From contig OY771555.1 of NCBI GenBank assembly GCA_963674785.1, positions 864,001 to 928,000 of the forward strand: a stretch of DNA of 64,000 bases, in the 5' to 3' direction. The translations under genes and the position numbers were made by a program. Positions 1-64,000 of the stretch are shown here, piece by piece (the first letter of the stretch is position 1; each line of letters starts with the position of its first letter). The notes under the pieces were generated by a model. The model had not been told where the DNA came from. It did no database searches and saw only the letters and a list, made by a program, of their open reading frames with translations. The DNA comes from Caldisericia bacterium. GTDB lineage: Bacteria > Caldisericota > Caldisericia > JAAYUI01.

Positions 1-2396
1 TCTGGGGCGATGGCTTTTTCAGTAATCTGCTCGTCTATTTTTTCTTCTTCAGTCACAGAATCAAAAAGTGACGATTTTTCAATTGCTGGTTCAGGGAAGA
101 GCTGTTCCTGCTCCTGATTCCGGATTGGTTCTGGCTCTGGTTCAGGTTTTTTTACCTGTGGATCTTCCACAATTTCAGGTGGTTTTGGTTTTTCAACTGG
201 AGGCTTGAGAATCTCAGGTTCTGTTTTTGGCTTTGATTCCTGTGCAGGTTTTTTGTTCATGAATTGGGTTATGTCTGGCGGTCGAAGTCTTGGTGTCCTG
301 AATGTTCCTGTCTTTCTTGTTTGTTTTGGTATGACCCTTTTTTCTGTTTCTGGTTTTTTTTCAACCTGTTTTGGTTTTTGTGGCTCTGGTTGAGGTTTTT
401 TAACTGGTTCTGTTGTTAATGGTTCAACCTTTTCAGTCTCTACCTGTTCAAATTCTTCCTCGATTGTAGGTTGAGGTTCTTCCACAATTTCTGGCTCTTC
501 TTCAAACTCTGGTTTATGTGAAAGTGTTGGTTCTTGTTTGTCTACAATTGGGATTTCTTCCTCTGTGTAAACGACTTCTTCCTTTTTGAAATTGCCGAGT
601 TTATCAAGTGGTCTTTCTTCGCTATCGAAATCAGTCTTGAGGAATTCGTCATCATCCCCTTTTCCGGAGAATTTCACAAATAATGCAACGATTCCGAGGA
701 TTATCAGGAAGATAAAGAAAAGAGTAGCAAGAAAAACAAAAAGATATTTTTGCGGGTTTTTAAAAGCCTTAGGAATATCCCTGAAGAAATTTCCTATCGA
801 GTATCCAGTTGTTTTGTCTTCAGGCTTCTCTGGTTCTGGTTCGGGATCTACCATGGGAGCATCGTCAGGGGCACCCTCTGGTGTCCAGCCGGCAACACCA
901 GATGCCTTCTGTGGGTTTCCGATCGTTCTTGAAACTGATAGATCAAGTGATGATGGAACCTGGAAAAATCCAGCTTTCTTGCCTGGGTCTCCATCAAGAA
1001 GAAGCATTGTTTCAGTAACTGAGAAATTCGCTTTTGAATGAGAACCTTTTGCTAAAGCCTCCGTTGTTTGAACAGCTTTTCCGGTTACCTCAAAAAACAA
1101 ACTTCCAGTTTCTTTGACTTCACCACTGGAAAATGGTTCCATCAACCAAAGTTTTCTGTTTCCGCCTTCAGTATCTGATGGACCAGTAAATGTATTCCAT
1201 GTGTCACCCATATTATTTGCGGTGATTGATGGGAGAAAGGTCGCACCGTTGTCTGCTGACTCAGACCCCATCGCAAGTACTGTTATTGGTCTAGTAGAAA
1301 CAATCGTTGTTGCATTCATGAATTCAGATTTTTCGGGAAGACCGTTTGCAAATATCTTTTTTTCACCTGCATTCATGACAAAAGTTTCAGGATTTTTGCT
1401 TTTGTCAGACCAGATGACATCGATTTTTGTGTCGTCAAATGTTGCACCAATGAGAACCTTGCCAATTGGCATATATGAATACTTCAGTCCCTTCTGAGGA
1501 ACTGAAAAAACAGATGTTCTTGGGGATGAGCCGTATTGAATCACACAGTTTTTGTCGGTGTCTACTGTACAGAAAGTTTGTGAAAGTTCATCAATATAGA
1601 GGGTCTGACCTTTTGATAAAACTTCGCTTTTATATTGACTTCCCCTGGCACTTACTCTTACGGTGTTCTGGTCGTGAAGAGATGTTATTGCAAGAATGTC
1701 TGGGACATAGATATGACAGAAAGAGCTGTTGGGTATAAAAGCTGTCATGTCCCCATTTTTTGAGCTGAAATTGCCAACCGCAACTGAGCACATTCCGGTT
1801 TCGCTGTATATCTTCAGTGTGGTTGGTTCTTTGAGTGAGAATTGCCTGAGTGATCCTGGGCCATAAACCTCTGCTGCAACGGTTCTCCCAGTTTTTGCAT
1901 CCTTGATGAAGTTTCCCTCTGAATCTTCGATTGTGATCTTGTTATCTTTTGAATAGGAACTGATTTTGACATCACCCCAGGCATATGTCACAAAAAACTT
2001 GCCAAGGTATCTTTCAACACCAGCATGGGTCTGAAGAGGTTTATTTGCGTCAGGATTGCCGTAATAGATGTAATAATCCTCTGTGCCATTTGCAGGGATA
2101 TCGGCACCGATGCGAATTTTAATGAGGTTTCCTGCCGGATTTTTTGAGGTGATCTGGAATGGGATGATGTTTCCCTTGCTGTCTGTGACCCTGATATCAG
2201 AACCGTCCTGGTTCATGTGTTCCATGGATAGTTGAATGTCAATTGGGTGTGAAAGTCTTGGGATTCCCGCCTTTTCATTTACCGTAACAATAGATCGGTA
2301 CTCCCAGTATTTGGACTTAGTATCTGCTTTGGTGGAGATTGCAAATATCCCAAAGGTAAGAAGTATGATTAGTAAGGAGATTAGTCCTTTTTTCAT
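1..2396 (-). CDS. DUF2341-domain secreted/membrane protein with Pro/Glu/Lys-rich C-terminal tail (runs off window start)
   Basis: ATG at 2396, directly after the upstream stop. N-terminus MKKGLISLLIILL.. is a signal peptide, followed by WEYRSIVTV..MNQDGSDIRVTD..IPF..YIYYGNP (DUF2341 signature). TM helix near nt 680-750, then a low-complexity PEPEK-rich tail. Absent from the ORF track because no stop lies inside the window. Confidence 0.7.
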   Translation of the reverse strand, partial: MKKGLISLLIILLTFGIFAISTKADTKSKYWEYRSIVTVNEKAGIPRLSHPIDIQLSMEHMNQDGSDIRVTDSKGNIIPFQITSKNPAGNLIKIRIGADIPANGTEDYYIYYGNPDANKPLQTHAGVERYLGKFFVTYAWGDVKISSYSKDNKITIEDSEGNFIKDAKTGRTVAAEVYGPGSLRQFSLKEPTTLKIYSETGMCSVAVGNFSSKNGDMTAFIPNSSFCHIYVPDILAITSLHDQNTVRVSARGSQYKSEVLSKGQTLYIDELSQTFCTVDTDKNCVIQYGSSPRTSVFSVPQKGLKYSYMPIGKVLIGATFDDTKIDVIWSDKSKNPETFVMNAGEKKIFANGLPEKSEFMNATTIVSTRPITVLAMGSESADNGATFLPSITANNMGDTWNTFTGPSDTEGGNRKLWLMEPFSSGEVKETGSLFFEVTGKAVQTTEALAKGSHSKANFSVTETMLLLDGDPGKKAGFFQVPSSLDLSVSRTIGNPQKASGVAGWTPEGAPDDAPMVDPEPEPEKPEDKTTGYSIGNFFRDIPKAFKNPQKYLFVFLATLFFIFLIILGIVALFVKFSGKGDDDEFLKTDFDSEERPLDKLGNFKKEEVVYTEEEIPIVDKQEPTLSHKPEFEEEPEIVEEPQPTIEEEFEQVETEKVEPLTTEPVKKPQPEPQKPKQVEKKPETEKRVIPKQTRKTGTFRTPRLRPPDITQFMNKKPAQESKPKTEPEILKPPVEKPKPPEIVEDPQVKKPEPEPEPIRNQEQEQLFPEPAIEKSSLFDSVTEEEKIDEQITEKAIAP

Positions 2397-3035
2397 CTAT
2401 TCGTCCTGTTTTCTAACTCTCGTTGTACAGAATGGACAAACCTTCCATTCGGTTTCAAGAAGCCTTCCACAGCTTGGGCAGCTCATCTTGAGTTGCTTAA
2501 AGCAGTTTGGGCAAACCTGATAATCATCAGAAATTGGAGTTCCGCAAACAGGACAGATATGTTTTTCTTTTGATAAAACGTACTGATAATAATCACTTTC
2601 AATCTTTCGAAGTCTTGCATCAGACTCAATGATTTTTTGCTCCTCGGTCGTAAGAACCGGTCTCCAGAGAAGGTATATGATCCATGGGATAATAAGAAGA
2701 GACGCAATCCCCCAGACCCAACCGTAGTTTGTTCTTCTGTCCGCATCAAAGTAGACCCAGAGAGCGATGAAGACAACGGTCATAATAAGAATCCATGGGA
2801 GAAGTCTTGCAAAAAGACTTAGGAAATTATTGATGCTTGTGAGAAGGTCGGGTGGACTTCCAGGGTCAGTTAATGCGACTTCGGGGGTGCTTGTAACTTC
2901 AGTCACAGTTTCAGTAACATCTTCAGCATCTGCAACAATCATGGTGGAATCATAGTTAATCTCTGCAGCAACCACGGTTATTACTGGCATCAGTACGATA
3001 ACAAATACAACAATCAGCAGTGCAAATCTCTTCAC
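2397..3035 (-). CDS. Membrane protein with C-terminal double zinc ribbon
   Basis: GGAGG RBS then GTG at 3035; signal peptide and TM helices; CPVC..CPNC..CPSC..CPFC motifs. Confidence 0.8.
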   Translation of the reverse strand: MKRFALLIVVFVIVLMPVITVVAAEINYDSTMIVADAEDVTETVTEVTSTPEVALTDPGSPPDLLTSINNFLSLFARLLPWILIMTVVFIALWVYFDADRRTNYGWVWGIASLLIIPWIIYLLWRPVLTTEEQKIIESDARLRKIESDYYQYVLSKEKHICPVCGTPISDDYQVCPNCFKQLKMSCPSCGRLLETEWKVCPFCTTRVRKQDE

Positions 3036-3096
3036 AGCATACCTCCGTTCGTCAATTCTAGTCAGCATGTCGATGTTTGCAAGGATTTTTGGAAAG

Positions 3097-3125
3097 AAAA
3101 AAGCCCCTCATGTTTCAAGGGGCTT
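3097..3125 (-). terminator. Intrinsic terminator of the stalk-protein array
   Basis: AAGCCCCT..AGGGGCTT hairpin followed by a T-tract on the minus strand. Confidence 0.7.
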
Positions 3126-3156
3126 ATACTTAAAATGATTTTCAAAACAGCTTTTA

Positions 3157-4512
3157 TTATTCTGGATGAATGATCTTATCAATCATCACAAGTTTTTCGT
3201 TTGCATCATACTGCACGCTCGCATCAAAAGTTTCTGCTACAAACCTTAACGGTACCATGGTTCTTCCATTTATGATGGTGGCAGGTGGATCGATAGCTGA
3301 TTCCTTGCCGTCTATTGTGACGATGGGGCTGCCAATTGGCATTAAGACTCTGGTTTTTCCATATATGAACACAACAGTCCTGGTTTCTGAAACCCACTCT
3401 GTTGTCGCACTGAAACTGTCTGCAACAGCTCTAAAAGGTATCATTGTCCTGTCACGAAGGATGGTGGCCGGAGTATCCAGTTTGATCATTTCTCCATTTA
3501 CTTCCATCTCATCACGACCAATCCACACCCTCATGTTCAGATAGTCACAGTTTTCATAATCAATATCCCTTGTTTCAAGGATTTCTCCATCAGCGTCGAA
3601 AACCTCAACTTTTATCGGGGTAAATGATGGCTCTTTATTGAGTGCTACTTCATGGTCGAATTGATGGTATATCTTGGATTCCTTTGAGTTTACGGAAACG
3701 AATGTTTCGTAGGGGATTTCACCAAAGATTTCGTATTGTGTCTGGTTAAATATTTTGGGGTTTGGTGTATCCAGCTTGAGAATGTCTTCAGGTGGAAAGT
3801 CGTTTTGGGGTTCATCTGGTTCTGGTACTGTCTCTTGTATGATTACAAAATCTTCGCCATTGGTATCGCCAACTTTGAAGTCGAATGCCTGCAGGATGAA
3901 GGGCAGATGAACCATGATTTGGTTGTCAATCATTGATGGTGCAGCTTCCATTTGGAATGTTTCACCGTTAATAGTCGCCCATGTTGATCCAACTGTTAAA
4001 ACCGCGACATGAGAACCAAGAGTAATTGTAGCTGAAGATCCTACAGGAGTTACTGCAACGCCGTCAAAACCTTCATATAATAATTGAAGCGGTACCATTG
4101 TGTAATCATTTATCAACTGTGGGGCGACATCAAGCTCAATCCTTTTTCCACTTGCATAAATCGTTTTTTTATCTAAATAAATTGATAATTCTCTTCTAAA
4201 AATATTTTTTAACTGGAAATCAAATGACTTTATAACCTCCCCATCTTTATCTGTTACCTCAATGTTTGCAGTGGTTATCGATGGTGCCTTATCAAGATAC
4301 ACAGTGTGTCTGAATTTCCTTTTTACTTCTGCATCTTCGCCATTTACTTTGACGTTTGTGCTCTCCCAAACTTTGCCAGAGATTGTGACACTCTCAGCTT
4401 TGATCGATGAGAGTTCAGAATTCAAAATCACAAGCGTTGGGATTTCAGCAGATACAATCCCTCCTCCAAAAACCAATCCCACAATCAATATTAAAGTTAC
4501 CAGTTTTCTCAT
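3157..4512 (-). CDS. Copper amine oxidase N-terminal (stalk) domain surface protein
   Basis: Signal peptide; two stalk units with PATIINGRTMVPLRFVAE-type motifs. Confidence 0.85.
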   Translation of the reverse strand: MRKLVTLILIVGLVFGGGIVSAEIPTLVILNSELSSIKAESVTISGKVWESTNVKVNGEDAEVKRKFRHTVYLDKAPSITTANIEVTDKDGEVIKSFDFQLKNIFRRELSIYLDKKTIYASGKRIELDVAPQLINDYTMVPLQLLYEGFDGVAVTPVGSSATITLGSHVAVLTVGSTWATINGETFQMEAAPSMIDNQIMVHLPFILQAFDFKVGDTNGEDFVIIQETVPEPDEPQNDFPPEDILKLDTPNPKIFNQTQYEIFGEIPYETFVSVNSKESKIYHQFDHEVALNKEPSFTPIKVEVFDADGEILETRDIDYENCDYLNMRVWIGRDEMEVNGEMIKLDTPATILRDRTMIPFRAVADSFSATTEWVSETRTVVFIYGKTRVLMPIGSPIVTIDGKESAIDPPATIINGRTMVPLRFVAETFDASVQYDANEKLVMIDKIIHPE

Positions 4513-4525
4513 TTTGTTTCTCCCA

Positions 4526-5905
4526 TCATGGATAAATTTTTTGTCTTATCACAATTGCTTTCTCATCAGCAATCCACTCAAGTTCTGCGTTAAAGGCTTC
4601 TACGACAAACCTCAATGGTACCATTATACTACCGTTTACAACCTGTGCAGGAACATCAAGCTCAATCTCTTGGTCATTATATTTTGCAGTTTTTGACCCG
4701 AGTTTTAATTCGATTCTTGTTTCTCCACCGGCGTTGTTGACCCGTATTTTAACAGTTTTTATTGCATCAATCCATTCTAGCTCTGCTCCAAATACCTCGG
4801 TAATTGATCTAAATGGAACCAAGGTTGAGCCGTCAATTACTTGTGGGGGTGCGTATAATTCATATGGAGTTCCATTCACCATCATTTCAGTTTTATCAAC
4901 CCAAAGTTGGATTACAAGCTCGCTGGCATTCACAAACAGTTCCGTTTTAAAATTAATTGGTTCTCCCTCTGGATCTTCAGATTCAATGTTTATTACAGTA
5001 AATGACGGAGCTTCTTTGACCGGCATTGTTATCCTGAATTTCTTGAAGATTTCTGCTTCAAGCCCATTTACAAATACTGATGATCCCGCTGGCACTTCAC
5101 CCTCAATCATGTAGTGTTCTGCTTCTAAAACTGAAGGTTCCCAGTCATCAAGGATGAGGTTTCCAGTATTTTTCACCTTTGGGGTTTTGAAATCTGGTGC
5201 GGGATTAGACTCTCTCTTTATTATGATTGATTGGTTAGCTCCATCCCAAAAAACCTTAGCACCAAATGTTTCTGCTACGAATCTTATTGGTACAAACGTA
5301 TGGCCATCTACAAGTTTTGCAGGCGCATCAAGTTTGAGCTCCTCCCCATTTATTATTGCAACTGTTTTGTCAAGTGAAAGCTCCAGCTTTATTTTGTCTC
5401 CTGTCATTAGGATTGTTTTTGTTTCTTGAACCCAAGCAACTTCAGCTCCAAGATTTTCTGCAATACTCCTAAATGGGAGCATTGTTCTCCAGTTTTTTGT
5501 GTCAATAAATGGTGCTGCTGAGATTTCTTGTTTTATGCCATTTACTTCCATGACGGTGCTGTTTATCTGGTATTTCAGTTCTATCATAGACTTGTTTGCA
5601 ACCTGGAGTGTGTAACTCTCAATATTCTCACCGGCCTCATTTTTTACAACAATTCCTGCAGGAGTATATGAAGGTGCTTTGTCGAGGGGAACTGAGATTC
5701 TGAATTTTGTAAATACCTCCGCTTCACTTCCATTCACCCAGATTTTTTCTAAATCGTATGGAATCTCCCCTTCAAGATAGTATTCAGTTAATTTAAAACC
5801 CGATAGTTCCGGGTCATCCAAGATAATAACCGGCTCATCAGCCCAAATTATCCCAGCACCAAAAACCAACCCTATGATTACAAGCAATGCAATAAACTTC
5901 TTCAT
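4526..5905 (-). CDS. Stalk-domain surface protein
   Basis: Signal peptide; RTMLPFRSIAENLGAEVAW and GSIMVPLRFVVEAFNAELEW motifs. Confidence 0.85.
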   Translation of the reverse strand: MKKFIALLVIIGLVFGAGIIWADEPVIILDDPELSGFKLTEYYLEGEIPYDLEKIWVNGSEAEVFTKFRISVPLDKAPSYTPAGIVVKNEAGENIESYTLQVANKSMIELKYQINSTVMEVNGIKQEISAAPFIDTKNWRTMLPFRSIAENLGAEVAWVQETKTILMTGDKIKLELSLDKTVAIINGEELKLDAPAKLVDGHTFVPIRFVAETFGAKVFWDGANQSIIIKRESNPAPDFKTPKVKNTGNLILDDWEPSVLEAEHYMIEGEVPAGSSVFVNGLEAEIFKKFRITMPVKEAPSFTVINIESEDPEGEPINFKTELFVNASELVIQLWVDKTEMMVNGTPYELYAPPQVIDGSTLVPFRSITEVFGAELEWIDAIKTVKIRVNNAGGETRIELKLGSKTAKYNDQEIELDVPAQVVNGSIMVPLRFVVEAFNAELEWIADEKAIVIRQKIYP

Positions 5906-5917
5906 TTCTACTTCCTC

Positions 5918-7270
5918 CTATTTCCTGATTTCTATTGATCTTTCAGCTGCAAACCATGTTATTTCTGCATCAAAGGCTTCGATAATAAACCTTATGGGTA
6001 CCAATGCTCTCCCATTGATAACTTGTGCTGCGACATCCAGTGTGACATCTTGACCATTTACGGTTGATATTTTGCTGCCCAGAGGCAAAAGAATTCTTGT
6101 TGAGCCAAACTCGATAATGATGGTTTTTGTTTCATTAATCCATGTTGTTTCTGCATCAAATCCATCGGCAATTGCTCTGATTGGCACCATTGTCCTGTCA
6201 TAGACAATTTGCGGAGGAACATCAATTGGTACCATTTCTCTTTTAACCTGCATCTCAGATTTGCCAAGCCAAAGTTTGATATAGATGCCATCAAATCCGT
6301 TTATCATTTCTTCTTTTGTTTCAAGGATTTTTCCGTCTTTACCAAAAGCTTCAATTCTAACAGGAGTCATTGTGGGTTCATTTTTAAGAGACACAGTGGT
6401 TCTGAACTTTTGAATTAATTCCAAATCTTTCCCATCAACCATGATTATTGTTTTGTCTGGAATTTCTCCCTTTATGCCTAACTCCGGTTCACTGATTAGT
6501 GATGTTCTGAACCCATCAAAATCAATGACTGAATTCTCATTTTCCTCAGATACCTCAAAATCTTTTTCTGGATGGAATTCTTTTACATATTCAACAGTGT
6601 TTTTGTCGTTGCTCCAAGGTCTTGTGCAATCAAGAGCGTCTTCTGGGAACCAATGTGGAACAAAGGTTTTGTTATCCACTCTAAATGGTCTGTGTTGGAA
6701 AAGCTTTTTCTTTTCACCGTTAACATAGTAATATTTTGAATCAAACGGGATGCTGACATCATACCCTCCACCACTAAATGTCTCGGTTTGTGTTTCTTCA
6801 TCCCAGGTTGAGCCTTTGCCGTAGAATGCTTTGCAAACATCATCAAATGGAACGTAGAGGTAAATCCCGGATTTTCTAGCAGGAGCATCAATTTCAATCT
6901 CATCACCGTTGATCAGCATTGTGTTTTTGTCGAGAGTGAAAACAACTTCAGTTTTATAATAGTTTTCAATATGAAGAGTTTGATTTTCAATTATGTTGTT
7001 ATCTTCGTCAAAAGCTTCAACTTTGATGTGTGTATATGAGGGTGCAGGATTGAGTGGCACCACTGATTCGAACCTTCTAAACATTTCAACATCAGCACCA
7101 TTTACCTTAACAGATGTCCCAAGTGGGACAGTCCCCTCAAGGTGATATTCAGTTGCAACGTATGCTTTTAACTCCGGATCATCCAGGATGATTACAGATT
7201 CAGTTGCCCAAATAATCCCAGCACTAACAACCAACCCCATAACCAAAAGCAATGCGATAAACTTCTTCAT
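5918..7270 (-). CDS. Stalk-domain surface protein
   Basis: Signal peptide; DRTMVPIRAIADGF and GRALVPIRFIIEAF motifs. Confidence 0.85.
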   Translation of the reverse strand: MKKFIALLLVMGLVVSAGIIWATESVIILDDPELKAYVATEYHLEGTVPLGTSVKVNGADVEMFRRFESVVPLNPAPSYTHIKVEAFDEDNNIIENQTLHIENYYKTEVVFTLDKNTMLINGDEIEIDAPARKSGIYLYVPFDDVCKAFYGKGSTWDEETQTETFSGGGYDVSIPFDSKYYYVNGEKKKLFQHRPFRVDNKTFVPHWFPEDALDCTRPWSNDKNTVEYVKEFHPEKDFEVSEENENSVIDFDGFRTSLISEPELGIKGEIPDKTIIMVDGKDLELIQKFRTTVSLKNEPTMTPVRIEAFGKDGKILETKEEMINGFDGIYIKLWLGKSEMQVKREMVPIDVPPQIVYDRTMVPIRAIADGFDAETTWINETKTIIIEFGSTRILLPLGSKISTVNGQDVTLDVAAQVINGRALVPIRFIIEAFDAEITWFAAERSIEIRK

Positions 7271-7282
7271 TTCTACTCCCTC

Positions 7283-8635
7283 CTATTTCGTAACCTTCAC
7301 AATTTTTTCAGCAGCAATCCATTCAACACATAATCCCAAAGCCTCGACTATTGCTCTAAGTGGAACTGTGGCTTGGTTATCAATTATAACAACCGATGGT
7401 GCAGATGTTGCTGCTATTATACCATTTACAATGAAGAAACACTCATCTTGCGGTAACTCGATTTTGACCTGGCCATTCCTAATGACATATGTCTTTGATT
7501 CTCCAAGGTAAGAGCTTTCCAAGTCAAAAGCCTCAATTATGGCTTCAATTGGTACAATTGAGCTTCCATTAATAATATATGGAGACACTCCGTAAGCTTT
7601 GACTTTCCCGTTTATAAGCATATTTGGTTTATCGATCCAAGTCATCATGAGTACTTCATCATCCGATAAATCAATGTTCTTGCTTTCAACAAACTCATCA
7701 TTTTCATCAAAAACCTCAATGAAAACTGGATTGTCTGCTGGTTTTTCGATTATGTTTATGGTCTTCCTGAATTTCTGATATATCTCAGCTGTTTCTCCAT
7801 TTAATTTCACGCTATATTCATTTGGGATATTTCCCTTAAGGTCAATCGTTTGTTTGTCGATCACAGATTTTTGTAGTTTGACAAATTCGATGGCTGATTC
7901 TGGGTTTGGTATCATTTCCTCAAAATCTTTTTCTGGATGAAATTCTTTTTCAAAAATAATTGTGTTTGAATACCTGCCTCCTGGATTTTTGCAGTCAAAT
8001 GCTTCTTCTGGTAACCACTTGGGAACAAGTGTCTCTCCTCCAGCACGAATTGGCTCGTGCTGAAAAAACTTCTTTTTTTCTCCATTAACATAGAAATATT
8101 CAGAGTCAAGCGGAATGCTGACGTCATATCCTCCGCCACTGAATGTCTCAATTTGACTCTCTTCATCCCAGGTTGAACTTTTCCCAAAAAAACCTTCGCA
8201 AATGTACTTAAAAGGGACATACATATGGATCCCAACTTTTTGTGGAAGAACATCTATTGCAGTAGTGCAGCCATTAACTGTCATAGTCAACCCATTTGTG
8301 TAGAAAATAATTTCGGTTTTCCTATAGTTTTCGATTTGCAAGGCTTGACTTTCTATCAAGTTTTTATTTTCATCCAACACCTCGATTTTGATGCGTGTGT
8401 ATGATGGAGCAGGATTGAGTGGAACCGTAGATTCGAATCTTCGGAACATCTCTGCATCTTTACCATTCACTTTTACGATTGACTCAAGTGGGGCTGTTCC
8501 TTCAAGATTGTAGAATGCAGAACTTAGGTATTTCAGTTCAGGATCATCGAGGATGATTACAGACTCGGTTGCCGATATCGGTGATATTGAGAGAATCAAG
8601 CAAAATACTAAAAGTAGTGTAGTTACTTTTCTCAT
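7283..8635 (-). CDS. Stalk-domain surface protein
   Basis: Paralog of 5918-7270; ATVPLRAIVEALG motif. Confidence 0.8.
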   Translation of the reverse strand: MRKVTTLLLVFCLILSISPISATESVIILDDPELKYLSSAFYNLEGTAPLESIVKVNGKDAEMFRRFESTVPLNPAPSYTRIKIEVLDENKNLIESQALQIENYRKTEIIFYTNGLTMTVNGCTTAIDVLPQKVGIHMYVPFKYICEGFFGKSSTWDEESQIETFSGGGYDVSIPLDSEYFYVNGEKKKFFQHEPIRAGGETLVPKWLPEEAFDCKNPGGRYSNTIIFEKEFHPEKDFEEMIPNPESAIEFVKLQKSVIDKQTIDLKGNIPNEYSVKLNGETAEIYQKFRKTINIIEKPADNPVFIEVFDENDEFVESKNIDLSDDEVLMMTWIDKPNMLINGKVKAYGVSPYIINGSSIVPIEAIIEAFDLESSYLGESKTYVIRNGQVKIELPQDECFFIVNGIIAATSAPSVVIIDNQATVPLRAIVEALGLCVEWIAAEKIVKVTK

Positions 8636-8642
8636 TTATCTC

Positions 8643-11345
8643 CTATTTTGTGATAACGATCCAGCCTTCATCCCCATTCCATTCGGTTGTTGCCCCAAAC
8701 TCTTCTGCGATATGGTTTATCGGTGACATTGCTCGACCCTCAATTATTTGAGTTTTGGTTTTCATTTTCTTTTCTACACCATTAACTCTCATGATGTCAC
8801 TGTCAACTGGAAGTTCGATTGTTATATCATCTTTTTCCATTGTGAAGGTTCTTGTCTGACCATCCCAATCTGGTTCTGCATCTAAAAAATCGGAGATGAG
8901 GAGGGTTGGAACCATCATGCACTCAGATATTATGATGGGGTTGCAACCCAGGTCGAATGTGCCACCGTTTAGGAATATCTCCGGATTGTTCTTCCAAATC
9001 TTTAGGTAAAGTGTTTTGTTGAAGATGACAATTTCCTCGCTAAATGCCAAATTACCCTCTTCATTATAGACTGCAATAATCACTGGGTTTTCAGATGGGT
9101 GACTATCCACAAGGATCTCTGCTCTGAATTTGTTGGATGTTTCGGCTTCTATCCCGTTGATCTTAACCGCCGCTCCCATGGGGATTTCACCCTCAAGCTT
9201 ATATGTTTTTCCGTTTGCGACAGATGAATTTAAATCATCAAGGATGAGGTTTTTTTCATCATTTAATTTTGAATCAGTTTGGGTAGGATTTGGGTGGTAT
9301 TGCCTTGTGATTATGGCTGTTTTTTCAATCAGGTTCCATGACACTTTTGTGTCTGTGAAAGCACTCTCGACCAATCTGAATGGGACAAAAATTGTATCGC
9401 TGAATGATATTATTTCTGCACCAATGGATACCTTTTCCTCATTAATTGTCACAAAATCATCCCCGACTTTCAGTTCGGTCAGTTTAGATTTCGTAAAAAT
9501 TGTCGCTGTTTGTGATTCTTCATCCCAGGAGAATTCACCATCAAGAGCCTCTGCGACGTCTTTTATTGGAATCATGAAGCTTCCAGAAACGATCATTGCT
9601 CCTACAGAGATTTCAACTTCCTCCCCATCAACTTTCATTGAGTCGTCCATCATGACAAGCTTTACAGTCTTTTCTTTATAGTTTTCAATATTGAGGGTAT
9701 ATGATTCAAGTTCATTTCCATCTTTGTCTGTTATCTCGATTATGGCAGGTGTAAATGATGGTGCGTCATTTAACACAACAGATGTTTTGAATTTCTGGAA
9801 AATCTCGGCTTCAACATAGTTTGCATTTAATGTGTGTCCAGCTGGAATTGTTCCCTCAAGGTGATAGGTTTCTGCTTTGTAAGTTGTAAAAGTCGGGTCG
9901 TCGTATGCTAATGTGAATTCATCTTCAATTACTTCTTTTGGTTCATCTTTTAGCTTTTCGGGATATATCCATTTTTTTATGTCAACTGATCTGTCATCAG
10001 AGTTCCAGATGACCTCAGCACCAAATGCCTCACCGACGAATCTGAGTGGCACAAGAGTTGAGCCATTGATGATTGTTGCAGCAGTTGTGAGTTCAACTTC
10101 AATACCATTAAGAACCGCAATCTTGCTATCTATTGTGAGGTCGAGGGAAGTTTTCCCTGTTGTCTCATGGAGTGTCATCCTTACAGTTCTTGTTGCTGCA
10201 ATCCATTCAACCTCGGCGCCAAATGCCTCAGCAATTGCCCTGAATGGAAGTAACATACTTCCACCAACATTTGTTGGGGGAACTGAAAGAGTATCGTTGA
10301 TATAATTGACCATCCAGGTTGGATTGTTCTGCTGTAACCACATTGTCAGTTCACCAACGTTTTCGATTGCGATTTTTCTTGATTCAACCTTTTTCCCTTT
10401 TGAATCGAACACTTCCAGTTTGACACGAGTATAGGATGGATGCTCTTCAAGCTTTACTTCAGTCCTGAATTTATGGAAAATCTCAGCATCAACTCCGTCA
10501 ACTGTGACTGTCGCTCCCATGGGGATTTCTCCCTCAATCATGTATTCTGTTCCAAGAAGTACTGATGGTTCTGGGTCATCGAGGATGAGGTTGTTTGAGC
10601 CATTGAGTGTTGATTTTTCGAAGTTTACATCTGCTCCAAACTCCATTCGAATTGTCACCGATCTGTCATCACCATGCCAGACAACTTCTGCTCCGAAGGC
10701 CTCGGCTATAAATCTAAATGGAACCAACAGGGTATCCTCGACCACCTCCGCAGGAGCAGTTAGTCTTATTTTTTCACTGCCGACCATAGCAAATTCTTCA
10801 CCTGCTGCAATTGTTATTATGGTTGAACCATTTGTGATTGTCATAAATTCTTTTTGTGGATGATTTGAAACCTTTGCCCTTAATGCCATTGCGACATCCC
10901 TCAGTGGCACCATTGCACTACCCCGAATAATGTGCATTGGGACTTCAAGCGGAAACTTCTCTCCATTAATCTCAATTGTTGGGTCTCTTAGAACAAGCTT
11001 AAGATTTATCTCCCCGCGGTTTTCAATGTGGTGGGTGTAATTTTCCAATTCATTTCCAGCCTCATCCTTCACCACAATTTCTACTGGGGTGTATGTTTCG
11101 GGTTTATCAAGTGGGATAGTTATCCGAAATTTCCTGAAAACCTCAGCCTTTTCCCCATCAACCTCAACTGTGTTCCCAATTGGAAGCTCACCCTCCAGGT
11201 GATAAGTTTCAGCCTTGAAGGTGGAAAGCTCAGGATCATCAAAAATCAGTTTTGATTCAGAAGCGTCTGTTAAAGCTCCATTAAATGAAAATCCAACCAA
11301 TACAAACACTAACGTAAGAACCAAAAAGCATCGCAAATTCCTCAT
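8643..11345 (-). CDS. Double-length stalk-domain surface protein (four units)
   Basis: 900 aa, about two fused 450-aa modules; repeated ILDDP..YxLEGEIP and VPxRFxxEAFGAEVxW motifs. Confidence 0.85.
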   Translation of the reverse strand: MRNLRCFLVLTLVFVLVGFSFNGALTDASESKLIFDDPELSTFKAETYHLEGELPIGNTVEVDGEKAEVFRKFRITIPLDKPETYTPVEIVVKDEAGNELENYTHHIENRGEINLKLVLRDPTIEINGEKFPLEVPMHIIRGSAMVPLRDVAMALRAKVSNHPQKEFMTITNGSTIITIAAGEEFAMVGSEKIRLTAPAEVVEDTLLVPFRFIAEAFGAEVVWHGDDRSVTIRMEFGADVNFEKSTLNGSNNLILDDPEPSVLLGTEYMIEGEIPMGATVTVDGVDAEIFHKFRTEVKLEEHPSYTRVKLEVFDSKGKKVESRKIAIENVGELTMWLQQNNPTWMVNYINDTLSVPPTNVGGSMLLPFRAIAEAFGAEVEWIAATRTVRMTLHETTGKTSLDLTIDSKIAVLNGIEVELTTAATIINGSTLVPLRFVGEAFGAEVIWNSDDRSVDIKKWIYPEKLKDEPKEVIEDEFTLAYDDPTFTTYKAETYHLEGTIPAGHTLNANYVEAEIFQKFKTSVVLNDAPSFTPAIIEITDKDGNELESYTLNIENYKEKTVKLVMMDDSMKVDGEEVEISVGAMIVSGSFMIPIKDVAEALDGEFSWDEESQTATIFTKSKLTELKVGDDFVTINEEKVSIGAEIISFSDTIFVPFRLVESAFTDTKVSWNLIEKTAIITRQYHPNPTQTDSKLNDEKNLILDDLNSSVANGKTYKLEGEIPMGAAVKINGIEAETSNKFRAEILVDSHPSENPVIIAVYNEEGNLAFSEEIVIFNKTLYLKIWKNNPEIFLNGGTFDLGCNPIIISECMMVPTLLISDFLDAEPDWDGQTRTFTMEKDDITIELPVDSDIMRVNGVEKKMKTKTQIIEGRAMSPINHIAEEFGATTEWNGDEGWIVITK

Positions 11346-11414
11346 TCGAACCCCCTTAGAGTATATTATGTGTATATGTATTTAAACGAACAAGGAGGAT
11401 GTTTGGTTCAAATA

Positions 11415-12785
11415 TTACTCGGGTTTAATCTCCCTAACTATTTGAATAATTTTTAAGCCTTTATTGAATGTGCAGTTTGTTTTGAAAATAAGTGGAATTG
11501 AAGTGTAGGATAAGTACATCTCTTCATTGATTATTCTCGGAAGAATGGGGATACGTATTAAGCTTTTATCGGTTTCTACGAATCGATTATCTTCGGTTAT
11601 TTTGAAATTCTTTCCCATGTATTCAAAGTTTATTGTTTTTCGATCTTCAGTGTAAACTACATCAAAATAAAATATTTCAGAAAGTGTAGATATTGGAATC
11701 ATTGGAATTTCATCTACAATCTTTACTGGTGTTTTAAGTTCAACTGTTTCTCCACCTACATCCATCTCTGGTTTTGAAACAAACAATCTGTAAACGATGA
11801 GTTCTATGTTTTCTATTTCAACTGTTTTTGTTTCAACCACATCTAAGTTTGAGTCATAGAGCCTAATCTCAATAACGGTAAATGATGGTGGCTCATTCAA
11901 AGTGCCTAGGCACGAAAATGATATTTTAAGCGGGACTGGTTTGCCATCAACATATACTTTGTGGTTGTTTGGAATATCTGCTGAGATTGGAACGTAGTAT
12001 TTCCCTTCGATCAAAGAGATTTCCCCTATCTGAAAATTCTTGTAAAATGGACCAAATACGTAAGGTTTTTTTCCGTAAAGAAATGGCTCAAATTCTTTTC
12101 GGATGTTTATCTCTTTATTATCTTCATTCCAGGTAACTTCAGCTCCAAAGCTTTCAGCGATGAATCTTAATGGGACAACTGTTGATCCGTTAATCACTGT
12201 TGGTGCAACATCAAGCTCAACTTTCTCTCCGTTTATCTTGCCATTCTTTTTGTCAATTTGGATTTCAATTCTGGTATCCTCAAAATCTATTCCCACAGTT
12301 TTTGTTGCAGGGATCCATTCTACATTTGCTCCAAAAGCCTCAGCTATAGCTCTAAAAGGAACCATTGTTCTGTTCTCGATTATTAGAGGTGGGATGGCTA
12401 AACGATCTTTCACAGAGTTAACCTCCCATTCCCCGTTATCAATCCAAAGCTTCATAACCAACTCTGAAAACAATATGAATGAATGAGATTCCATTATGTA
12501 TCCGGGTTTACTCTTGAGTATAAGTGTGGTTTTTTTGTTGCCATATCCATCTTCAAAAACCAGGTTTGTTTCAAACCTTGCGGAAGTCTTTGCTTTTTTT
12601 CCATTTACAATTATGCTCTCGGAGTCTTCGGGAATTATGCCTTTCAACTCGAATGTTGTTTTGTTTTTGTACGAAAGTGTCGATTCATCAATTACAATCA
12701 ATGATTCTTTGGCATTAACTCTAAAAGGAAATATTGGAGTAATCAAAATCACTGCCATCAGGACATGGATTAGCTTTTTTATCAT
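11415..12785 (-). CDS. Stalk-domain surface protein
   Basis: Signal peptide; NRTMVPFRAIAEAFGANVEW and GSTVVPLRFIAESFGAEVTW motifs. Confidence 0.85.
   Translation of the reverse strand: MIKKLIHVLMAVILITPIFPFRVNAKESLIVIDESTLSYKNKTTFELKGIIPEDSESIIVNGKKAKTSARFETNLVFEDGYGNKKTTLILKSKPGYIMESHSFILFSELVMKLWIDNGEWEVNSVKDRLAIPPLIIENRTMVPFRAIAEAFGANVEWIPATKTVGIDFEDTRIEIQIDKKNGKINGEKVELDVAPTVINGSTVVPLRFIAESFGAEVTWNEDNKEINIRKEFEPFLYGKKPYVFGPFYKNFQIGEISLIEGKYYVPISADIPNNHKVYVDGKPVPLKISFSCLGTLNEPPSFTVIEIRLYDSNLDVVETKTVEIENIELIVYRLFVSKPEMDVGGETVELKTPVKIVDEIPMIPISTLSEIFYFDVVYTEDRKTINFEYMGKNFKITEDNRFVETDKSLIRIPILPRIINEEMYLSYTSIPLIFKTNCTFNKGLKIIQIVREIKPE
11689..11818. repeat. 130-bp near-identical tract shared with 13113-13242
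   Basis: Manual alignment gives 4 mismatches in 130 bp. Confidence 0.9.
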
Positions 12786-12838
12786 AAACTCTCCTCCTCA
12801 AATCCTTACACGAAAATGAGTGGGAGATGGTTCATTTT

Positions 12839-14209
12839 TTATTGTGGGTGAATCTCTTTTATAATCTGTATGGTTTTTATTCCCCGAAGATATTTTGTTT
12901 CCACGCCAAACAGTGGCTCGACAGAGTCTGAACTGATCATTAATTCTTCATCAACAAATTGTGGTTTGTGCGGAAGAATAACGGTTTCTGAGTCTATCTT
13001 TGCTGTTACATCGTGGACAGATAACTCAATGGTTTGGTCTTCATGTTTGATGGTCAATGTTTCATTGTCATTTGACCAACTGCTTTCAAAACCAAATATC
13101 TCCTTGAGAGTGGATATTGGAATGATTGGAATTTCATCTACAATCTTTACTGGTGTTTTAAGTTCAACTGTTTCTCCATCTACATCCATCTCTGGTTTTG
13201 AAACAAACAATCTGTAAACGATGAGTTTTATGTTTTCGATTTTCAAGGGTTTTTCTTCAATGGTTTTGCCATCTTTATCAAATAGTTCCAGTTTTATGTC
13301 TGTGAACGATGGCGCTGGATTGAGCTTGCCCTTGAAATTAAAGGTTGAGTAGCCTGTGATTTTTTCACCATTTAGCTTTACATAAGAATCATCTGGGATT
13401 TCTGCATAAATATGACAGGATTCTTTGATGTCATGTGTTGGTTCGATTCTGATGTTTTTGAACTTTGAGTCATCAAACATAAGATCATCGCTATCAATGT
13501 ATTGTTCAGAATTCTTCTCAATGATGAATGTTTGTTCATTTGAGTCGAGTCCAATCTCAAAATCTAAAACATCCTGAAAAAATCTGATTGGCATCATGAC
13601 TCTTCCATCAATTATTATTGCTGGTGTCTCGAGTTTTATCTTTTCACCGTTAACTATGGCATAATTTCCACCAATAACTTGAAGTTCAACTTTAATGTTT
13701 TCTGATTCAACAATAACTGTTCTAGTTTCAGCAATCCAACATACATCCATTCCAAATACTTCTACCATATCCCTTATTGGAATCCTTATTTTGTTTTCAA
13801 TAAAAACAGGCGGAGTACTAATGCTGTAGAATTTTCCGTTTATCTCCATTTTTGTTTCATTCTCTTTGAGTTTTACCTGAATCTTTTTGTGAATCTTGAT
13901 CTCTCTTGATTCAATGAGATTTTCTGTGCTGTCGAAAAGTTCTAGTTTGATTAACTCCCAATAATTCCCGTCACCGTTCAGCTCAAAGTCCTCGTCAAAG
14001 ATGCTTGTTGTTTTTTGAGTTTCACCGTTTATTTTTAATAGAGTAAAGGCTGGAATTTGTCCCTGGAGAGTAAACTCGTTTTTTTGATTATATGAAAGAG
14101 GGTTTTTGTCTGTTGAAATCAACGATTCAGAGGCGTTCAATTTGATCAAAACGACACAGAAAATAAGAATAAATGTTAACAAACAGGTGACCAGCTTTTT
14201 CATTTGCAC
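12839..14209 (-). CDS. Stalk-domain surface protein
   Basis: Signal peptide; PAIIIDGRVMMPIRFF motif; paralog of 11415-12785. Confidence 0.8.
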   Translation of the reverse strand: MQMKKLVTCLLTFILIFCVVLIKLNASESLISTDKNPLSYNQKNEFTLQGQIPAFTLLKINGETQKTTSIFDEDFELNGDGNYWELIKLELFDSTENLIESREIKIHKKIQVKLKENETKMEINGKFYSISTPPVFIENKIRIPIRDMVEVFGMDVCWIAETRTVIVESENIKVELQVIGGNYAIVNGEKIKLETPAIIIDGRVMMPIRFFQDVLDFEIGLDSNEQTFIIEKNSEQYIDSDDLMFDDSKFKNIRIEPTHDIKESCHIYAEIPDDSYVKLNGEKITGYSTFNFKGKLNPAPSFTDIKLELFDKDGKTIEEKPLKIENIKLIVYRLFVSKPEMDVDGETVELKTPVKIVDEIPIIPISTLKEIFGFESSWSNDNETLTIKHEDQTIELSVHDVTAKIDSETVILPHKPQFVDEELMISSDSVEPLFGVETKYLRGIKTIQIIKEIHPQ

Positions 14210-14250
14210 CCTCCTTACAAATGTATTACGAATAAAAGTCTGCCTTGGTT

Positions 14251-14910
14251 CTAATCTTCTTCCTCAAAAATCCAGCGGTTTTTCTTCAAAACCTCTCGAA
14301 CTTCTTTATCCCCCACAGCATCAAACATTCTGTAATATGATGAAACCGCAAAAACCCTTGTTTCGGATTCAACAATCTGTGTTATGCCGTCAATGTCTTT
14401 TGAAAGAAATGTTGAGGCTGTTTTGTGAACTACAGGGGCTGCAACATAAATGTTTTCTGCACCAGATTTTTTCAGGTCTTTGACTGCCCCAAGTGCTGTA
14501 AAACCAGTTGCAAGACCATCGTCAATTATAAGAATATTTTTCCCGGTGACATCCTCTGCTTCAAGGTTTTTTTCAGACAAAATATTTCCCTGACGGCGTT
14601 TTAGAAATGACAATCTCTCTCTTGTGATTTTTTGTAAATCCATGAACGAGAGACCAATTTTTCTATATAACCCTTCGTTGGTGAGAACCTTACCCGAAAC
14701 TGCAACAACTCCGATCGCGGTTTCAGGATTCCAGGGAAGTGGAAGTTTTGAAACAAAAGCGACATCAAGCCTTTTTTTTAAGTATGTGGAAACCTCGGAT
14801 GCAACGATGACTCCACCGTTTGCGATTCCATAAATGGTGTCTATTTTCCAGTCCTCGGGGATGATTTTTGCAAGCTTTTTCCCAGCAGAGATTCTGTCGT
14901 TAAATTTCAT
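14251..14910 (-). CDS. Phosphoribosyltransferase family protein
   Basis: FNDRISAG..GIANGG..ILIIDDGLATGFT (PRPP-binding motif)..FAVSSYY. Confidence 0.85.
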   Translation of the reverse strand: MKFNDRISAGKKLAKIIPEDWKIDTIYGIANGGVIVASEVSTYLKKRLDVAFVSKLPLPWNPETAIGVVAVSGKVLTNEGLYRKIGLSFMDLQKITRERLSFLKRRQGNILSEKNLEAEDVTGKNILIIDDGLATGFTALGAVKDLKKSGAENIYVAAPVVHKTASTFLSKDIDGITQIVESETRVFAVSSYYRMFDAVGDKEVREVLKKNRWIFEEED

Positions 14911-14931
14911 GTCATCAATTCCTCTCTGCCA

Positions 14932-15660
14932 TCATGGGATGATATAAATCCTTTTTCTGATGACTTTTTGTCTTCCAAGAGAATCAGTTATCCTGCAGAC
15001 AATATTGTATTCACCTTTTTTGCTGAAGGTGTGAGAAAGCTCGATTTTCCCCTCAAAAAGAAGTCCACCGCTGTTTTGTTCTCCTGGTTCATCCCAGTAG
15101 ACGTTGTATTCATAAGGGGGATATCCACCCTCAATTATCAGGTCGTAATCAATTCTGGTTCGCTCTCTTGCAGTTTCTTTAAGTTGAGCTTCAATCAATG
15201 GATATTTTGATGGAGTCCAAAGTAGGACTGCTGCTTGTTTCTTTGCTGTGGCTTTGTTCCCGTTCCCGTGTGAGATTGTGCATTCTGTGAGCATTGCAAA
15301 ACCAAGTTTTGTTTCAGTTGTATTCACTTTGAGCTTTATCTTTACGCTATAACTCGTTCCGGGGGATAGCTCCGGTGTTGTGAAGCTCACAACGTCTCCG
15401 AGAATGGTCAATGATGGCTCAGTAGATATGATCTCCAAGTCCTTGCAAACTTTGAATGTGACATATCCTTTTTCAAGATCAGTGTTAGTATTGTTTTTGT
15501 AAAGAATTGTAAAAGTTACCTTAGATTTGTTTGGGCAAAAAAATCTGTTCGGAGTGACGAACAATTTCCCTGTCTGGTTTTCTGTGCATTCCGCAGTCTT
15601 TGCACCAATCTGTGCAAAAACGATTGTAATTGCTAGAATCACCAGAAGGAATTTTTTCAT
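14932..15660 (-). CDS. Secreted Ig-like (DUF11/PKD-like) protein
   Basis: Signal peptide; VTFTILYKN and GGYPPYEYNVYWD..SHTFSKKGEY (PKD-like). Confidence 0.55.
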   Translation of the reverse strand: MKKFLLVILAITIVFAQIGAKTAECTENQTGKLFVTPNRFFCPNKSKVTFTILYKNNTNTDLEKGYVTFKVCKDLEIISTEPSLTILGDVVSFTTPELSPGTSYSVKIKLKVNTTETKLGFAMLTECTISHGNGNKATAKKQAAVLLWTPSKYPLIEAQLKETARERTRIDYDLIIEGGYPPYEYNVYWDEPGEQNSGGLLFEGKIELSHTFSKKGEYNIVCRITDSLGRQKVIRKRIYIIP

Positions 15661-15666
15661 CGATTA

Positions 15667-16776
15667 TTAGTCTCTGTTCCTTGCATATTTTTCCCAGATT
15701 TTTTCAGTACTTCTGACCATGTGTTCTGTTGTGAATTCTTCCTCAACTCGTGCTCTGCCATTTATTGAAAGAGACTTTGCAAGCTCTTTATTTTTCATGA
15801 TTTTGATGATTCCGTCAGCAAGTGTTTTTGGGTCTTTTGGTGGAGTTAAGATTCCAAATTTTTCAGATGTAATGACCTCAGGAATCCCGCAGACGTTTGT
15901 TGCAACAACCGGAACATCAAGTGCCATAAACTCAAGGAGTGCAAGCCCGATTGCCTCTGCAAGTGATGGGAATACTCCCACTTCACAAGCAGCCATTATA
16001 TCAAACGGAGGAGTGATTCGTCCGGGGAGGAAGACCCTGTCAGTGAGCCTCATCTCTTCAGCCTGTTTTCTTAGTGGCTCAAGGCATCTGCCGTCACCAA
16101 CGATTATCACACCCGCATCAGGGATTTTTTGTAAAATCATGGGGAGGGCAGAAACAAGGTCATCATGACCTTTAACTTCAACAAGTCTTCCAACTGTTCC
16201 AATGAGTCTGATGTGTTCAGGAACGCCAAGGTTTTTCTTGGCCTCAGCCGCTAATATATTTGATTTTACCGCATCGAGGTTGATGCCGTTTCTGACAGTA
16301 TGAATTTTATCTCTTGGAATGCCACGACTTGCGAGTTTATCTGACATGTCGTCTGAAACTCCGATGAACCCATCTGCCCAGCTGTTTAACATGTTATCGA
16401 TAAACCAAACCGCACGTTCTTTGAGCCTTGTTTTGTAGTCAAGTCTTGAGTCGCTGTGCATAGTGCAGATTGATGGGATGCCTGTGAGTTTTGATGCGAT
16501 TCGACCTGTGAAATTCGCCCTTACGCCGTGAGTGTGTATAAGGTCAAGGTCGAGTTTCCTTATGAGTTTTGCAATTTCAAATGGATTTTGTCTTGTAACA
16601 TATGGCTCAATGCCAGCTTCTCTTGCCTCTTTTGTTGTCATTCCCTCAAGAGGGTGAATGTGGTAAACTTTGAATTTTTCAGGGTTTGCAAGTTTTGCAA
16701 GGTCTATTGTGTAGCCTTTTGCTCCTGCTACATCAGTTCCTGTGATTACCTGTGCTAGTTTGATTATTTTTCCCAT
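15667..16776 (-). CDS. GT4 family glycosyltransferase
   Basis: GTVGRLVEVKGH and PSLAEAIGLALLEFMA (EX7E) motifs; likely ATG at 16776. Confidence 0.9.
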   Translation of the reverse strand: MGKIIKLAQVITGTDVAGAKGYTIDLAKLANPEKFKVYHIHPLEGMTTKEAREAGIEPYVTRQNPFEIAKLIRKLDLDLIHTHGVRANFTGRIASKLTGIPSICTMHSDSRLDYKTRLKERAVWFIDNMLNSWADGFIGVSDDMSDKLASRGIPRDKIHTVRNGINLDAVKSNILAAEAKKNLGVPEHIRLIGTVGRLVEVKGHDDLVSALPMILQKIPDAGVIIVGDGRCLEPLRKQAEEMRLTDRVFLPGRITPPFDIMAACEVGVFPSLAEAIGLALLEFMALDVPVVATNVCGIPEVITSEKFGILTPPKDPKTLADGIIKIMKNKELAKSLSINGRARVEEEFTTEHMVRSTEKIWEKYARNRD

Positions 16777-17912
16777 AGTGATAATAGCTCCTGAGAAAAT
16801 CTTTGAGTTCGGTTGCTCCAAGTATTCTCAGATACAAATTCAGAAATTGCTTTCTGGTCTGGCTCTGAGCTTGTAATTTTTTTTATGGCTTTTATGAACT
16901 CATCTGTGGTGTTTGCTTTAATGACAACAGAATCATGGAATGATTCAAGTTCACTCATTGGAACTGAAACTGTTGGTAAACCCATTGAAGCGTATTCATA
17001 TAGTTTGAGTGGGGAGACAGATTTTGTAAGTTCAACTTGCTTAAATGGTATTATTCCACATGAAGACCCACTCATCAGTGACGGTAACTCTTCTTGAGGT
17101 TTTCTTCCGAGGAAGTGGACATTCGGCAGACTTCTGAGGTTCGTCCCATTCTTTCCGAGTTCGCTTCCTCTTTCTCCACCGATGATTATGAAAGAAATAT
17201 CAGACAAAGCCTTCGAGATGCTGTAGAGCAATTCAGAATCAAACCACCATCTGAGTGCTCCAGCATAAACAACCCTTGGTTTTTTTATATCCCTTACAGC
17301 ATCCGATTCGTCAGTTTTTTTAAACAGGTTCTCATCAACTGCATTTGGCAGATATATTGCGTTATCATTATGTTTCTTCAGGTTGTCAGTGAGGAATTTT
17401 GCGGTTGCAAACACTGCATCACATGATTTTGCAAGTTCGCCTTCAACTCTGTCCAGGAATTTAACACATTGGGTACCGCCATATCCTGTGTGGTCGTCAA
17501 CACAATCATAAACCGCAACCTTTGGGTTGATGGATTTCAGAATTGGATTCATCCAGGGCAGGTAAAACAAGGCTATGAATTCATCTGGAAAATCTGTCTT
17601 TTCCATCACATGATTCACGAACTTTGTGAGTTTGTCGCATGCAGCTTTCTGCATGGTTTTATATCTTCCGTAGAATGGCATAATAGGTGGTGGAGATGCA
17701 ACCCAGAGGTTATCTCTCACCTTCTCTATTTGTCCGGATTTTTTTACCTTCAGGTTATAGGACTTGTCTGCGTATCTGGAAAGATATGTGAATGGTGCCT
17801 CAACAAAAAGAACCGGATTCCCATTTTCAGCAAATGCTTTGGCGAATCTGTGTTTCCTTGTCGGGAGATCGTCCCAGTCCTGAGATGAAAAAATCAGAAG
17901 AGGTGTTTTCAT
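16764..17912 (-). CDS. Glycosyltransferase (GT-B, TuaH-like)
   Basis: DWDDLPTRKH, YDCVDDH and SPLKLYEYASMGLPTVS motifs. Confidence 0.85.
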   Translation of the reverse strand: MKTPLLIFSSQDWDDLPTRKHRFAKAFAENGNPVLFVEAPFTYLSRYADKSYNLKVKKSGQIEKVRDNLWVASPPPIMPFYGRYKTMQKAACDKLTKFVNHVMEKTDFPDEFIALFYLPWMNPILKSINPKVAVYDCVDDHTGYGGTQCVKFLDRVEGELAKSCDAVFATAKFLTDNLKKHNDNAIYLPNAVDENLFKKTDESDAVRDIKKPRVVYAGALRWWFDSELLYSISKALSDISFIIIGGERGSELGKNGTNLRSLPNVHFLGRKPQEELPSLMSGSSCGIIPFKQVELTKSVSPLKLYEYASMGLPTVSVPMSELESFHDSVVIKANTTDEFIKAIKKITSSEPDQKAISEFVSENTWSNRTQRFSQELLSLWEK

Positions 17913-19225
17913 GGATTATATGTTGGCTCCAGTTCTGCAATCAGTTCTCTTATCTCTTTACGGTCAACTCGTTCTGCAGCATCGATTAATCTCTTCAGAT
18001 TCATATCAAAATCATCTGGATGGTCATCGATTGCTGGAATGATAAAAATTCCATTGAGTTTCTTCTGTCTTGCCATCTCAGCTTTTGTAACCAACTCTTC
18101 AGACATTTTTTCACCTGGTCTTGGTTTCGTGTACACTATTTCAAAATCTTTCCCCTCAGCGTATCCCATGACCTTTCCAATTGTTGAAGCAAGTGTTGAA
18201 ATATTGATTGGGGGGCCGGCATCTGGTACAAAAACCTCACCATTTTCTGCGAGGTTTGATGCTCTGATAATGAAAAGTGATGCGTGGTCTCGGGTGATGA
18301 AGTATCTATCCATCTTTGGTGAGGTGACTGTCAACTTGCTGCCACGTCTGAGCTGTCTGAGGAATGTGTATACAACATTTCCCCTAGAATCAAGAACGTT
18401 TTCGAACCTGACAATACATCGTTTCATTAAAGGTCTGTTATATCTTTGAATGATACGTTCTGCGATCCTTTTTGTGGCACCCATTATGTTTGCTGGGTCT
18501 GCAGCCTTGTCGGTAGAAATGAATGTGAATCTTTCTGCACCAACTCGATCTGCCTCTTCAAGTACAATCATTGTTCCGTTTATATTTGTTGTTACTGCCT
18601 CTTCAGGGTACATCTCCATCAATGGAACGTGTTTTCTCGCAGCGATATGGAAAACGATATCTGGTTTTACATATTCCATTATCGAGCGAACTCGAGATCT
18701 GTTTCTGATATCAGAAACTATTGGAGTTTTATCAGCGAAACCATCAATTGACATCTCAAGGTCTATTTCGTAAACACCATTTTCGGTGTTATCAACAAGT
18801 GCAATGTGTGATGGATTAAACCTTAAAAGCTTTCTTGCAAGGTCAGATCCAATTGAACCACCAGCTCCTGTAATCAGTACCCTTTTCCCGTTGATAAATG
18901 CCCCTTCCCCATCTGTACATTTTGTTTGTTCGCGGATAAGCCCTGTTGCAATGAGTCTTTCTATGAGTTTGTCATCATTGATATAATGGGTGGTGGAACT
19001 TCCGTTTGGGATGATCTGCACTGGGATTCCTTCATCGATAAATGATAGCATCAATTCTTTGTATCCATCAAAACTCGAATCGATAAATACAATATCTGTA
19101 CTTTCTTTATTTATGTCCGTTTTTTTGTCGCCAAAACAGCTTACTACCAGAGTTCCGCTAGAGTTGATGTCTGACTTTAAGGTTTCACACCATTTCTTGT
19201 TGCCTATAAGTCCAACTCTCTTCAT
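17909..19225 (-). CDS. Nucleotide-sugar 4,6-dehydratase (CapD/PglF-like, soluble)
   Basis: ITGAGGSIGS, HIAARKHVPLME, ISTDKA and MGATKR motifs. Confidence 0.9.
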   Translation of the reverse strand: MKRVGLIGNKKWCETLKSDINSSGTLVVSCFGDKKTDINKESTDIVFIDSSFDGYKELMLSFIDEGIPVQIIPNGSSTTHYINDDKLIERLIATGLIREQTKCTDGEGAFINGKRVLITGAGGSIGSDLARKLLRFNPSHIALVDNTENGVYEIDLEMSIDGFADKTPIVSDIRNRSRVRSIMEYVKPDIVFHIAARKHVPLMEMYPEEAVTTNINGTMIVLEEADRVGAERFTFISTDKAADPANIMGATKRIAERIIQRYNRPLMKRCIVRFENVLDSRGNVVYTFLRQLRRGSKLTVTSPKMDRYFITRDHASLFIIRASNLAENGEVFVPDAGPPINISTLASTIGKVMGYAEGKDFEIVYTKPRPGEKMSEELVTKAEMARQKKLNGIFIIPAIDDHPDDFDMNLKRLIDAAERVDRKEIRELIAELEPTYNP

Positions 19226-20427
19226 TAAAGAATCTCCTTGAGCTTTTCTGCGTTCTCATGTGCAGCAATAATTGTGGATGAGACTGCCTTTATCTGAGCA
19301 TCTGACATCGAACCAAAAAGTGGAGGACAGATCATTTCGTGTGAGAGTCTTGTGGCGTTTGGACAACTATCTTCTTCGGTATCGGACTTAAAGTATTCGT
19401 GGCTATGAACTGGTGGATAGAAGTATGTTTTACATTCAATGTTTTCTGCATCCATTACTTTGATAAGTTGATCGCGAGTTAGTCCAAACTTTTCAGCGTC
19501 GATTCTGATACCAAAATCTTTGTATGAGCATCTATCATCATCAGCGATGCATTGGTAAGAAAGACCACCTACACCAGAGAGTTTGTCTTTGTATTTCTTT
19601 ACGAAATGGTTTCTCGCTTCAGCTTCTTTTTCAACTTGAGTGAGTCCCCATCTGCCAATGATTGCGTGGATTTCAGACATTCTTCCATTAAGACCGGGGA
19701 AGACAGTGTCATGTGCTCCTGGCTTCGTGCCGTACTCTCTTAAGATTCTTATGTTGAGTGCCATCTGCTCATCATTTGTTGTTATGAATCCACCTTCACC
19801 AGAGGTTAGAAGTTTTGTAGGTGTCATTGAGAACGATGAACCGAGACCCTGGCTACCGACGGGTTTTCCACTGTGAAGGATACCAAATCCATGTGCTGAA
19901 TCGAAAACAACGGGGATGTCACGTTTTTTCGCTGCGCTTAAAACCTGATCAATTCCTGATGGCGAACCAAAGACATGAGTAAATATTATTGCTGAAATGT
20001 CATTGTTTTCGTCAAGTTTTTTTTCTAGGTCTGAAACGATGACATTATATGTTCTTAGGTCTGAGTCTACGAAAATTGGGTCATAACCAGCCCACATAGA
20101 GGCGGTTGCGGTTGCCAGAAATGTAAAACTTGGAACGAGGATTTTCTCACGCTTTTCGAGTCTTACACCTCTTGCCATCTTGTGGGCGGCGAGAATCAAC
20201 GCTAAACCAACTGTGCAACTTGAAACGCCAAAAGCAAACTCAACACCCATTGTGTCTGCAACCTCTGCTTCAAATGCTGCGAGTTCTGTGCCTTTTGTTA
20301 AGATTCCGCTGCTGAGAGTTGCAGTTAACCTTTCGGTGATGTTTGAAAGTTCGGGAAGCGGTGGTTTGCAAAGCTGAATTCTTCCAGGGTAAAATCCCGG
20401 TCCACCAAGTATCCTAAGTCGTGACAT
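19225..20427 (-). CDS. DegT/DnrJ/EryC1/StrS sugar aminotransferase
   Basis: VSSCTVGL, PSFTFLAT, DSAHGFG and SFSMTPTKLLTSGEGG (PLP lysine). Confidence 0.92.
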   Translation of the reverse strand: MSRLRILGGPGFYPGRIQLCKPPLPELSNITERLTATLSSGILTKGTELAAFEAEVADTMGVEFAFGVSSCTVGLALILAAHKMARGVRLEKREKILVPSFTFLATATASMWAGYDPIFVDSDLRTYNVIVSDLEKKLDENNDISAIIFTHVFGSPSGIDQVLSAAKKRDIPVVFDSAHGFGILHSGKPVGSQGLGSSFSMTPTKLLTSGEGGFITTNDEQMALNIRILREYGTKPGAHDTVFPGLNGRMSEIHAIIGRWGLTQVEKEAEARNHFVKKYKDKLSGVGGLSYQCIADDDRCSYKDFGIRIDAEKFGLTRDQLIKVMDAENIECKTYFYPPVHSHEYFKSDTEEDSCPNATRLSHEMICPPLFGSMSDAQIKAVSSTIIAAHENAEKLKEIL

Positions 20428-21076
20428 TGTTGTCCTCCATATCTGGATTTGTTACACCATCGAGTCTGCTTATTGGGTCGTCGGGTTCAACATCTGCATA
20501 AACATTAGGTTTAAGCAGTATTCGAGGTGTATCAAAGATTATCTTCATATCGAGTTTAAAGGAAAAATTCTCCGTATACCAAACATCAAGGTCTATCTTT
20601 TCAGGCCAGGAGAGCTCATTTCTACCATTGATCTGTGCCCATCCAGTGATGCCTGGTTTTACAAGAAGCCTCTTTTTTTGATGTTCGTCGTACCTTTTGC
20701 ATTGGTAGATAAGTGATGGTCGTGGTCCAACGATACTCATGCTTCCCGTTATGACATTGAAAATCTGTGGAAGTTCGTCGATGAATGACCTGAGTTTTTT
20801 ACCAACTCTTGTGATTCGGGGATCGTTTTCACTTGTCCAGATTCCTGTGCCGATATTGGAAGCATTCTTAACCATTGTCCTGAATTTCACACAGTTAAAA
20901 ACTTTGCTGTCTCTTCCAACTCTTTTTTGGATGAAGAAAACTGGAAATCCGTCATCAATAACAATAAGAATAGAAATAATAAAAAGAACAGGTGATAGAA
21001 TCACCAGAGCCAAAAGACCAAAAACGAGGTCAAATGCTCTTTTCCAGAAAGGATTATAAACCTTTTTTGCTTTCAA
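20414..21076 (-). CDS. Polyprenol-phosphate phosphoglycosyltransferase (PglC-like sugar transferase)
   Basis: KRAFD, KFRTM, DELPQ..N, SIVGPRP and KPGITGWAQ motifs. Confidence 0.92.
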   Translation of the reverse strand: MKAKKVYNPFWKRAFDLVFGLLALVILSPVLFIISILIVIDDGFPVFFIQKRVGRDSKVFNCVKFRTMVKNASNIGTGIWTSENDPRITRVGKKLRSFIDELPQIFNVITGSMSIVGPRPSLIYQCKRYDEHQKKRLLVKPGITGWAQINGRNELSWPEKIDLDVWYTENFSFKLDMKIIFDTPRILLKPNVYADVEPDDPISRLDGVTNPDMEDNNVTT

Positions 21077-21078
21077 AG

Positions 21079-22170
21079 TTATTCATTCCTCCAGTTGCAT
21101 CGATAGATCGGGAAAAAACCAATCGATGTTGGATCAAAATCGAGTCTCCCCTGAGTATGCTCAAATTCGGTTTTAATTTCAATGATACGTTTGTAAGTTT
21201 CGGGATCATGAAGTCGATCAAAGATATAGAAGTCCTTTTCAAGACTTGAAAAATTCAGTTTGAATCTGTACGTTCCGTCATTACCTGCTGCTCCACCACC
21301 AAGCACAAAATACTTCAAACCCATCTGTTTGCATTTCCCCAACATCTTCCAGAAGAGGAAATTATTCGGGCGATAGTTTTGAAACTCTCTGTTTGTTGCA
21401 GAAAGGTATGAGTATCCAACTTCTCCACCCGTAAGAACAATCACGCTTGAAACAAGCTGCTCTTCAACGAATGCCCCCATGACAAAACAAAACTCCTCGG
21501 GGGTTTTCATCATGTTTTCAAAGAATATATCTGGATAGAGGTATCGTTCATTTGCCAGATGATGTTCCATTGTTTCTCTATAGAGAGGAATAAAATCTGT
21601 AAAACCATCAGGCGGAAGCAGTTTAACTTCAACCCCTCTGCTTTCAGCCTGTCGAAGTTTTTTTCTGCCTTCTTTTGATACTTCAGACAGAAGTTCCTCT
21701 TCAGATTTGGTCAGATCAACCCAAACAATTTGCCCAACCCTTCGAACGTTGTATCCCGAACCTAACACTATGTTGTTTTGAATTGGTTGGACTCTTCCAA
21801 ATTCGGTTATGATTTTTTTTTCTTTGCACCACGCACCAAACTCAGCGTTGAATTTTGAAATTATATCAAATGACAACTCATCACCAGTGCTATTTACAAA
21901 ACCACCGTATTCGGGGGTCGTGATGTCAAAAACCTCACCAAACTCAGAGGCGATTTTTTCACCAAATGGAAGTTCTGTAAGTGGTCTTATTAAAAAGGTG
22001 TAGAGAATGGTAACTCCATCATACTCACCCCAAACCCCTTCAAACCTATATGGATATGAGCCTTCCCAGATTGTTCCAAAATGTGGAGAACAATAGCAGT
22101 CAGCCCCAGATACTTTTTTTAGTACCTCTAACCATTCAGATTTATTTTGGGTTGTAAGGTGATGTAACAT
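21079..22170 (-). CDS. FemAB-like/GNAT N-acyltransferase
   Basis: TPEYGG, VDLT..RKKLRQA, YLSAT..PNNFL and LGGG..YRFK motifs. Confidence 0.8.
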   Translation of the reverse strand: MLHHLTTQNKSEWLEVLKKVSGADCYCSPHFGTIWEGSYPYRFEGVWGEYDGVTILYTFLIRPLTELPFGEKIASEFGEVFDITTPEYGGFVNSTGDELSFDIISKFNAEFGAWCKEKKIITEFGRVQPIQNNIVLGSGYNVRRVGQIVWVDLTKSEEELLSEVSKEGRKKLRQAESRGVEVKLLPPDGFTDFIPLYRETMEHHLANERYLYPDIFFENMMKTPEEFCFVMGAFVEEQLVSSVIVLTGGEVGYSYLSATNREFQNYRPNNFLFWKMLGKCKQMGLKYFVLGGGAAGNDGTYRFKLNFSSLEKDFYIFDRLHDPETYKRIIEIKTEFEHTQGRLDFDPTSIGFFPIYRCNWRNE

Positions 22171-22171
22171 A

Positions 22172-22696
22172 TTATTTCAGGAAATCAGACTTAAGTAACC
22201 CCATAATGATTACATCAACGAACTGGTTGTTTCTGAAATTATGCTCTCTGAGCTTTCCTTCTCTTATAAATCCTAGCCTTTCAAAGTGTTTTTGTGAGGG
22301 GATGTTTGTATCGAGTATATATACCCAAACCCGATTCATTCCGATTTCAGAAAAGGTGAAGTTAAGAAGGGAATGCGATGCATCATTTGCATACCCTTGC
22401 CCTCTATAGTTTTTGTCACCAATAAAAAGACCAAAACCACATTGTCTGTTTATCCAATCTATATCATATACTCCAATGTTGCCAATGTGTCTTCCGTCGT
22501 CGGCTTCAATTGCAAATCGTTTATTAACTTGGTCGTTTCTTATCGCATGAAGCCAGTCTTCTTCGTTTGTGTGTGATGTTGGCCAGTGCCATCCGATCAA
22601 CTGTTCCTGGATTTCCCAGTCGTTTCTCCATGCAGTCAATCTATCTCTGTCGCCCTTTTCAAGAGCTCTTATACGTGTTTTTTTCCCTGAAATCAT
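22172..22696 (-). CDS. GNAT N-acetyltransferase (RimJ/PseH-like)
   Basis: WRND, HIGNIG, YRGQGYA and GFIREGKLR motifs. Confidence 0.85.
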   Translation of the reverse strand: MISGKKTRIRALEKGDRDRLTAWRNDWEIQEQLIGWHWPTSHTNEEDWLHAIRNDQVNKRFAIEADDGRHIGNIGVYDIDWINRQCGFGLFIGDKNYRGQGYANDASHSLLNFTFSEIGMNRVWVYILDTNIPSQKHFERLGFIREGKLREHNFRNNQFVDVIIMGLLKSDFLK

Positions 22697-22783
22697 TGGA
22701 TAATCTCCTATAACCTATCCAATGTATCGGAATTTGACATTATCGCAAGTCTTTCCTTGTCAATATGCTAGCATATTGACGTC

Positions 22784-23143
22784 TTATAGCCCTCTTGGTG
22801 ACCTTGTTGATTTTGGTGGTTTTGTAAAAAGTGTTCTTATGATGTGCCTTATCGCACTTAGTGGGTGTACCCAGATCATTCGTGGTCCGGCATAACGCAT
22901 AACCCGCCGAACTAGTTCTCGTTTTTCTGGTTCAAAACAATGGATGGGGCATTTTTTACAAACAGGTTTCCTCGTACCAAATACGCAATTCTCTATCTTT
23001 TTTGAGGCATATGAGAAAAGCTCGTTGCATTTTTTGCAAATGTCGTCATTTTTTCGGTGAAACGAACTACAATAAATTTTAACCATTTGATAAATGGTAT
23101 CTATTTCTCTTTTCATGAATATTTCTTTGGATTTTTTTCTCAT
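22784..23143 (-). CDS. YgbA family (nitrous oxide-stimulated promoter) protein
   Basis: REIDTIYQMVKIYC..C..C.EL..YA..C..KPVCKKCPIHC..VMRYAGPRM..HP. Confidence 0.85.
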   Translation of the reverse strand: MRKKSKEIFMKREIDTIYQMVKIYCSSFHRKNDDICKKCNELFSYASKKIENCVFGTRKPVCKKCPIHCFEPEKRELVRRVMRYAGPRMIWVHPLSAIRHIIRTLFTKPPKSTRSPRGL

Positions 23144-23239
23144 TTTGTTTAGATCGTACTCTTTTGGATCAGATCGTCAAGATTTCCATCCAAAATTTTC
23201 TGAAAAACCAGATACTTTTTCCAAAAAATCACAAAGTAT

Positions 23240-23357
23240 TGTGGATAACGCAGGATTTATTGTGGATAAATTGACGCAATTTTTTGCCGGAAGTTTTGTT
23301 AAACCATTTTTTGGAATTCTTGTTAAATGAGTTGGGGATTATCCAAAATAATCCCCA
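23240..23357. promoter_or_regulatory. DnaA-box cluster (candidate oriC or DnaA regulatory site)
   Basis: Perfect TGTGGATAA at 23240-23248 and 23261-23269; TTATCCAAA at 23339-23347 inside the palindrome TGGGGATTA..TAATCCCCA. Confidence 0.55.
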
Positions 23358-23402
23358 TGAATAAATAAAAAATCGGATTTAATTTTGAAATAAAATCGGT
23401 GC

Positions 23403-23430
23403 TTGACATTAGCGGCTGGTTTGATATATT
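23403..23430 (+). promoter_or_regulatory. Sigma70-type promoter of the 23S-5S unit
   Basis: TTGACA (23403-23408), 16-nt spacer, TG-n-TATATT extended -10 (23425-23430); AT-rich upstream; boxA-like GTACCTTGAAAAC at ~23483. Confidence 0.75.
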
Positions 23431-23550
23431 TGTCATTCGTCTCGAGGGGGAAATATGTTCTTCTCTCAAGACTGCAAGAGTGGTACCTTGAAAACTATGT
23501 AGAAGATATTAAGAAATTAGCAAGTAGCTATTTCAGATAGAAAAAAATTA

Positions 23551-26546
<2,996 letters not shown>

Positions 26547-26639
26547 TAATCTAATTTTTTCTATCTAAAAGTACTTCTACATAGTTTTCTTGGGATCGCT
26601 CCCAAGTTGAAATTGATATTTAATCAACTGATTAAAGGG

Positions 26640-26757
26640 TTTTGGTGACGATGCAGTCCAGGAAACACCCGTTCTCATTCCGAACACGGCAGTTAAGCTG
26701 GACATGGCCGATGGTACTGTGAGGGAAGCTTTATGGAAGAGTAGGATGTCGCCAAAC
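26640..26757 (+). rRNA. rrf: 5S rRNA
   Basis: TTTGGTGAC..CACCCGTTCTCATTCCGAACACGGCAGTTAAG..GAGTAGGATGTCGCCAAA. Confidence 0.97.
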
Positions 26758-26795
26758 CCTTTTTTCTATTTCTAGAGAAAATATCAGAAAACTTG

Positions 26796-26830
26796 AAACC
26801 TCAACTCCGGTTGGGGCTTTTTTTATTTTT
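26796..26830 (+). terminator. rRNA unit terminator
   Basis: CCTCAAC-TCCG-GTTGGGG hairpin followed by a T-tract. Confidence 0.7.
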
Positions 26831-26935
26831 GGGCAAATCTTATTTCTATTTTTCTATCCCACTTCAAGTTTGTATTTCTCCAATTTATCTATATCTTATA
26901 ACTGTTGGATAGTGTTAGTTTGGAGGAGCAGACAG

Positions 26936-29074
26936 GTGAGAAAATCTTTAAAGATAGCGGTTGTAATAGTATTATTTTTCGGACTTTTGTTTAGTGTGAT
27001 CGGTGCTTTTTCTTTCGGGATGATAGTATCTGATACTCTTCCAGAGGATTATGGTAAATACAATATCCTCCAAAAGACTATTACCTTTTACAATAAAGGG
27101 ATTGAAATAATTAATGTTCCAATTGCAAGAAATGATGGGTTTATTTATTTTGCTGAAAGAGATAGGAAATCAAACTCAATTCACATAAAATGTCATGATG
27201 AGATAATGCTTAAAGAAGTTTGGAGCACCGATATAGGAGATGCTGATGTGTTCTCGATTACAGTTCATGATTTTTATCTCTTTTGTGTCGATCTGAATAG
27301 TGGTTTAATAATTTTAGGAAATAGAGATGGCGAAGTAATAAAGAATATTAATCTATGTGATGAGCTTGGAATAGATAATAAAAATGATGATTTTAAAGGG
27401 ATCATATGTACTCCTGTTCCCGTAAGCAGCAAAATCTATTGTAAATATGTACTTACCGATTCAAATGAGAATTCAACAATTGGGGTTGCATGTTTTTCCC
27501 AAGGTGATTTTTCAACCTTTTTTATTGAAGAATACCTCACTTCAGCAAACATCAGGAATTTCTCACCAACATTGTTTACAGATGGTGAATTTGCATATGG
27601 AATTTTTGAAACAACCAGAAATGATAACAAGCTCATCAGGATAAATCCGTATGGTGGAACAACAGAAATTATTATTGATGAGGATATTGAAGAACCTTTT
27701 TTCTACGGTGATTCTTTGCAGATAAAAGATAAGCATATTTATATTGTGATGAGAGATTTAATGTGTTATCTGCTTGATTACGATTTGGAAAGTGGAACTG
27801 CAAAAATATCGAGTACTTCATATATGGAGCTTGAAGAAGCGGAAACAAACGTTACAGATAAAAACGTTATCATTACAACATGCGGAGACATTTCTGTTTA
27901 TAGCAGGGAAAGCCTTAAGTTAATCCGAAAAATCTCAAATGTGAATTTTGATTTTTCTCCTAGGACTTTTATTAATAACACATATATTTATGTTCCTACA
28001 ATTGATATGACACTAAATCGTAATACATTTATTTCTAAAATTGAAATTGAGACCGGAGAGATTTTATTTGTGGATACTGGTGTGGAGATTACTAATCCAG
28101 AATTGTTTCTAATTGGCAAAAATGGTGTTTTCATCATCGAAGATAGTTATGAGAAAGGCTCTATTGTTTCAAATATCATCTCAAAATATAGCTATATTGA
28201 AGATTATGATTTAATTGCTGATATTTCGTCTGGCATACTTGACGGTGAGGTGAATGATCTCTGTGCCCATGAAATGAAACTCCAAATCGGTAATAGATAC
28301 TGGGCAACAAATGGATATATGATTGAAAAACCACTTGATATGGCACCGGTGGTAAGACATGACAGAACATTTATTGAGATAAGGTCTGTCACAGAAAAAG
28401 TTGGGGCTGAGATTTCATGGATTGCAAATGAACGTGCAGTTGTGATAAAAGGGCTAAAGGGCGAGGACATAAAGCTTAAAATCGGAAATCCTGTTGCCAC
28501 GGTCAATGGTGAAGAGGTGCAGATCGATGAGGCTGGAATCATACCTTTCATCGAAAATGGAAGAACCATGCTTCCGCTTCGCTTTGTGTCAGAATCACTT
28601 GGGCTTGTTGTAGGTTGGGATGCAAAGAAAAAGATAATAACTCTGCATTATGAAAATCCTGCTTGCAATCCTTGTAGTGTGAAGTTGAAAGGATTTGATG
28701 GAGAAACGTACAATACCTGCGAATTTCTGGGGGAACCAGTTTTGTTGAACTTTATTGCTGGATGGTGCGAACCCTGCATTAAATCATTTCCTGCATTGAA
28801 TAACATTTTTGATAAATATGGAGATGATATCCGTGTGATTTCCGTGGATATCGACAGCTGGGAAGAAATCGTGGAGATGACAAATGAACATGAAATCCCT
28901 TGGTTGCTGCTTGTTGATGACAATAGGGAGCTAGCAAAAACAATGGGAATCACAGCTATCCCAACATTTATTTTGTACGATTTGGAGGGCGAGGTGGTTT
29001 TCAAGGATGTTGGACTCAAGCCTGACACTGAGAAAATACTATCCGATGAAATCGAAAAACTCCTGAATCCGTGA
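26936..29074 (+). CDS. Surface protein: beta-propeller-like region + stalk domain + C-terminal TlpA/thioredoxin domain
   Basis: GGAGG RBS then GTG at 26936; N-terminal TM; GRTMLPLRFVSESLG; LLNFIAGWCEPC..AIPTFILYD. Confidence 0.8.
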   Translation: MRKSLKIAVVIVLFFGLLFSVIGAFSFGMIVSDTLPEDYGKYNILQKTITFYNKGIEIINVPIARNDGFIYFAERDRKSNSIHIKCHDEIMLKEVWSTDIGDADVFSITVHDFYLFCVDLNSGLIILGNRDGEVIKNINLCDELGIDNKNDDFKGIICTPVPVSSKIYCKYVLTDSNENSTIGVACFSQGDFSTFFIEEYLTSANIRNFSPTLFTDGEFAYGIFETTRNDNKLIRINPYGGTTEIIIDEDIEEPFFYGDSLQIKDKHIYIVMRDLMCYLLDYDLESGTAKISSTSYMELEEAETNVTDKNVIITTCGDISVYSRESLKLIRKISNVNFDFSPRTFINNTYIYVPTIDMTLNRNTFISKIEIETGEILFVDTGVEITNPELFLIGKNGVFIIEDSYEKGSIVSNIISKYSYIEDYDLIADISSGILDGEVNDLCAHEMKLQIGNRYWATNGYMIEKPLDMAPVVRHDRTFIEIRSVTEKVGAEISWIANERAVVIKGLKGEDIKLKIGNPVATVNGEEVQIDEAGIIPFIENGRTMLPLRFVSESLGLVVGWDAKKKIITLHYENPACNPCSVKLKGFDGETYNTCEFLGEPVLLNFIAGWCEPCIKSFPALNNIFDKYGDDIRVISVDIDSWEEIVEMTNEHEIPWLLLVDDNRELAKTMGITAIPTFILYDLEGEVVFKDVGLKPDTEKILSDEIEKLLNP

Positions 29075-29139
29075 CTCCAGATTGACTGTAAATTTTATCA
29101 GACATATAATAAAAACACTTAAGAAAAGGAGGTAGATTT

Positions 29140-29748
29140 ATGATTGATAGTCCAGTTAAGTTTGATATTGAGTATCCCGAGAAGTTATCGAGAGGAATCC
29201 TGCTTTTAAAGACATTCTTGGGGCAGGTTTATGTTGGAATCCCGCATATGTTCTGTTTGATGTTTTATGCAATTGCAATTGCATTTGTGCAGATTTACGT
29301 TTGGTTTGCCATTTTGTTTACTGGTAAATATCCAGAGAAGTCTTTCCATTTCATCCTCGGTTATTACAGGTGGTTATTCAGGGTGCTGGCATATTGGACA
29401 CTCATGATGACTGACAAATATCCTCCTTTCACAAACAAAGAAATCCCCGGTGACCCAGTAACATTCAACATTGAGTATCCAACAAACCTTTCAAAAGGAA
29501 TCCTTCTTCTAAAGACTTTCTTTGGGTTCATCTATGTTGGAATCCCTCATATGTTCTGCATCATGTTTTATGCTATTGCAGTCATGTTTGTGCAGATTTA
29601 TGTCTGGTTCTATATCTTGTTCAAAGGCAAATATCCAGAGAGTTCATTTGAATTTGTTAAAGGTCTGTATAGGTGGACAATGAGGGTCAATGCTTATTGG
29701 TCTCTCATGATGACTGATGTTTATCCACCATTTACGGGTAAGGTTTAG
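29140..29748 (+). CDS. DUF4389 membrane protein (two tandem repeats)
   Basis: Two copies of IEYP.LS.G.LLLK..IPH..WF.ILF.GKYP..RW..RV.AY..MTD.YPPF. Confidence 0.85.
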   Translation: MIDSPVKFDIEYPEKLSRGILLLKTFLGQVYVGIPHMFCLMFYAIAIAFVQIYVWFAILFTGKYPEKSFHFILGYYRWLFRVLAYWTLMMTDKYPPFTNKEIPGDPVTFNIEYPTNLSKGILLLKTFFGFIYVGIPHMFCIMFYAIAVMFVQIYVWFYILFKGKYPESSFEFVKGLYRWTMRVNAYWSLMMTDVYPPFTGKV

Positions 29749-29768
29749 ACTGAAATAAAGTTAGATAG

Positions 29769-30500
29769 TTAAGGATTTGTAGAGAGATGCCTGGTGAGGC
29801 TGGGCATCTCATCCCATGTTTTGCCGTGTAGGAGTCTTCCATTTTTCTTTTTATTGAAACCACCCCATTGTTTAAAGAAGAAATCTGTGTTGCTTCGGTG
29901 GCAAGCGACTTGTATTTCATCAATCCATTCTGTTTTAATGGGTCGTGATTTATAACCTGATTCTCCCCCAACAATAGCCCAGTCAATTCCATCAAGATTG
30001 GGATTTTCTACTCTCCCTATTAATGGTTCAAATGAAATAAACTTTACTTTTGCATCTGTGTTTTTTAGATGATCTAATCTGAATTTGTAATCATCGTTTT
30101 CGATACTTACTCCCATCCAGATGTTTTTTGACCAAGGAAGTTTCTTTGATAATTTTACAAGCCTTTCAGTTCTTTTGGTGAGCACTTGGAAAATATGTTG
30201 TTTTGCAAGATTCATTGTAACAAATACTCGTAAAATATACTCAAATGGAATATCCTTGTGAAACAAATCGCTCATCGAATTTACAAAAAAGATTGAGGGC
30301 TTTTTTCTTTTTAGAGGATAATCAAGAAGCTGCTCTTGAAGGGTTACTTCAAACCCATTTCTGTAGCTTGGGTTTCCCATAGCTTTAAGTCTTTTTGCCA
30401 TTTTCTCAGCATAACAATTATCGCAGCCAGGGCTAATTTTTGTGCAACCTGTCACGGGGTTCCAGCTGTTTTCTGTCCATTCGATTGTTGTTTTCGCCAT
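29769..30500 (-). CDS. DUF5131 / phage Gp37-Gp68 family radical-SAM-like protein
   Basis: IEWT..WNPVTGCTKISPGCDNCYA, FVNSMSDLFH, LTKR, WAIVGGESG and FFKQWGG motifs. Confidence 0.92.
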   Translation of the reverse strand: MAKTTIEWTENSWNPVTGCTKISPGCDNCYAEKMAKRLKAMGNPSYRNGFEVTLQEQLLDYPLKRKKPSIFFVNSMSDLFHKDIPFEYILRVFVTMNLAKQHIFQVLTKRTERLVKLSKKLPWSKNIWMGVSIENDDYKFRLDHLKNTDAKVKFISFEPLIGRVENPNLDGIDWAIVGGESGYKSRPIKTEWIDEIQVACHRSNTDFFFKQWGGFNKKKNGRLLHGKTWDEMPSLTRHLSTNP

Positions 30501-30509
30501 TTACCCCAC

Positions 30510-31598
30510 CTATTTAAATGTGATTATCCTTTTATCACCCATTGTGTTTTTTGGTCGTTTTTCTAAAGGTTTATCAACCTCTATCTTACCATCTTTTTCC
30601 AGTAGTATAAGGGCATCCTTATAATTTCTTGGAATATACCAGGTTCCAATGTTATGCATTTCAAAAATTTCTTTTGTTGTGAGTGTTTGACCTTTAAACT
30701 TTGTCACTAAGTCATTCATCAACTCATCTAATGGTTTTGATGTTTCAAACAATTGAGGAATGTTTCTTGAGTCTGGTTTAAATTTAAAGCTTGCGACTCC
30801 TTGAGTGATTTTATGACTAAACTTTGCCATAACCTCTTTCATGATCTTGTAACCAGTTTTATTTTTTGAAATAAAGAACAAATAATGGCTTGTTTTATCT
30901 TTGTCTTTATGTTCAAAGGAAAACGGTAAAATGAAATCTGAATCTAGTTTTTCTTTTATAGATTTTTGAAAAGTTTTTATTATGGTTGATTCTCTTTCTT
31001 GAACATCCATGTTGTGTATTTCTTTACGTAAAAAGTCAGCGTTTTCCTTCCCAAAAATGCTGTCAATGTGTTCAGAAACTATGGGATTTGTGATTGCCAT
31101 ATTGATTCGGTTATAATTAAAAAATAGAATGCATTCCGATCCATATGATTCTGTTAGTAGAGTAATAGCTTCAAGCGTTAACCCTTTGTATCCCCATGGA
31201 TCTAAGAAGCTAAGTTTTGGGCATTTGTATTTGGAAATCAAATCAATAATCAGTTCTCTAGAAACTTCATTATTTTCAATAATAGGTTTATGCTTTAATG
31301 TGTTTATACCGTTAATCTCAAAAATATTCTGTTTTAGCTCCTCTACGTATGTTTGATCAACATCATTAAAAAATGAATCAAAGCAATTTCTGAAATTAGA
31401 ATCAGCAATAACTTTATTGATAACCAATAGGGGAGTAGAATTTGATCCATCATCAAACTTACCTTTACCAGAAAATAGGTCTATATAACAAAACCTTTTA
31501 TGCTTTTTCATTACGTTAGCCCAAGCATTGAAGTATTTCTCAACAATAATTGATTTGATTAAAGAGTGCGGATCTTGTTCAATGAAGAATTCATTCAT
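30510..31598 (-). CDS. tcmP: Three-Cys-motif partner protein TcmP (methyltransferase-like + wHTH)
   Basis: HSLIK..Y..AW, YIDLFSGKG..GS.STP and FLDPWGYK motifs; adjacent to DUF5131. Confidence 0.85.
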   Translation of the reverse strand: MNEFFIEQDPHSLIKSIIVEKYFNAWANVMKKHKRFCYIDLFSGKGKFDDGSNSTPLLVINKVIADSNFRNCFDSFFNDVDQTYVEELKQNIFEINGINTLKHKPIIENNEVSRELIIDLISKYKCPKLSFLDPWGYKGLTLEAITLLTESYGSECILFFNYNRINMAITNPIVSEHIDSIFGKENADFLRKEIHNMDVQERESTIIKTFQKSIKEKLDSDFILPFSFEHKDKDKTSHYLFFISKNKTGYKIMKEVMAKFSHKITQGVASFKFKPDSRNIPQLFETSKPLDELMNDLVTKFKGQTLTTKEIFEMHNIGTWYIPRNYKDALILLEKDGKIEVDKPLEKRPKNTMGDKRIITFK

Positions 31599-31690
31599 TT
31601 GATGTTACCCTCCACCTATGTGGTTTATAAATATAGTATATCACAAATATATTCAACTTGCTGATCCAAGCCAAAAATAAAATGTCGCTT

Positions 31691-32806
31691 TTACTTGATC
31701 ATCTCCCCCAACCCCTCACCCGGAACCACATACCTAAACGTAGCATTATCATACGGTGAATAGTCCGGGGTAAGGAAGAATTCCCCAGGTATTGTGCCGG
31801 TCACACCAGAATAGCACATGCTGATGGTTGTAAATGGTTCAACAGACCAATCGGTGGTGTTCATGATGCCTACTGAATGGCAATCAGAGCTTATCGCTAC
31901 AAGCTGTTCGGGAATCTCAAAAACCTCACAAATTGGCATCCAGTCCGACTCAATTTTCTGATATGTGACGATGTTATCGAAAAAGCCGATCTCATCTTCG
32001 AACTTCACAAAAACTCTGTTTCCAGCGTGTATCGTCTCAAGAACTTTTTTGACTGGGGTTTGGGCTGTGCCGATGACCTCGCCGGTCATCTTATTGATGG
32101 TTGATACTTGATAGGTATTTCCTGTTACTCTCCATGCCCAGAAATAATCCTTGTTTTCAGCAAGTACAACTTTCCAGCCTGCAGGCGGTGCATCCCACGG
32201 AATTCTCCAAAGGTGATTACCGTCAACTGCAGAGATCCCATCAATCCAATAGCTTCCGCCTGACTCGGTTGGGATTATCAAAGCCTCAGACTCGAATCTT
32301 GGAGCTGGCATGCTGAGGATGCCGCTATAGTCGGAGTCAACAATCTTCCAAAGGGTCTTGGAATCAAGTGCAGAAAGAGCAAGAAGTGTGACTGGGTTTT
32401 TGTCGTAATCACTGTATTGGTCATAAGCAAGAATCAGGTTTTCACCGACTTTTCCGGCAATCCAGACTGATGACCCTGAAGGTGCTCTCCAGCCCCAGAG
32501 AAGCTCGCCGTCTTCGATGTTTACTCTTAAAATCAGGTGGTTATCGCCCTCGATAAAATATGAGTCCTCAATACATGTCCATCTCGGTCTTCTCGCACCC
32601 TGAATCTCTCTTTCCCAGACAACATCTCCAAAACCATCAAGAAGCCCGTATGTATCCTGTGCTGAGTATAGTGTGTATCCCCATGCGATCGGGATGAGCT
32701 GGGTTCTGTTTGTCTTTTTCCAAACCATCTGAGGAGTGGTATCATCACATGAGATAAAGCTGATGAGAACAATCAAAGCCATGAGCAGGGTCAAAGTTTT
32801 TTTCAT
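31691..32806 (-). CDS. Lipoprotein, probable PQQ-like beta-propeller
   Basis: Lipobox FISC; repeated ..DG.LLW / ..LWK / DGNHLWR blade motifs. Confidence 0.6.
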   Translation of the reverse strand: MKKTLTLLMALIVLISFISCDDTTPQMVWKKTNRTQLIPIAWGYTLYSAQDTYGLLDGFGDVVWEREIQGARRPRWTCIEDSYFIEGDNHLILRVNIEDGELLWGWRAPSGSSVWIAGKVGENLILAYDQYSDYDKNPVTLLALSALDSKTLWKIVDSDYSGILSMPAPRFESEALIIPTESGGSYWIDGISAVDGNHLWRIPWDAPPAGWKVVLAENKDYFWAWRVTGNTYQVSTINKMTGEVIGTAQTPVKKVLETIHAGNRVFVKFEDEIGFFDNIVTYQKIESDWMPICEVFEIPEQLVAISSDCHSVGIMNTTDWSVEPFTTISMCYSGVTGTIPGEFFLTPDYSPYDNATFRYVVPGEGLGEMIK

Positions 32807-33720
32807 TTTGTCAGTTCTTTCAAATTATAGGTTTTTTCTGGTTCAGAGTCATACACATTTCCGAGCTGGATGATGTTTCCGATTCCAGAAACGATTGTCT
32901 CGCCTTCTATGTCTGAAACCTTGTTATAGCCTGTCCAGGGTTCGATTTTTTTCTTCTCGGTAATTTTTCCGTCACTGTCAATCTCAAGTAGCATCCCGTC
33001 CTCATAGATTATCAAGAGTTTATCATCAATTGTGGAAAGGTGTTTGATTGGCTGGTTTTCTCTTGGGGTAATGAATCTGTCTTCTTTCCAGGGCATATCA
33101 ACCGGAAAAACACGATCATAATCTGCAAACCAGGTAACATCTTGTTCTGTGCAAACTGCTGATGAGAAAAACCTTACATAATCAAGTCCTGTGAAACTTC
33201 CTGACATATCGTCCCTATACTCAACATCAAGTTTTTCCCCTGTGAAGAAATATCTGTCCCCATGCGAGTTTTTAAAAACTGTGACACCCTCAAGATCCTC
33301 ATCAATCATTGAATCCATCGACTTGTAGTCTGAACCAAAAACAGTTTTTGTCTCCTCTTTCAGATCATAGATGGTCAACTCGCCATCAACAAAGTCTATT
33401 CCGTCTATTGATGTATTACCGATAGATAGAGTTTGTAATAGAATGTCTTTATTAGTATCAATAATAAATATATTTTTTTTATTAGTTGCAACGACTTTAC
33501 CTTGCTTCTGGAAATATTCGATATGTTCTATTGATGAGAAGGGTTTAGGTACGACGAAAAAAACAATGACCACGATGATAAATAAAACAATTACGGAAAC
33601 CCAAAGCCCTCTCGCTTTCCCTTCGAGACTCGCAACAAAGTTGGATTTATCAACCAGTTTTGCATCATGCCAGAGTTCCTGCTCTGTCCTTGTTTCATCT
33701 TTTTTTATCTCTTGCTCCAT
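32803..33720 (-). CDS. Single-TM hypothetical protein
   Basis: 305-aa ORF with RBS and one TM helix; overlaps the next gene by ATGA. Confidence 0.6.
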   Translation of the reverse strand: MEQEIKKDETRTEQELWHDAKLVDKSNFVASLEGKARGLWVSVIVLFIIVVIVFFVVPKPFSSIEHIEYFQKQGKVVATNKKNIFIIDTNKDILLQTLSIGNTSIDGIDFVDGELTIYDLKEETKTVFGSDYKSMDSMIDEDLEGVTVFKNSHGDRYFFTGEKLDVEYRDDMSGSFTGLDYVRFFSSAVCTEQDVTWFADYDRVFPVDMPWKEDRFITPRENQPIKHLSTIDDKLLIIYEDGMLLEIDSDGKITEKKKIEPWTGYNKVSDIEGETIVSGIGNIIQLGNVYDSEPEKTYNLKELTK

Positions 33721-33824
33721 TTTTTACCTCAAAAGTCATTCTACAAAGAAATATATAAAAATCCATTGAATAATGTTTCTAAGCAAGCTTGAAATCAAAT
33801 GATAAAAATGTGATACTTCAACCC

Positions 33825-34532
33825 ATGAGAAAAGAAGCCCCAGACACAGTTGCAGTAAAACTAGAAAACGTCACATTTGCACCAAATGGCAAGACTGTTC
33901 TTGATAACATAAATCTTGAGATAAAATCGGAGAGGATCTTCACGCTCATTGGTCGAACTGGTTCTGGAAAATCCACAGTTTTAAGGATGATAAACAGGCT
34001 TTCAGACCCTGATTCCGGTGATGTTTTTGTGAATGGAAAAAATATCAAAAAGTGGGATGTCAGGATGCTTCGAAGGGTTGCCAGTTTGATTCCTCAGTCA
34101 TACTCTCTTCCAAACATTGAAATCTCTGAGATTTTAAAATACGCCTGCCAAATTCTGTGCATCAAATATGATGAGGAACAGATGATAAAGATGCTTTCAG
34201 ATGTCGAGCTTCCAGCTGAAGTCTTATTAAAAAAATCTGGAAATCTTTCCGGTGGTGAAAGGCAGCGTGTTGCGATTTGCAGGACTTTACTTGCAGACCC
34301 AAAGATTCTTCTTGCAGATGAACCAACCGCAAACCTCGACCCTGCATCTGCCCTCATGGTTGCTAAGCTTCTTCATGATTTTTCACATGATGGAAAAACC
34401 GTTGTGTGGGTGACACACGACCCAATCCTTGCCTCAAAATTTACTGACTCTGGAGTGTTGCTTGCTGCTGGGAAGATTGTGGCAGAAGGGGATTTGAAGG
34501 AGCTTGCTGAGAGGGAGGAGTATCGGAGATAA
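33825..34532 (+). CDS. ABC transporter ATP-binding protein (FetA/YbbL-like)
   Basis: GRTGSGKS, LSGGERQR, LLADEPT and VTHD motifs. Confidence 0.85.
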   Translation: MRKEAPDTVAVKLENVTFAPNGKTVLDNINLEIKSERIFTLIGRTGSGKSTVLRMINRLSDPDSGDVFVNGKNIKKWDVRMLRRVASLIPQSYSLPNIEISEILKYACQILCIKYDEEQMIKMLSDVELPAEVLLKKSGNLSGGERQRVAICRTLLADPKILLADEPTANLDPASALMVAKLLHDFSHDGKTVVWVTHDPILASKFTDSGVLLAAGKIVAEGDLKELAEREEYRR

Positions 34533-34542
34533 GCCTTTCTTT

Positions 34543-34734
34543 TTATGTTCCAGGTGAATCCTTTTTCTTCAGAGAATCTCCTAAATTACTGCACTTAGTG
34601 TAAATTGATGGCAAAGACCTCCCGAGCTTCTCGGCGATTTGTCTTGTAGTTTTTTGCTGTTTGCGCATTTTTTCTAGTTTATTCAGCTCTTTTTCTGTCC
34701 ATCGCTTGTTGCTATTCTTTGGTTTACTTGTTAT
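34543..34734 (-). CDS. Small HTH/Myb-like protein (63 aa) with ATA start, or pseudogene
   Basis: GGAG RBS then ATA; ITSKPKNSNKRWTEKELNKLEKMRKQQKTTRQIAEKLGRSLPSIYTKCSNLG..; not in the ORF track. Confidence 0.55.
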   Translation of the reverse strand: MTSKPKNSNKRWTEKELNKLEKMRKQQKTTRQIAEKLGRSLPSIYTKCSNLGDSLKKKDSPGT

Positions 34735-34878
34735 TCAGCTCTCCAGTGAAGAAGTGTAAGTGAGCTGTTAACAAAGTCAAATTTAAGACTATCATAAAAC
34801 GACATTTTATCTGGAAAAGCAGCAAATTATTGTCGTTTTTTGAGGTATAATCATGTTAGTCAATCGAAGGAGGAGATC

Positions 34879-35043
34879 ATGCCAAAAACAACACCATGGT
34901 ACTCGAAAAAAACGAAGAATGTTCACCATAACAATTCAAAATGTGAGGTGGGCAACAATATTGAGCCGGAAAATAGGGCGACGGGAACAGGTGGATTACC
35001 TTTGTGTAGCAGATGCAAAGAGTTGAACGCCCAGGGGAAATAG
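34879..35043 (+). CDS. 54-aa His/Cys microprotein
   Basis: Strong AGGAGG RBS; MPKTTPWYSKKTKNVHHNNSKCEVGNNIE..GTGGLPLCSRC; hairpin downstream. Confidence 0.7.
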   Translation: MPKTTPWYSKKTKNVHHNNSKCEVGNNIEPENRATGTGGLPLCSRCKELNAQGK

Positions 35044-35198
35044 TCTTTCTGAAAATGACCCCTCTTTCCTTGCGAAAGGAGGAGTTATTCTCATGCTTTC
35101 AAATTAATCCCGACTTGATCATAAATCCAAGGCTTGACACCCAACCCCCACCAACACAAAATATCACCCATGAATAGCACACAGAAAAGAGCCTGCAG

Positions 35199-35984
35199 AT
35201 GAACACCGATTACATTGACCTCTCATATCTGAACCTTGCGTTGACGTTGCTTTTTGTTTCTGTGGCGATCATTTTTTCTGTTGTTGAAAAACTCAAAGAA
35301 GAGCTGAACATCATCATTGCAACGGTAAGGACTGCTGCACAATTGCTTGCTGTTGGGTTTATCCTTGGGTATATTTTCTATTCAAAAATCTGGTGGGTTG
35401 TCATGGGAACACTTGTCATCATGAACATCTTTGCTGGATTTGATGCGGCAAGAAAAATTGGGAATTTCAAATCATTTTGGATTGTAACACTCACAATCAC
35501 GACAACCGCAACAATCACTTTGTCGGTTTTGATATTTCTTGTGATAAGACCCACCCCTTGGTTTGAACCAGCATACATGATAGCGCTTGGCGGAATGGTG
35601 CTTGGTAACACCATGAACGCTTGCTCGATATTCCTTGGACACATGAAAGAAGACCTTGTAAACAGAAAGAGTGAAGTTGAGGGGTTGCTTGCAATCGGAG
35701 CAACCGCAAGGCAGGCTGGGATAATGAGCATCAGAACAGCACTCAAACAAGCAATCACACCGGTCATGAATTCTATGATGGTTGTGGGAATTGTGTTTTT
35801 ACCAGGGATGATGGTTGGACAACTGAGTGTTCAGGGGATTCTCCCGCTTCAGGCTGCAAAATATCAAATAATGGTGATGTATATGCTTCTTGGTGCGACC
35901 TCAATTTCTGTCTGGGTTTTATCATATTTTGGTGTGAGACTTTTTTTCAATGACAGATTGCAGCTGGTTATCCCAGAGAAGTAA
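35199..35984 (+). CDS. fetB: UPF0014 / FetB-like ABC permease
   Basis: RTAAQLLAVG, GGMVLGNTMN, VGIVFLPGMMVGQ and AAKYQI motifs. Confidence 0.8.
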   Translation: MNTDYIDLSYLNLALTLLFVSVAIIFSVVEKLKEELNIIIATVRTAAQLLAVGFILGYIFYSKIWWVVMGTLVIMNIFAGFDAARKIGNFKSFWIVTLTITTTATITLSVLIFLVIRPTPWFEPAYMIALGGMVLGNTMNACSIFLGHMKEDLVNRKSEVEGLLAIGATARQAGIMSIRTALKQAITPVMNSMMVVGIVFLPGMMVGQLSVQGILPLQAAKYQIMVMYMLLGATSISVWVLSYFGVRLFFNDRLQLVIPEK

Positions 35985-36078
35985 AAAATACCCATTCTTT
36001 ACATTCCGCAAATTTGGGAATAATCTTAGATCAAATGAAGCTAAAAAAGGTAGTGTCCCATCGGGAGGAACATAGAAA

Positions 36079-39000
36079 ATGAGTGTGCCAGAAAAAATCC
36101 ACGAGCTTGTTGAAAGATTCCATAACCATATCGATGAATACAAAAACAAAGACTACAAAGAAGCTGTTCTCTGCACAGATTTTCTAAACCCGATGTTTGA
36201 ATCCCTTGGGTGGGATGTTGACAACAAAGCAGGATATGCCGAAAGATTCAGAGATGTTGTTCAGCAATACAGTCAACATTCAGATACAGGCGGGACAAAA
36301 CAACCAGACTATCTTTTCAGAATAGGCGGAGCTCCAGCTTTTTTCCTGGAAGCAAAGAAGCCAGCGGTTGATATTTTGAATGATAAAAAACCGGCCTATC
36401 AACTCAGACGTTACGGCTGGAACAGAAAAGACATTGATGTTTCGGTGCTTTCGGACTTTGAAAATCTCTGTCTTTATGATGTTAGGATTCAACCAAAGGA
36501 AATTGACCATCCATATGCCGCAAGACTCGTGATGTATGGCTATCAGGATTACATCAAAAAATGGGATGAGATTGAAGGCTATCTAGGGCGTGAAAATGTA
36601 TCAAAAGGTTCACTTGATAGAATGCTCAAAGACTTTGGTCACATGGTCAAAGGAACAAGAGAACCAGTTGATGAATCACTTCTCAAAATGATAGAGGTCT
36701 GGAGAGAAAAGCTGGCAAAAAACATTGCCCTTCGCAATGAACTTGATATTCATCTTCTAAACAGTGCCGTACAGAAAACTATCGACAGGATATTGTTTTT
36801 AAGGATTGCCGAAGACAGAGGCATCGAACCCATCAAAACTCTTCAGGCTGCAACAAATGGAGCAAATGTATATAACCGTTTGTTTGACTTGTTCAAAAAA
36901 GCAGACATCAGATACAACTCGGGATTATTCCATTTCAGCCCCGAAAAAGGAAGACCAGAGGAATACGACAGTTTTACAGCAGGGCTGAAAATTGATGATA
37001 AGATTCTCAAAGAAATTGTCGGTAATCTCTATCCCCCAAACTATCCTTTTGATTTTTCGGTATTGCCTGTTGATATTTTGGGTCATGTCTATGAAAAATT
37101 CCTTGGTAAGGTCATCAGTCTGACAGACTCACACAAAGCAAAGGTTGAAGAAAAACCAGAGGTCAGAAAAGCAGGTGGTGTCTATTATACTCCAAAATAT
37201 ATTGTTGATTATATTGTCAGCAACACTGTTGGAAAACTTGTTGAGGACAAAAAACCGGAACAGGTTGCGAAGCTGAAGATTCTTGACCCTGCCTGTGGTT
37301 CCGGGTCATTTTTGCTTGGAGCTTACCAGTTTCTGCTCGACTGGCATCTTGACTGGTATATGGGCAATGATCCTGAAAAACACGCAAAGAAAAAGAATCC
37401 GCCAATCTTTGAAGTAAAAAACGGCTGGAAATTGACAACAGAAAAAAGAAAAGAAATCCTTCTCAACAATATCTATGGTGTAGACATCGATACCCAGGCT
37501 GTAGAGGTTGCAAAGCTCAACCTGCTTTTAAAGGTGCTTGAGCAGGAGAATACTCCGGGTCTTTTTGAGCGCACAAGAAGGGCGCTTCCCGATCTTGGAA
37601 AAAACATCAAGTGCGGGAACAGCCTCATTGAGAATGACTTTTATGATGACCATCCCGACATGATTTGTGATATTGAAGCCAGCAGGAAGATAAATGCTTT
37701 TGACTGGGACAGGGAGTTTCCGGAGATTATCAAGTGGAAAGACTCTACCCTTCCTGAACCCCCCCTACCCCCCCTGAAAGGGGGGGCTGAATTGGATAGC
37801 CCCCCTCTTCGAGGGGGGAAGGGAAGCGAAGCTTCCCAGGGGGGTTTAAGATATTTAGACAAAAACTATCTAGACCAAAGGCTTAAGCAATTCAATTTTG
37901 TATACAATGGCAAACACCTCCCATACAGGGATGACCTTAAAGAGCTAGCAAGAGACCTTCGCAAAAATCAAACAAAAGCAGAGAAAAAACTCTGGTATGA
38001 ATACCTGTCAAAATCTGAATTCAAGTTCAAAAGGCAACACCCAATTGACAACTTCATTGTCGATTTTTATTCATCAAAACTTGGTCTTGTAATCGAGATT
38101 GATGGTGACTCTCATCATGAAGATGAGCAATATAAGCTGGATGCGAAGAGAACATATATCCTTGAAAACTATGGTTTGAAGGTTATCAGGTTTAGCAATG
38201 AGCAGGTGTTGAATGAGTTTGAAGGTGTTTGTGAAGTGATTGGAAATGAAACCCTCCCTGACTCACTCCGTGAGTCTTCCCTCCCTGAAAGGGAGGGCAA
38301 TAGCCCCTTCCCTCAAGAAGGGTCGGAGAAGCCCCCCTCTTCGAGGGGGGAAGATTTGACGAAGTCAAATCAGGGGGGTTCAAAAGTTCGCCAGCTTGAA
38401 AAGGGATATGGTTTTGATGCCGTGATTGGCAATCCGCCTTATATCAGAATTCAAACTATAAGGGAGTGGAATCCGCTTTCAGTTGATTATTACAAAGAAA
38501 ACTATAAAAGTGCAGGAAAAGGCAACTATGACATCTATGTTGTGTTTGTCGAAAGAGGGTTTGAATTCCTGAACAAAGAAGGTAGATTGGGATATATTCT
38601 TCCTCATAAATTCTTCAACTCTAAGTATGGTGAATCTTTAAGAGAGGTTGTATCATTAGGTAATCATCTCAGTAATGTTGTTCATTTTGGTGATGAACAA
38701 ATATTTGATGGTGCAACAACCTATACCTGTTTGATGTTTCTTGATAAAAAGCCGGTGAAAAATCTTGACTTCACAAAAGTAACTAATATTTCAGAGTGGA
38801 GAAACAGTGGAATTGCAGAAACTGGTCTGATCAACTCAGAAAAAATTACATCATCAGAGTGGAATTTTGTTGTCGGAAAAGGTGCAAAACTTTTCGAGAA
38901 ACTTGATACCATGTCTGTGAAGTTGGGAGATGTTTCAAAGATTTTTGTAGGATTACAGACAAGTGCAGATAAAGTGTTTGTTTTGAATAACATCAAGAAG

Positions 39001-39798
39001 GTTAATGACAAAGTCGTTGGGTTCTCAAAAGCCATAGATAGTGATGTTGAGATTGAAAAAGGAATCTTAAAAAAACTACATATGGGTCAAGATATTGGTA
39101 GGTTTTCAAGTACATCATCAAAGATGATTATCTATCCATATAAGATTGAGAATGGAAAGCCAGTCTTGTATTCATCTGATGAGATAAAAGATAGGTTTCC
39201 AAAATGCTGGAAATATCTCAATAAATGCAGTCAATTCCTTAAAGATAGAGAAGGAGGTAAATGGAATATTGAGGAGTGGTGGCAATACGGAAGAAATCAA
39301 AACATTGCTGAGATGGGAACAGAAAAGATAATTCTTCAGGTTTTATCAAAGTACGGATCGTATGATTATGATCCAGATGCAAGCTGTGCAATTGTTGGCG
39401 GCGGAAATGCTGGAGGGTATGGTATATCGCTTACAAAAGGTGGAATCGGATACTTGTACCTTCTAGGATTATTGAATTCAAAGGTTTTGAATTATTTTGT
39501 TAGACAAGTATCAACAACATTTAGAGGAGGGTTCTATTCTTATGCGAAAAGATTTATAGAAAAACTCCCTATCAATACCCCCAAAGACAAAGCAAAACAT
39601 GACAAAATGGTGCTGCTCGTAGAAACCATGCTGGAGCTGAACAAACAGCTCGCGCAGTCACAGTCAGCACACGACAAAAAGCTCATCAAAAGGCGGATTG
39701 AAGATACAGACAGCAAAATTGATATGCTTGTTTATGACCTCTACGACCTGACTCCAGAGGAAATCAAAATAGTCGAAGACTCCATGAGAGGTAGCTAA
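36079..39798 (+). CDS. Type IIG (Eco57I/TaqI-C-like) restriction-modification fusion enzyme with internal DUF559 insertion
   Basis: N-terminal PDY..FLEAKK nuclease; GVYYTP, ILDPACGSGSFL and GNPPY N6-MTase motifs; TRD; C-terminal IDMLVYDLYDLTPEEI. Confidence 0.9.
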   Translation: MSVPEKIHELVERFHNHIDEYKNKDYKEAVLCTDFLNPMFESLGWDVDNKAGYAERFRDVVQQYSQHSDTGGTKQPDYLFRIGGAPAFFLEAKKPAVDILNDKKPAYQLRRYGWNRKDIDVSVLSDFENLCLYDVRIQPKEIDHPYAARLVMYGYQDYIKKWDEIEGYLGRENVSKGSLDRMLKDFGHMVKGTREPVDESLLKMIEVWREKLAKNIALRNELDIHLLNSAVQKTIDRILFLRIAEDRGIEPIKTLQAATNGANVYNRLFDLFKKADIRYNSGLFHFSPEKGRPEEYDSFTAGLKIDDKILKEIVGNLYPPNYPFDFSVLPVDILGHVYEKFLGKVISLTDSHKAKVEEKPEVRKAGGVYYTPKYIVDYIVSNTVGKLVEDKKPEQVAKLKILDPACGSGSFLLGAYQFLLDWHLDWYMGNDPEKHAKKKNPPIFEVKNGWKLTTEKRKEILLNNIYGVDIDTQAVEVAKLNLLLKVLEQENTPGLFERTRRALPDLGKNIKCGNSLIENDFYDDHPDMICDIEASRKINAFDWDREFPEIIKWKDSTLPEPPLPPLKGGAELDSPPLRGGKGSEASQGGLRYLDKNYLDQRLKQFNFVYNGKHLPYRDDLKELARDLRKNQTKAEKKLWYEYLSKSEFKFKRQHPIDNFIVDFYSSKLGLVIEIDGDSHHEDEQYKLDAKRTYILENYGLKVIRFSNEQVLNEFEGVCEVIGNETLPDSLRESSLPEREGNSPFPQEGSEKPPSSRGEDLTKSNQGGSKVRQLEKGYGFDAVIGNPPYIRIQTIREWNPLSVDYYKENYKSAGKGNYDIYVVFVERGFEFLNKEGRLGYILPHKFFNSKYGESLREVVSLGNHLSNVVHFGDEQIFDGATTYTCLMFLDKKPVKNLDFTKVTNISEWRNSGIAETGLINSEKITSSEWNFVVGKGAKLFEKLDTMSVKLGDVSKIFVGLQTSADKVFVLNNIKKVNDKVVGFSKAIDSDVEIEKGILKKLHMGQDIGRFSSTSSKMIIYPYKIENGKPVLYSSDEIKDRFPKCWKYLNKCSQFLKDREGGKWNIEEWWQYGRNQNIAEMGTEKIILQVLSKYGSYDYDPDASCAIVGGGNAGGYGISLTKGGIGYLYLLGLLNSKVLNYFVRQVSTTFRGGFYSYAKRFIEKLPINTPKDKAKHDKMVLLVETMLELNKQLAQSQSAHDKKLIKRRIEDTDSKIDMLVYDLYDLTPEEIKIVEDSMRGS
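37747..38385 (+). mobile_element. In-frame insertion: DUF559 (Vsr-like) nuclease flanked by double-hairpin repeats
   Basis: ARDLRKNQTKAEKKLW..FKRQHPIDNFIVDFY..IEIDGDSH..D.KRT..LE..G.KVIRFSN at ~37915-38241; GC-rich hairpin repeats at 37757-37846 and 38250-38380. Confidence 0.75.
39730..39782 (+). repeat. 53-bp direct repeat, copy 1 (3' end of RM gene)
   Basis: Identical to 40665-40717: GTTTATGACCTCTACGACCTGACTCCAGAGGAAATCAAAATAGTCGAAGACTC. Confidence 0.95.
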
Positions 39799-40499
39799 TG
39801 GTACCTCATAGCAAGCACTATATTTACACTGATGAGAGCTATATCAAAGATGGAAGATATATGCTGATTGGTGGCTTGTGGATTGCAAAAGAAAATATCA
39901 TAGAAACAAAGACTTTTGTTGATGTATTCAAAACTGAAAACAGTATGACAAATGAGTTGAAATGGACAAAGGTTTCAAATGGCAGAATAATTGAATACAA
40001 GAGATTTGTTGATATTTTTTTCCAGTCAAAGATGAAATTCAATTGTATTGTTGTTGATAAACACATTGTTGATCACACAACCTTTAATGATGGTGACAAA
40101 GAACTGGGATTCTATAAGTTTTACTATCAACTGATATCGAGAAACTGTGCTTTTAATTGTCATTATAACCTATACCTTGATCAAATGAACAATAAAAAGA
40201 AATCTAGATACTCTGAGTTGAAAGAAAGACTAAACAGATACTTGGTTTCTCAGAACTCAAAATGCATACATATCGAACCTGTTGACTCGAAAAAGGAATC
40301 GATGATTCAGCTTGTGGATGTTTTGTTGGGTGCTGTTGGCTATTCGTGGAACTTGAATAATTCTAGCCCTGCAAAACTTAGATTGATTGAGTATATTCAG
40401 TCAAAACTAGGGAGAAGACTTACTCACCCAACATCATTACACGAAAACAAGTTTAATATTTGGAATTTTAGGCTAAGAAAAACGCGTCCTGGTTCCTAG
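39798..40499 (+). CDS. DUF3800 domain protein
   Basis: N-terminal YTDES, ELKW, and VDSK..IQLVD (QxxD); TAATG translational coupling to the RM gene. Confidence 0.85.
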   Translation: MVPHSKHYIYTDESYIKDGRYMLIGGLWIAKENIIETKTFVDVFKTENSMTNELKWTKVSNGRIIEYKRFVDIFFQSKMKFNCIVVDKHIVDHTTFNDGDKELGFYKFYYQLISRNCAFNCHYNLYLDQMNNKKKSRYSELKERLNRYLVSQNSKCIHIEPVDSKKESMIQLVDVLLGAVGYSWNLNNSSPAKLRLIEYIQSKLGRRLTHPTSLHENKFNIWNFRLRKTRPGS

Positions 40500-40560
40500 C
40501 TCCAACCCTTATGGGCGGCTAATCCTACGCTTGGTAGGGGTTTCGGTGACCAGTGACGCT
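40478..40560 (-). ncRNA. Structured ~85-nt RNA convergent on the DUF3800 gene (DUF3800-associated RNA motif candidate)
   Basis: Minus-strand TTGACA (40595-40590)-18-TAATAT (40571-40566) promoter; GCGUC-A-CUGGU/ACCAG-GACGC closing stem, two internal hairpins, 3' U-tract. Confidence 0.65.
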
Positions 40561-40602
40561 TACCTATATTATCGTACAAAAACTGATTTTGTCAACCACT
40601 TC

Positions 40603-40727
40603 ATGAAAAAGAAGGGTCTTATCAAAAGACAGATAGAAAACACCGACAAAAAATTGATGAGCTGGTTTATGACCTCTACGACCTGACTCCAGAGGAAATC
40701 AAAATAGTCGAAGACTCAATGAAATAA
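40603..40727 (+). pseudogene. Orphan, frameshifted copy of the RM gene C-terminus
   Basis: MKKKGLIKRQIENTDKK / IDELVYDLYDLTPEEIKIVEDSMK*, with a 1-nt loss in an A-run; contains repeat copy 2 (40665-40717). Confidence 0.75.
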
Positions 40728-40774
40728 CCCTCCCTGGCATCTCCGATGCCTTCCCTCCCTGAAAGGGAGGGCAA
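40726..40774 (+). repeat. Solo copy of the DUF559-flanking double-hairpin repeat
   Basis: AACCCTCCCTG-GCATC-TCC-GATGC-CTTCCCTCCCTGAAAGGGAGGGCAA, compare 38250-38300. Confidence 0.85.
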
Positions 40775-40782
40775 AACTCCTT

Positions 40783-40967
40783 CGTTATGCCGGGCTCCGA
40801 TTGGGCATCCTACCTTTTCGTCATTCCGGGCTTGACCCGGAATCCAGGGTTAGGCTTGGTAAAGTGATAATAAAATGAGTAATTTCTAGTATCAGTAAAG
40901 GTGATTTCTCCAAATCAAATAAATGTGATTTTCTGTGTCCTGGATTCCCGCCTGCGCGGGAATGTCG
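40783..40967. repeat. Cluster of CGTC-tagged/dRS3-like palindromic repeats
   Basis: CGTCATTCCGGGCTTGACCCGGAATCCAGG (40819-40848); inverted copy with ATTCCC-N8-GGGAAT (40944-40963); degenerate copy at 40783-40810. Confidence 0.8.
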
Positions 40968-41055
40968 TTTGGGGATGTTGGGAACGATATGGTTTGACAC
41001 TACTCCGGATAAGATATTCTTTTAATTTATCCATGTGTACGTATACTGAAATTTA

Positions 41056-41616
41056 GTGAAGCCAGAAAGAGTTGTCGAAATTGCAGTCCAAGTTTCCATG
41101 GGCAATAATGATTCCTTTGCAGAAATTGTGGAGGAGTATCAGGATTTTGTCTACAACTTCTCCCTGCGATTGACGGGAAATCGTGAGTGGGCTTGGGATT
41201 TGACATCTGATGTTTTCATGAGGGTGCTTGCAAAACTTGATAAATATAGCCCCGAGTATCCTTTCAAGTCTTGGATTGGAAGGGTGACATATACCCTTGG
41301 ATTAAACTTCATCAGGAAAAACAAAAGATCGGTTCAACTAGAGTCCCTTGGTGGAGAGATCAATTTTGAGGTGCCTGACAAGTCTGAAACTCCCGACATA
41401 GAGACAGATAGGCGAATGACTGTTGAACAGGTCAATCAGGCCATTCACGAACTAAAACCTGATTTCAAGGCAATTATTAATATTTGTGATATCGAAGAGA
41501 TGAGCTACAAGGAGGCAGCCGATATTCTGAAAATCCCTCTGGGGACAGTGAGATCTAGACTTTTCAGAGCAAGGGCTGAACTGAAAGAAATTCTTAACGG
41601 AACAAAAAAGGATTAG
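41056..41616 (+). CDS. ECF RNA polymerase sigma factor (SigW/RpoE-like)
   Basis: AWDLTSDVF, FKSWI and SYKEAADILKIPLGTVRSRLFRAR motifs. Confidence 0.92.
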   Translation: MKPERVVEIAVQVSMGNNDSFAEIVEEYQDFVYNFSLRLTGNREWAWDLTSDVFMRVLAKLDKYSPEYPFKSWIGRVTYTLGLNFIRKNKRSVQLESLGGEINFEVPDKSETPDIETDRRMTVEQVNQAIHELKPDFKAIINICDIEEMSYKEAADILKIPLGTVRSRLFRARAELKEILNGTKKD

Positions 41617-41622
41617 GCTGGT

Positions 41623-42372
41623 ATGGAAGGTAACATGAGGCAGTTTAATGACGAAAATCTAAAAAACATGCTACGCGGCATGGGCGCAAAGGCACCAGAC
41701 GGACTGAAAAGTTCGATCATGCAGAGGGTCATGGTCTACAAGCCAAGAAGATCACCAATTTTTTGGTTGATGCCGGCTACTGGTGTTTTAGGACTCGCTC
41801 TTGTTTTGGTAATTTCAATGGGTGTTTTTAGTAGCAGTGGTAGTAATGGTGTTCCTGTTGCCTCAAATGATAACATACCAGCTGCAGAGATTCTGACGAT
41901 GGATACTAGTGGTGGGGAGGAATCCGGAATCTTTGCAGCTAGAGCCGCTTTACCAGACGAAGAGGACACATCTGCTGGTAATGGAATGGAGCTTGCTGAA
42001 TCAGAGCCTTCCACTCTTGGGGCAAAAGCTGTTTATGCAAGGGAAGAGGTTCCAATTGGTGGTGTCGTTGCTACCTCTCCAAGTGGCTACTCAACTGTAA
42101 ATCTATCAACAAAAATTCAAAATAGTCAGAGCCAGACTGTTATGCTTCTCAGTGGTCTTCATGATAATGATCATTGGAAGGGAATCTTAACAGAACTAGA
42201 TAAAATCAGTGACCCATTTATCAGAACAGATAACTATGGAAACTTCATGGTCGATGTTGGAATCTTTGAGGAATCAATAGAAATATTTGACGAAAAGGTT
42301 TCTTCTCAGCTTTGTTACCCAGAGGATGCTGATCAGGGTTCAGTTCTTTTCAGGGTTCAAGTATACAAATAA
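41623..42372 (+). CDS. Probable membrane anti-sigma factor
   Basis: Directly downstream of the ECF sigma; APDGLKSSIM motif, single TM, extracytoplasmic tail. Confidence 0.6.
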   Translation: MEGNMRQFNDENLKNMLRGMGAKAPDGLKSSIMQRVMVYKPRRSPIFWLMPATGVLGLALVLVISMGVFSSSGSNGVPVASNDNIPAAEILTMDTSGGEESGIFAARAALPDEEDTSAGNGMELAESEPSTLGAKAVYAREEVPIGGVVATSPSGYSTVNLSTKIQNSQSQTVMLLSGLHDNDHWKGILTELDKISDPFIRTDNYGNFMVDVGIFEESIEIFDEKVSSQLCYPEDADQGSVLFRVQVYK

Positions 42373-42495
42373 AAAAAACCGAAAGAATTTTCCTTTTTTT
42401 GATTTGTTCAATCGTATCTTTGTTTATGAGTGTTTATTTGACTTGCTGACATACTAATACTAAAATCCTTTGGTTGGGTGGATAATCACCCTAAA

Positions 42496-42557
42496 TACGC
42501 ACACCGCATGTATTCCTTCGGTGAGGGTCTAAAAGATGCGGTGGAGGTGAAAACCGA
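42496..42557 (+). promoter_or_regulatory. rpsB (S2) leader RNA
   Basis: CACACCGCAT..ATGCGGTGGAGG..AAACC stem upstream of rpsB, downstream of a TTGACT-17-TAAAAT promoter. Confidence 0.6.
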
Positions 42558-42567
42558 GAGGAGAAAT

Positions 42568-43404
42568 ATGGGCGTAGTAAGTATGAAGCAGTTGCTTGAG
42601 GCTGGAGTTCATTTCGGACATCAGACAAAGCGTTGGAACCCGAAGATGAGACAGTTCATCTTCACAGCAAGAAATGGTATCCACATAGTTGATCTTAGAA
42701 TTACCGCAGAAAAAGCAGAAAATGCCTATGCTGCAGTAAAGAAGATCGCTCAGGGTGGCGGAAACATTATCTTTGTTGGAACAAAAAAACAGGCTCAAGA
42801 TCTTGTTGCAGAAGAAGCAAAAAGATGCGGCGCACATTATGTTAACCAGAGATGGTTTGGTGGAACACTCACTAACTTTGTAACAATCCATCAGAGAATT
42901 CTCAAACTTCGTGAACTTGAAGAAAAAGAGATCACAGGAGAGCTTAGCAGACTTTCAGTAAGAGATCAGGCAAAACAGAAGAAGCTTAAAGAGAAACTCT
43001 CAAAATTTATCGGCGGACTTAAGCACATGGATGTTCTACCTGAGGCAATTTTTGTAACAGACACAATCAAAGACCACGCAGCTGTAACAGAGGCAAACAA
43101 ACTTGGAATTCCTGTAGTTGCAATCGTTGATACAAATTGCAATCCAGAGCCAGTTGACCTGCCAATCCCAGGAAACGACGATGCAATTAGATCAATCAGA
43201 TTCTTCACACATCTCATTTCAAGCGCAATGGTAGAAGGAAGAGAAGGTGTTGACCTCGAGGCTCCAAAAACTGAAGCCGAGAGTTCTGAAGAGACACCAG
43301 AGGTTGTTGAAGCAACTGAAGCCAGTATTGAAGAGATTGTTGATGAAGCTGTAACTTCAATCGCTGAGGAAAACTCAGAAGAAACAAATAAGGAGAATGA
43401 ATAA
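42568..43404 (+). CDS. rpsB: 30S ribosomal protein S2
   Basis: LLEAGVHFGHQTKRWNPKM and PGNDDAIRS motifs. Confidence 0.98.
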   Translation: MGVVSMKQLLEAGVHFGHQTKRWNPKMRQFIFTARNGIHIVDLRITAEKAENAYAAVKKIAQGGGNIIFVGTKKQAQDLVAEEAKRCGAHYVNQRWFGGTLTNFVTIHQRILKLRELEEKEITGELSRLSVRDQAKQKKLKEKLSKFIGGLKHMDVLPEAIFVTDTIKDHAAVTEANKLGIPVVAIVDTNCNPEPVDLPIPGNDDAIRSIRFFTHLISSAMVEGREGVDLEAPKTEAESSEETPEVVEATEASIEEIVDEAVTSIAEENSEETNKENE

Positions 43405-43406
43405 TA

Positions 43407-44261
43407 ATGGGTCTTCTTGAAAACATAAAAACACTTAGGGAGCGTACACAGGCTCCAATGATGGATTGTAAAAAAGCTTTAGCAGAAGCCGGCAATGATG
43501 TCGAAAAAGCAATCGACATTTTGAGAGAAAAAGGAATTGCAAAAGCTTCAAAAAAAGCAGGTCGTGAAACAACCGAAGGAAGAATCGGTCTTGCAGTAGC
43601 TCCAGATCTCAAAAAAGCAGTTCTTGTAAAGCTTGCATGCGAAACAGACTTTGTTGCCAAAAATGAAGATTTTGTAAATCTTTCAGAAGAGCTTTCAAAG
43701 CTTGCCCTTGAAAAGGGAGTTGCTTCAACAGAAGAACTTATGAGTGCAGACATCAATGGTGAAACCGTTGAGCAGTATGTCAAAGCAGCCATTGGCAAAG
43801 TTGGCGAAAATATCAATGTTGCTGGTGTTGAAGTCTTCAATGCTGACAAAGGTGTCATTGATGCATATAGACATATGGGCAGCAAATTAGTTGTAATGGT
43901 TGAGGTAGCATCAGATTCAGACAGCAAAGACAAACTCACCTCTCTTGGTCACGAACTTGCGATGCAGATTGCAATCGACAACCCAGATTACATCCATTCA
44001 GATGAGATTCCTGCAGATGTTGTTGAGCGTGAGAGAAAAGTTATCTCAGAATCAGAGGAGCTTGCAGGAAAGCCAGAGAATGTTAAAGAAAGAATTGTCG
44101 ATGGAAAAATCAAGGCATTCTTTAAAACCTGCTGTCTTCTTGACCTCCCATACATGAGAGAGTCAAAGAAGCTCATCTCAGAGGTTGTTGCCGACCTCGA
44201 AAAAGAACTTGGAAACAAAGTTGATGTTGTCAAGTTCAAAAGAGTTTCAATAGGTAAGTAA
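43407..44261 (+). CDS. tsf: Elongation factor Ts
   Basis: LRERT..MMDCKKAL and ETDFVAKN motifs. Confidence 0.97.
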   Translation: MGLLENIKTLRERTQAPMMDCKKALAEAGNDVEKAIDILREKGIAKASKKAGRETTEGRIGLAVAPDLKKAVLVKLACETDFVAKNEDFVNLSEELSKLALEKGVASTEELMSADINGETVEQYVKAAIGKVGENINVAGVEVFNADKGVIDAYRHMGSKLVVMVEVASDSDSKDKLTSLGHELAMQIAIDNPDYIHSDEIPADVVERERKVISESEELAGKPENVKERIVDGKIKAFFKTCCLLDLPYMRESKKLISEVVADLEKELGNKVDVVKFKRVSIGK

Positions 44262-44263
44262 TT

Positions 44264-45010
44264 ATGGATCAAACGGGTGAGGGTGGTAGGCGTAAGTTTA
44301 AGCGGATTCTACTGAAACTTTCTGGGGAGTCACTTCTCGGAAACAAAGACTTCGGTGTTGATGTAGAGTTCATAACTTCGATTGCGAAAGTCCTCACCCG
44401 ACTTAGCAGTGACGGTACCGAGATTGCTGTTGTTGTTGGTGGTGGTAATATATGGCGCGGTGCAAATGGTGTCGCCCTTGGAATGGATCAGGTCACCGCA
44501 GACTATATGGGTATGATTGCAACCATTATGAATGGTCTTGCTCTTCAAACAGCAATCGAAACTCAGGGTGTACCAACAAGGCTTCAAACAGCGATTGCAA
44601 TGCATGAGGTCGCAGAACCCTATATTCAGAGAAAAGCGATCAGACATCTTGAGAAAGGTCGAATCGTAATCTTCTCTGCAGGTACTGGTAACCCATTTTT
44701 CACAACAGACACAGCAGCAGCGTTGAGGGCTGCTGAAATTGGGGCAGACTGTCTTTTGAAAGCCACAAAAACAGATGGTGTCTATACCGGTGACCCGGAA
44801 AAAGACCCAAATTCAAAGCTCATTAAAAATCTCACTTACACAGAGGTGTTATCAAAGAATTTAAGAGTGATTGATGGAGCTGCAGTTTCAATTTGTAGGG
44901 ACAACGAAATCCCAATCATAGTTTTCTCAATTACTGACCCTGGAAATATTATCAAGGTTTGTAATGGCGAAGACATTGGATCACTCGTAGAAGGAGGAAA
45001 AAATGGATAA
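44264..45010 (+). CDS. pyrH: UMP kinase
   Basis: LLKLSGE, GGGNIWRG and GNPFFTTDTAAALRA motifs. Confidence 0.98.
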   Translation: MDQTGEGGRRKFKRILLKLSGESLLGNKDFGVDVEFITSIAKVLTRLSSDGTEIAVVVGGGNIWRGANGVALGMDQVTADYMGMIATIMNGLALQTAIETQGVPTRLQTAIAMHEVAEPYIQRKAIRHLEKGRIVIFSAGTGNPFFTTDTAAALRAAEIGADCLLKATKTDGVYTGDPEKDPNSKLIKNLTYTEVLSKNLRVIDGAAVSICRDNEIPIIVFSITDPGNIIKVCNGEDIGSLVEGGKNG

Positions 45011-45554
45011 GAATAAAATTAAGACAAGAATGGAAAAAACATTATCTTCACTTCAGGAACAGCTGATGGGTTTAAGAGCTGGAAATGTCACCCCTTCACT
45101 TGTGAACAAGGTTGTGGTTGATGCCTATGGCTCAAAAATGCCCCTTAATCAGCTTGCAAATATTGGAGCAACAGCTGATGGAAAAACCATCATGGTTGAC
45201 CCGTGGGACAAAACTGTACTAAAAGACATCATGAAAGCACTTCAGAGTGCAAACCTTGGTGCAAACCCAATTTCTGATGGTGCACTCATCAGACTTCCTT
45301 TCCCTCCACTTTCTGCAGAACGCAGAAATGAGCTTGTAAAGATGGTTGAAAAGTTTGGTGAAGAAGGAAAGATCTCAATCAGAAATATCCGTCGTGATGA
45401 AATCACAGCAGAAAAAAAACTTGAAAAAGACGGTGAGATTTCTGAGGATGACCTCAAGAAAAACCAGTCAGTAATTCAAGACATCACCGATGAGTACACA
45501 AAAAAAATTGACAGTGTGATTACTGCCAAGAAGAAGGATATCTTAGATTCTTGA
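45003..45554 (+). CDS. frr: Ribosome recycling factor
   Basis: YGSKMPLNQLA, PPLSAERR and IRNIRRD motifs. Confidence 0.97.
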   Translation: MDKNKIKTRMEKTLSSLQEQLMGLRAGNVTPSLVNKVVVDAYGSKMPLNQLANIGATADGKTIMVDPWDKTVLKDIMKALQSANLGANPISDGALIRLPFPPLSAERRNELVKMVEKFGEEGKISIRNIRRDEITAEKKLEKDGEISEDDLKKNQSVIQDITDEYTKKIDSVITAKKKDILDS

Positions 45555-46255
45555 CAGAGACTGAGCGAACCATTCCAAAGCATATTGCCATCATCATGGA
45601 TGGTAATGGAAGGTGGGCAAAAAAAAGAGGTTTACCACGTGTTGAGGGTCACAGACGTGGTGTTACGAGTGTCAGAAAAACTGTTGAGGAGTGTGCGAGG
45701 CTTGGTGTTGAGGTCTTGACCCTCTATGCTTTTTCAACTGAGAATTGGAAACGGCCATCTTTTGAGGTGAGGTTTCTAATGGATACTTTTCTTTCAACCC
45801 TTTTTTCAGAACGACCATTGATAATGGATAATAATATCAGGTTTAAGCTCATTGGGGAACGTGAAGGACTTGAAAGAAAGCTTGTTATCACCTCAAAAAA
45901 ACTTGAAGAAGATTCAAGTGGAAATACTGGGATGTGGTTGGTTTTGGCAATCAACTACGGTGGTCGATCTGAGTTGACATATGCTTTTAAGAAAATGGTT
46001 GAAGATGGGATAAAACCCGAGGAGATCACACAGGAGAGAATCACAGAAAATCTTTACACAAAAGACCTACCAGATCCAGATATGATTGTGAGAACATCTG
46101 GCGAAAGTCGTCTTTCTAATTTTCTGATTTGGCAATCTGCGTATTCTGAATTAATATTTATTGATAAGTATTGGCCAGATTTCAGAGAGAGCGATTTGAT
46201 GGAAGTGATCGATATTTTTAACAACAGAACAAGAAGATTTGGAGGAATAAAATGA
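45551..46255 (+). CDS. uppS: Isoprenyl (undecaprenyl diphosphate) synthase
   Basis: HIAIIMDGNGRWA, YAFSTENWKRP and RTSGESRLSNFL motifs. Confidence 0.97.
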   Translation: MTETERTIPKHIAIIMDGNGRWAKKRGLPRVEGHRRGVTSVRKTVEECARLGVEVLTLYAFSTENWKRPSFEVRFLMDTFLSTLFSERPLIMDNNIRFKLIGEREGLERKLVITSKKLEEDSSGNTGMWLVLAINYGGRSELTYAFKKMVEDGIKPEEITQERITENLYTKDLPDPDMIVRTSGESRLSNFLIWQSAYSELIFIDKYWPDFRESDLMEVIDIFNNRTRRFGGIK

Positions 46256-47133
46256 ATTTAAAGCGTGTGATAGCAGCGGTTATTTTGATTCCGATTGTGC
46301 TTCTTGTGACAATTTTTGGATCTGTTAATCACTATCCATGGTTATTTTTAGTGTTTCTGATTTTAATTTCAACAGTTGGTGTTCTTGAAGGAGTTAAGAT
46401 TGCAAAAAAGGCTGGATATAAAACAAACGTTTTGATACTAGTTTTATCAAACATAACACTCCAAGTATTCATGTATTTTCCACATTTGAGAGCAGAAATA
46501 CTTTTCCTTATATTTGCATTGTTCATGGTACTTTTTGTTCTCGAGATTTTCAGAGGAAAACCTTCTGGTGCCATTGGAAGAATTGGTGCGTCTCTACTGA
46601 TATTTGGAATCGGTGGATTGTTTTCGCTTTTTACGTTATTACAAAAAACCCAGATTGTTGATGATGGCACAATCAACATTGGATTCAGGTTATTGATAAC
46701 TCTTTTTGCTGGTGTGTGGTCGTTTGATATTTTCTCATATTATGGCGGAAAATTCGCCGGCAGACACAAACTCGCACCATCTGTTTCACCAGGTAAAACC
46801 TGGGAAGGACTTATTATTGGAACAATAATCGGGTGGGTTGTTTTTGTTATTGCCGGACAATATTTGATTTTGAACTTCCTTGATGATGTAACTCTGGCTC
46901 ACACAAAACTGAGCCTTGTTCATATGATAATTGCCGGTGGAGTTGTTGTGTTGTTCTCGCTGCTTGGTGATCTGTCCGAGTCGATCTTAAAAAGATCGGC
47001 TAGTGTAAAGGATTCATCAAAGCTTATTATGGGACATGGTGGAATTTTAGATAGAATGGACTCATTGCTTTTTGCAGTCCCCGCTTTTTTATTCTATCTT
47101 ATGTTCTTTATCGATAAGCTGTTCATCGTATGA
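46252..47133 (+). CDS. cdsA: Phosphatidate cytidylyltransferase
   Basis: SPGKTWEG and GDLSESILKR..KDS..GHGGILDRMD motifs. Confidence 0.96.
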   Translation: MNLKRVIAAVILIPIVLLVTIFGSVNHYPWLFLVFLILISTVGVLEGVKIAKKAGYKTNVLILVLSNITLQVFMYFPHLRAEILFLIFALFMVLFVLEIFRGKPSGAIGRIGASLLIFGIGGLFSLFTLLQKTQIVDDGTINIGFRLLITLFAGVWSFDIFSYYGGKFAGRHKLAPSVSPGKTWEGLIIGTIIGWVVFVIAGQYLILNFLDDVTLAHTKLSLVHMIIAGGVVVLFSLLGDLSESILKRSASVKDSSKLIMGHGGILDRMDSLLFAVPAFLFYLMFFIDKLFIV

Positions 47134-48275
47134 AGCGCATAGCAATAATCGGTTCAACGGGTTCAATTGGAACCCAGACGCTTGAGATTGTCAGGAAAAA
47201 TTTCTCTGACTTTAGGATTATTGCACTTGCAGCTGGATCAAATTTTGTGGCACTATCTAAACAGGCGGAAGAGTTTGGCGTAAAAACAGTATGCTTACAC
47301 GACCCTGAAGCAGCTGCAAAAATGAGAATAATCGCATCTGATGTCACAGTTCTTGCAGGTGATGATGGGCTTTCTGAGATTGCTGCTATGGATATCGATC
47401 TTTTGCTTGTTGCAGGCAACGGCATTGCGACTGTCCCTCCCGTTTACATAGCACTTTCACGTGGCATAAAAGTTGCGCTTGCAACAAAAGAAGCGGTGGT
47501 TTGTGCAGCACACATCATGCCCGAAAACTCAATGTCTGAGCTTGTTATCCCGGTTGACTCAGAGCCGTCTGCAATTTATCAGTGTTTAGTTGGTGAAGAT
47601 AAATTCAGAATCCGCGAGTTGATTCTAACTGCATCTGGTGGCCCATTTTTTTCAAAGGGTGCGACCTGGTCACAGCTTGTAAATGTCAGACCAAATGATG
47701 CCCTGAAGCATCCCAGATGGAATATGGGGAAAAAGGTCAGCATTGATTCAGCTACTCTTGTTAACAAAGGGCTTGAACTCATCGAGATTTCAAAAATGTT
47801 TGATATTGACCCAGACAAGATTCGAGTGATGTTGCATCCCCAGGCGTTGATTCACTCCGGTGTGGTATTTGTTGATGGGTCTACAAAATTTCAAGTAAGT
47901 CAGCCAAACATGAAGTATCCAATATCATATGCGCTTTACCATCCATCAAGGCATATGAATGATATGCCGGGCGTCAAATTTCCAGCCCAGTTCCAGATGG
48001 ATGACATACCTGAGAAGGTAAGCAGACCAATAATGCTTGCAAGAGCGGCTGTTAAAAAAGGTGCAGCTGCCCAGATTGCTTATGCTGCAGCTGATGAATG
48101 GGCAGTAAGGGCATTCCTGAATATGGAGATTCCATTTCATCTGATACCTGAGGTGATTGCAAAGACAATGAATATCATGTCTGAACATACTGATGTTTCA
48201 TCTGTAGGTAGAGTGATGGAATTTTACAATAACTGTTATAAAGAAGCGGGATTGATTGGAAGGAGAATATGGTAA
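47130..48275 (+). CDS. dxr: 1-deoxy-D-xylulose 5-phosphate reductoisomerase
   Basis: GSTGSIGTQ, PVDSE, LTASGGPF and HPRWNMGKKVSIDSA motifs. Confidence 0.96.
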   Translation: MKRIAIIGSTGSIGTQTLEIVRKNFSDFRIIALAAGSNFVALSKQAEEFGVKTVCLHDPEAAAKMRIIASDVTVLAGDDGLSEIAAMDIDLLLVAGNGIATVPPVYIALSRGIKVALATKEAVVCAAHIMPENSMSELVIPVDSEPSAIYQCLVGEDKFRIRELILTASGGPFFSKGATWSQLVNVRPNDALKHPRWNMGKKVSIDSATLVNKGLELIEISKMFDIDPDKIRVMLHPQALIHSGVVFVDGSTKFQVSQPNMKYPISYALYHPSRHMNDMPGVKFPAQFQMDDIPEKVSRPIMLARAAVKKGAAAQIAYAAADEWAVRAFLNMEIPFHLIPEVIAKTMNIMSEHTDVSSVGRVMEFYNNCYKEAGLIGRRIW

Positions 48276-49612
48276 TTATTTCGACAATTTTGAACATTAT
48301 CTACGCGATTTTGATTTTGGGTGTTTTAGTTTTGGTTCATGAGCTTGGACATTTTATTGCAGCAAGATCAATAGGATTACCAGTAATAACTTTTTCTGTT
48401 GGTATGGGGCCAGCAGTCAAAAAATGGAAATGGGCAAGATTTGGAGACACAGAGTTTAGAATTTCAGCAGTTCCATTTGGTGGTTATTGTATGGTCTTGG
48501 GTGAAGAGGAAGATGTTGCCGAGGGAGACACATTCTGGGGTAAAACTCCTTGGCAGAGAATATGGTACACATCCGCTGGAGTCTTGTTCAACTTTATCCT
48601 TGCGATCATAGTTTTTATGGGAGTTTTTGCAACAGTTGGACCAAGTTATCCGGTAATGGAAACAAACCAGATAAAGTTCGCATATCCCCAGATGCCTGCA
48701 GATAAAGCTGGAATCAAAGATGCTGATAGGATTTTGATGGTAGATGATCAGTATATTTTCGAATATAGTCAAATGGCAACCATTGTAAACGATAGCGCAG
48801 GAGAAGAACTTGATTTTGTTGTTGGATCAAGAGTAAAAGAAAAAACTGAAGTAAGTGTTAACCAAAGTGATATCGTTACCATCAATCTTGATGATGAGAT
48901 GTTGGTTTCTGAACTTGAACTTGGCGTGGATACAACACGTGCATTTATAGTTGAAATTGATGGCAAGCTATATCCTCTTGAAAAATTGGATATAGTTAAC
49001 GGAGAAAAAGTCCCAAGATTAGATGACGACCTGAAAAGTATCAACTGGGTTGAAGTTGACTCAATTTTTGCTGATAGTAACGAGCTAAGCCTTGTGTTTT
49101 CGGAATCAATTGAGATAAGAGATGTAAAGATTACTCCGAAAGAATCTATCCAACAAAAGCCTGATGGAACAGAGCAAAAAGTTGGTCTTGTTGGTGTCAA
49201 TCCTTGGTCGGTAAGAGTAAGGGTTGGAATCCTCGATGCTATCAAGCTTGCTTTTGTTGGTTTCTGGAATCTTATGCTTGCCCTTTGGGGTTTTATTGTT
49301 GGACTCTTTAAAGGAAGAACCGATGGGGTTGGTGGACCTGTTGCAATCTTTAAGATGACAAGCACCATGGTAAGATACGGTCTTGCAGATGTTTTGGAGT
49401 TTGCAGCACTTCTTTCCGTAAATCTTGGATTTATCAATCTGCTACCATTCCCAGGGCTTGATGGAGCGCATATCCTGACAGGGCTGTTTGAAGGGATCAC
49501 AGGCATCAAAATTAATCGAAATGCGCTTAACGTTGTAAATTATGTTGGCTTCTTGCTTCTGATGGGCCTGATGGTTTTGATTGTCGTAAGAGATGTGCTC
49601 AACTTCTTCTGA
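48269..49612 (+). CDS. rseP: RIP metalloprotease RseP
   Basis: HELGH, PDZ region and NLLPFPGLDG motif. Confidence 0.93.
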   Translation: MVIISTILNIIYAILILGVLVLVHELGHFIAARSIGLPVITFSVGMGPAVKKWKWARFGDTEFRISAVPFGGYCMVLGEEEDVAEGDTFWGKTPWQRIWYTSAGVLFNFILAIIVFMGVFATVGPSYPVMETNQIKFAYPQMPADKAGIKDADRILMVDDQYIFEYSQMATIVNDSAGEELDFVVGSRVKEKTEVSVNQSDIVTINLDDEMLVSELELGVDTTRAFIVEIDGKLYPLEKLDIVNGEKVPRLDDDLKSINWVEVDSIFADSNELSLVFSESIEIRDVKITPKESIQQKPDGTEQKVGLVGVNPWSVRVRVGILDAIKLAFVGFWNLMLALWGFIVGLFKGRTDGVGGPVAIFKMTSTMVRYGLADVLEFAALLSVNLGFINLLPFPGLDGAHILTGLFEGITGIKINRNALNVVNYVGFLLLMGLMVLIVVRDVLNFF

Positions 49613-50705
49613 TATTAAGATTAAAGTAAACATTGGTGGCGTGGTAATCGGGGGTGGAGCCCCGGTTGCCGTGCAGTCAATGACCAATACAGATACACAT
49701 GATGTAAAAGCAACGCTTTCGCAGATTCATAGGTTGGTTGATGTTGGCTGTGAGATTGTCAGGTGTGCGGTACCTGACATGGAGGCGATTCCATCCTTAA
49801 AGGAGATTGTTAAAGAGTCGCCCATACCTGTGGTTGCAGATGTTCATTTTGATGCTAGAATTGCTCTTGCATCGATCGAGGCTGGTTGTGCGAAACTTCG
49901 TATAAACCCCGGAAACATCAAAGATCGTGCAAAGATAAAAGAGATAGCCGAGGAGGCTCGAAGTGAGAATGTTACTGTAAGAGTTGGTGCAAATTCAGGG
50001 TCACTTGGTAGTGGCACGGAAAGCATGGCAGAACGGTTGGTGGATTCTGCACTCAAACAGGCGCAAATTCTCATGGATTGTGGGTTATCTCAAGTTGTCC
50101 TATCAGTCAAATCATCAGACATAAATGACACAATCTCGGCGAATAGAATTTTGGCGAAGAAAACAAAATTCCCGATACATTTGGGTCTTACAGAATCCGG
50201 TTCCCTGGTTTCAGGACTTGTCCGTTCTACCACAGCTCTTGCTCCACTCCTTTCGGATGGAATAGGAGATACGCTTCGAGTATCACTTACAGCTGACCCT
50301 GTGCTTGAGGTAAAGGCTGCCTGGTCTATCCTTGAGGTGGCAGGAAGAAGAAAAGAGTTCCCAACAATAATATCCTGCCCTACATGTGGTAGGACACATG
50401 GGGATCTACTTGCTGTCCTTGAGAAAGTTGAGAAAGCACTTGCAGGAATTACGGGAATTACTGTTGCCGTGATGGGGTGTGAAGTCAACGGACCAGGTGA
50501 GGCAAAGTCTGCTGATTGTGGTTTGGCGCTTGGAGCGAGTAAAGTTGTTGTCTTTGCAAAAGGCGAACTCATAGGTGCTTATAAAACTGAGGAAGAAGCA
50601 GTGGACATACTTGCAGATTATGCAAGGAGGAATTTTGAACAAAAAAGAGAAATTATACATAGTGGGCGCGAAACTGCAGGAGGACGACCAGAGAGAGGCT
50701 CTTGA
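49593..50705 (+). CDS. ispG: HMBPP synthase IspG
   Basis: VQSMTNT, RINPGN, GIGDTLRVSL, SCPTCGR and MGCEVNGPGE motifs. Confidence 0.96.
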   Translation: MCSTSSDIKIKVNIGGVVIGGGAPVAVQSMTNTDTHDVKATLSQIHRLVDVGCEIVRCAVPDMEAIPSLKEIVKESPIPVVADVHFDARIALASIEAGCAKLRINPGNIKDRAKIKEIAEEARSENVTVRVGANSGSLGSGTESMAERLVDSALKQAQILMDCGLSQVVLSVKSSDINDTISANRILAKKTKFPIHLGLTESGSLVSGLVRSTTALAPLLSDGIGDTLRVSLTADPVLEVKAAWSILEVAGRRKEFPTIISCPTCGRTHGDLLAVLEKVEKALAGITGITVAVMGCEVNGPGEAKSADCGLALGASKVVVFAKGELIGAYKTEEEAVDILADYARRNFEQKREIIHSGRETAGGRPERGS

Positions 50706-51726
50706 GTCGTTTAAGGAGTTATCGGGGTTAATTGCAACTCTAGGTGCAGATGTTGTTGGCAGGAATTTCCAAGTCATAAAAAAGGTCTCGAAATCACATC
50801 TTTTTGGTAAGGGAAAAGTTGAGGAGATAAAGGAAAAGGCGAGTGAGACAAAAGCTGATCGAATTGTTTTTGATTATTATCTGACTCCACTCCAAAGCCG
50901 AAATCTTGAAGAATCACTTAAAAGACCGGTTATTGATAGAGCCGGAATAATCATTGAAGTGTTTGCAAAACATGCAAGCACAAGCGAGGGCAAGCTTCAA
51001 GTAGAACTTGCCCAGTTGAAGTATAAACTACCAAGACTTACTGACAGAAATATGAGATATGACCAGCAAACTGGAGGTGGCGGTTCTGCTTACCTCAGAG
51101 GTGCTGGTGAAACCAAAAAAGAACTTCTATATAGGAGAATCAGACAGAATATCAGAAACCTCAGAAAAAGGCTTGATAAGATAAAAAAGCACAGACAGAC
51201 TCAGGCAAAGCTTAGGGACAGGTTAAAAATGCCTATTGTTTCTCTGGTTGGGTACACAAATGCTGGTAAATCAACACTTCTTTCTGCTCTTACTGGTGCT
51301 GACATCTTGATTCAGAATAAGCTCTTTTCAACTCTGGATACAACGGTTAGAAAAAGGTATTATGATGGACAGAACATCCTTTTTGCTGACACGGTAGGTT
51401 TTATCAGAAATCTCCCTGTTGAGCTTGTAGCAGCGTTCAGATCAACGCTTGAAGAGGTGCTTTCGGGCTGGCTTCTTCTGGTTGTTTTCGATGTGAGTAA
51501 TCCAGATTGGAAAAAACATCTTGAGGTTGTTGAAATAATCCTTGATGATCTTGGAGCAACACACATACCTAAATTGTATGTAGGTAATAAGGTTGATAAA
51601 GTAGATGATGAGGTAAAAAACGAGATACTTGAGGAAATTCCTGATGTGAGGTTCATCAGTGCTAGCGATAAGATCGGGACGGATGAACTTCTCGAGGGTA
51701 TTTCAGAGACTTTAAGAAATCTTTAG
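50635..51726 (+). CDS. hflX: GTPase HflX
   Basis: GGAGG RBS then TTG at 50635; EGKLQVELAQL, GYTNAGKSTL, LFSTLD and DTVGFI motifs. Confidence 0.95.
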   Translation: MNKKEKLYIVGAKLQEDDQREALESFKELSGLIATLGADVVGRNFQVIKKVSKSHLFGKGKVEEIKEKASETKADRIVFDYYLTPLQSRNLEESLKRPVIDRAGIIIEVFAKHASTSEGKLQVELAQLKYKLPRLTDRNMRYDQQTGGGGSAYLRGAGETKKELLYRRIRQNIRNLRKRLDKIKKHRQTQAKLRDRLKMPIVSLVGYTNAGKSTLLSALTGADILIQNKLFSTLDTTVRKRYYDGQNILFADTVGFIRNLPVELVAAFRSTLEEVLSGWLLLVVFDVSNPDWKKHLEVVEIILDDLGATHIPKLYVGNKVDKVDDEVKNEILEEIPDVRFISASDKIGTDELLEGISETLRNL

Positions 51727-51799
51727 TCAAATGGTATCTTTGCTGTGATTGAAAACATCGGTTACAGCGTGTACATTTGTACTAAATGAGGTGGAAATT

Positions 51800-54700
51800 A
51801 TGAAAAAAATTTGTACGTGGACATTAATTTTTGTTTTGGTGTTTGGGCTGTTTGTCTTTGCCCCTGTGGAGGCCAAGGAGATATTCAAGACAAGGGAGAC
51901 CCAGGATTCATATGAGGCAAGGGTATCACTGAATCTTCAGGAAAAACTTGATGCTACACCTGTTGGTGAGACGGTTTCTGTAATGATATGGACAAATGCT
52001 CCAATCGATCTTGTTTTACAGAATCTGAAATCATCAAAACAGGTTGATGAGTTTACTTCCTTTGAGAGATTCGGATGTTATTCTGCACAGATCACACCAA
52101 ATGGAATTGAGAAACTTAGAAGTCTAAAATGGGTTGACAGAATTGAAGAAGACTATGTTTTGACTCTCCCAGATATTTCTGTTGAAGATGAAATCAACAT
52201 CGAAGAGGAAAACTGGGGTCTTAATGATCTTGGTGTTTCCAAACTCTGGGATAAGGGAATTGATGGCGAGGGAGCAATCATAGGTATTCTTGATTCGGGA
52301 ATTGATGGTGAACATCCTGAACTTGAAGGTAGAATTGAAAAATTCGCAGCATTCGATATGGGTGGTAACATTGACACTGAGGTTGAACCATTTGACCTTT
52401 ATGGGCATGGCACACATGTTGCCGGAATTGTTTGTGGCAAAACAGCAGGCGTTGCCCCAAAGGCGAAAGTTATTATGGGTTCTGTTATGCCAACAGGTTC
52501 TGGAACAATCACTCAGGTTATCGCTGGAATGGAATGGATGCTTGATCCTGACCAAGACCCAGAAACAGATGATTCACCAACGGTTGTTTCAATGTCACTT
52601 GGTGGTTCTGTTGCTGAGGATATGGTTGAGATTGCAGATGTTTTTGAAAGAGCCGGTATCCTGCTTGTTGCATCAATCGGTAACGATGGAGCAGGTGCAT
52701 CAGGTTCACCCGGAAATATACCATCAGTTCTCTCCGTTGGAGCATATGATATTGATCGAGACATTGCATTGTTTTCTTCTGGGCAGGAGCTTGATTGGGA
52801 ATATGATCCATACCATCTTACAGTTATGAAGCCAGATGTCGCAGCACCTGGAGTTGCTATCTATTCAAGTCTTCCTGGCGGTGAGTACTCACCAGCCAGC
52901 GGAACATCAATGGCAGCCCCACATGTTGCCGGTGTTGCTGCTCTTCTTCTTTCAGCTAATCCAGACCTCTCAAATATCTCAGTCCGAGAAACTCTCATAA
53001 ATACAGCTACCGATTATGGTGAAGAAGGTTGGGACAGAAGGTATGGGAATGGAATAGTCAATCCCGAAAAAGCTGTTGAGCTGGTTAAAAACTCATCTGA
53101 GATAAAAGTTGACCTTAGCGGAGATTTTGGTGATGAACCGGTCAATCTGAGTTTTGGTGAAAGAGTATACCGAATTGAGAGTGATACATCCTTCATCTCG
53201 GAAGCTGGAAAAACCATGCCAATCGAGTTGTCCTGTTTTGGTTATGAAAAACTGAACAGCGAAATTGCCACAAAAACAAATAGCTCAGAACTTGTAAGGT
53301 ATGTGGCAAATAAATTACCGGTGAAAAAATACTCTGGATTGATTATTTCAGAAAACGGTAACCCTGCACCAGGTGTTGTAAAATTCATCGATACACCTGT
53401 AGAAGTCAAAACCGACGATAGCGGTTTCTTTGAAGCAGAGGTACCAGTTGATGTCTATGATGTTGAGTTCTGGGGGATTGGATGTGAGCCTTCTACAAAA
53501 ACGATTGATATCAGCGATCCGATGACTCGAATTGTGCTTAATGAGACAGATGTTCTTGTTGCGATACCACAGTTTAAAACACCTTCACAGTATCACGCAC
53601 AGAAATACGATAAATTCTGCTACAGGGCTTTAGATGAGACAAATCTTTCATATTGCCCGGTAAACCCGTTCAATTATGATCTGAAGGTAGAAGACCTTTT
53701 GAAGTTTGATAGGGTGTATTGGTTTGGTGGTCCATCAGATATGTATGGAGAGCACTCAGACCTTCTTGCAGAATATCTTGATAGAGGCGGAAAGCTTTTG
53801 CTTTCTGCAAGCAACCTTATGCTTTACGATGCATATAGAGGATACTCTGACTCTGACCCACTTTTTGTTCAGGAATATTTTGGATTGAAGTCAATCAGAC
53901 AGGGTTATATGACAACAACTCTTGTTGGTATGGAGGATACTGACCTTGGCGAAGGGCTTGTACTCGCACTCAGTGGTGGAGATGGTGCGTCAACCCAGAT
54001 TGGTTTTGATGCTCTTGGAATAAACAGTAGGTCAGATAAACATCCAAAACCTTTCCTCCATTATTACGGTCCTCAGAGTGTTTCAGTTGAAGAGCTTGGT
54101 TATGCTGGAGTGTCCGTTGAGTCGGGCAGCTATGCAGGAATCTATCTTTCGTTTGGTTTTGAGGTTGTCAATAATGCAAAAGATAGAACCGAGCTTCTGA
54201 CCAGAATCGAGGATTGGTTTGACCAGTTCGGCGGAATTGATATGGCTTTCGTAAATGACGCTGGAACGCCAATCTACTCCAGGGTAACTGTTGCCGGAGT
54301 TGTCGATAGTGTTGAAAGTGATGAGGACAATCATGTCAGACTCAACAGTCTGAGAGCAGGTGTATACAATATCTCAGTAAGCTCGCTAGGTTTTAAAGGG
54401 CAAAACTTTGAAATTGAGATTGTCGAAGGAAAACAAACAAAAGCTGAACTCACACTATCTGACCCTGCAAACATAACATTTTCTGGGCAGGTCAAAGATG
54501 GTGATTCTGGCGAGGGGATTGAATGTAGTTTTAAAATCACAGGCAAAGAAACAAAGACATACAAAACCGACAAAGACGGAAATTTTGAGGTAAACCTCCC
54601 ATTGTTTGAGTATGATCTTAAGTTCTTCAAGAAAAGGTATCTTCATCATTACATGGAGCTAACCAGAGATTCAAGTTTTTCTGATGAAAAGCCTATAGAC

Positions 54701-55381
54701 ATTAGCCTTTACAGGTATAAAGATAAATTTGCTGTTGTTGAACAAGTTCATCCTACATGGGCAACTATCCCATCTGGTGGGTGGTTCTTCCAGGGGCTTG
54801 CTCAAAACTACGATGCGATGTTCGCCAAAGCTGGTTACAAACCAACAAAACTAATCATACCACCAGAAGGGAAAGCTTCACTCGAAGATATTGACCAGTT
54901 TGGAACCGTATTCTGGTTGACTGGTTATAATGATGAGCTAACCGACGAATGGTGGCAGGATTTGGTGGCGGACTACGTCAGTGGTGGTGGAAACCTTGTC
55001 ATGATAGGAAACGATGTTCCAATCTACCTTGCGAAAAACCCAGAGCTATCAAAGATGCTTGGTTTTGAACTTGAGTCTGGAAACTCGTTTATCTTTACAA
55101 TTCAAGGTGTAGCTGATGACCCAATAGGTGATGGAATATTGATTTCAAAGTATCACCCATATATCAGGAACAGACTACTCTCGTATCAGCCAGCAATGAA
55201 ACCTGTTGGTGATGGTGTTTCATGTTTTGATCTTGTTGGTGGCAATGGTACATCAGCAGGCGTCTGGGTGAAGAACAATAAGCAAAAAACAGTTGTCCTG
55301 GGATTCGATATGTTTGACATATTCGATGACACCGAAACACACATAGAGATTACACAAAGAATAATCAACTTTTTTGAGTAA
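51800..55381 (+). CDS. Secreted S8 serine peptidase with I9-like prodomain and C-terminal Ig-like domains
   Basis: Catalytic triad ILDSG, HGTHVAG and SGTSMAAPHVAG; signal peptide. Confidence 0.93.
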   Translation: MKKICTWTLIFVLVFGLFVFAPVEAKEIFKTRETQDSYEARVSLNLQEKLDATPVGETVSVMIWTNAPIDLVLQNLKSSKQVDEFTSFERFGCYSAQITPNGIEKLRSLKWVDRIEEDYVLTLPDISVEDEINIEEENWGLNDLGVSKLWDKGIDGEGAIIGILDSGIDGEHPELEGRIEKFAAFDMGGNIDTEVEPFDLYGHGTHVAGIVCGKTAGVAPKAKVIMGSVMPTGSGTITQVIAGMEWMLDPDQDPETDDSPTVVSMSLGGSVAEDMVEIADVFERAGILLVASIGNDGAGASGSPGNIPSVLSVGAYDIDRDIALFSSGQELDWEYDPYHLTVMKPDVAAPGVAIYSSLPGGEYSPASGTSMAAPHVAGVAALLLSANPDLSNISVRETLINTATDYGEEGWDRRYGNGIVNPEKAVELVKNSSEIKVDLSGDFGDEPVNLSFGERVYRIESDTSFISEAGKTMPIELSCFGYEKLNSEIATKTNSSELVRYVANKLPVKKYSGLIISENGNPAPGVVKFIDTPVEVKTDDSGFFEAEVPVDVYDVEFWGIGCEPSTKTIDISDPMTRIVLNETDVLVAIPQFKTPSQYHAQKYDKFCYRALDETNLSYCPVNPFNYDLKVEDLLKFDRVYWFGGPSDMYGEHSDLLAEYLDRGGKLLLSASNLMLYDAYRGYSDSDPLFVQEYFGLKSIRQGYMTTTLVGMEDTDLGEGLVLALSGGDGASTQIGFDALGINSRSDKHPKPFLHYYGPQSVSVEELGYAGVSVESGSYAGIYLSFGFEVVNNAKDRTELLTRIEDWFDQFGGIDMAFVNDAGTPIYSRVTVAGVVDSVESDEDNHVRLNSLRAGVYNISVSSLGFKGQNFEIEIVEGKQTKAELTLSDPANITFSGQVKDGDSGEGIECSFKITGKETKTYKTDKDGNFEVNLPLFEYDLKFFKKRYLHHYMELTRDSSFSDEKPIDISLYRYKDKFAVVEQVHPTWATIPSGGWFFQGLAQNYDAMFAKAGYKPTKLIIPPEGKASLEDIDQFGTVFWLTGYNDELTDEWWQDLVADYVSGGGNLVMIGNDVPIYLAKNPELSKMLGFELESGNSFIFTIQGVADDPIGDGILISKYHPYIRNRLLSYQPAMKPVGDGVSCFDLVGGNGTSAGVWVKNNKQKTVVLGFDMFDIFDDTETHIEITQRIINFFE

Positions 55382-55400
55382 TTTTTACTAATAAAGAATA

Positions 55401-55440
55401 AAAGGCGGGGTCTTTTTTAAAGATTCCGCCTTTTTTATTT
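55401..55440 (+). terminator. Intrinsic terminator
   Basis: AAGGCGGGGTCTTT..AAAGATTCCGCCTTTTTT. Confidence 0.75.
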
Positions 55441-55502
55441 TTAGACATAAAATGTCGCAATTACCTTTTAAATATGGCAATTTGGTTGCTATAATATCGG
55501 GT

Positions 55503-55829
55503 ATGACGATTGGGATGACAATTGATATAATGTTACGCAAGATTGGTAAAACTCAATCCTGGCTCGCATCCGAGCTTGGAGTTTCAAGATCGACGGTTTG
55601 GAGGATTTGCAGTGGGAGAATAAGTCCTGGGGATGAGTTAACTTCAAATATCTCAAAAATCTTCTTGCGAGAGGGAGTCTGCCTGAAGGAAAATGATTTG
55701 ATAGAGGTTTGTGACTTTAATATCCATATTACCCTAGCAACTCTGAAGAAAATCATGGGGAACCCAAATACGAGTCCTGATGCAAGAAAAAAAATTGGGA
55801 TTGTGATAAATATGATTTCTGCAATGTAG
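55503..55829 (+). CDS. XRE-family HTH regulator, probably leaderless
   Basis: TQSWLASELGVSRSTVWRI..G...P; TGC-TATAAT lies 7 nt upstream of ATG 55503. Confidence 0.75.
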   Translation: MTIGMTIDIMLRKIGKTQSWLASELGVSRSTVWRICSGRISPGDELTSNISKIFLREGVCLKENDLIEVCDFNIHITLATLKKIMGNPNTSPDARKKIGIVINMISAM

Positions 55830-55895
55830 TAAAACAAGATAGACAACCTTTAAGTCCTTGCAGAATAGATATTTACTTGTAGTCTCTCAGATGTT

Positions 55896-57746
55896 ATGAA
55901 GACAAGAAGAGATGACTTAAGAAATATTGCTATAATTGCGCACGTTGACCACGGCAAGACCACTCTGGTGGATGGAATGCTTAGGCAGGCTCAGGTATTC
56001 CATGAAAATCAGAAAATTGTTGATCGTGTCATGGATTCAAATGACCTTGAGAGAGAACGTGGAATCACGATCCTTTCGAAAAATACGGCTATCAAAATCA
56101 TCAATCCTTCAACTGGTGAGAAGGTCAAAATAAACATTGTTGATACTCCCGGACATGCTGATTTTGGTGGGGAAGTTGAAAGAGTTTTGAATATGGTCGA
56201 TGGTGTTCTTCTGCTTATTGATGCAGCCGAAGGACCAAAACCTCAAACAAGATTTGTTCTTAAAAAGGCTCTTGGCATGGGGCACAAGGCGATTGTTGTT
56301 ATCAACAAGATTGACAGAAAAGATGCTGACCCAGACAGGGTTCTAAACGAAACATTCGATCTTTTTGTAGAGCTTGGTGCAACAGACGAACAGGCTGACT
56401 TTCCGTTGGTGTATGCTATTGCAAAGGAACAGAGGGCGGGTTTGACACCTGAGCTTTCAAAAGACCTTCAGCCACTCTTTAAAACAATTCTTGAAGAGAT
56501 TCCAGTCCCAGAGGTTGAACTAGAAACTCCATTGCAGATGCTTGTCACAAACCTTGATTATGACCAGTACAAAGGACTGACAGCCGTTGGGCGAATCTTT
56601 GCTGGACACATGAAGCAGGGCGAAAAAATCGCAAGGATCGGTCTTGATGGAAAAATAAATCCAGAGATAATCAAGTTTTTATATGTCTATGATGGACTAA
56701 AAAGAGTAGAGGTATCTGAAGCAAAAGCTGGAGATATTGTTGCGATCTCCGGGCTTGAAAGTGTGGCTATTGGCGAAACTCTTGCAAGCTTTGAGAGTCC
56801 TCTCGCACTTCCAGCAATCACAATAGAAGAGCCAACTGTAAGGATGACATTTGGAGTCAATACTTCTCCGTTCGCTGGAAAAGAAGGAAAATGGAGTACT
56901 TCGAGAAAGCTTCGCGAAAGATTGATTTCTGAACTCAAAAACAATGTTGCACTCAGAGTCACTGAAACCGAAAGCCCAGATAATTTCATAGTTTCAGGAA
57001 GAGGAGAGCTTCACCTTGCAATTCTTATTGAGACCATGAGACGTGAAGGTTATGAGTTCCAGGTTTCAAGACCTGAGGTAATTCTCAAGAAGAACAAAGA
57101 AGGAAAAACTGAGGAACCATACGAAGAAGTTCATATCGAAACAAGCCAAGAATCAGCAGGAACTGTCATTGGAATGATGGGTAAACGTCAGGGGAATATG
57201 CAGAGCATGGTTGAAAATGACTCAGGTTCTGTTGAATTGACATTCATAGTTCCTTCTCGTGGAATCCTTGGTTTCAGGTATAAATTCCTGACTGCAACAC
57301 GTGGTCTTGGAATCATGAACTCAATCCTTCAGGGATACGGACCAATGGCTGGAAAAGTCGAATCTCGTTCAAAGGGTTCACTTGTTGCGTGGGAACAGGG
57401 AAAAGCAACCCCATTTGGGCTCAAAAATGCTGAGGATCGCGGGATATTGTTTATACACCCCGGAATTGATGTTTATGCTGGAATGGTTGTTGGTGAGCAT
57501 CAGAGACCAGGTGATCTTGATGTAAACATCTGTAAAACCAAACATCTAACAAACATGCGTTCAGCCAGCAAAGATATTGAAGTCAAACTTGCAGTTCCAA
57601 GAGATATGAGTCTTGATGAGTGTATTGAGTATCTTGCAGATGATGAGCTTCTTGAGGTGACACCTGAGAGTCTTCGTATTAGGAAACGTGAGCTGGATAA
57701 AAACGTCAGACATCGTGCTCTCAAAAAAGAGAAGAAGGATTCCTAA
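55896..57746 (+). CDS. typA: Translational GTPase TypA/BipA
   Basis: [31 protein letters not shown] and [12 protein letters not shown] motifs. Confidence 0.97.
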
Positions 57747-57773
57747 GCAAAAATCGATAAGGTAATTTTTCTA

Positions 57774-57800
57774 AGCCCTCCAAAATTGGAGGGCTTTTTT
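57774..57800 (+). terminator. Intrinsic terminator
   Basis: AGCCCTCC-AAAATT-GGAGGGCT followed by a T-tract. Confidence 0.85.
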
Positions 57801-57821
57801 GTTTATTACCAATTACTCTTT

Positions 57822-57907
57822 CGTCTTTCCGGACGGTCACTGAGCCTGCATGCGCATGACACGGCATCCCATTTCCCCGTCATTCCGTGCTTGACACGGA
57901 ATCCAGG
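57822..57907 (+). repeat. CGTC-tagged palindromic repeats
   Basis: CGTCATTCCGTGCTTGACACGGAATCCAGG (57878-57907) differs from 40819-40848 only by one compensatory base pair; a degenerate copy lies upstream. Confidence 0.8.
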
Positions 57908-58183
57908 ATTGTTTTTGAATCACGAAATATTTCGAGGGGAATTCTTGATATTGGATGGGCAATTTCACCGAATAAAAAATGATACGCCTTTCCATGCCCT
58001 GGTTTCCAGCGTTCGCTGGAAAGACGTAAAGAAAACCTCGTCATACCACACTCGATGCGGCATCTATGTTTTCAGTGTCGCATGAGTCATGCCATATCAA
58101 AACTAAAAAATGTCGTTTTTTTATCCAGAATTTATTCTCACCACTTTTTCTCTCCAATCCTTTATTAAATATTTATCAAAGCC

Positions 58184-58210
58184 TTGACGGGGGGGGCATT
58201 TGATTATAAT
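58184..58210 (+). promoter_or_regulatory. Promoter with a G8 tract in the -35/-10 spacer
   Basis: TTGACG (58184-58189)-15 nt-TATAAT (58205-58210); G8 at 58189-58196. Confidence 0.55.
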
Positions 58211-58413
58211 TCTTAACAACTTAACCAAAAAATTGAGCTGACATCTCCATATTTTGGATTAAACCTTGGTTATGTCGGAGTTTTTTGTGTGCAAACATCA
58301 CAAAAAAGATGAAAAATCAGAAGGTTAACTTTTGGTAATTACCGGTGACAAACAGGTGTCACAGGTGGTGTGATAGAATGGGAATGTCGAAATGACAGAA
58401 AAGGAGAGTGTGT

Positions 58414-58791
58414 ATGAGCTTATTATCAGGTCTACTTGGAAATGCAGGAGTCGTTAAAACAGAAGAGTTGGTTGAAAAGTATGGAAAACTCTTGACTGAA
58501 GGTGAAGAGATTGAAATTGGATTCAAGGTAATTCGAGATACATTCATGTTTACCAACAAGAGACTTATTCTTGTTGACGTTCAGGGATTAACTGGCAAGA
58601 AACAGGAGTTTTTGTCGATTCCTTATAAGTCAATTACCGCATTCTCTGTTGAAACTGCAGGGAGCTTGGATTTGGATGCTGATTTGAAAATTTGGGCTAG
58701 AGGACTTCCTCTGATCCAGAAGAAGTTTAATAAGAAGGTAAACATCTATGACCTACAAAGCTTACTTTCCAAGCATGTGCTGGGTCTTTGA
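58414..58791 (+). CDS. Bacterial PH-domain protein (bPH_1)
   Basis: GLLGNA..IRDTFMFTNKRLILVDVQGLTGKK..SIPY..FSVETAG.LDLD. Confidence 0.9.
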   Translation: MSLLSGLLGNAGVVKTEELVEKYGKLLTEGEEIEIGFKVIRDTFMFTNKRLILVDVQGLTGKKQEFLSIPYKSITAFSVETAGSLDLDADLKIWARGLPLIQKKFNKKVNIYDLQSLLSKHVLGL

Positions 58792-58806
58792 TAATCGGAG
58801 ATTCGA

Positions 58807-59490
58807 ATGAAAATTATAAAAAATCTGTTGGTTGTGGTTCTTGTTTTAGGCTTAAGTTTTGGTGGGTTTGTTGGTTGTAACAACAGTTCAAATAGTGAGG
58901 AGATAAAAGAGGCAACCGTATATTTATCCCAATTGTGGTCAATGATTGATGCAGCAATTGATCTCCCGAACTATAATCCTGAAGTTGCGACCCGATGGAT
59001 ACTTAATGTATGTAGTGAGTATAAAACCTCAAATCAACATATAAGAACATCCGTAGCAGATGTTGCTGAAGTATTTTCCAAATCTCGAGATCCAGAAAAA
59101 ACAAACAATAAGTTATCAGAAATTGGTGAAAGCTATTTAAAAAAGTGGACCGAATTCGACGAAAATGATCCGGCTATTAAGAGATATTGGGTTGAAAAGA
59201 CTTTTATGTTTGCATCGGAACACCTTGAACCGATTTTAAACATTCGAAGTGAACCTGAACTGAAGTTTTTTGCAATAGTCTATTTTGCATATCCGGCACT
59301 CTTTGTTGATTATGTACCATACAAATTAGTTGCAACCCCAATTGCAGAGTTTCTTGAAAAAAATGATACTTTTTTTGCTTATTCGGAAGATCCTGACATG
59401 AATACAATGCTTTATGCTCTAATCGGAAGTGATCTGAAAGATTTATTATCAGATATAAAACTTAACACACTTAAGGAAGCCGTGGAATAA
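58807..59490 (+). CDS. Lipoprotein, unknown function
   Basis: Lipobox FVGC. Confidence 0.7.
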   Translation: MKIIKNLLVVVLVLGLSFGGFVGCNNSSNSEEIKEATVYLSQLWSMIDAAIDLPNYNPEVATRWILNVCSEYKTSNQHIRTSVADVAEVFSKSRDPEKTNNKLSEIGESYLKKWTEFDENDPAIKRYWVEKTFMFASEHLEPILNIRSEPELKFFAIVYFAYPALFVDYVPYKLVATPIAEFLEKNDTFFAYSEDPDMNTMLYALIGSDLKDLLSDIKLNTLKEAVE

Positions 59491-59521
59491 AATCCAGCAG
59501 TTTTTTGAAAGGAGAAAAAAT

Positions 59522-59701
59522 ATGTTTGGAGTAACTGACATAGATATCGCAACAATATGGCTTTCTGTGATAACTATTGTTGTTTCGATAGTGATAATTG
59601 TAGTTCTTGTAAATCTCTCTAGTAAAATCAACAGAGTAAGAGAGAAGATGCTTGAAATGAAAGCTATGATTGGTGTTTTGAAGAATAAGCTCGATGAGTA
59701 A
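59522..59701 (+). CDS. 59-aa single-TM protein
   Basis: AGGAG RBS; MFGVTDIDIATIWLSVITIVVSIVIIVVLVNLSSKINRV..; below the ORF-track cutoff. Confidence 0.6.
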   Translation: MFGVTDIDIATIWLSVITIVVSIVIIVVLVNLSSKINRVREKMLEMKAMIGVLKNKLDE

Positions 59702-59716
59702 TAGGGAGATACATAC

Positions 59717-60664
59717 ATGAAAATCATAAAGAGTTTTTTGGTTGGAATGCTTGTGATTGGGCTGGTTTTTGGTGGACTTGTTGGGTGTGGGGGAGATGAA
59801 TCTGTTAACACAGAAAAAAATAATGCTCCTACCACAGAAAACACCAGCAAAAAGTATGAGGTTGGCAATGAGATATCGTTTACGATGTCTGCTGAATTAC
59901 TGAAAGATTTTTCAGGTAGTGAAAACTCAAAAATAAAGCTTGAGAAGTACACAATCGTCAAGATAACTGATGTTTTACCAGGAGAAAAATATTACAAAGT
60001 TGAAGTAGTAGAGCCAAAAAGTTTGTTTGGAATCAAAGGTTGGGTGGAAGAAAGAACTGTTGAAGTTAAATCTCATATTTGTACATCAGAAGATTATGAG
60101 AAAGCAAAAAAAGAATTTTCAATTGAAGTACAAATTGCTGATTCTAAACCTGCTCCTAAAACAACTCAAAACAAAACTTCTAAGACAACTTCAAAACCCG
60201 CTGAGACTACAAAACCAAAAGTGACTTCTAATTATTACAGTGATAAAATTATTAGCTGTAATCTCCCAGCGAATTGGGAAGGTGATTTTTTGGATTGTTA
60301 TGAATATGTTTGTGAATCGGAGCTGTCGACGCCACCAGGAACAGTTGATTTTGATGTGGCAATAGGAATATACAACAACAAAGACTTGTTAGATTATGGA
60401 TCAATTGAAGCTGCAATAATTGTTGATTATAATGAAGGACAAGGGTATGAAGCATATGATGCCGATGGGTGTTATATAAAAGACTTAAAATATGGGAATA
60501 ACAACTACAAAGGTCTTTTTAGTGATTACTCAGGCAATACAATCTACCACTACTACAAAGCATCCGGGAATGATTTCTATTACATCCAGATTTGGATAGA
60601 AGACCAATCAAAAGTTGATGAAGTTAAAGAAGTTCTAGCAAATCTCAAATTTAAAGATTTGTGA
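59717..60664 (+). CDS. Lipoprotein, unknown function
   Basis: Lipobox LVGC; Thr/Lys/Pro-rich linker. Confidence 0.7.
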   Translation: MKIIKSFLVGMLVIGLVFGGLVGCGGDESVNTEKNNAPTTENTSKKYEVGNEISFTMSAELLKDFSGSENSKIKLEKYTIVKITDVLPGEKYYKVEVVEPKSLFGIKGWVEERTVEVKSHICTSEDYEKAKKEFSIEVQIADSKPAPKTTQNKTSKTTSKPAETTKPKVTSNYYSDKIISCNLPANWEGDFLDCYEYVCESELSTPPGTVDFDVAIGIYNNKDLLDYGSIEAAIIVDYNEGQGYEAYDADGCYIKDLKYGNNNYKGLFSDYSGNTIYHYYKASGNDFYYIQIWIEDQSKVDEVKEVLANLKFKDL

Positions 60665-60745
60665 TTTAGGCTGAAACTCTTTGTCATAGACTCCGCATTA
60701 AGCGTGGGATGACGGGGATTGGTAGGAGGAGAGAATCGAACCAAG

Positions 60746-60797
60746 ACCCTCCCTGGCATCTTCGATGCCTTCCCTTTCCCTAAAAAAGGGAAGGCAA
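60746..60797 (+). repeat. Solo copy of the DUF559-flanking double-hairpin repeat
   Basis: ACCCTCCCTG-GCATC-TTC-GATGC-CTTCCCTTTCCCTAAAAAAGGGAAGGCAA. Confidence 0.8.
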
Positions 60798-60798
60798 T

Positions 60799-60829
60799 AA
60801 AAAAAGACCCTCTTACAAAGAGGGTCTTT
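60799..60829. terminator. Terminator between convergent genes
   Basis: AAAAAAAGACCCTCT-TACAA-AGAGGGTCTTT. Confidence 0.75.
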
Positions 60830-60853
60830 GTGGTTTCTAACGAGTCTGTTTTA

Positions 60854-61813
60854 TCAAAGATATTCAATAAGTGCTGGAAGTATTTCCATGCAATCTCCAA
60901 CAACACCAAAATCAGCTATTTTGAAGATTGGGGCATCAGGGTCGCGATTAATTGCGACGATGATGTCTGACTGTCTCATGCCTGCTAAATGTTGGTCAGC
61001 GCCACTTATGCCACATGCAATGTAAAGTCTGGGTGAGACGACCTTGCCAGTGAGACCAACCTGGTGGGATGAGTGAATCCATTCGGCATCAACGATGGCA
61101 CGTGATGCACCAAGTGCAGCACCAAGTTTTCTTGCGAGTTGTTTGCCAAGAACGAGGTTTTCTTTTTTTTGAAGTCCACGTCCACATGAGACGATGATTT
61201 TAGAATCCGCAATTGATGGACCATCTTCGTCGCTTGGCTCAATGTGGTCAAGTGCTTTTTTGATTTCTGATGCCATTGTTGCTGGCTCAAGCATCTCAAC
61301 GGTTGTTGTGATGTCAGCAGATCTTGGTGTGTCAAAAACCCCAGGGTGAACTGTTAAAACCGAGCTACTTGGAGTCCAGACTTTTGAGAGAATCTGTCCA
61401 CCAAAAACATATTTTTCAACAACGAACCCATCATCTTTGGCAGAAATTGATTGAACATCTGTGACCAGTGGATTTCTTGTTCGGGCAGAGATTTTTGCTG
61501 CAACTTCAAGACCCCATTGGTTGTGAGGAGTGATTATAAGTTCAGGCTTCCTTTTTGCTGCGAGGTCAGCGACTTCTCTTCCAACGATCTCAGTGTCTCT
61601 GTTTTTGAGGTTTTCAGATTCAATGAGGATGGTCATTGGTTGACCCATTCTGCCGAGGGTTGGTGCTCTCATGCGAAGGTCAGAGCCGACAAGAACGACT
61701 GCCACTTCGGCAAGCTGGTCAACAGCAAGTTCGTGAAGTGAGCCGAGGAGTTCAGAAGAAGCCTTAGTTACTTGACTACCAACGAGTTGTCCGACAATCC
61801 AGAAATGCTTCAT
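60854..61813 (-). CDS. etfA: Electron transfer flavoprotein alpha subunit
   Basis: IVSCGRGL, GASRAIVD, QVGLTGK.V.P.LYIACGISGA.QH.AGM and APIFKIAD motifs. Confidence 0.95.
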   Translation of the reverse strand: MKHFWIVGQLVGSQVTKASSELLGSLHELAVDQLAEVAVVLVGSDLRMRAPTLGRMGQPMTILIESENLKNRDTEIVGREVADLAAKRKPELIITPHNQWGLEVAAKISARTRNPLVTDVQSISAKDDGFVVEKYVFGGQILSKVWTPSSSVLTVHPGVFDTPRSADITTTVEMLEPATMASEIKKALDHIEPSDEDGPSIADSKIIVSCGRGLQKKENLVLGKQLARKLGAALGASRAIVDAEWIHSSHQVGLTGKVVSPRLYIACGISGADQHLAGMRQSDIIVAINRDPDAPIFKIADFGVVGDCMEILPALIEYL

Positions 61814-62586
61814 GAAAGGACTCCTTTCATCTTAATCGCTGTGATTAATTTGTTTGCAATCTCGTCGGCAGACTCACCCTTGATAAATTCTATCTGGGAT
61901 TGTGTTGAAACTGGGGTGTGTTCAAGGAGTTTTGGTTTTGAGTCTGGAAGCTCAAGATCAAGATCATCCGCTGTATATTCGGTGATTGGAATCTTCATCG
62001 CCTTGTTCATTCCGCGAAGTGAAGGAAGCCTTGGTGTGTTGATGTTTTTTGTAACAGAAACTACACATGGCAGATTAACTTTCCAAACGTTTGTTCCGTT
62101 TTCAGATGGGACAGAAACATAAGCATTGTTGCCTTCAACTCTGACTTTTTCGGCACCGAGAACGGATGGGATGTTAAGGATGTCGGCAATCATTGCTGGA
62201 AGAATGCCCATCTCGGCATCTGTTGATTTTGCTCCGCAAACTATCATGTCAAATTCGCCATGTTTCTTCATTGCTGATGCAAGAGTTATTGCGGTCGAGA
62301 GAAGGTCTGAGCCTTCTAGTTCTGGGTCGTTTACAAGTACTGCATTTCCAATACCCATCGCGAGGGCTTCCCTGAGAGTTTCCTTAACACTCTCCGGTCC
62401 CATCGAAAATGCTGTAACATCTTCTGGGACATTTGAGAGATTCAATGCAAGCTCACAAGCGTTTTTATCAAGTGGGTTTGTGGCTTTTGGGAAACTGTCT
62501 CTTGCAAGTCTTCCAGCCGCGTTGAATTGTCCGACTGGAAACTTCTCGGGATCTGGAACCTGTTTTATACAAACATTTATCTTCAT
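61810..62586 (-). CDS. etfB: Electron transfer flavoprotein beta subunit
   Basis: MKINVCIKQVPD, NPLD, REALAMG and PRLPSL motifs; GGAGG RBS before ATG 62586. Confidence 0.93.
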   Translation of the reverse strand: MKINVCIKQVPDPEKFPVGQFNAAGRLARDSFPKATNPLDKNACELALNLSNVPEDVTAFSMGPESVKETLREALAMGIGNAVLVNDPELEGSDLLSTAITLASAMKKHGEFDMIVCGAKSTDAEMGILPAMIADILNIPSVLGAEKVRVEGNNAYVSVPSENGTNVWKVNLPCVVSVTKNINTPRLPSLRGMNKAMKIPITEYTADDLDLELPDSKPKLLEHTPVSTQSQIEFIKGESADEIANKLITAIKMKGVLS

Positions 62587-62901
62587 CGTTCCTCCATTAC
62601 TGACAATCAATTATCATTTAGCCAGCAATGATAACAGGGATTCATAGAGATGATACCCCTGAACAATTATCATTGTTAGATATTTGTTAACATTTTATCC
62701 AGAAATATCATTTGGTCAACACAAACTTGGCTATTTTTTTCATCAAAAAAAGGAAACTTATCTTGGTATTTTGTGTGTTTTTTCGATGCTTCTGAAAAAA
62801 CGAAATGTAAAAGACCTTGACTTCTTTACCAAACAGAATAAATAGATGGTGAAAAACAATTCAGGAGAGATTCCTGATCAGAATAATAAGGAGGACGAGC
62901 A

Positions 62902-64000
62902 ATGTCCGAAAAAGGTTTTAATGCTTTTAAGATGGCGCAGGAGCAGTTTGATGGAGTGGCTTCTCAGTTGAATCTTGATGAGGGTACAAAAGAACTTCTC
63001 AGATGGCCAAGAAGAGAGTACAGATTCAGAATCCCAGTGAAGATGGATGACGGCTCAACAAAGGTTTTTGAGGGTTTCAGAGTACAACATAATGACTCAC
63101 GTGGACCATGCAAAGGTGGAATCAGGTTCCATCCACAGGAAACAGTTGACACAGTAAGAGCGCTTGCAACATGGATGACATGGAAGTGTGCAGTTGTTGA
63201 CATCCCACTTGGTGGCGGAAAAGGTGGAGTTATCTGTGACCCACACAATCTTTCAATGGGTGAGCAGGAAAGACTTTGCAGAGGTTGGGTAAGACAGGTC
63301 GGAAGAGACATCGGTCCACTCAAAGATGTACCAGCACCAGACGTAATGACATCTGGTCAGCACATGCTCTGGATGATGGATGAGTATGAAGCAATCCATG
63401 GTGGTAACAAATTCCCAGGTATGATCACAGGAAAGCCAGTTGGTTCCGGCGGTTCACTCGGCAGAACCGAAGCAACAGGTTATGGAGTTATTTACACAGT
63501 TCGCGAAGCTCTCAAGAATATGGGAATTGATCCAAAGAATACAAAAGCCTCAGTTCAGGGTTTTGGAAATGTTGCACAGTATGCCGTAGAGCTTTACAAT
63601 AAGCTCGGTGGAACAGTCACATGCGTTTCCTGCTGGTGTCAGAGTGAAGGAAAAGCATATACAGTCAAGAAGGCTTCAGGTATTGACCTTAAAGAACTTC
63701 TTGGAATCACAGATAGATTTGGCGGTATTGAACTCGATAAGGCAAGAAGCCTTGGGTATGAAGTTCTCGATGCAATGGCATGGCTTGAAGAGGAAGTTGA
63801 TATCCTCATGCCAAGTGCACTTGAGAATCAGATTACAGGTGAAAATGCTGGTAAGATCAAGAGTTCAGTAAAGATTATTGCTGAAGGTGCTAATGGCCCA
63901 ACAACCCCAGAAGCAGATAAAATTATTGAAGAGCGCGGAATATTCGTAATTCCAGACTTCCTTGCAAACGCAGGTGGAGTCACATGCAGCTACTTCGAGC
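62902..64000 (+). CDS. gdhA: Glu/Leu/Phe/Val (glutamate) dehydrogenase, truncated by window end
   Basis: GPCKGGIRFHP, MTWKCAVVDIPLGGGKGG, VPAPD, QGFGNV, EGANGP and PDFLANAGGV motifs. Confidence 0.93.
   Translation, partial: MSEKGFNAFKMAQEQFDGVASQLNLDEGTKELLRWPRREYRFRIPVKMDDGSTKVFEGFRVQHNDSRGPCKGGIRFHPQETVDTVRALATWMTWKCAVVDIPLGGGKGGVICDPHNLSMGEQERLCRGWVRQVGRDIGPLKDVPAPDVMTSGQHMLWMMDEYEAIHGGNKFPGMITGKPVGSGGSLGRTEATGYGVIYTVREALKNMGIDPKNTKASVQGFGNVAQYAVELYNKLGGTVTCVSCWCQSEGKAYTVKKASGIDLKELLGITDRFGGIELDKARSLGYEVLDAMAWLEEEVDILMPSALENQITGENAGKIKSSVKIIAEGANGPTTPEADKIIEERGIFVIPDFLANAGGVTCSYFE

Follow-up and report, generated by a model that had tools for sequence, protein, structure and literature searches.

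A candidate selfish cassette: a DUF559 nuclease between BoxC-type hairpin repeats, read in frame inside a type IIG restriction-modification gene of Caldisericia

How does a complete nuclease domain, framed by structured repeats, come to be read in frame inside the methyltransferase of a restriction-modification (RM) enzyme, and do the nuclease and the repeats belong together? These questions are raised by one gene of the window, by which we mean the whole 64-kb stretch of DNA that was analysed. The host gene and the limits of its insert are as follows (positions in the window):

36079..39798, + strand: host gene, a type IIG restriction enzyme-methyltransferase of 1239 aa (HSDR_N nuclease, N6-adenine methyltransferase, TaqI_C-type specificity domain)
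37285..37305, + strand: DPACGSG motif of the host, intact, 5′ of the insert (aa 403)
37745..38388, + strand: interval holding the insert, net 636 bp, placed by comparison with empty alleles
38431..38442, + strand: NPPY catalytic motif of the host, intact, 14 codons past the insert (aa 785)

The host gene matches the PADLOC model REase_MTase_IIG (E 5e-255), and its product joins a nuclease, N6-methyltransferase motifs and a specificity domain in a single chain, as expected of a type IIG enzyme. The SAM-binding motif DPACGSG and the NPPY motif lie on either side of the insert, whose Pfam DUF559 domain splits the Eco57I/N6-methyltransferase domain of the host. As read from the ORF, the frame 36079-39798 is open throughout its 1239 codons, so that the entire insert is translated without stops, as the initial annotation had said. 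That annotation also counted about 220 extra codons between FDWDREFPEII and GFDAVIGNPPY. The insert is real but slightly shorter, with a net size of 212 codons, because FDW and NPPY are 243 aa apart here and 31 aa apart in the empty homologs nearest to it. In 83 of the 119 homologs that could be scored the distance is 20 aa, one of the 120 collected proteins being without the motif. Alignment to insertion-free homologs, a check suggested with the annotation, placed the boundaries to within about three codons; the host is 72% identical to the empty homolog P0002 over the N-terminal alignment.

By sequence reading, a 10-bp inverted pair bounds 37755-38382, the empty alleles being too diverged for a duplication test. 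Neither a target-site duplication nor clean insert ends were found against empty-allele DNA that is too diverged for base resolution, and no near-identical empty allele or excision joint was found among the sequencing contigs compared. A sequencing artefact is ruled out by short-read contigs that span both insert junctions without differences. An intein is also ruled out, the protein having no Hint, NUMOD or intein match and no terminal His-Asn splicing features; this agrees with the early suggestion that the domain rides like a non-splicing intein. No Rfam intron matched the insert region. In an alignment-based structure model, DUF559 forms a separate domain on disordered linkers (pLDDT 89-98). 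The methyltransferase half that follows the insert is folded in this model, the half that precedes it is not, and the two are unjoined (pTM 0.39); because the first half is unfolded, the model is uninformative on methyltransferase integrity. A single-sequence AlphaFold model (pLDDT 33) was uninformative as well.

From left to right, the insert contains:

37747..37756, + strand: putative remnant, the start of a further repeat unit (from the sequence, compared with C1:298595-298620 and with the ortholog L033)
37757..37788, − strand: repeat unit L1, short-linker form, with three 7-base C/G runs at 37759-37786 (unit detector, exact pattern)
37798..37847, + strand: repeat unit L2, hairpin-linker form, its tail directed into the nuclease (fold, alignment)
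37852..38247, + strand: DUF559 Vsr-like nuclease domain with an N-terminal extension (Pfam part 37936-38241, aa 620-721), lacking its own start codon 3′ of L2
38250..38299, − strand: repeat unit R1, hairpin-linker form, inverted relative to L2, weak match to Rfam whalefall-1
38305..38322, no strand assigned: degenerate fifth hairpin between R1 and R2 (sequence, fold)
38330..38381, + strand: repeat unit R2, hairpin-linker form, its first 24 bases identical to those of L2

First, the core of the insert is, as initially described, a complete DUF559 domain (Pfam E 1e-29, model positions 3-104 of 109). Residues E635, D662, E673, D675, H679 and D688 are present; E635, D662, D675, H679 and D688 are invariant in 11/11 sequences and were matched, by alignment to PDB 3R3P, to the five positions (E, D, D/N, H, D) of the Vsr-like/EDxHD active site (PMC3239194). 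Among solved structures, the nearest relatives are 3HRL (E 9e-27) and then the homing endonuclease I-Bth0305I (E 1e-5), and the motif E-x-D-G-x-x-H is retained in 84 of 87 long fusion proteins of the same clade. The domain is under purifying selection: dN/dS against three sister copies is 0.11-0.15 (the remaining pairs are saturated), and by hand count 15 of the 21 changes listed from related contigs fall at third codon positions. No start codon follows the left repeats, the one TTG lying within the doublet, so that translation would yield the domain only within the fusion.

Second, both repeat units quoted in the initial annotation are present, L2 and R2 having 24 identical bases in common, and both are preceded by the reverse-oriented relatives that it reported (L1 and R1). 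The second stems of L2 and R2 are unlike in sequence yet fully paired, again as described. The exact repeat pattern has four matches in the 64-kb window, all inside the insert, and none in 100 shuffles; the fold z-scores of the two insert flanks are −4.3 to −5.0. Each GC-rich unit is built from a C/G (pyrimidine/purine) hairpin, a linker that is either 1-4 nt long or a covarying second hairpin, and a mirror-image G-rich tail. Across eight aligned units, pairing holds in 91/91 cells and both stems show compensatory changes, although the relatedness of the sequences inflates this count. Independently of any alignment, a stem of at least 4 is found in 54% of 69 distinct long linkers, against 14% when shuffled. 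Scored over 288 units by the pairing rules of an antiparallel triplex, in which G is matched with G and A with A or T, the tail is a mirror of the purine arm at 0.915, compared with 0.627 for the direct orientation and at most 0.864 for shuffled tails.

Judged by sequence, the repeats thus follow the BoxC/intrastrand-triplex design rather than that of GTAG/CGTC-tagged REP. BoxC/triplex repeats, known from the 1990s onwards, have been assigned neither a function nor a mover; in E. coli the BoxC/PIT/TM repeats are intergenic, have loops of 1-6 nt and were not found with a mobility gene, and triplex formation in vitro was shown for TMECO (PMC4666352, Holder et al. 2015). The word “nuclease” is absent from the main text of that paper. 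Like BoxC/PIT/TM, the present units combine a C-rich/G-rich hairpin with a mirror purine tail, form inverted doublets and vary between strains. L1 and most short-linker units elsewhere fit the ITxF loops of 1-6 nt, while L2, R1 and R2 have hairpin linkers of 16-22 nt; unlike BoxC, the linker is here often a variable hairpin, and the units are translated and flank DUF559. The units also resemble Rfam whalefall-1 (RF01762) in their G/C hairpin, variable second hairpin and G-rich tail, a family described as a non-coding RNA (PMC2864571). The best whalefall-1 score is 23.3 bits, below the cut-off of 37, and no Rfam family reached its cut-off in the insert region or in 18 related loci. Conversely, the two true-looking whalefall-1 matches among four pattern matches are inverted doublets, with no DUF559 within 1.2 kb.

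The REPIN-like layout proposed in the initial annotation stands in part. As in REP/REPIN-RAYT systems, inverted hairpin doublets lie beside a dedicated enzyme gene and many copies are gene-less (PMC3116915, PMC3733652); unlike them, there is no HUH/Y1 enzyme, no GTAG/CGTC tag, and copies number tens, not hundreds. Indeed, neither GTAG nor CGTC stands at the foot of the palindrome in the unit alignment, the dinucleotides 5′ of the hairpin varying (AG, TT, AA, GT). Since the unit that closes the right end is oriented like the inner left unit, the insert is an accreted array and not a clean REPIN pair. The inverted doublets are therefore retained from the proposal and the REP-type design is not. 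Its non-HUH partner is also retained: the flanked gene is a DUF559, and no Y1/HUH transposase (PF01797, RAYT) matched in the genome, which is 92% complete. A classical REP-RAYT is ruled out on the same ground.

What happens at this loop in other proteins? Homologs were picked on the region without the loop (120 proteins, eight dropped, 112 scorable). A repeat-derived peptide lies in the loop of 13/112, window protein included, against three matches elsewhere in the same proteins. Among the 12 closest proteins, four are empty, one has nine extra residues and seven have repeat-derived inserts; the latter represent at least three repeat families, and two of the seven are truncated at the loop. 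The same-genus ortholog L033 possesses L1, L2 and R2 without the nuclease, and its frame is broken because a C/G run is one base shorter. In P0004-P0006, P0112 and P0157, placed elsewhere in the tree, a DUF559 occupies the same loop. Judging by this series of empty, gene-less-repeat and other-DUF559-clade alleles, the methyltransferase loop is a landing site. The empty and gene-less alleles of this site support the initial reading.

The sequence comparisons also indicate that the cassette changes address between genes. In a quick tree with 84 rows (57 fusions out of the 87, four same-loop fusions and 23 loci), the window DUF559 groups (SH-aLRT 96) with four copies whose hosts are type ISP RM genes and which occupy two other sites. 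BoxC-type units also enclose the second DUF559 of the genome, which is read in frame within a type ISP-like gene; a gene-less near copy of the left doublet of the window is found in this gene as well. Overall, 28 units were detected in the 2.23-Mb genome (none in two shuffles). Nine of them are in frame and confined to two of the three methyltransferase-like frames among 939 long frames, the other 19 lying outside long frames. All 28 are located at 298-925 kb, a region surrounding the GC-skew minimum (694 kb), as BoxC units of E. coli K-12 cluster on the origin side. In 32 stretches around matches from five relatives, a unit is in a frame of at least 350 codons in eight (five type ISP RM genes, two RHS, one without a Pfam match). 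Among 87 long proteins with a DUF559 of the window clade, 64 are what we take to be RM or DNA-methyltransferase proteins, host classes being assigned by hand from Pfam accessions, and the length filter of 681-2169 aa favouring large RM proteins; other hosts include RecQ, iPGM, RecG, MetH, RecJ and Mfd. Repeat peptides flank 58/87 of these fusions and 22/586 control windows.

Is the repeat tied to DUF559 beyond this lineage? The locus survey took the best 80 loci of a genome scan, mostly from cyanobacteria, of which 71 have 300 bp on both sides; the unit detector was tuned on the window genome only, and the loci include kin, so that the counts are non-independent. A unit lies within 300 bp of 65/71 of these best-hit loci and on both sides of 41/71, against 18/1195 distal windows, which bears out the predicted enrichment of the repeats next to DUF559 genes across taxa. 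The nearest units form an inward-facing inverted pair (left “+” in 58/63, right “−” in 52/56). Six of the 71 are without a detected unit, several of which bear other variants by eye. Farther away, a unit stands beside 4/73 distant viral DUF559 homologs, and E. coli ycjD has a single degenerate unit at its 3′ end. In 80 genomes of the cyanobacterial phylum, the centre genome being excluded, the gene is present in 15/18 repeat-rich genomes vs 19/62 others, and in those of at least 4 Mb in 13/16 vs 6/22, kin being non-independent here too; three repeat-rich cyanobacterial genomes have no DUF559 match, one of them with 261 repeat matches. Among 41 genomes of the class, the repeat pattern occurs in 7/11 of the family and 1/30 outside it, and strong DUF559 matches are restricted to the family. 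Three family members with another DUF559 clade score zero on the pattern; hairpin variants of other kinds border their genes.

In the open literature, no description was found of a connection between DUF559 and BoxC-type repeats. The latter could overlap with the cyanobacterial SDR families, reportedly the subject of Elhai 2008. DUF559 genes are separately enriched among predicted inversion targets (PMC9881135), which fits inverted flanks.

For a different fold, the literature already has a non-HUH nuclease that comes with hairpin repeats of its own. The Ssn (GIY-YIG) nucleases are linked to NTS repeats on one side in 71% and on both sides in 42% of cases; SsnA cleaves DNA close to its repeats and influences transformation, mobility being put forward as a hypothesis only (PMC11893778, Chenal et al. 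2025). “Vsr” and “DUF559” are absent from the main text of that paper. As with Ssn/NTS (SRM), we find a small single-domain non-HUH nuclease gene flanked by a genome-wide hairpin repeat, with comparable linkage for the best hits. Unlike Ssn, which is GIY-YIG, the nuclease here has a Vsr-like fold, the repeat is a hairpin with a mirror tail, and the system has an in-frame life inside host proteins. The latter trait has parallels of its own. Rickettsia palindromic elements lie in frame in protein genes and are gene-less, with no partner enzyme named in the portion of PMC10969869 available. The ShiLan insert of actinophage DNA methylases is likewise an unspliced nuclease-bearing insert read through inside a DNA methyltransferase; it carries an HNH nuclease in another frame at one site, homing is proposed for it, and the available portion of PMC11855218 mentions no palindromes.

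Altogether, we hold with moderate confidence, from sequence and by analogy, that the insert is probably a selfish cassette that rides unspliced in RM loops and encodes a nuclease which likely nicks the cassette's own structured repeats in single-stranded form. In transiently single-stranded DNA, a unit would fold as a hairpin with the mirror tail binding the purine arm as an intrastrand triplex. DUF559 would bind the folded unit and nick nearby, by analogy with SsnA at NTS, and host repair or recombination could then copy units, alone or together with the gene, into new sites or next to units already in place, which would give rise to doublets and arrays. Within genes, copies would persist only if they are in frame and lie in a surface loop that tolerates them, the nuclease then being made unspliced as a domain of the host product. 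We propose that RM genes are preferred hosts since they can be dispensed with, vary and are swapped by way of conserved flanks. A wider version, possible but one that we would lean against, makes DUF559 the dedicated enzyme of a BoxC/triplex superfamily whose members include whalefall-1 and other long-linker forms: it would read the single-stranded triplex, spread gene-bearing and gene-less units and remain active unspliced in RM enzymes, with the imported C7/G7 runs making RM genes phase-variable. In one low-depth contig from another study, the run at 37768 is longer by two C, an observation that is weak alone.

Among the other explanations, the one that survives best, though we consider it unlikely, is that DUF559 recognises the repeats without moving them. 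It would act like a domesticated SsnA, cutting incoming or exposed ssDNA and tuning recombination, and the repeats and cassettes would spread by host recombination or along with neighbouring Ssn-type elements. What is published on SsnA (PMC11893778) suits this role, as do the repeat-rich genomes without DUF559. A second repeat family of the genome is also relevant, one member of which neighbours a BoxC-type unit in the window:

40726..40773, − strand: solo intergenic repeat copy, followed at about 40820-40975 by the second (CGTC/Ssn-type) palindromic family

Three small GIY-YIG genes of the genome are flanked by this different palindrome family and resemble the published Ssn/NTS system (PMC11893778), and the one at C1:732751 sits between two composite repeats. 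Moreover, the short motif of the second family is no more than 100 bp away from 16/19 intergenic units, where 6% are expected, so that intergenic units may travel with another enzyme. Against a pure recogniser, the four in-frame units checked in two RM genes are 129-2821 bp from that motif, none within 100 bp, and gene-plus-repeat cassettes of one clade are found at different sites and in different genes.

A benefit to the host is rather less probable still. The nuclease could have been selected as an accessory of the RM enzyme, giving a second cut, nicking or wider anti-phage action, with the repeats as a mere recombination handle. The 64/87 RM or DNA-methyltransferase hosts, the confinement of 9/9 in-frame units of the genome to methyltransferase-like frames and purifying selection on a domain without its own start codon would all agree with this; the first of these counts is biased towards large RM proteins by the length filter. 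However, gene-less repeats, which add no nuclease, equally prefer RM loops (the 13/112 vs 3 above), the domain also occurs at unrelated sites, in RecQ, RecG, iPGM, MetH and others, and several alleles (L033, L208, L008 and P0215) are frame-broken at the repeats. These breaks, which may be slippage or assembly errors in C/G runs, fit a parasite better than a benefit and weaken the initial suggestion that the insert adds a useful second nuclease to the RM enzyme.

It is improbable that the protein is a Vsr-type mismatch-repair nickase for T:G pairs near which the repeats hitch-hike. The Vsr-like fold and residues are compatible with such a role, and Caulobacter VsrA, which carries DUF559 and is the only such protein for which in vivo results turned up, was read as a mismatch-repair nickase, with an SOS response and DNA damage when the cytosine methyltransferase is missing (PMC12907096). 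Yet no C5 cytosine methyltransferase (PF00145) matched in the 92% complete genome, the host makes N6-methyladenine by family, and a repair role leaves the tight inverted flanking and the loop insertion unexplained. Finally, a site-specific EDxHD homing endonuclease that cleaves empty RM alleles and is thereby copied into them, as proposed for the ShiLan insert, is very improbable: the domain does share with I-Bth0305I and Vsr the catalytic fold and the five active-site positions (PMC3239194, PDB 3R3P) and is patchily present at one loop, but unlike I-Bth0305I it comes without an intron, an intein or a NUMOD DNA-binding domain (no N-terminal NUMOD-type match in the host protein), sister domains lie in unrelated sequences of other genes, most close homologs are free-standing between repeats, and gene-less copies occupy the same loop.

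If the selfish-cassette reading is true, BoxC/triplex, a repeat family long known as an orphan, would gain its missing partner in DUF559, which, after RAYT and Ssn, would be the third nuclease fold paired with bacterial repeats and possibly a new structure-specific tool for single-stranded DNA. In the wider version, it would also be a nuclease recognising a DNA triplex and represent a third class of enzymes behind the palindromic repeats of bacteria. The common annotations of “very-short-patch-repair endonuclease / methylase” fusions would be explained as insertions, and the locus would illustrate a route to domain gain without splicing, with one methyltransferase loop accepting 200 residues. 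With a named enzyme (a 130-residue protein), a likely substrate and natural gene-bearing and gene-less alleles, the question is testable.

The source genome carries a second restriction enzyme-methyltransferase (RM) gene bearing DUF559, the type ISP-like L001, which contains two separate in-frame inserts. One is a gene-less repeat array, while the other is a second DUF559 domain that belongs to a different clade and has BoxC-type flanks. L001 and the features discussed below are as follows (G000:C1 denotes the source genome).

G000:C1:296810-300544, type ISP-like RM gene L001, two in-frame inserts
G000:C1:302692-302910, small GIY-YIG gene
G000:C1:787274-787492, small GIY-YIG gene
G000:C1:732751-732957, third small GIY-YIG gene
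window 29769-31598, minus strand, DUF5131 gene adjoining a GMT-wHTH gene
window 39798-40499, DUF3800 gene overlapping the stop of the type IIG RM gene
window 40726-40975, solo triplex-type unit fused to a CGTC/Ssn-type palindrome pair
L209:1050-1400 and L210:1050-1400, whalefall-1-like motifs as inverted doublets

In the insert of the type IIG RM gene, three C/G runs of 7 bases each are found at window 37759-37786. The genome holds 15 such runs, six of them inside the two RM inserts. Changes in run length break the frame in L033, a same-genus RM ortholog with gene-less repeats, and in one low-depth contig; phase variation at 37759-37786 is possible.

All 28 triplex-type units of the genome lie within G000:C1:298000-925000, the third of the chromosome surrounding the GC-skew minimum, and the same placement was reported for the TM motifs of E. 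coli K-12. Genome-wide, 16 of the 19 intergenic units are mosaics with CGTC/Ssn-type palindromes, of the kind seen at the solo unit downstream of the type IIG RM gene. Immediately ahead of this solo unit in window coordinates, at 40617-40720, lies a copy of the RM gene's 3' terminus (~39690-39790), possibly a scar left by insertion of the DUF3800 gene. The latter strongly matches PDC-M04A in PADLOC (E 4e-58). It is followed by a short stretch of raised GC (~40480-40570) that may be a non-coding RNA.

The three small GIY-YIG genes (L201-L203), each flanked by inverted CGTC-type palindromes, look like members of the published Ssn/NTS nucleases. The third is enclosed by two composite repeats and has a frameshift close to its 3' end.

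Triplex-type repeats also occur in frame within RHS-type genes of same-genus genomes (L219, L227, L206 and L218; Pfam assigns RHS to L219 and L227), and a degenerate BoxC-like hairpin ends the DUF559 gene ycjD of E. coli K-12 (L200:485-525). Finally, since whalefall-1-like motifs form inverted doublets in L209 and L210, our analysis suggests that the Rfam whalefall-1 "RNA" is a DNA repeat sharing the design of the triplex-type unit.
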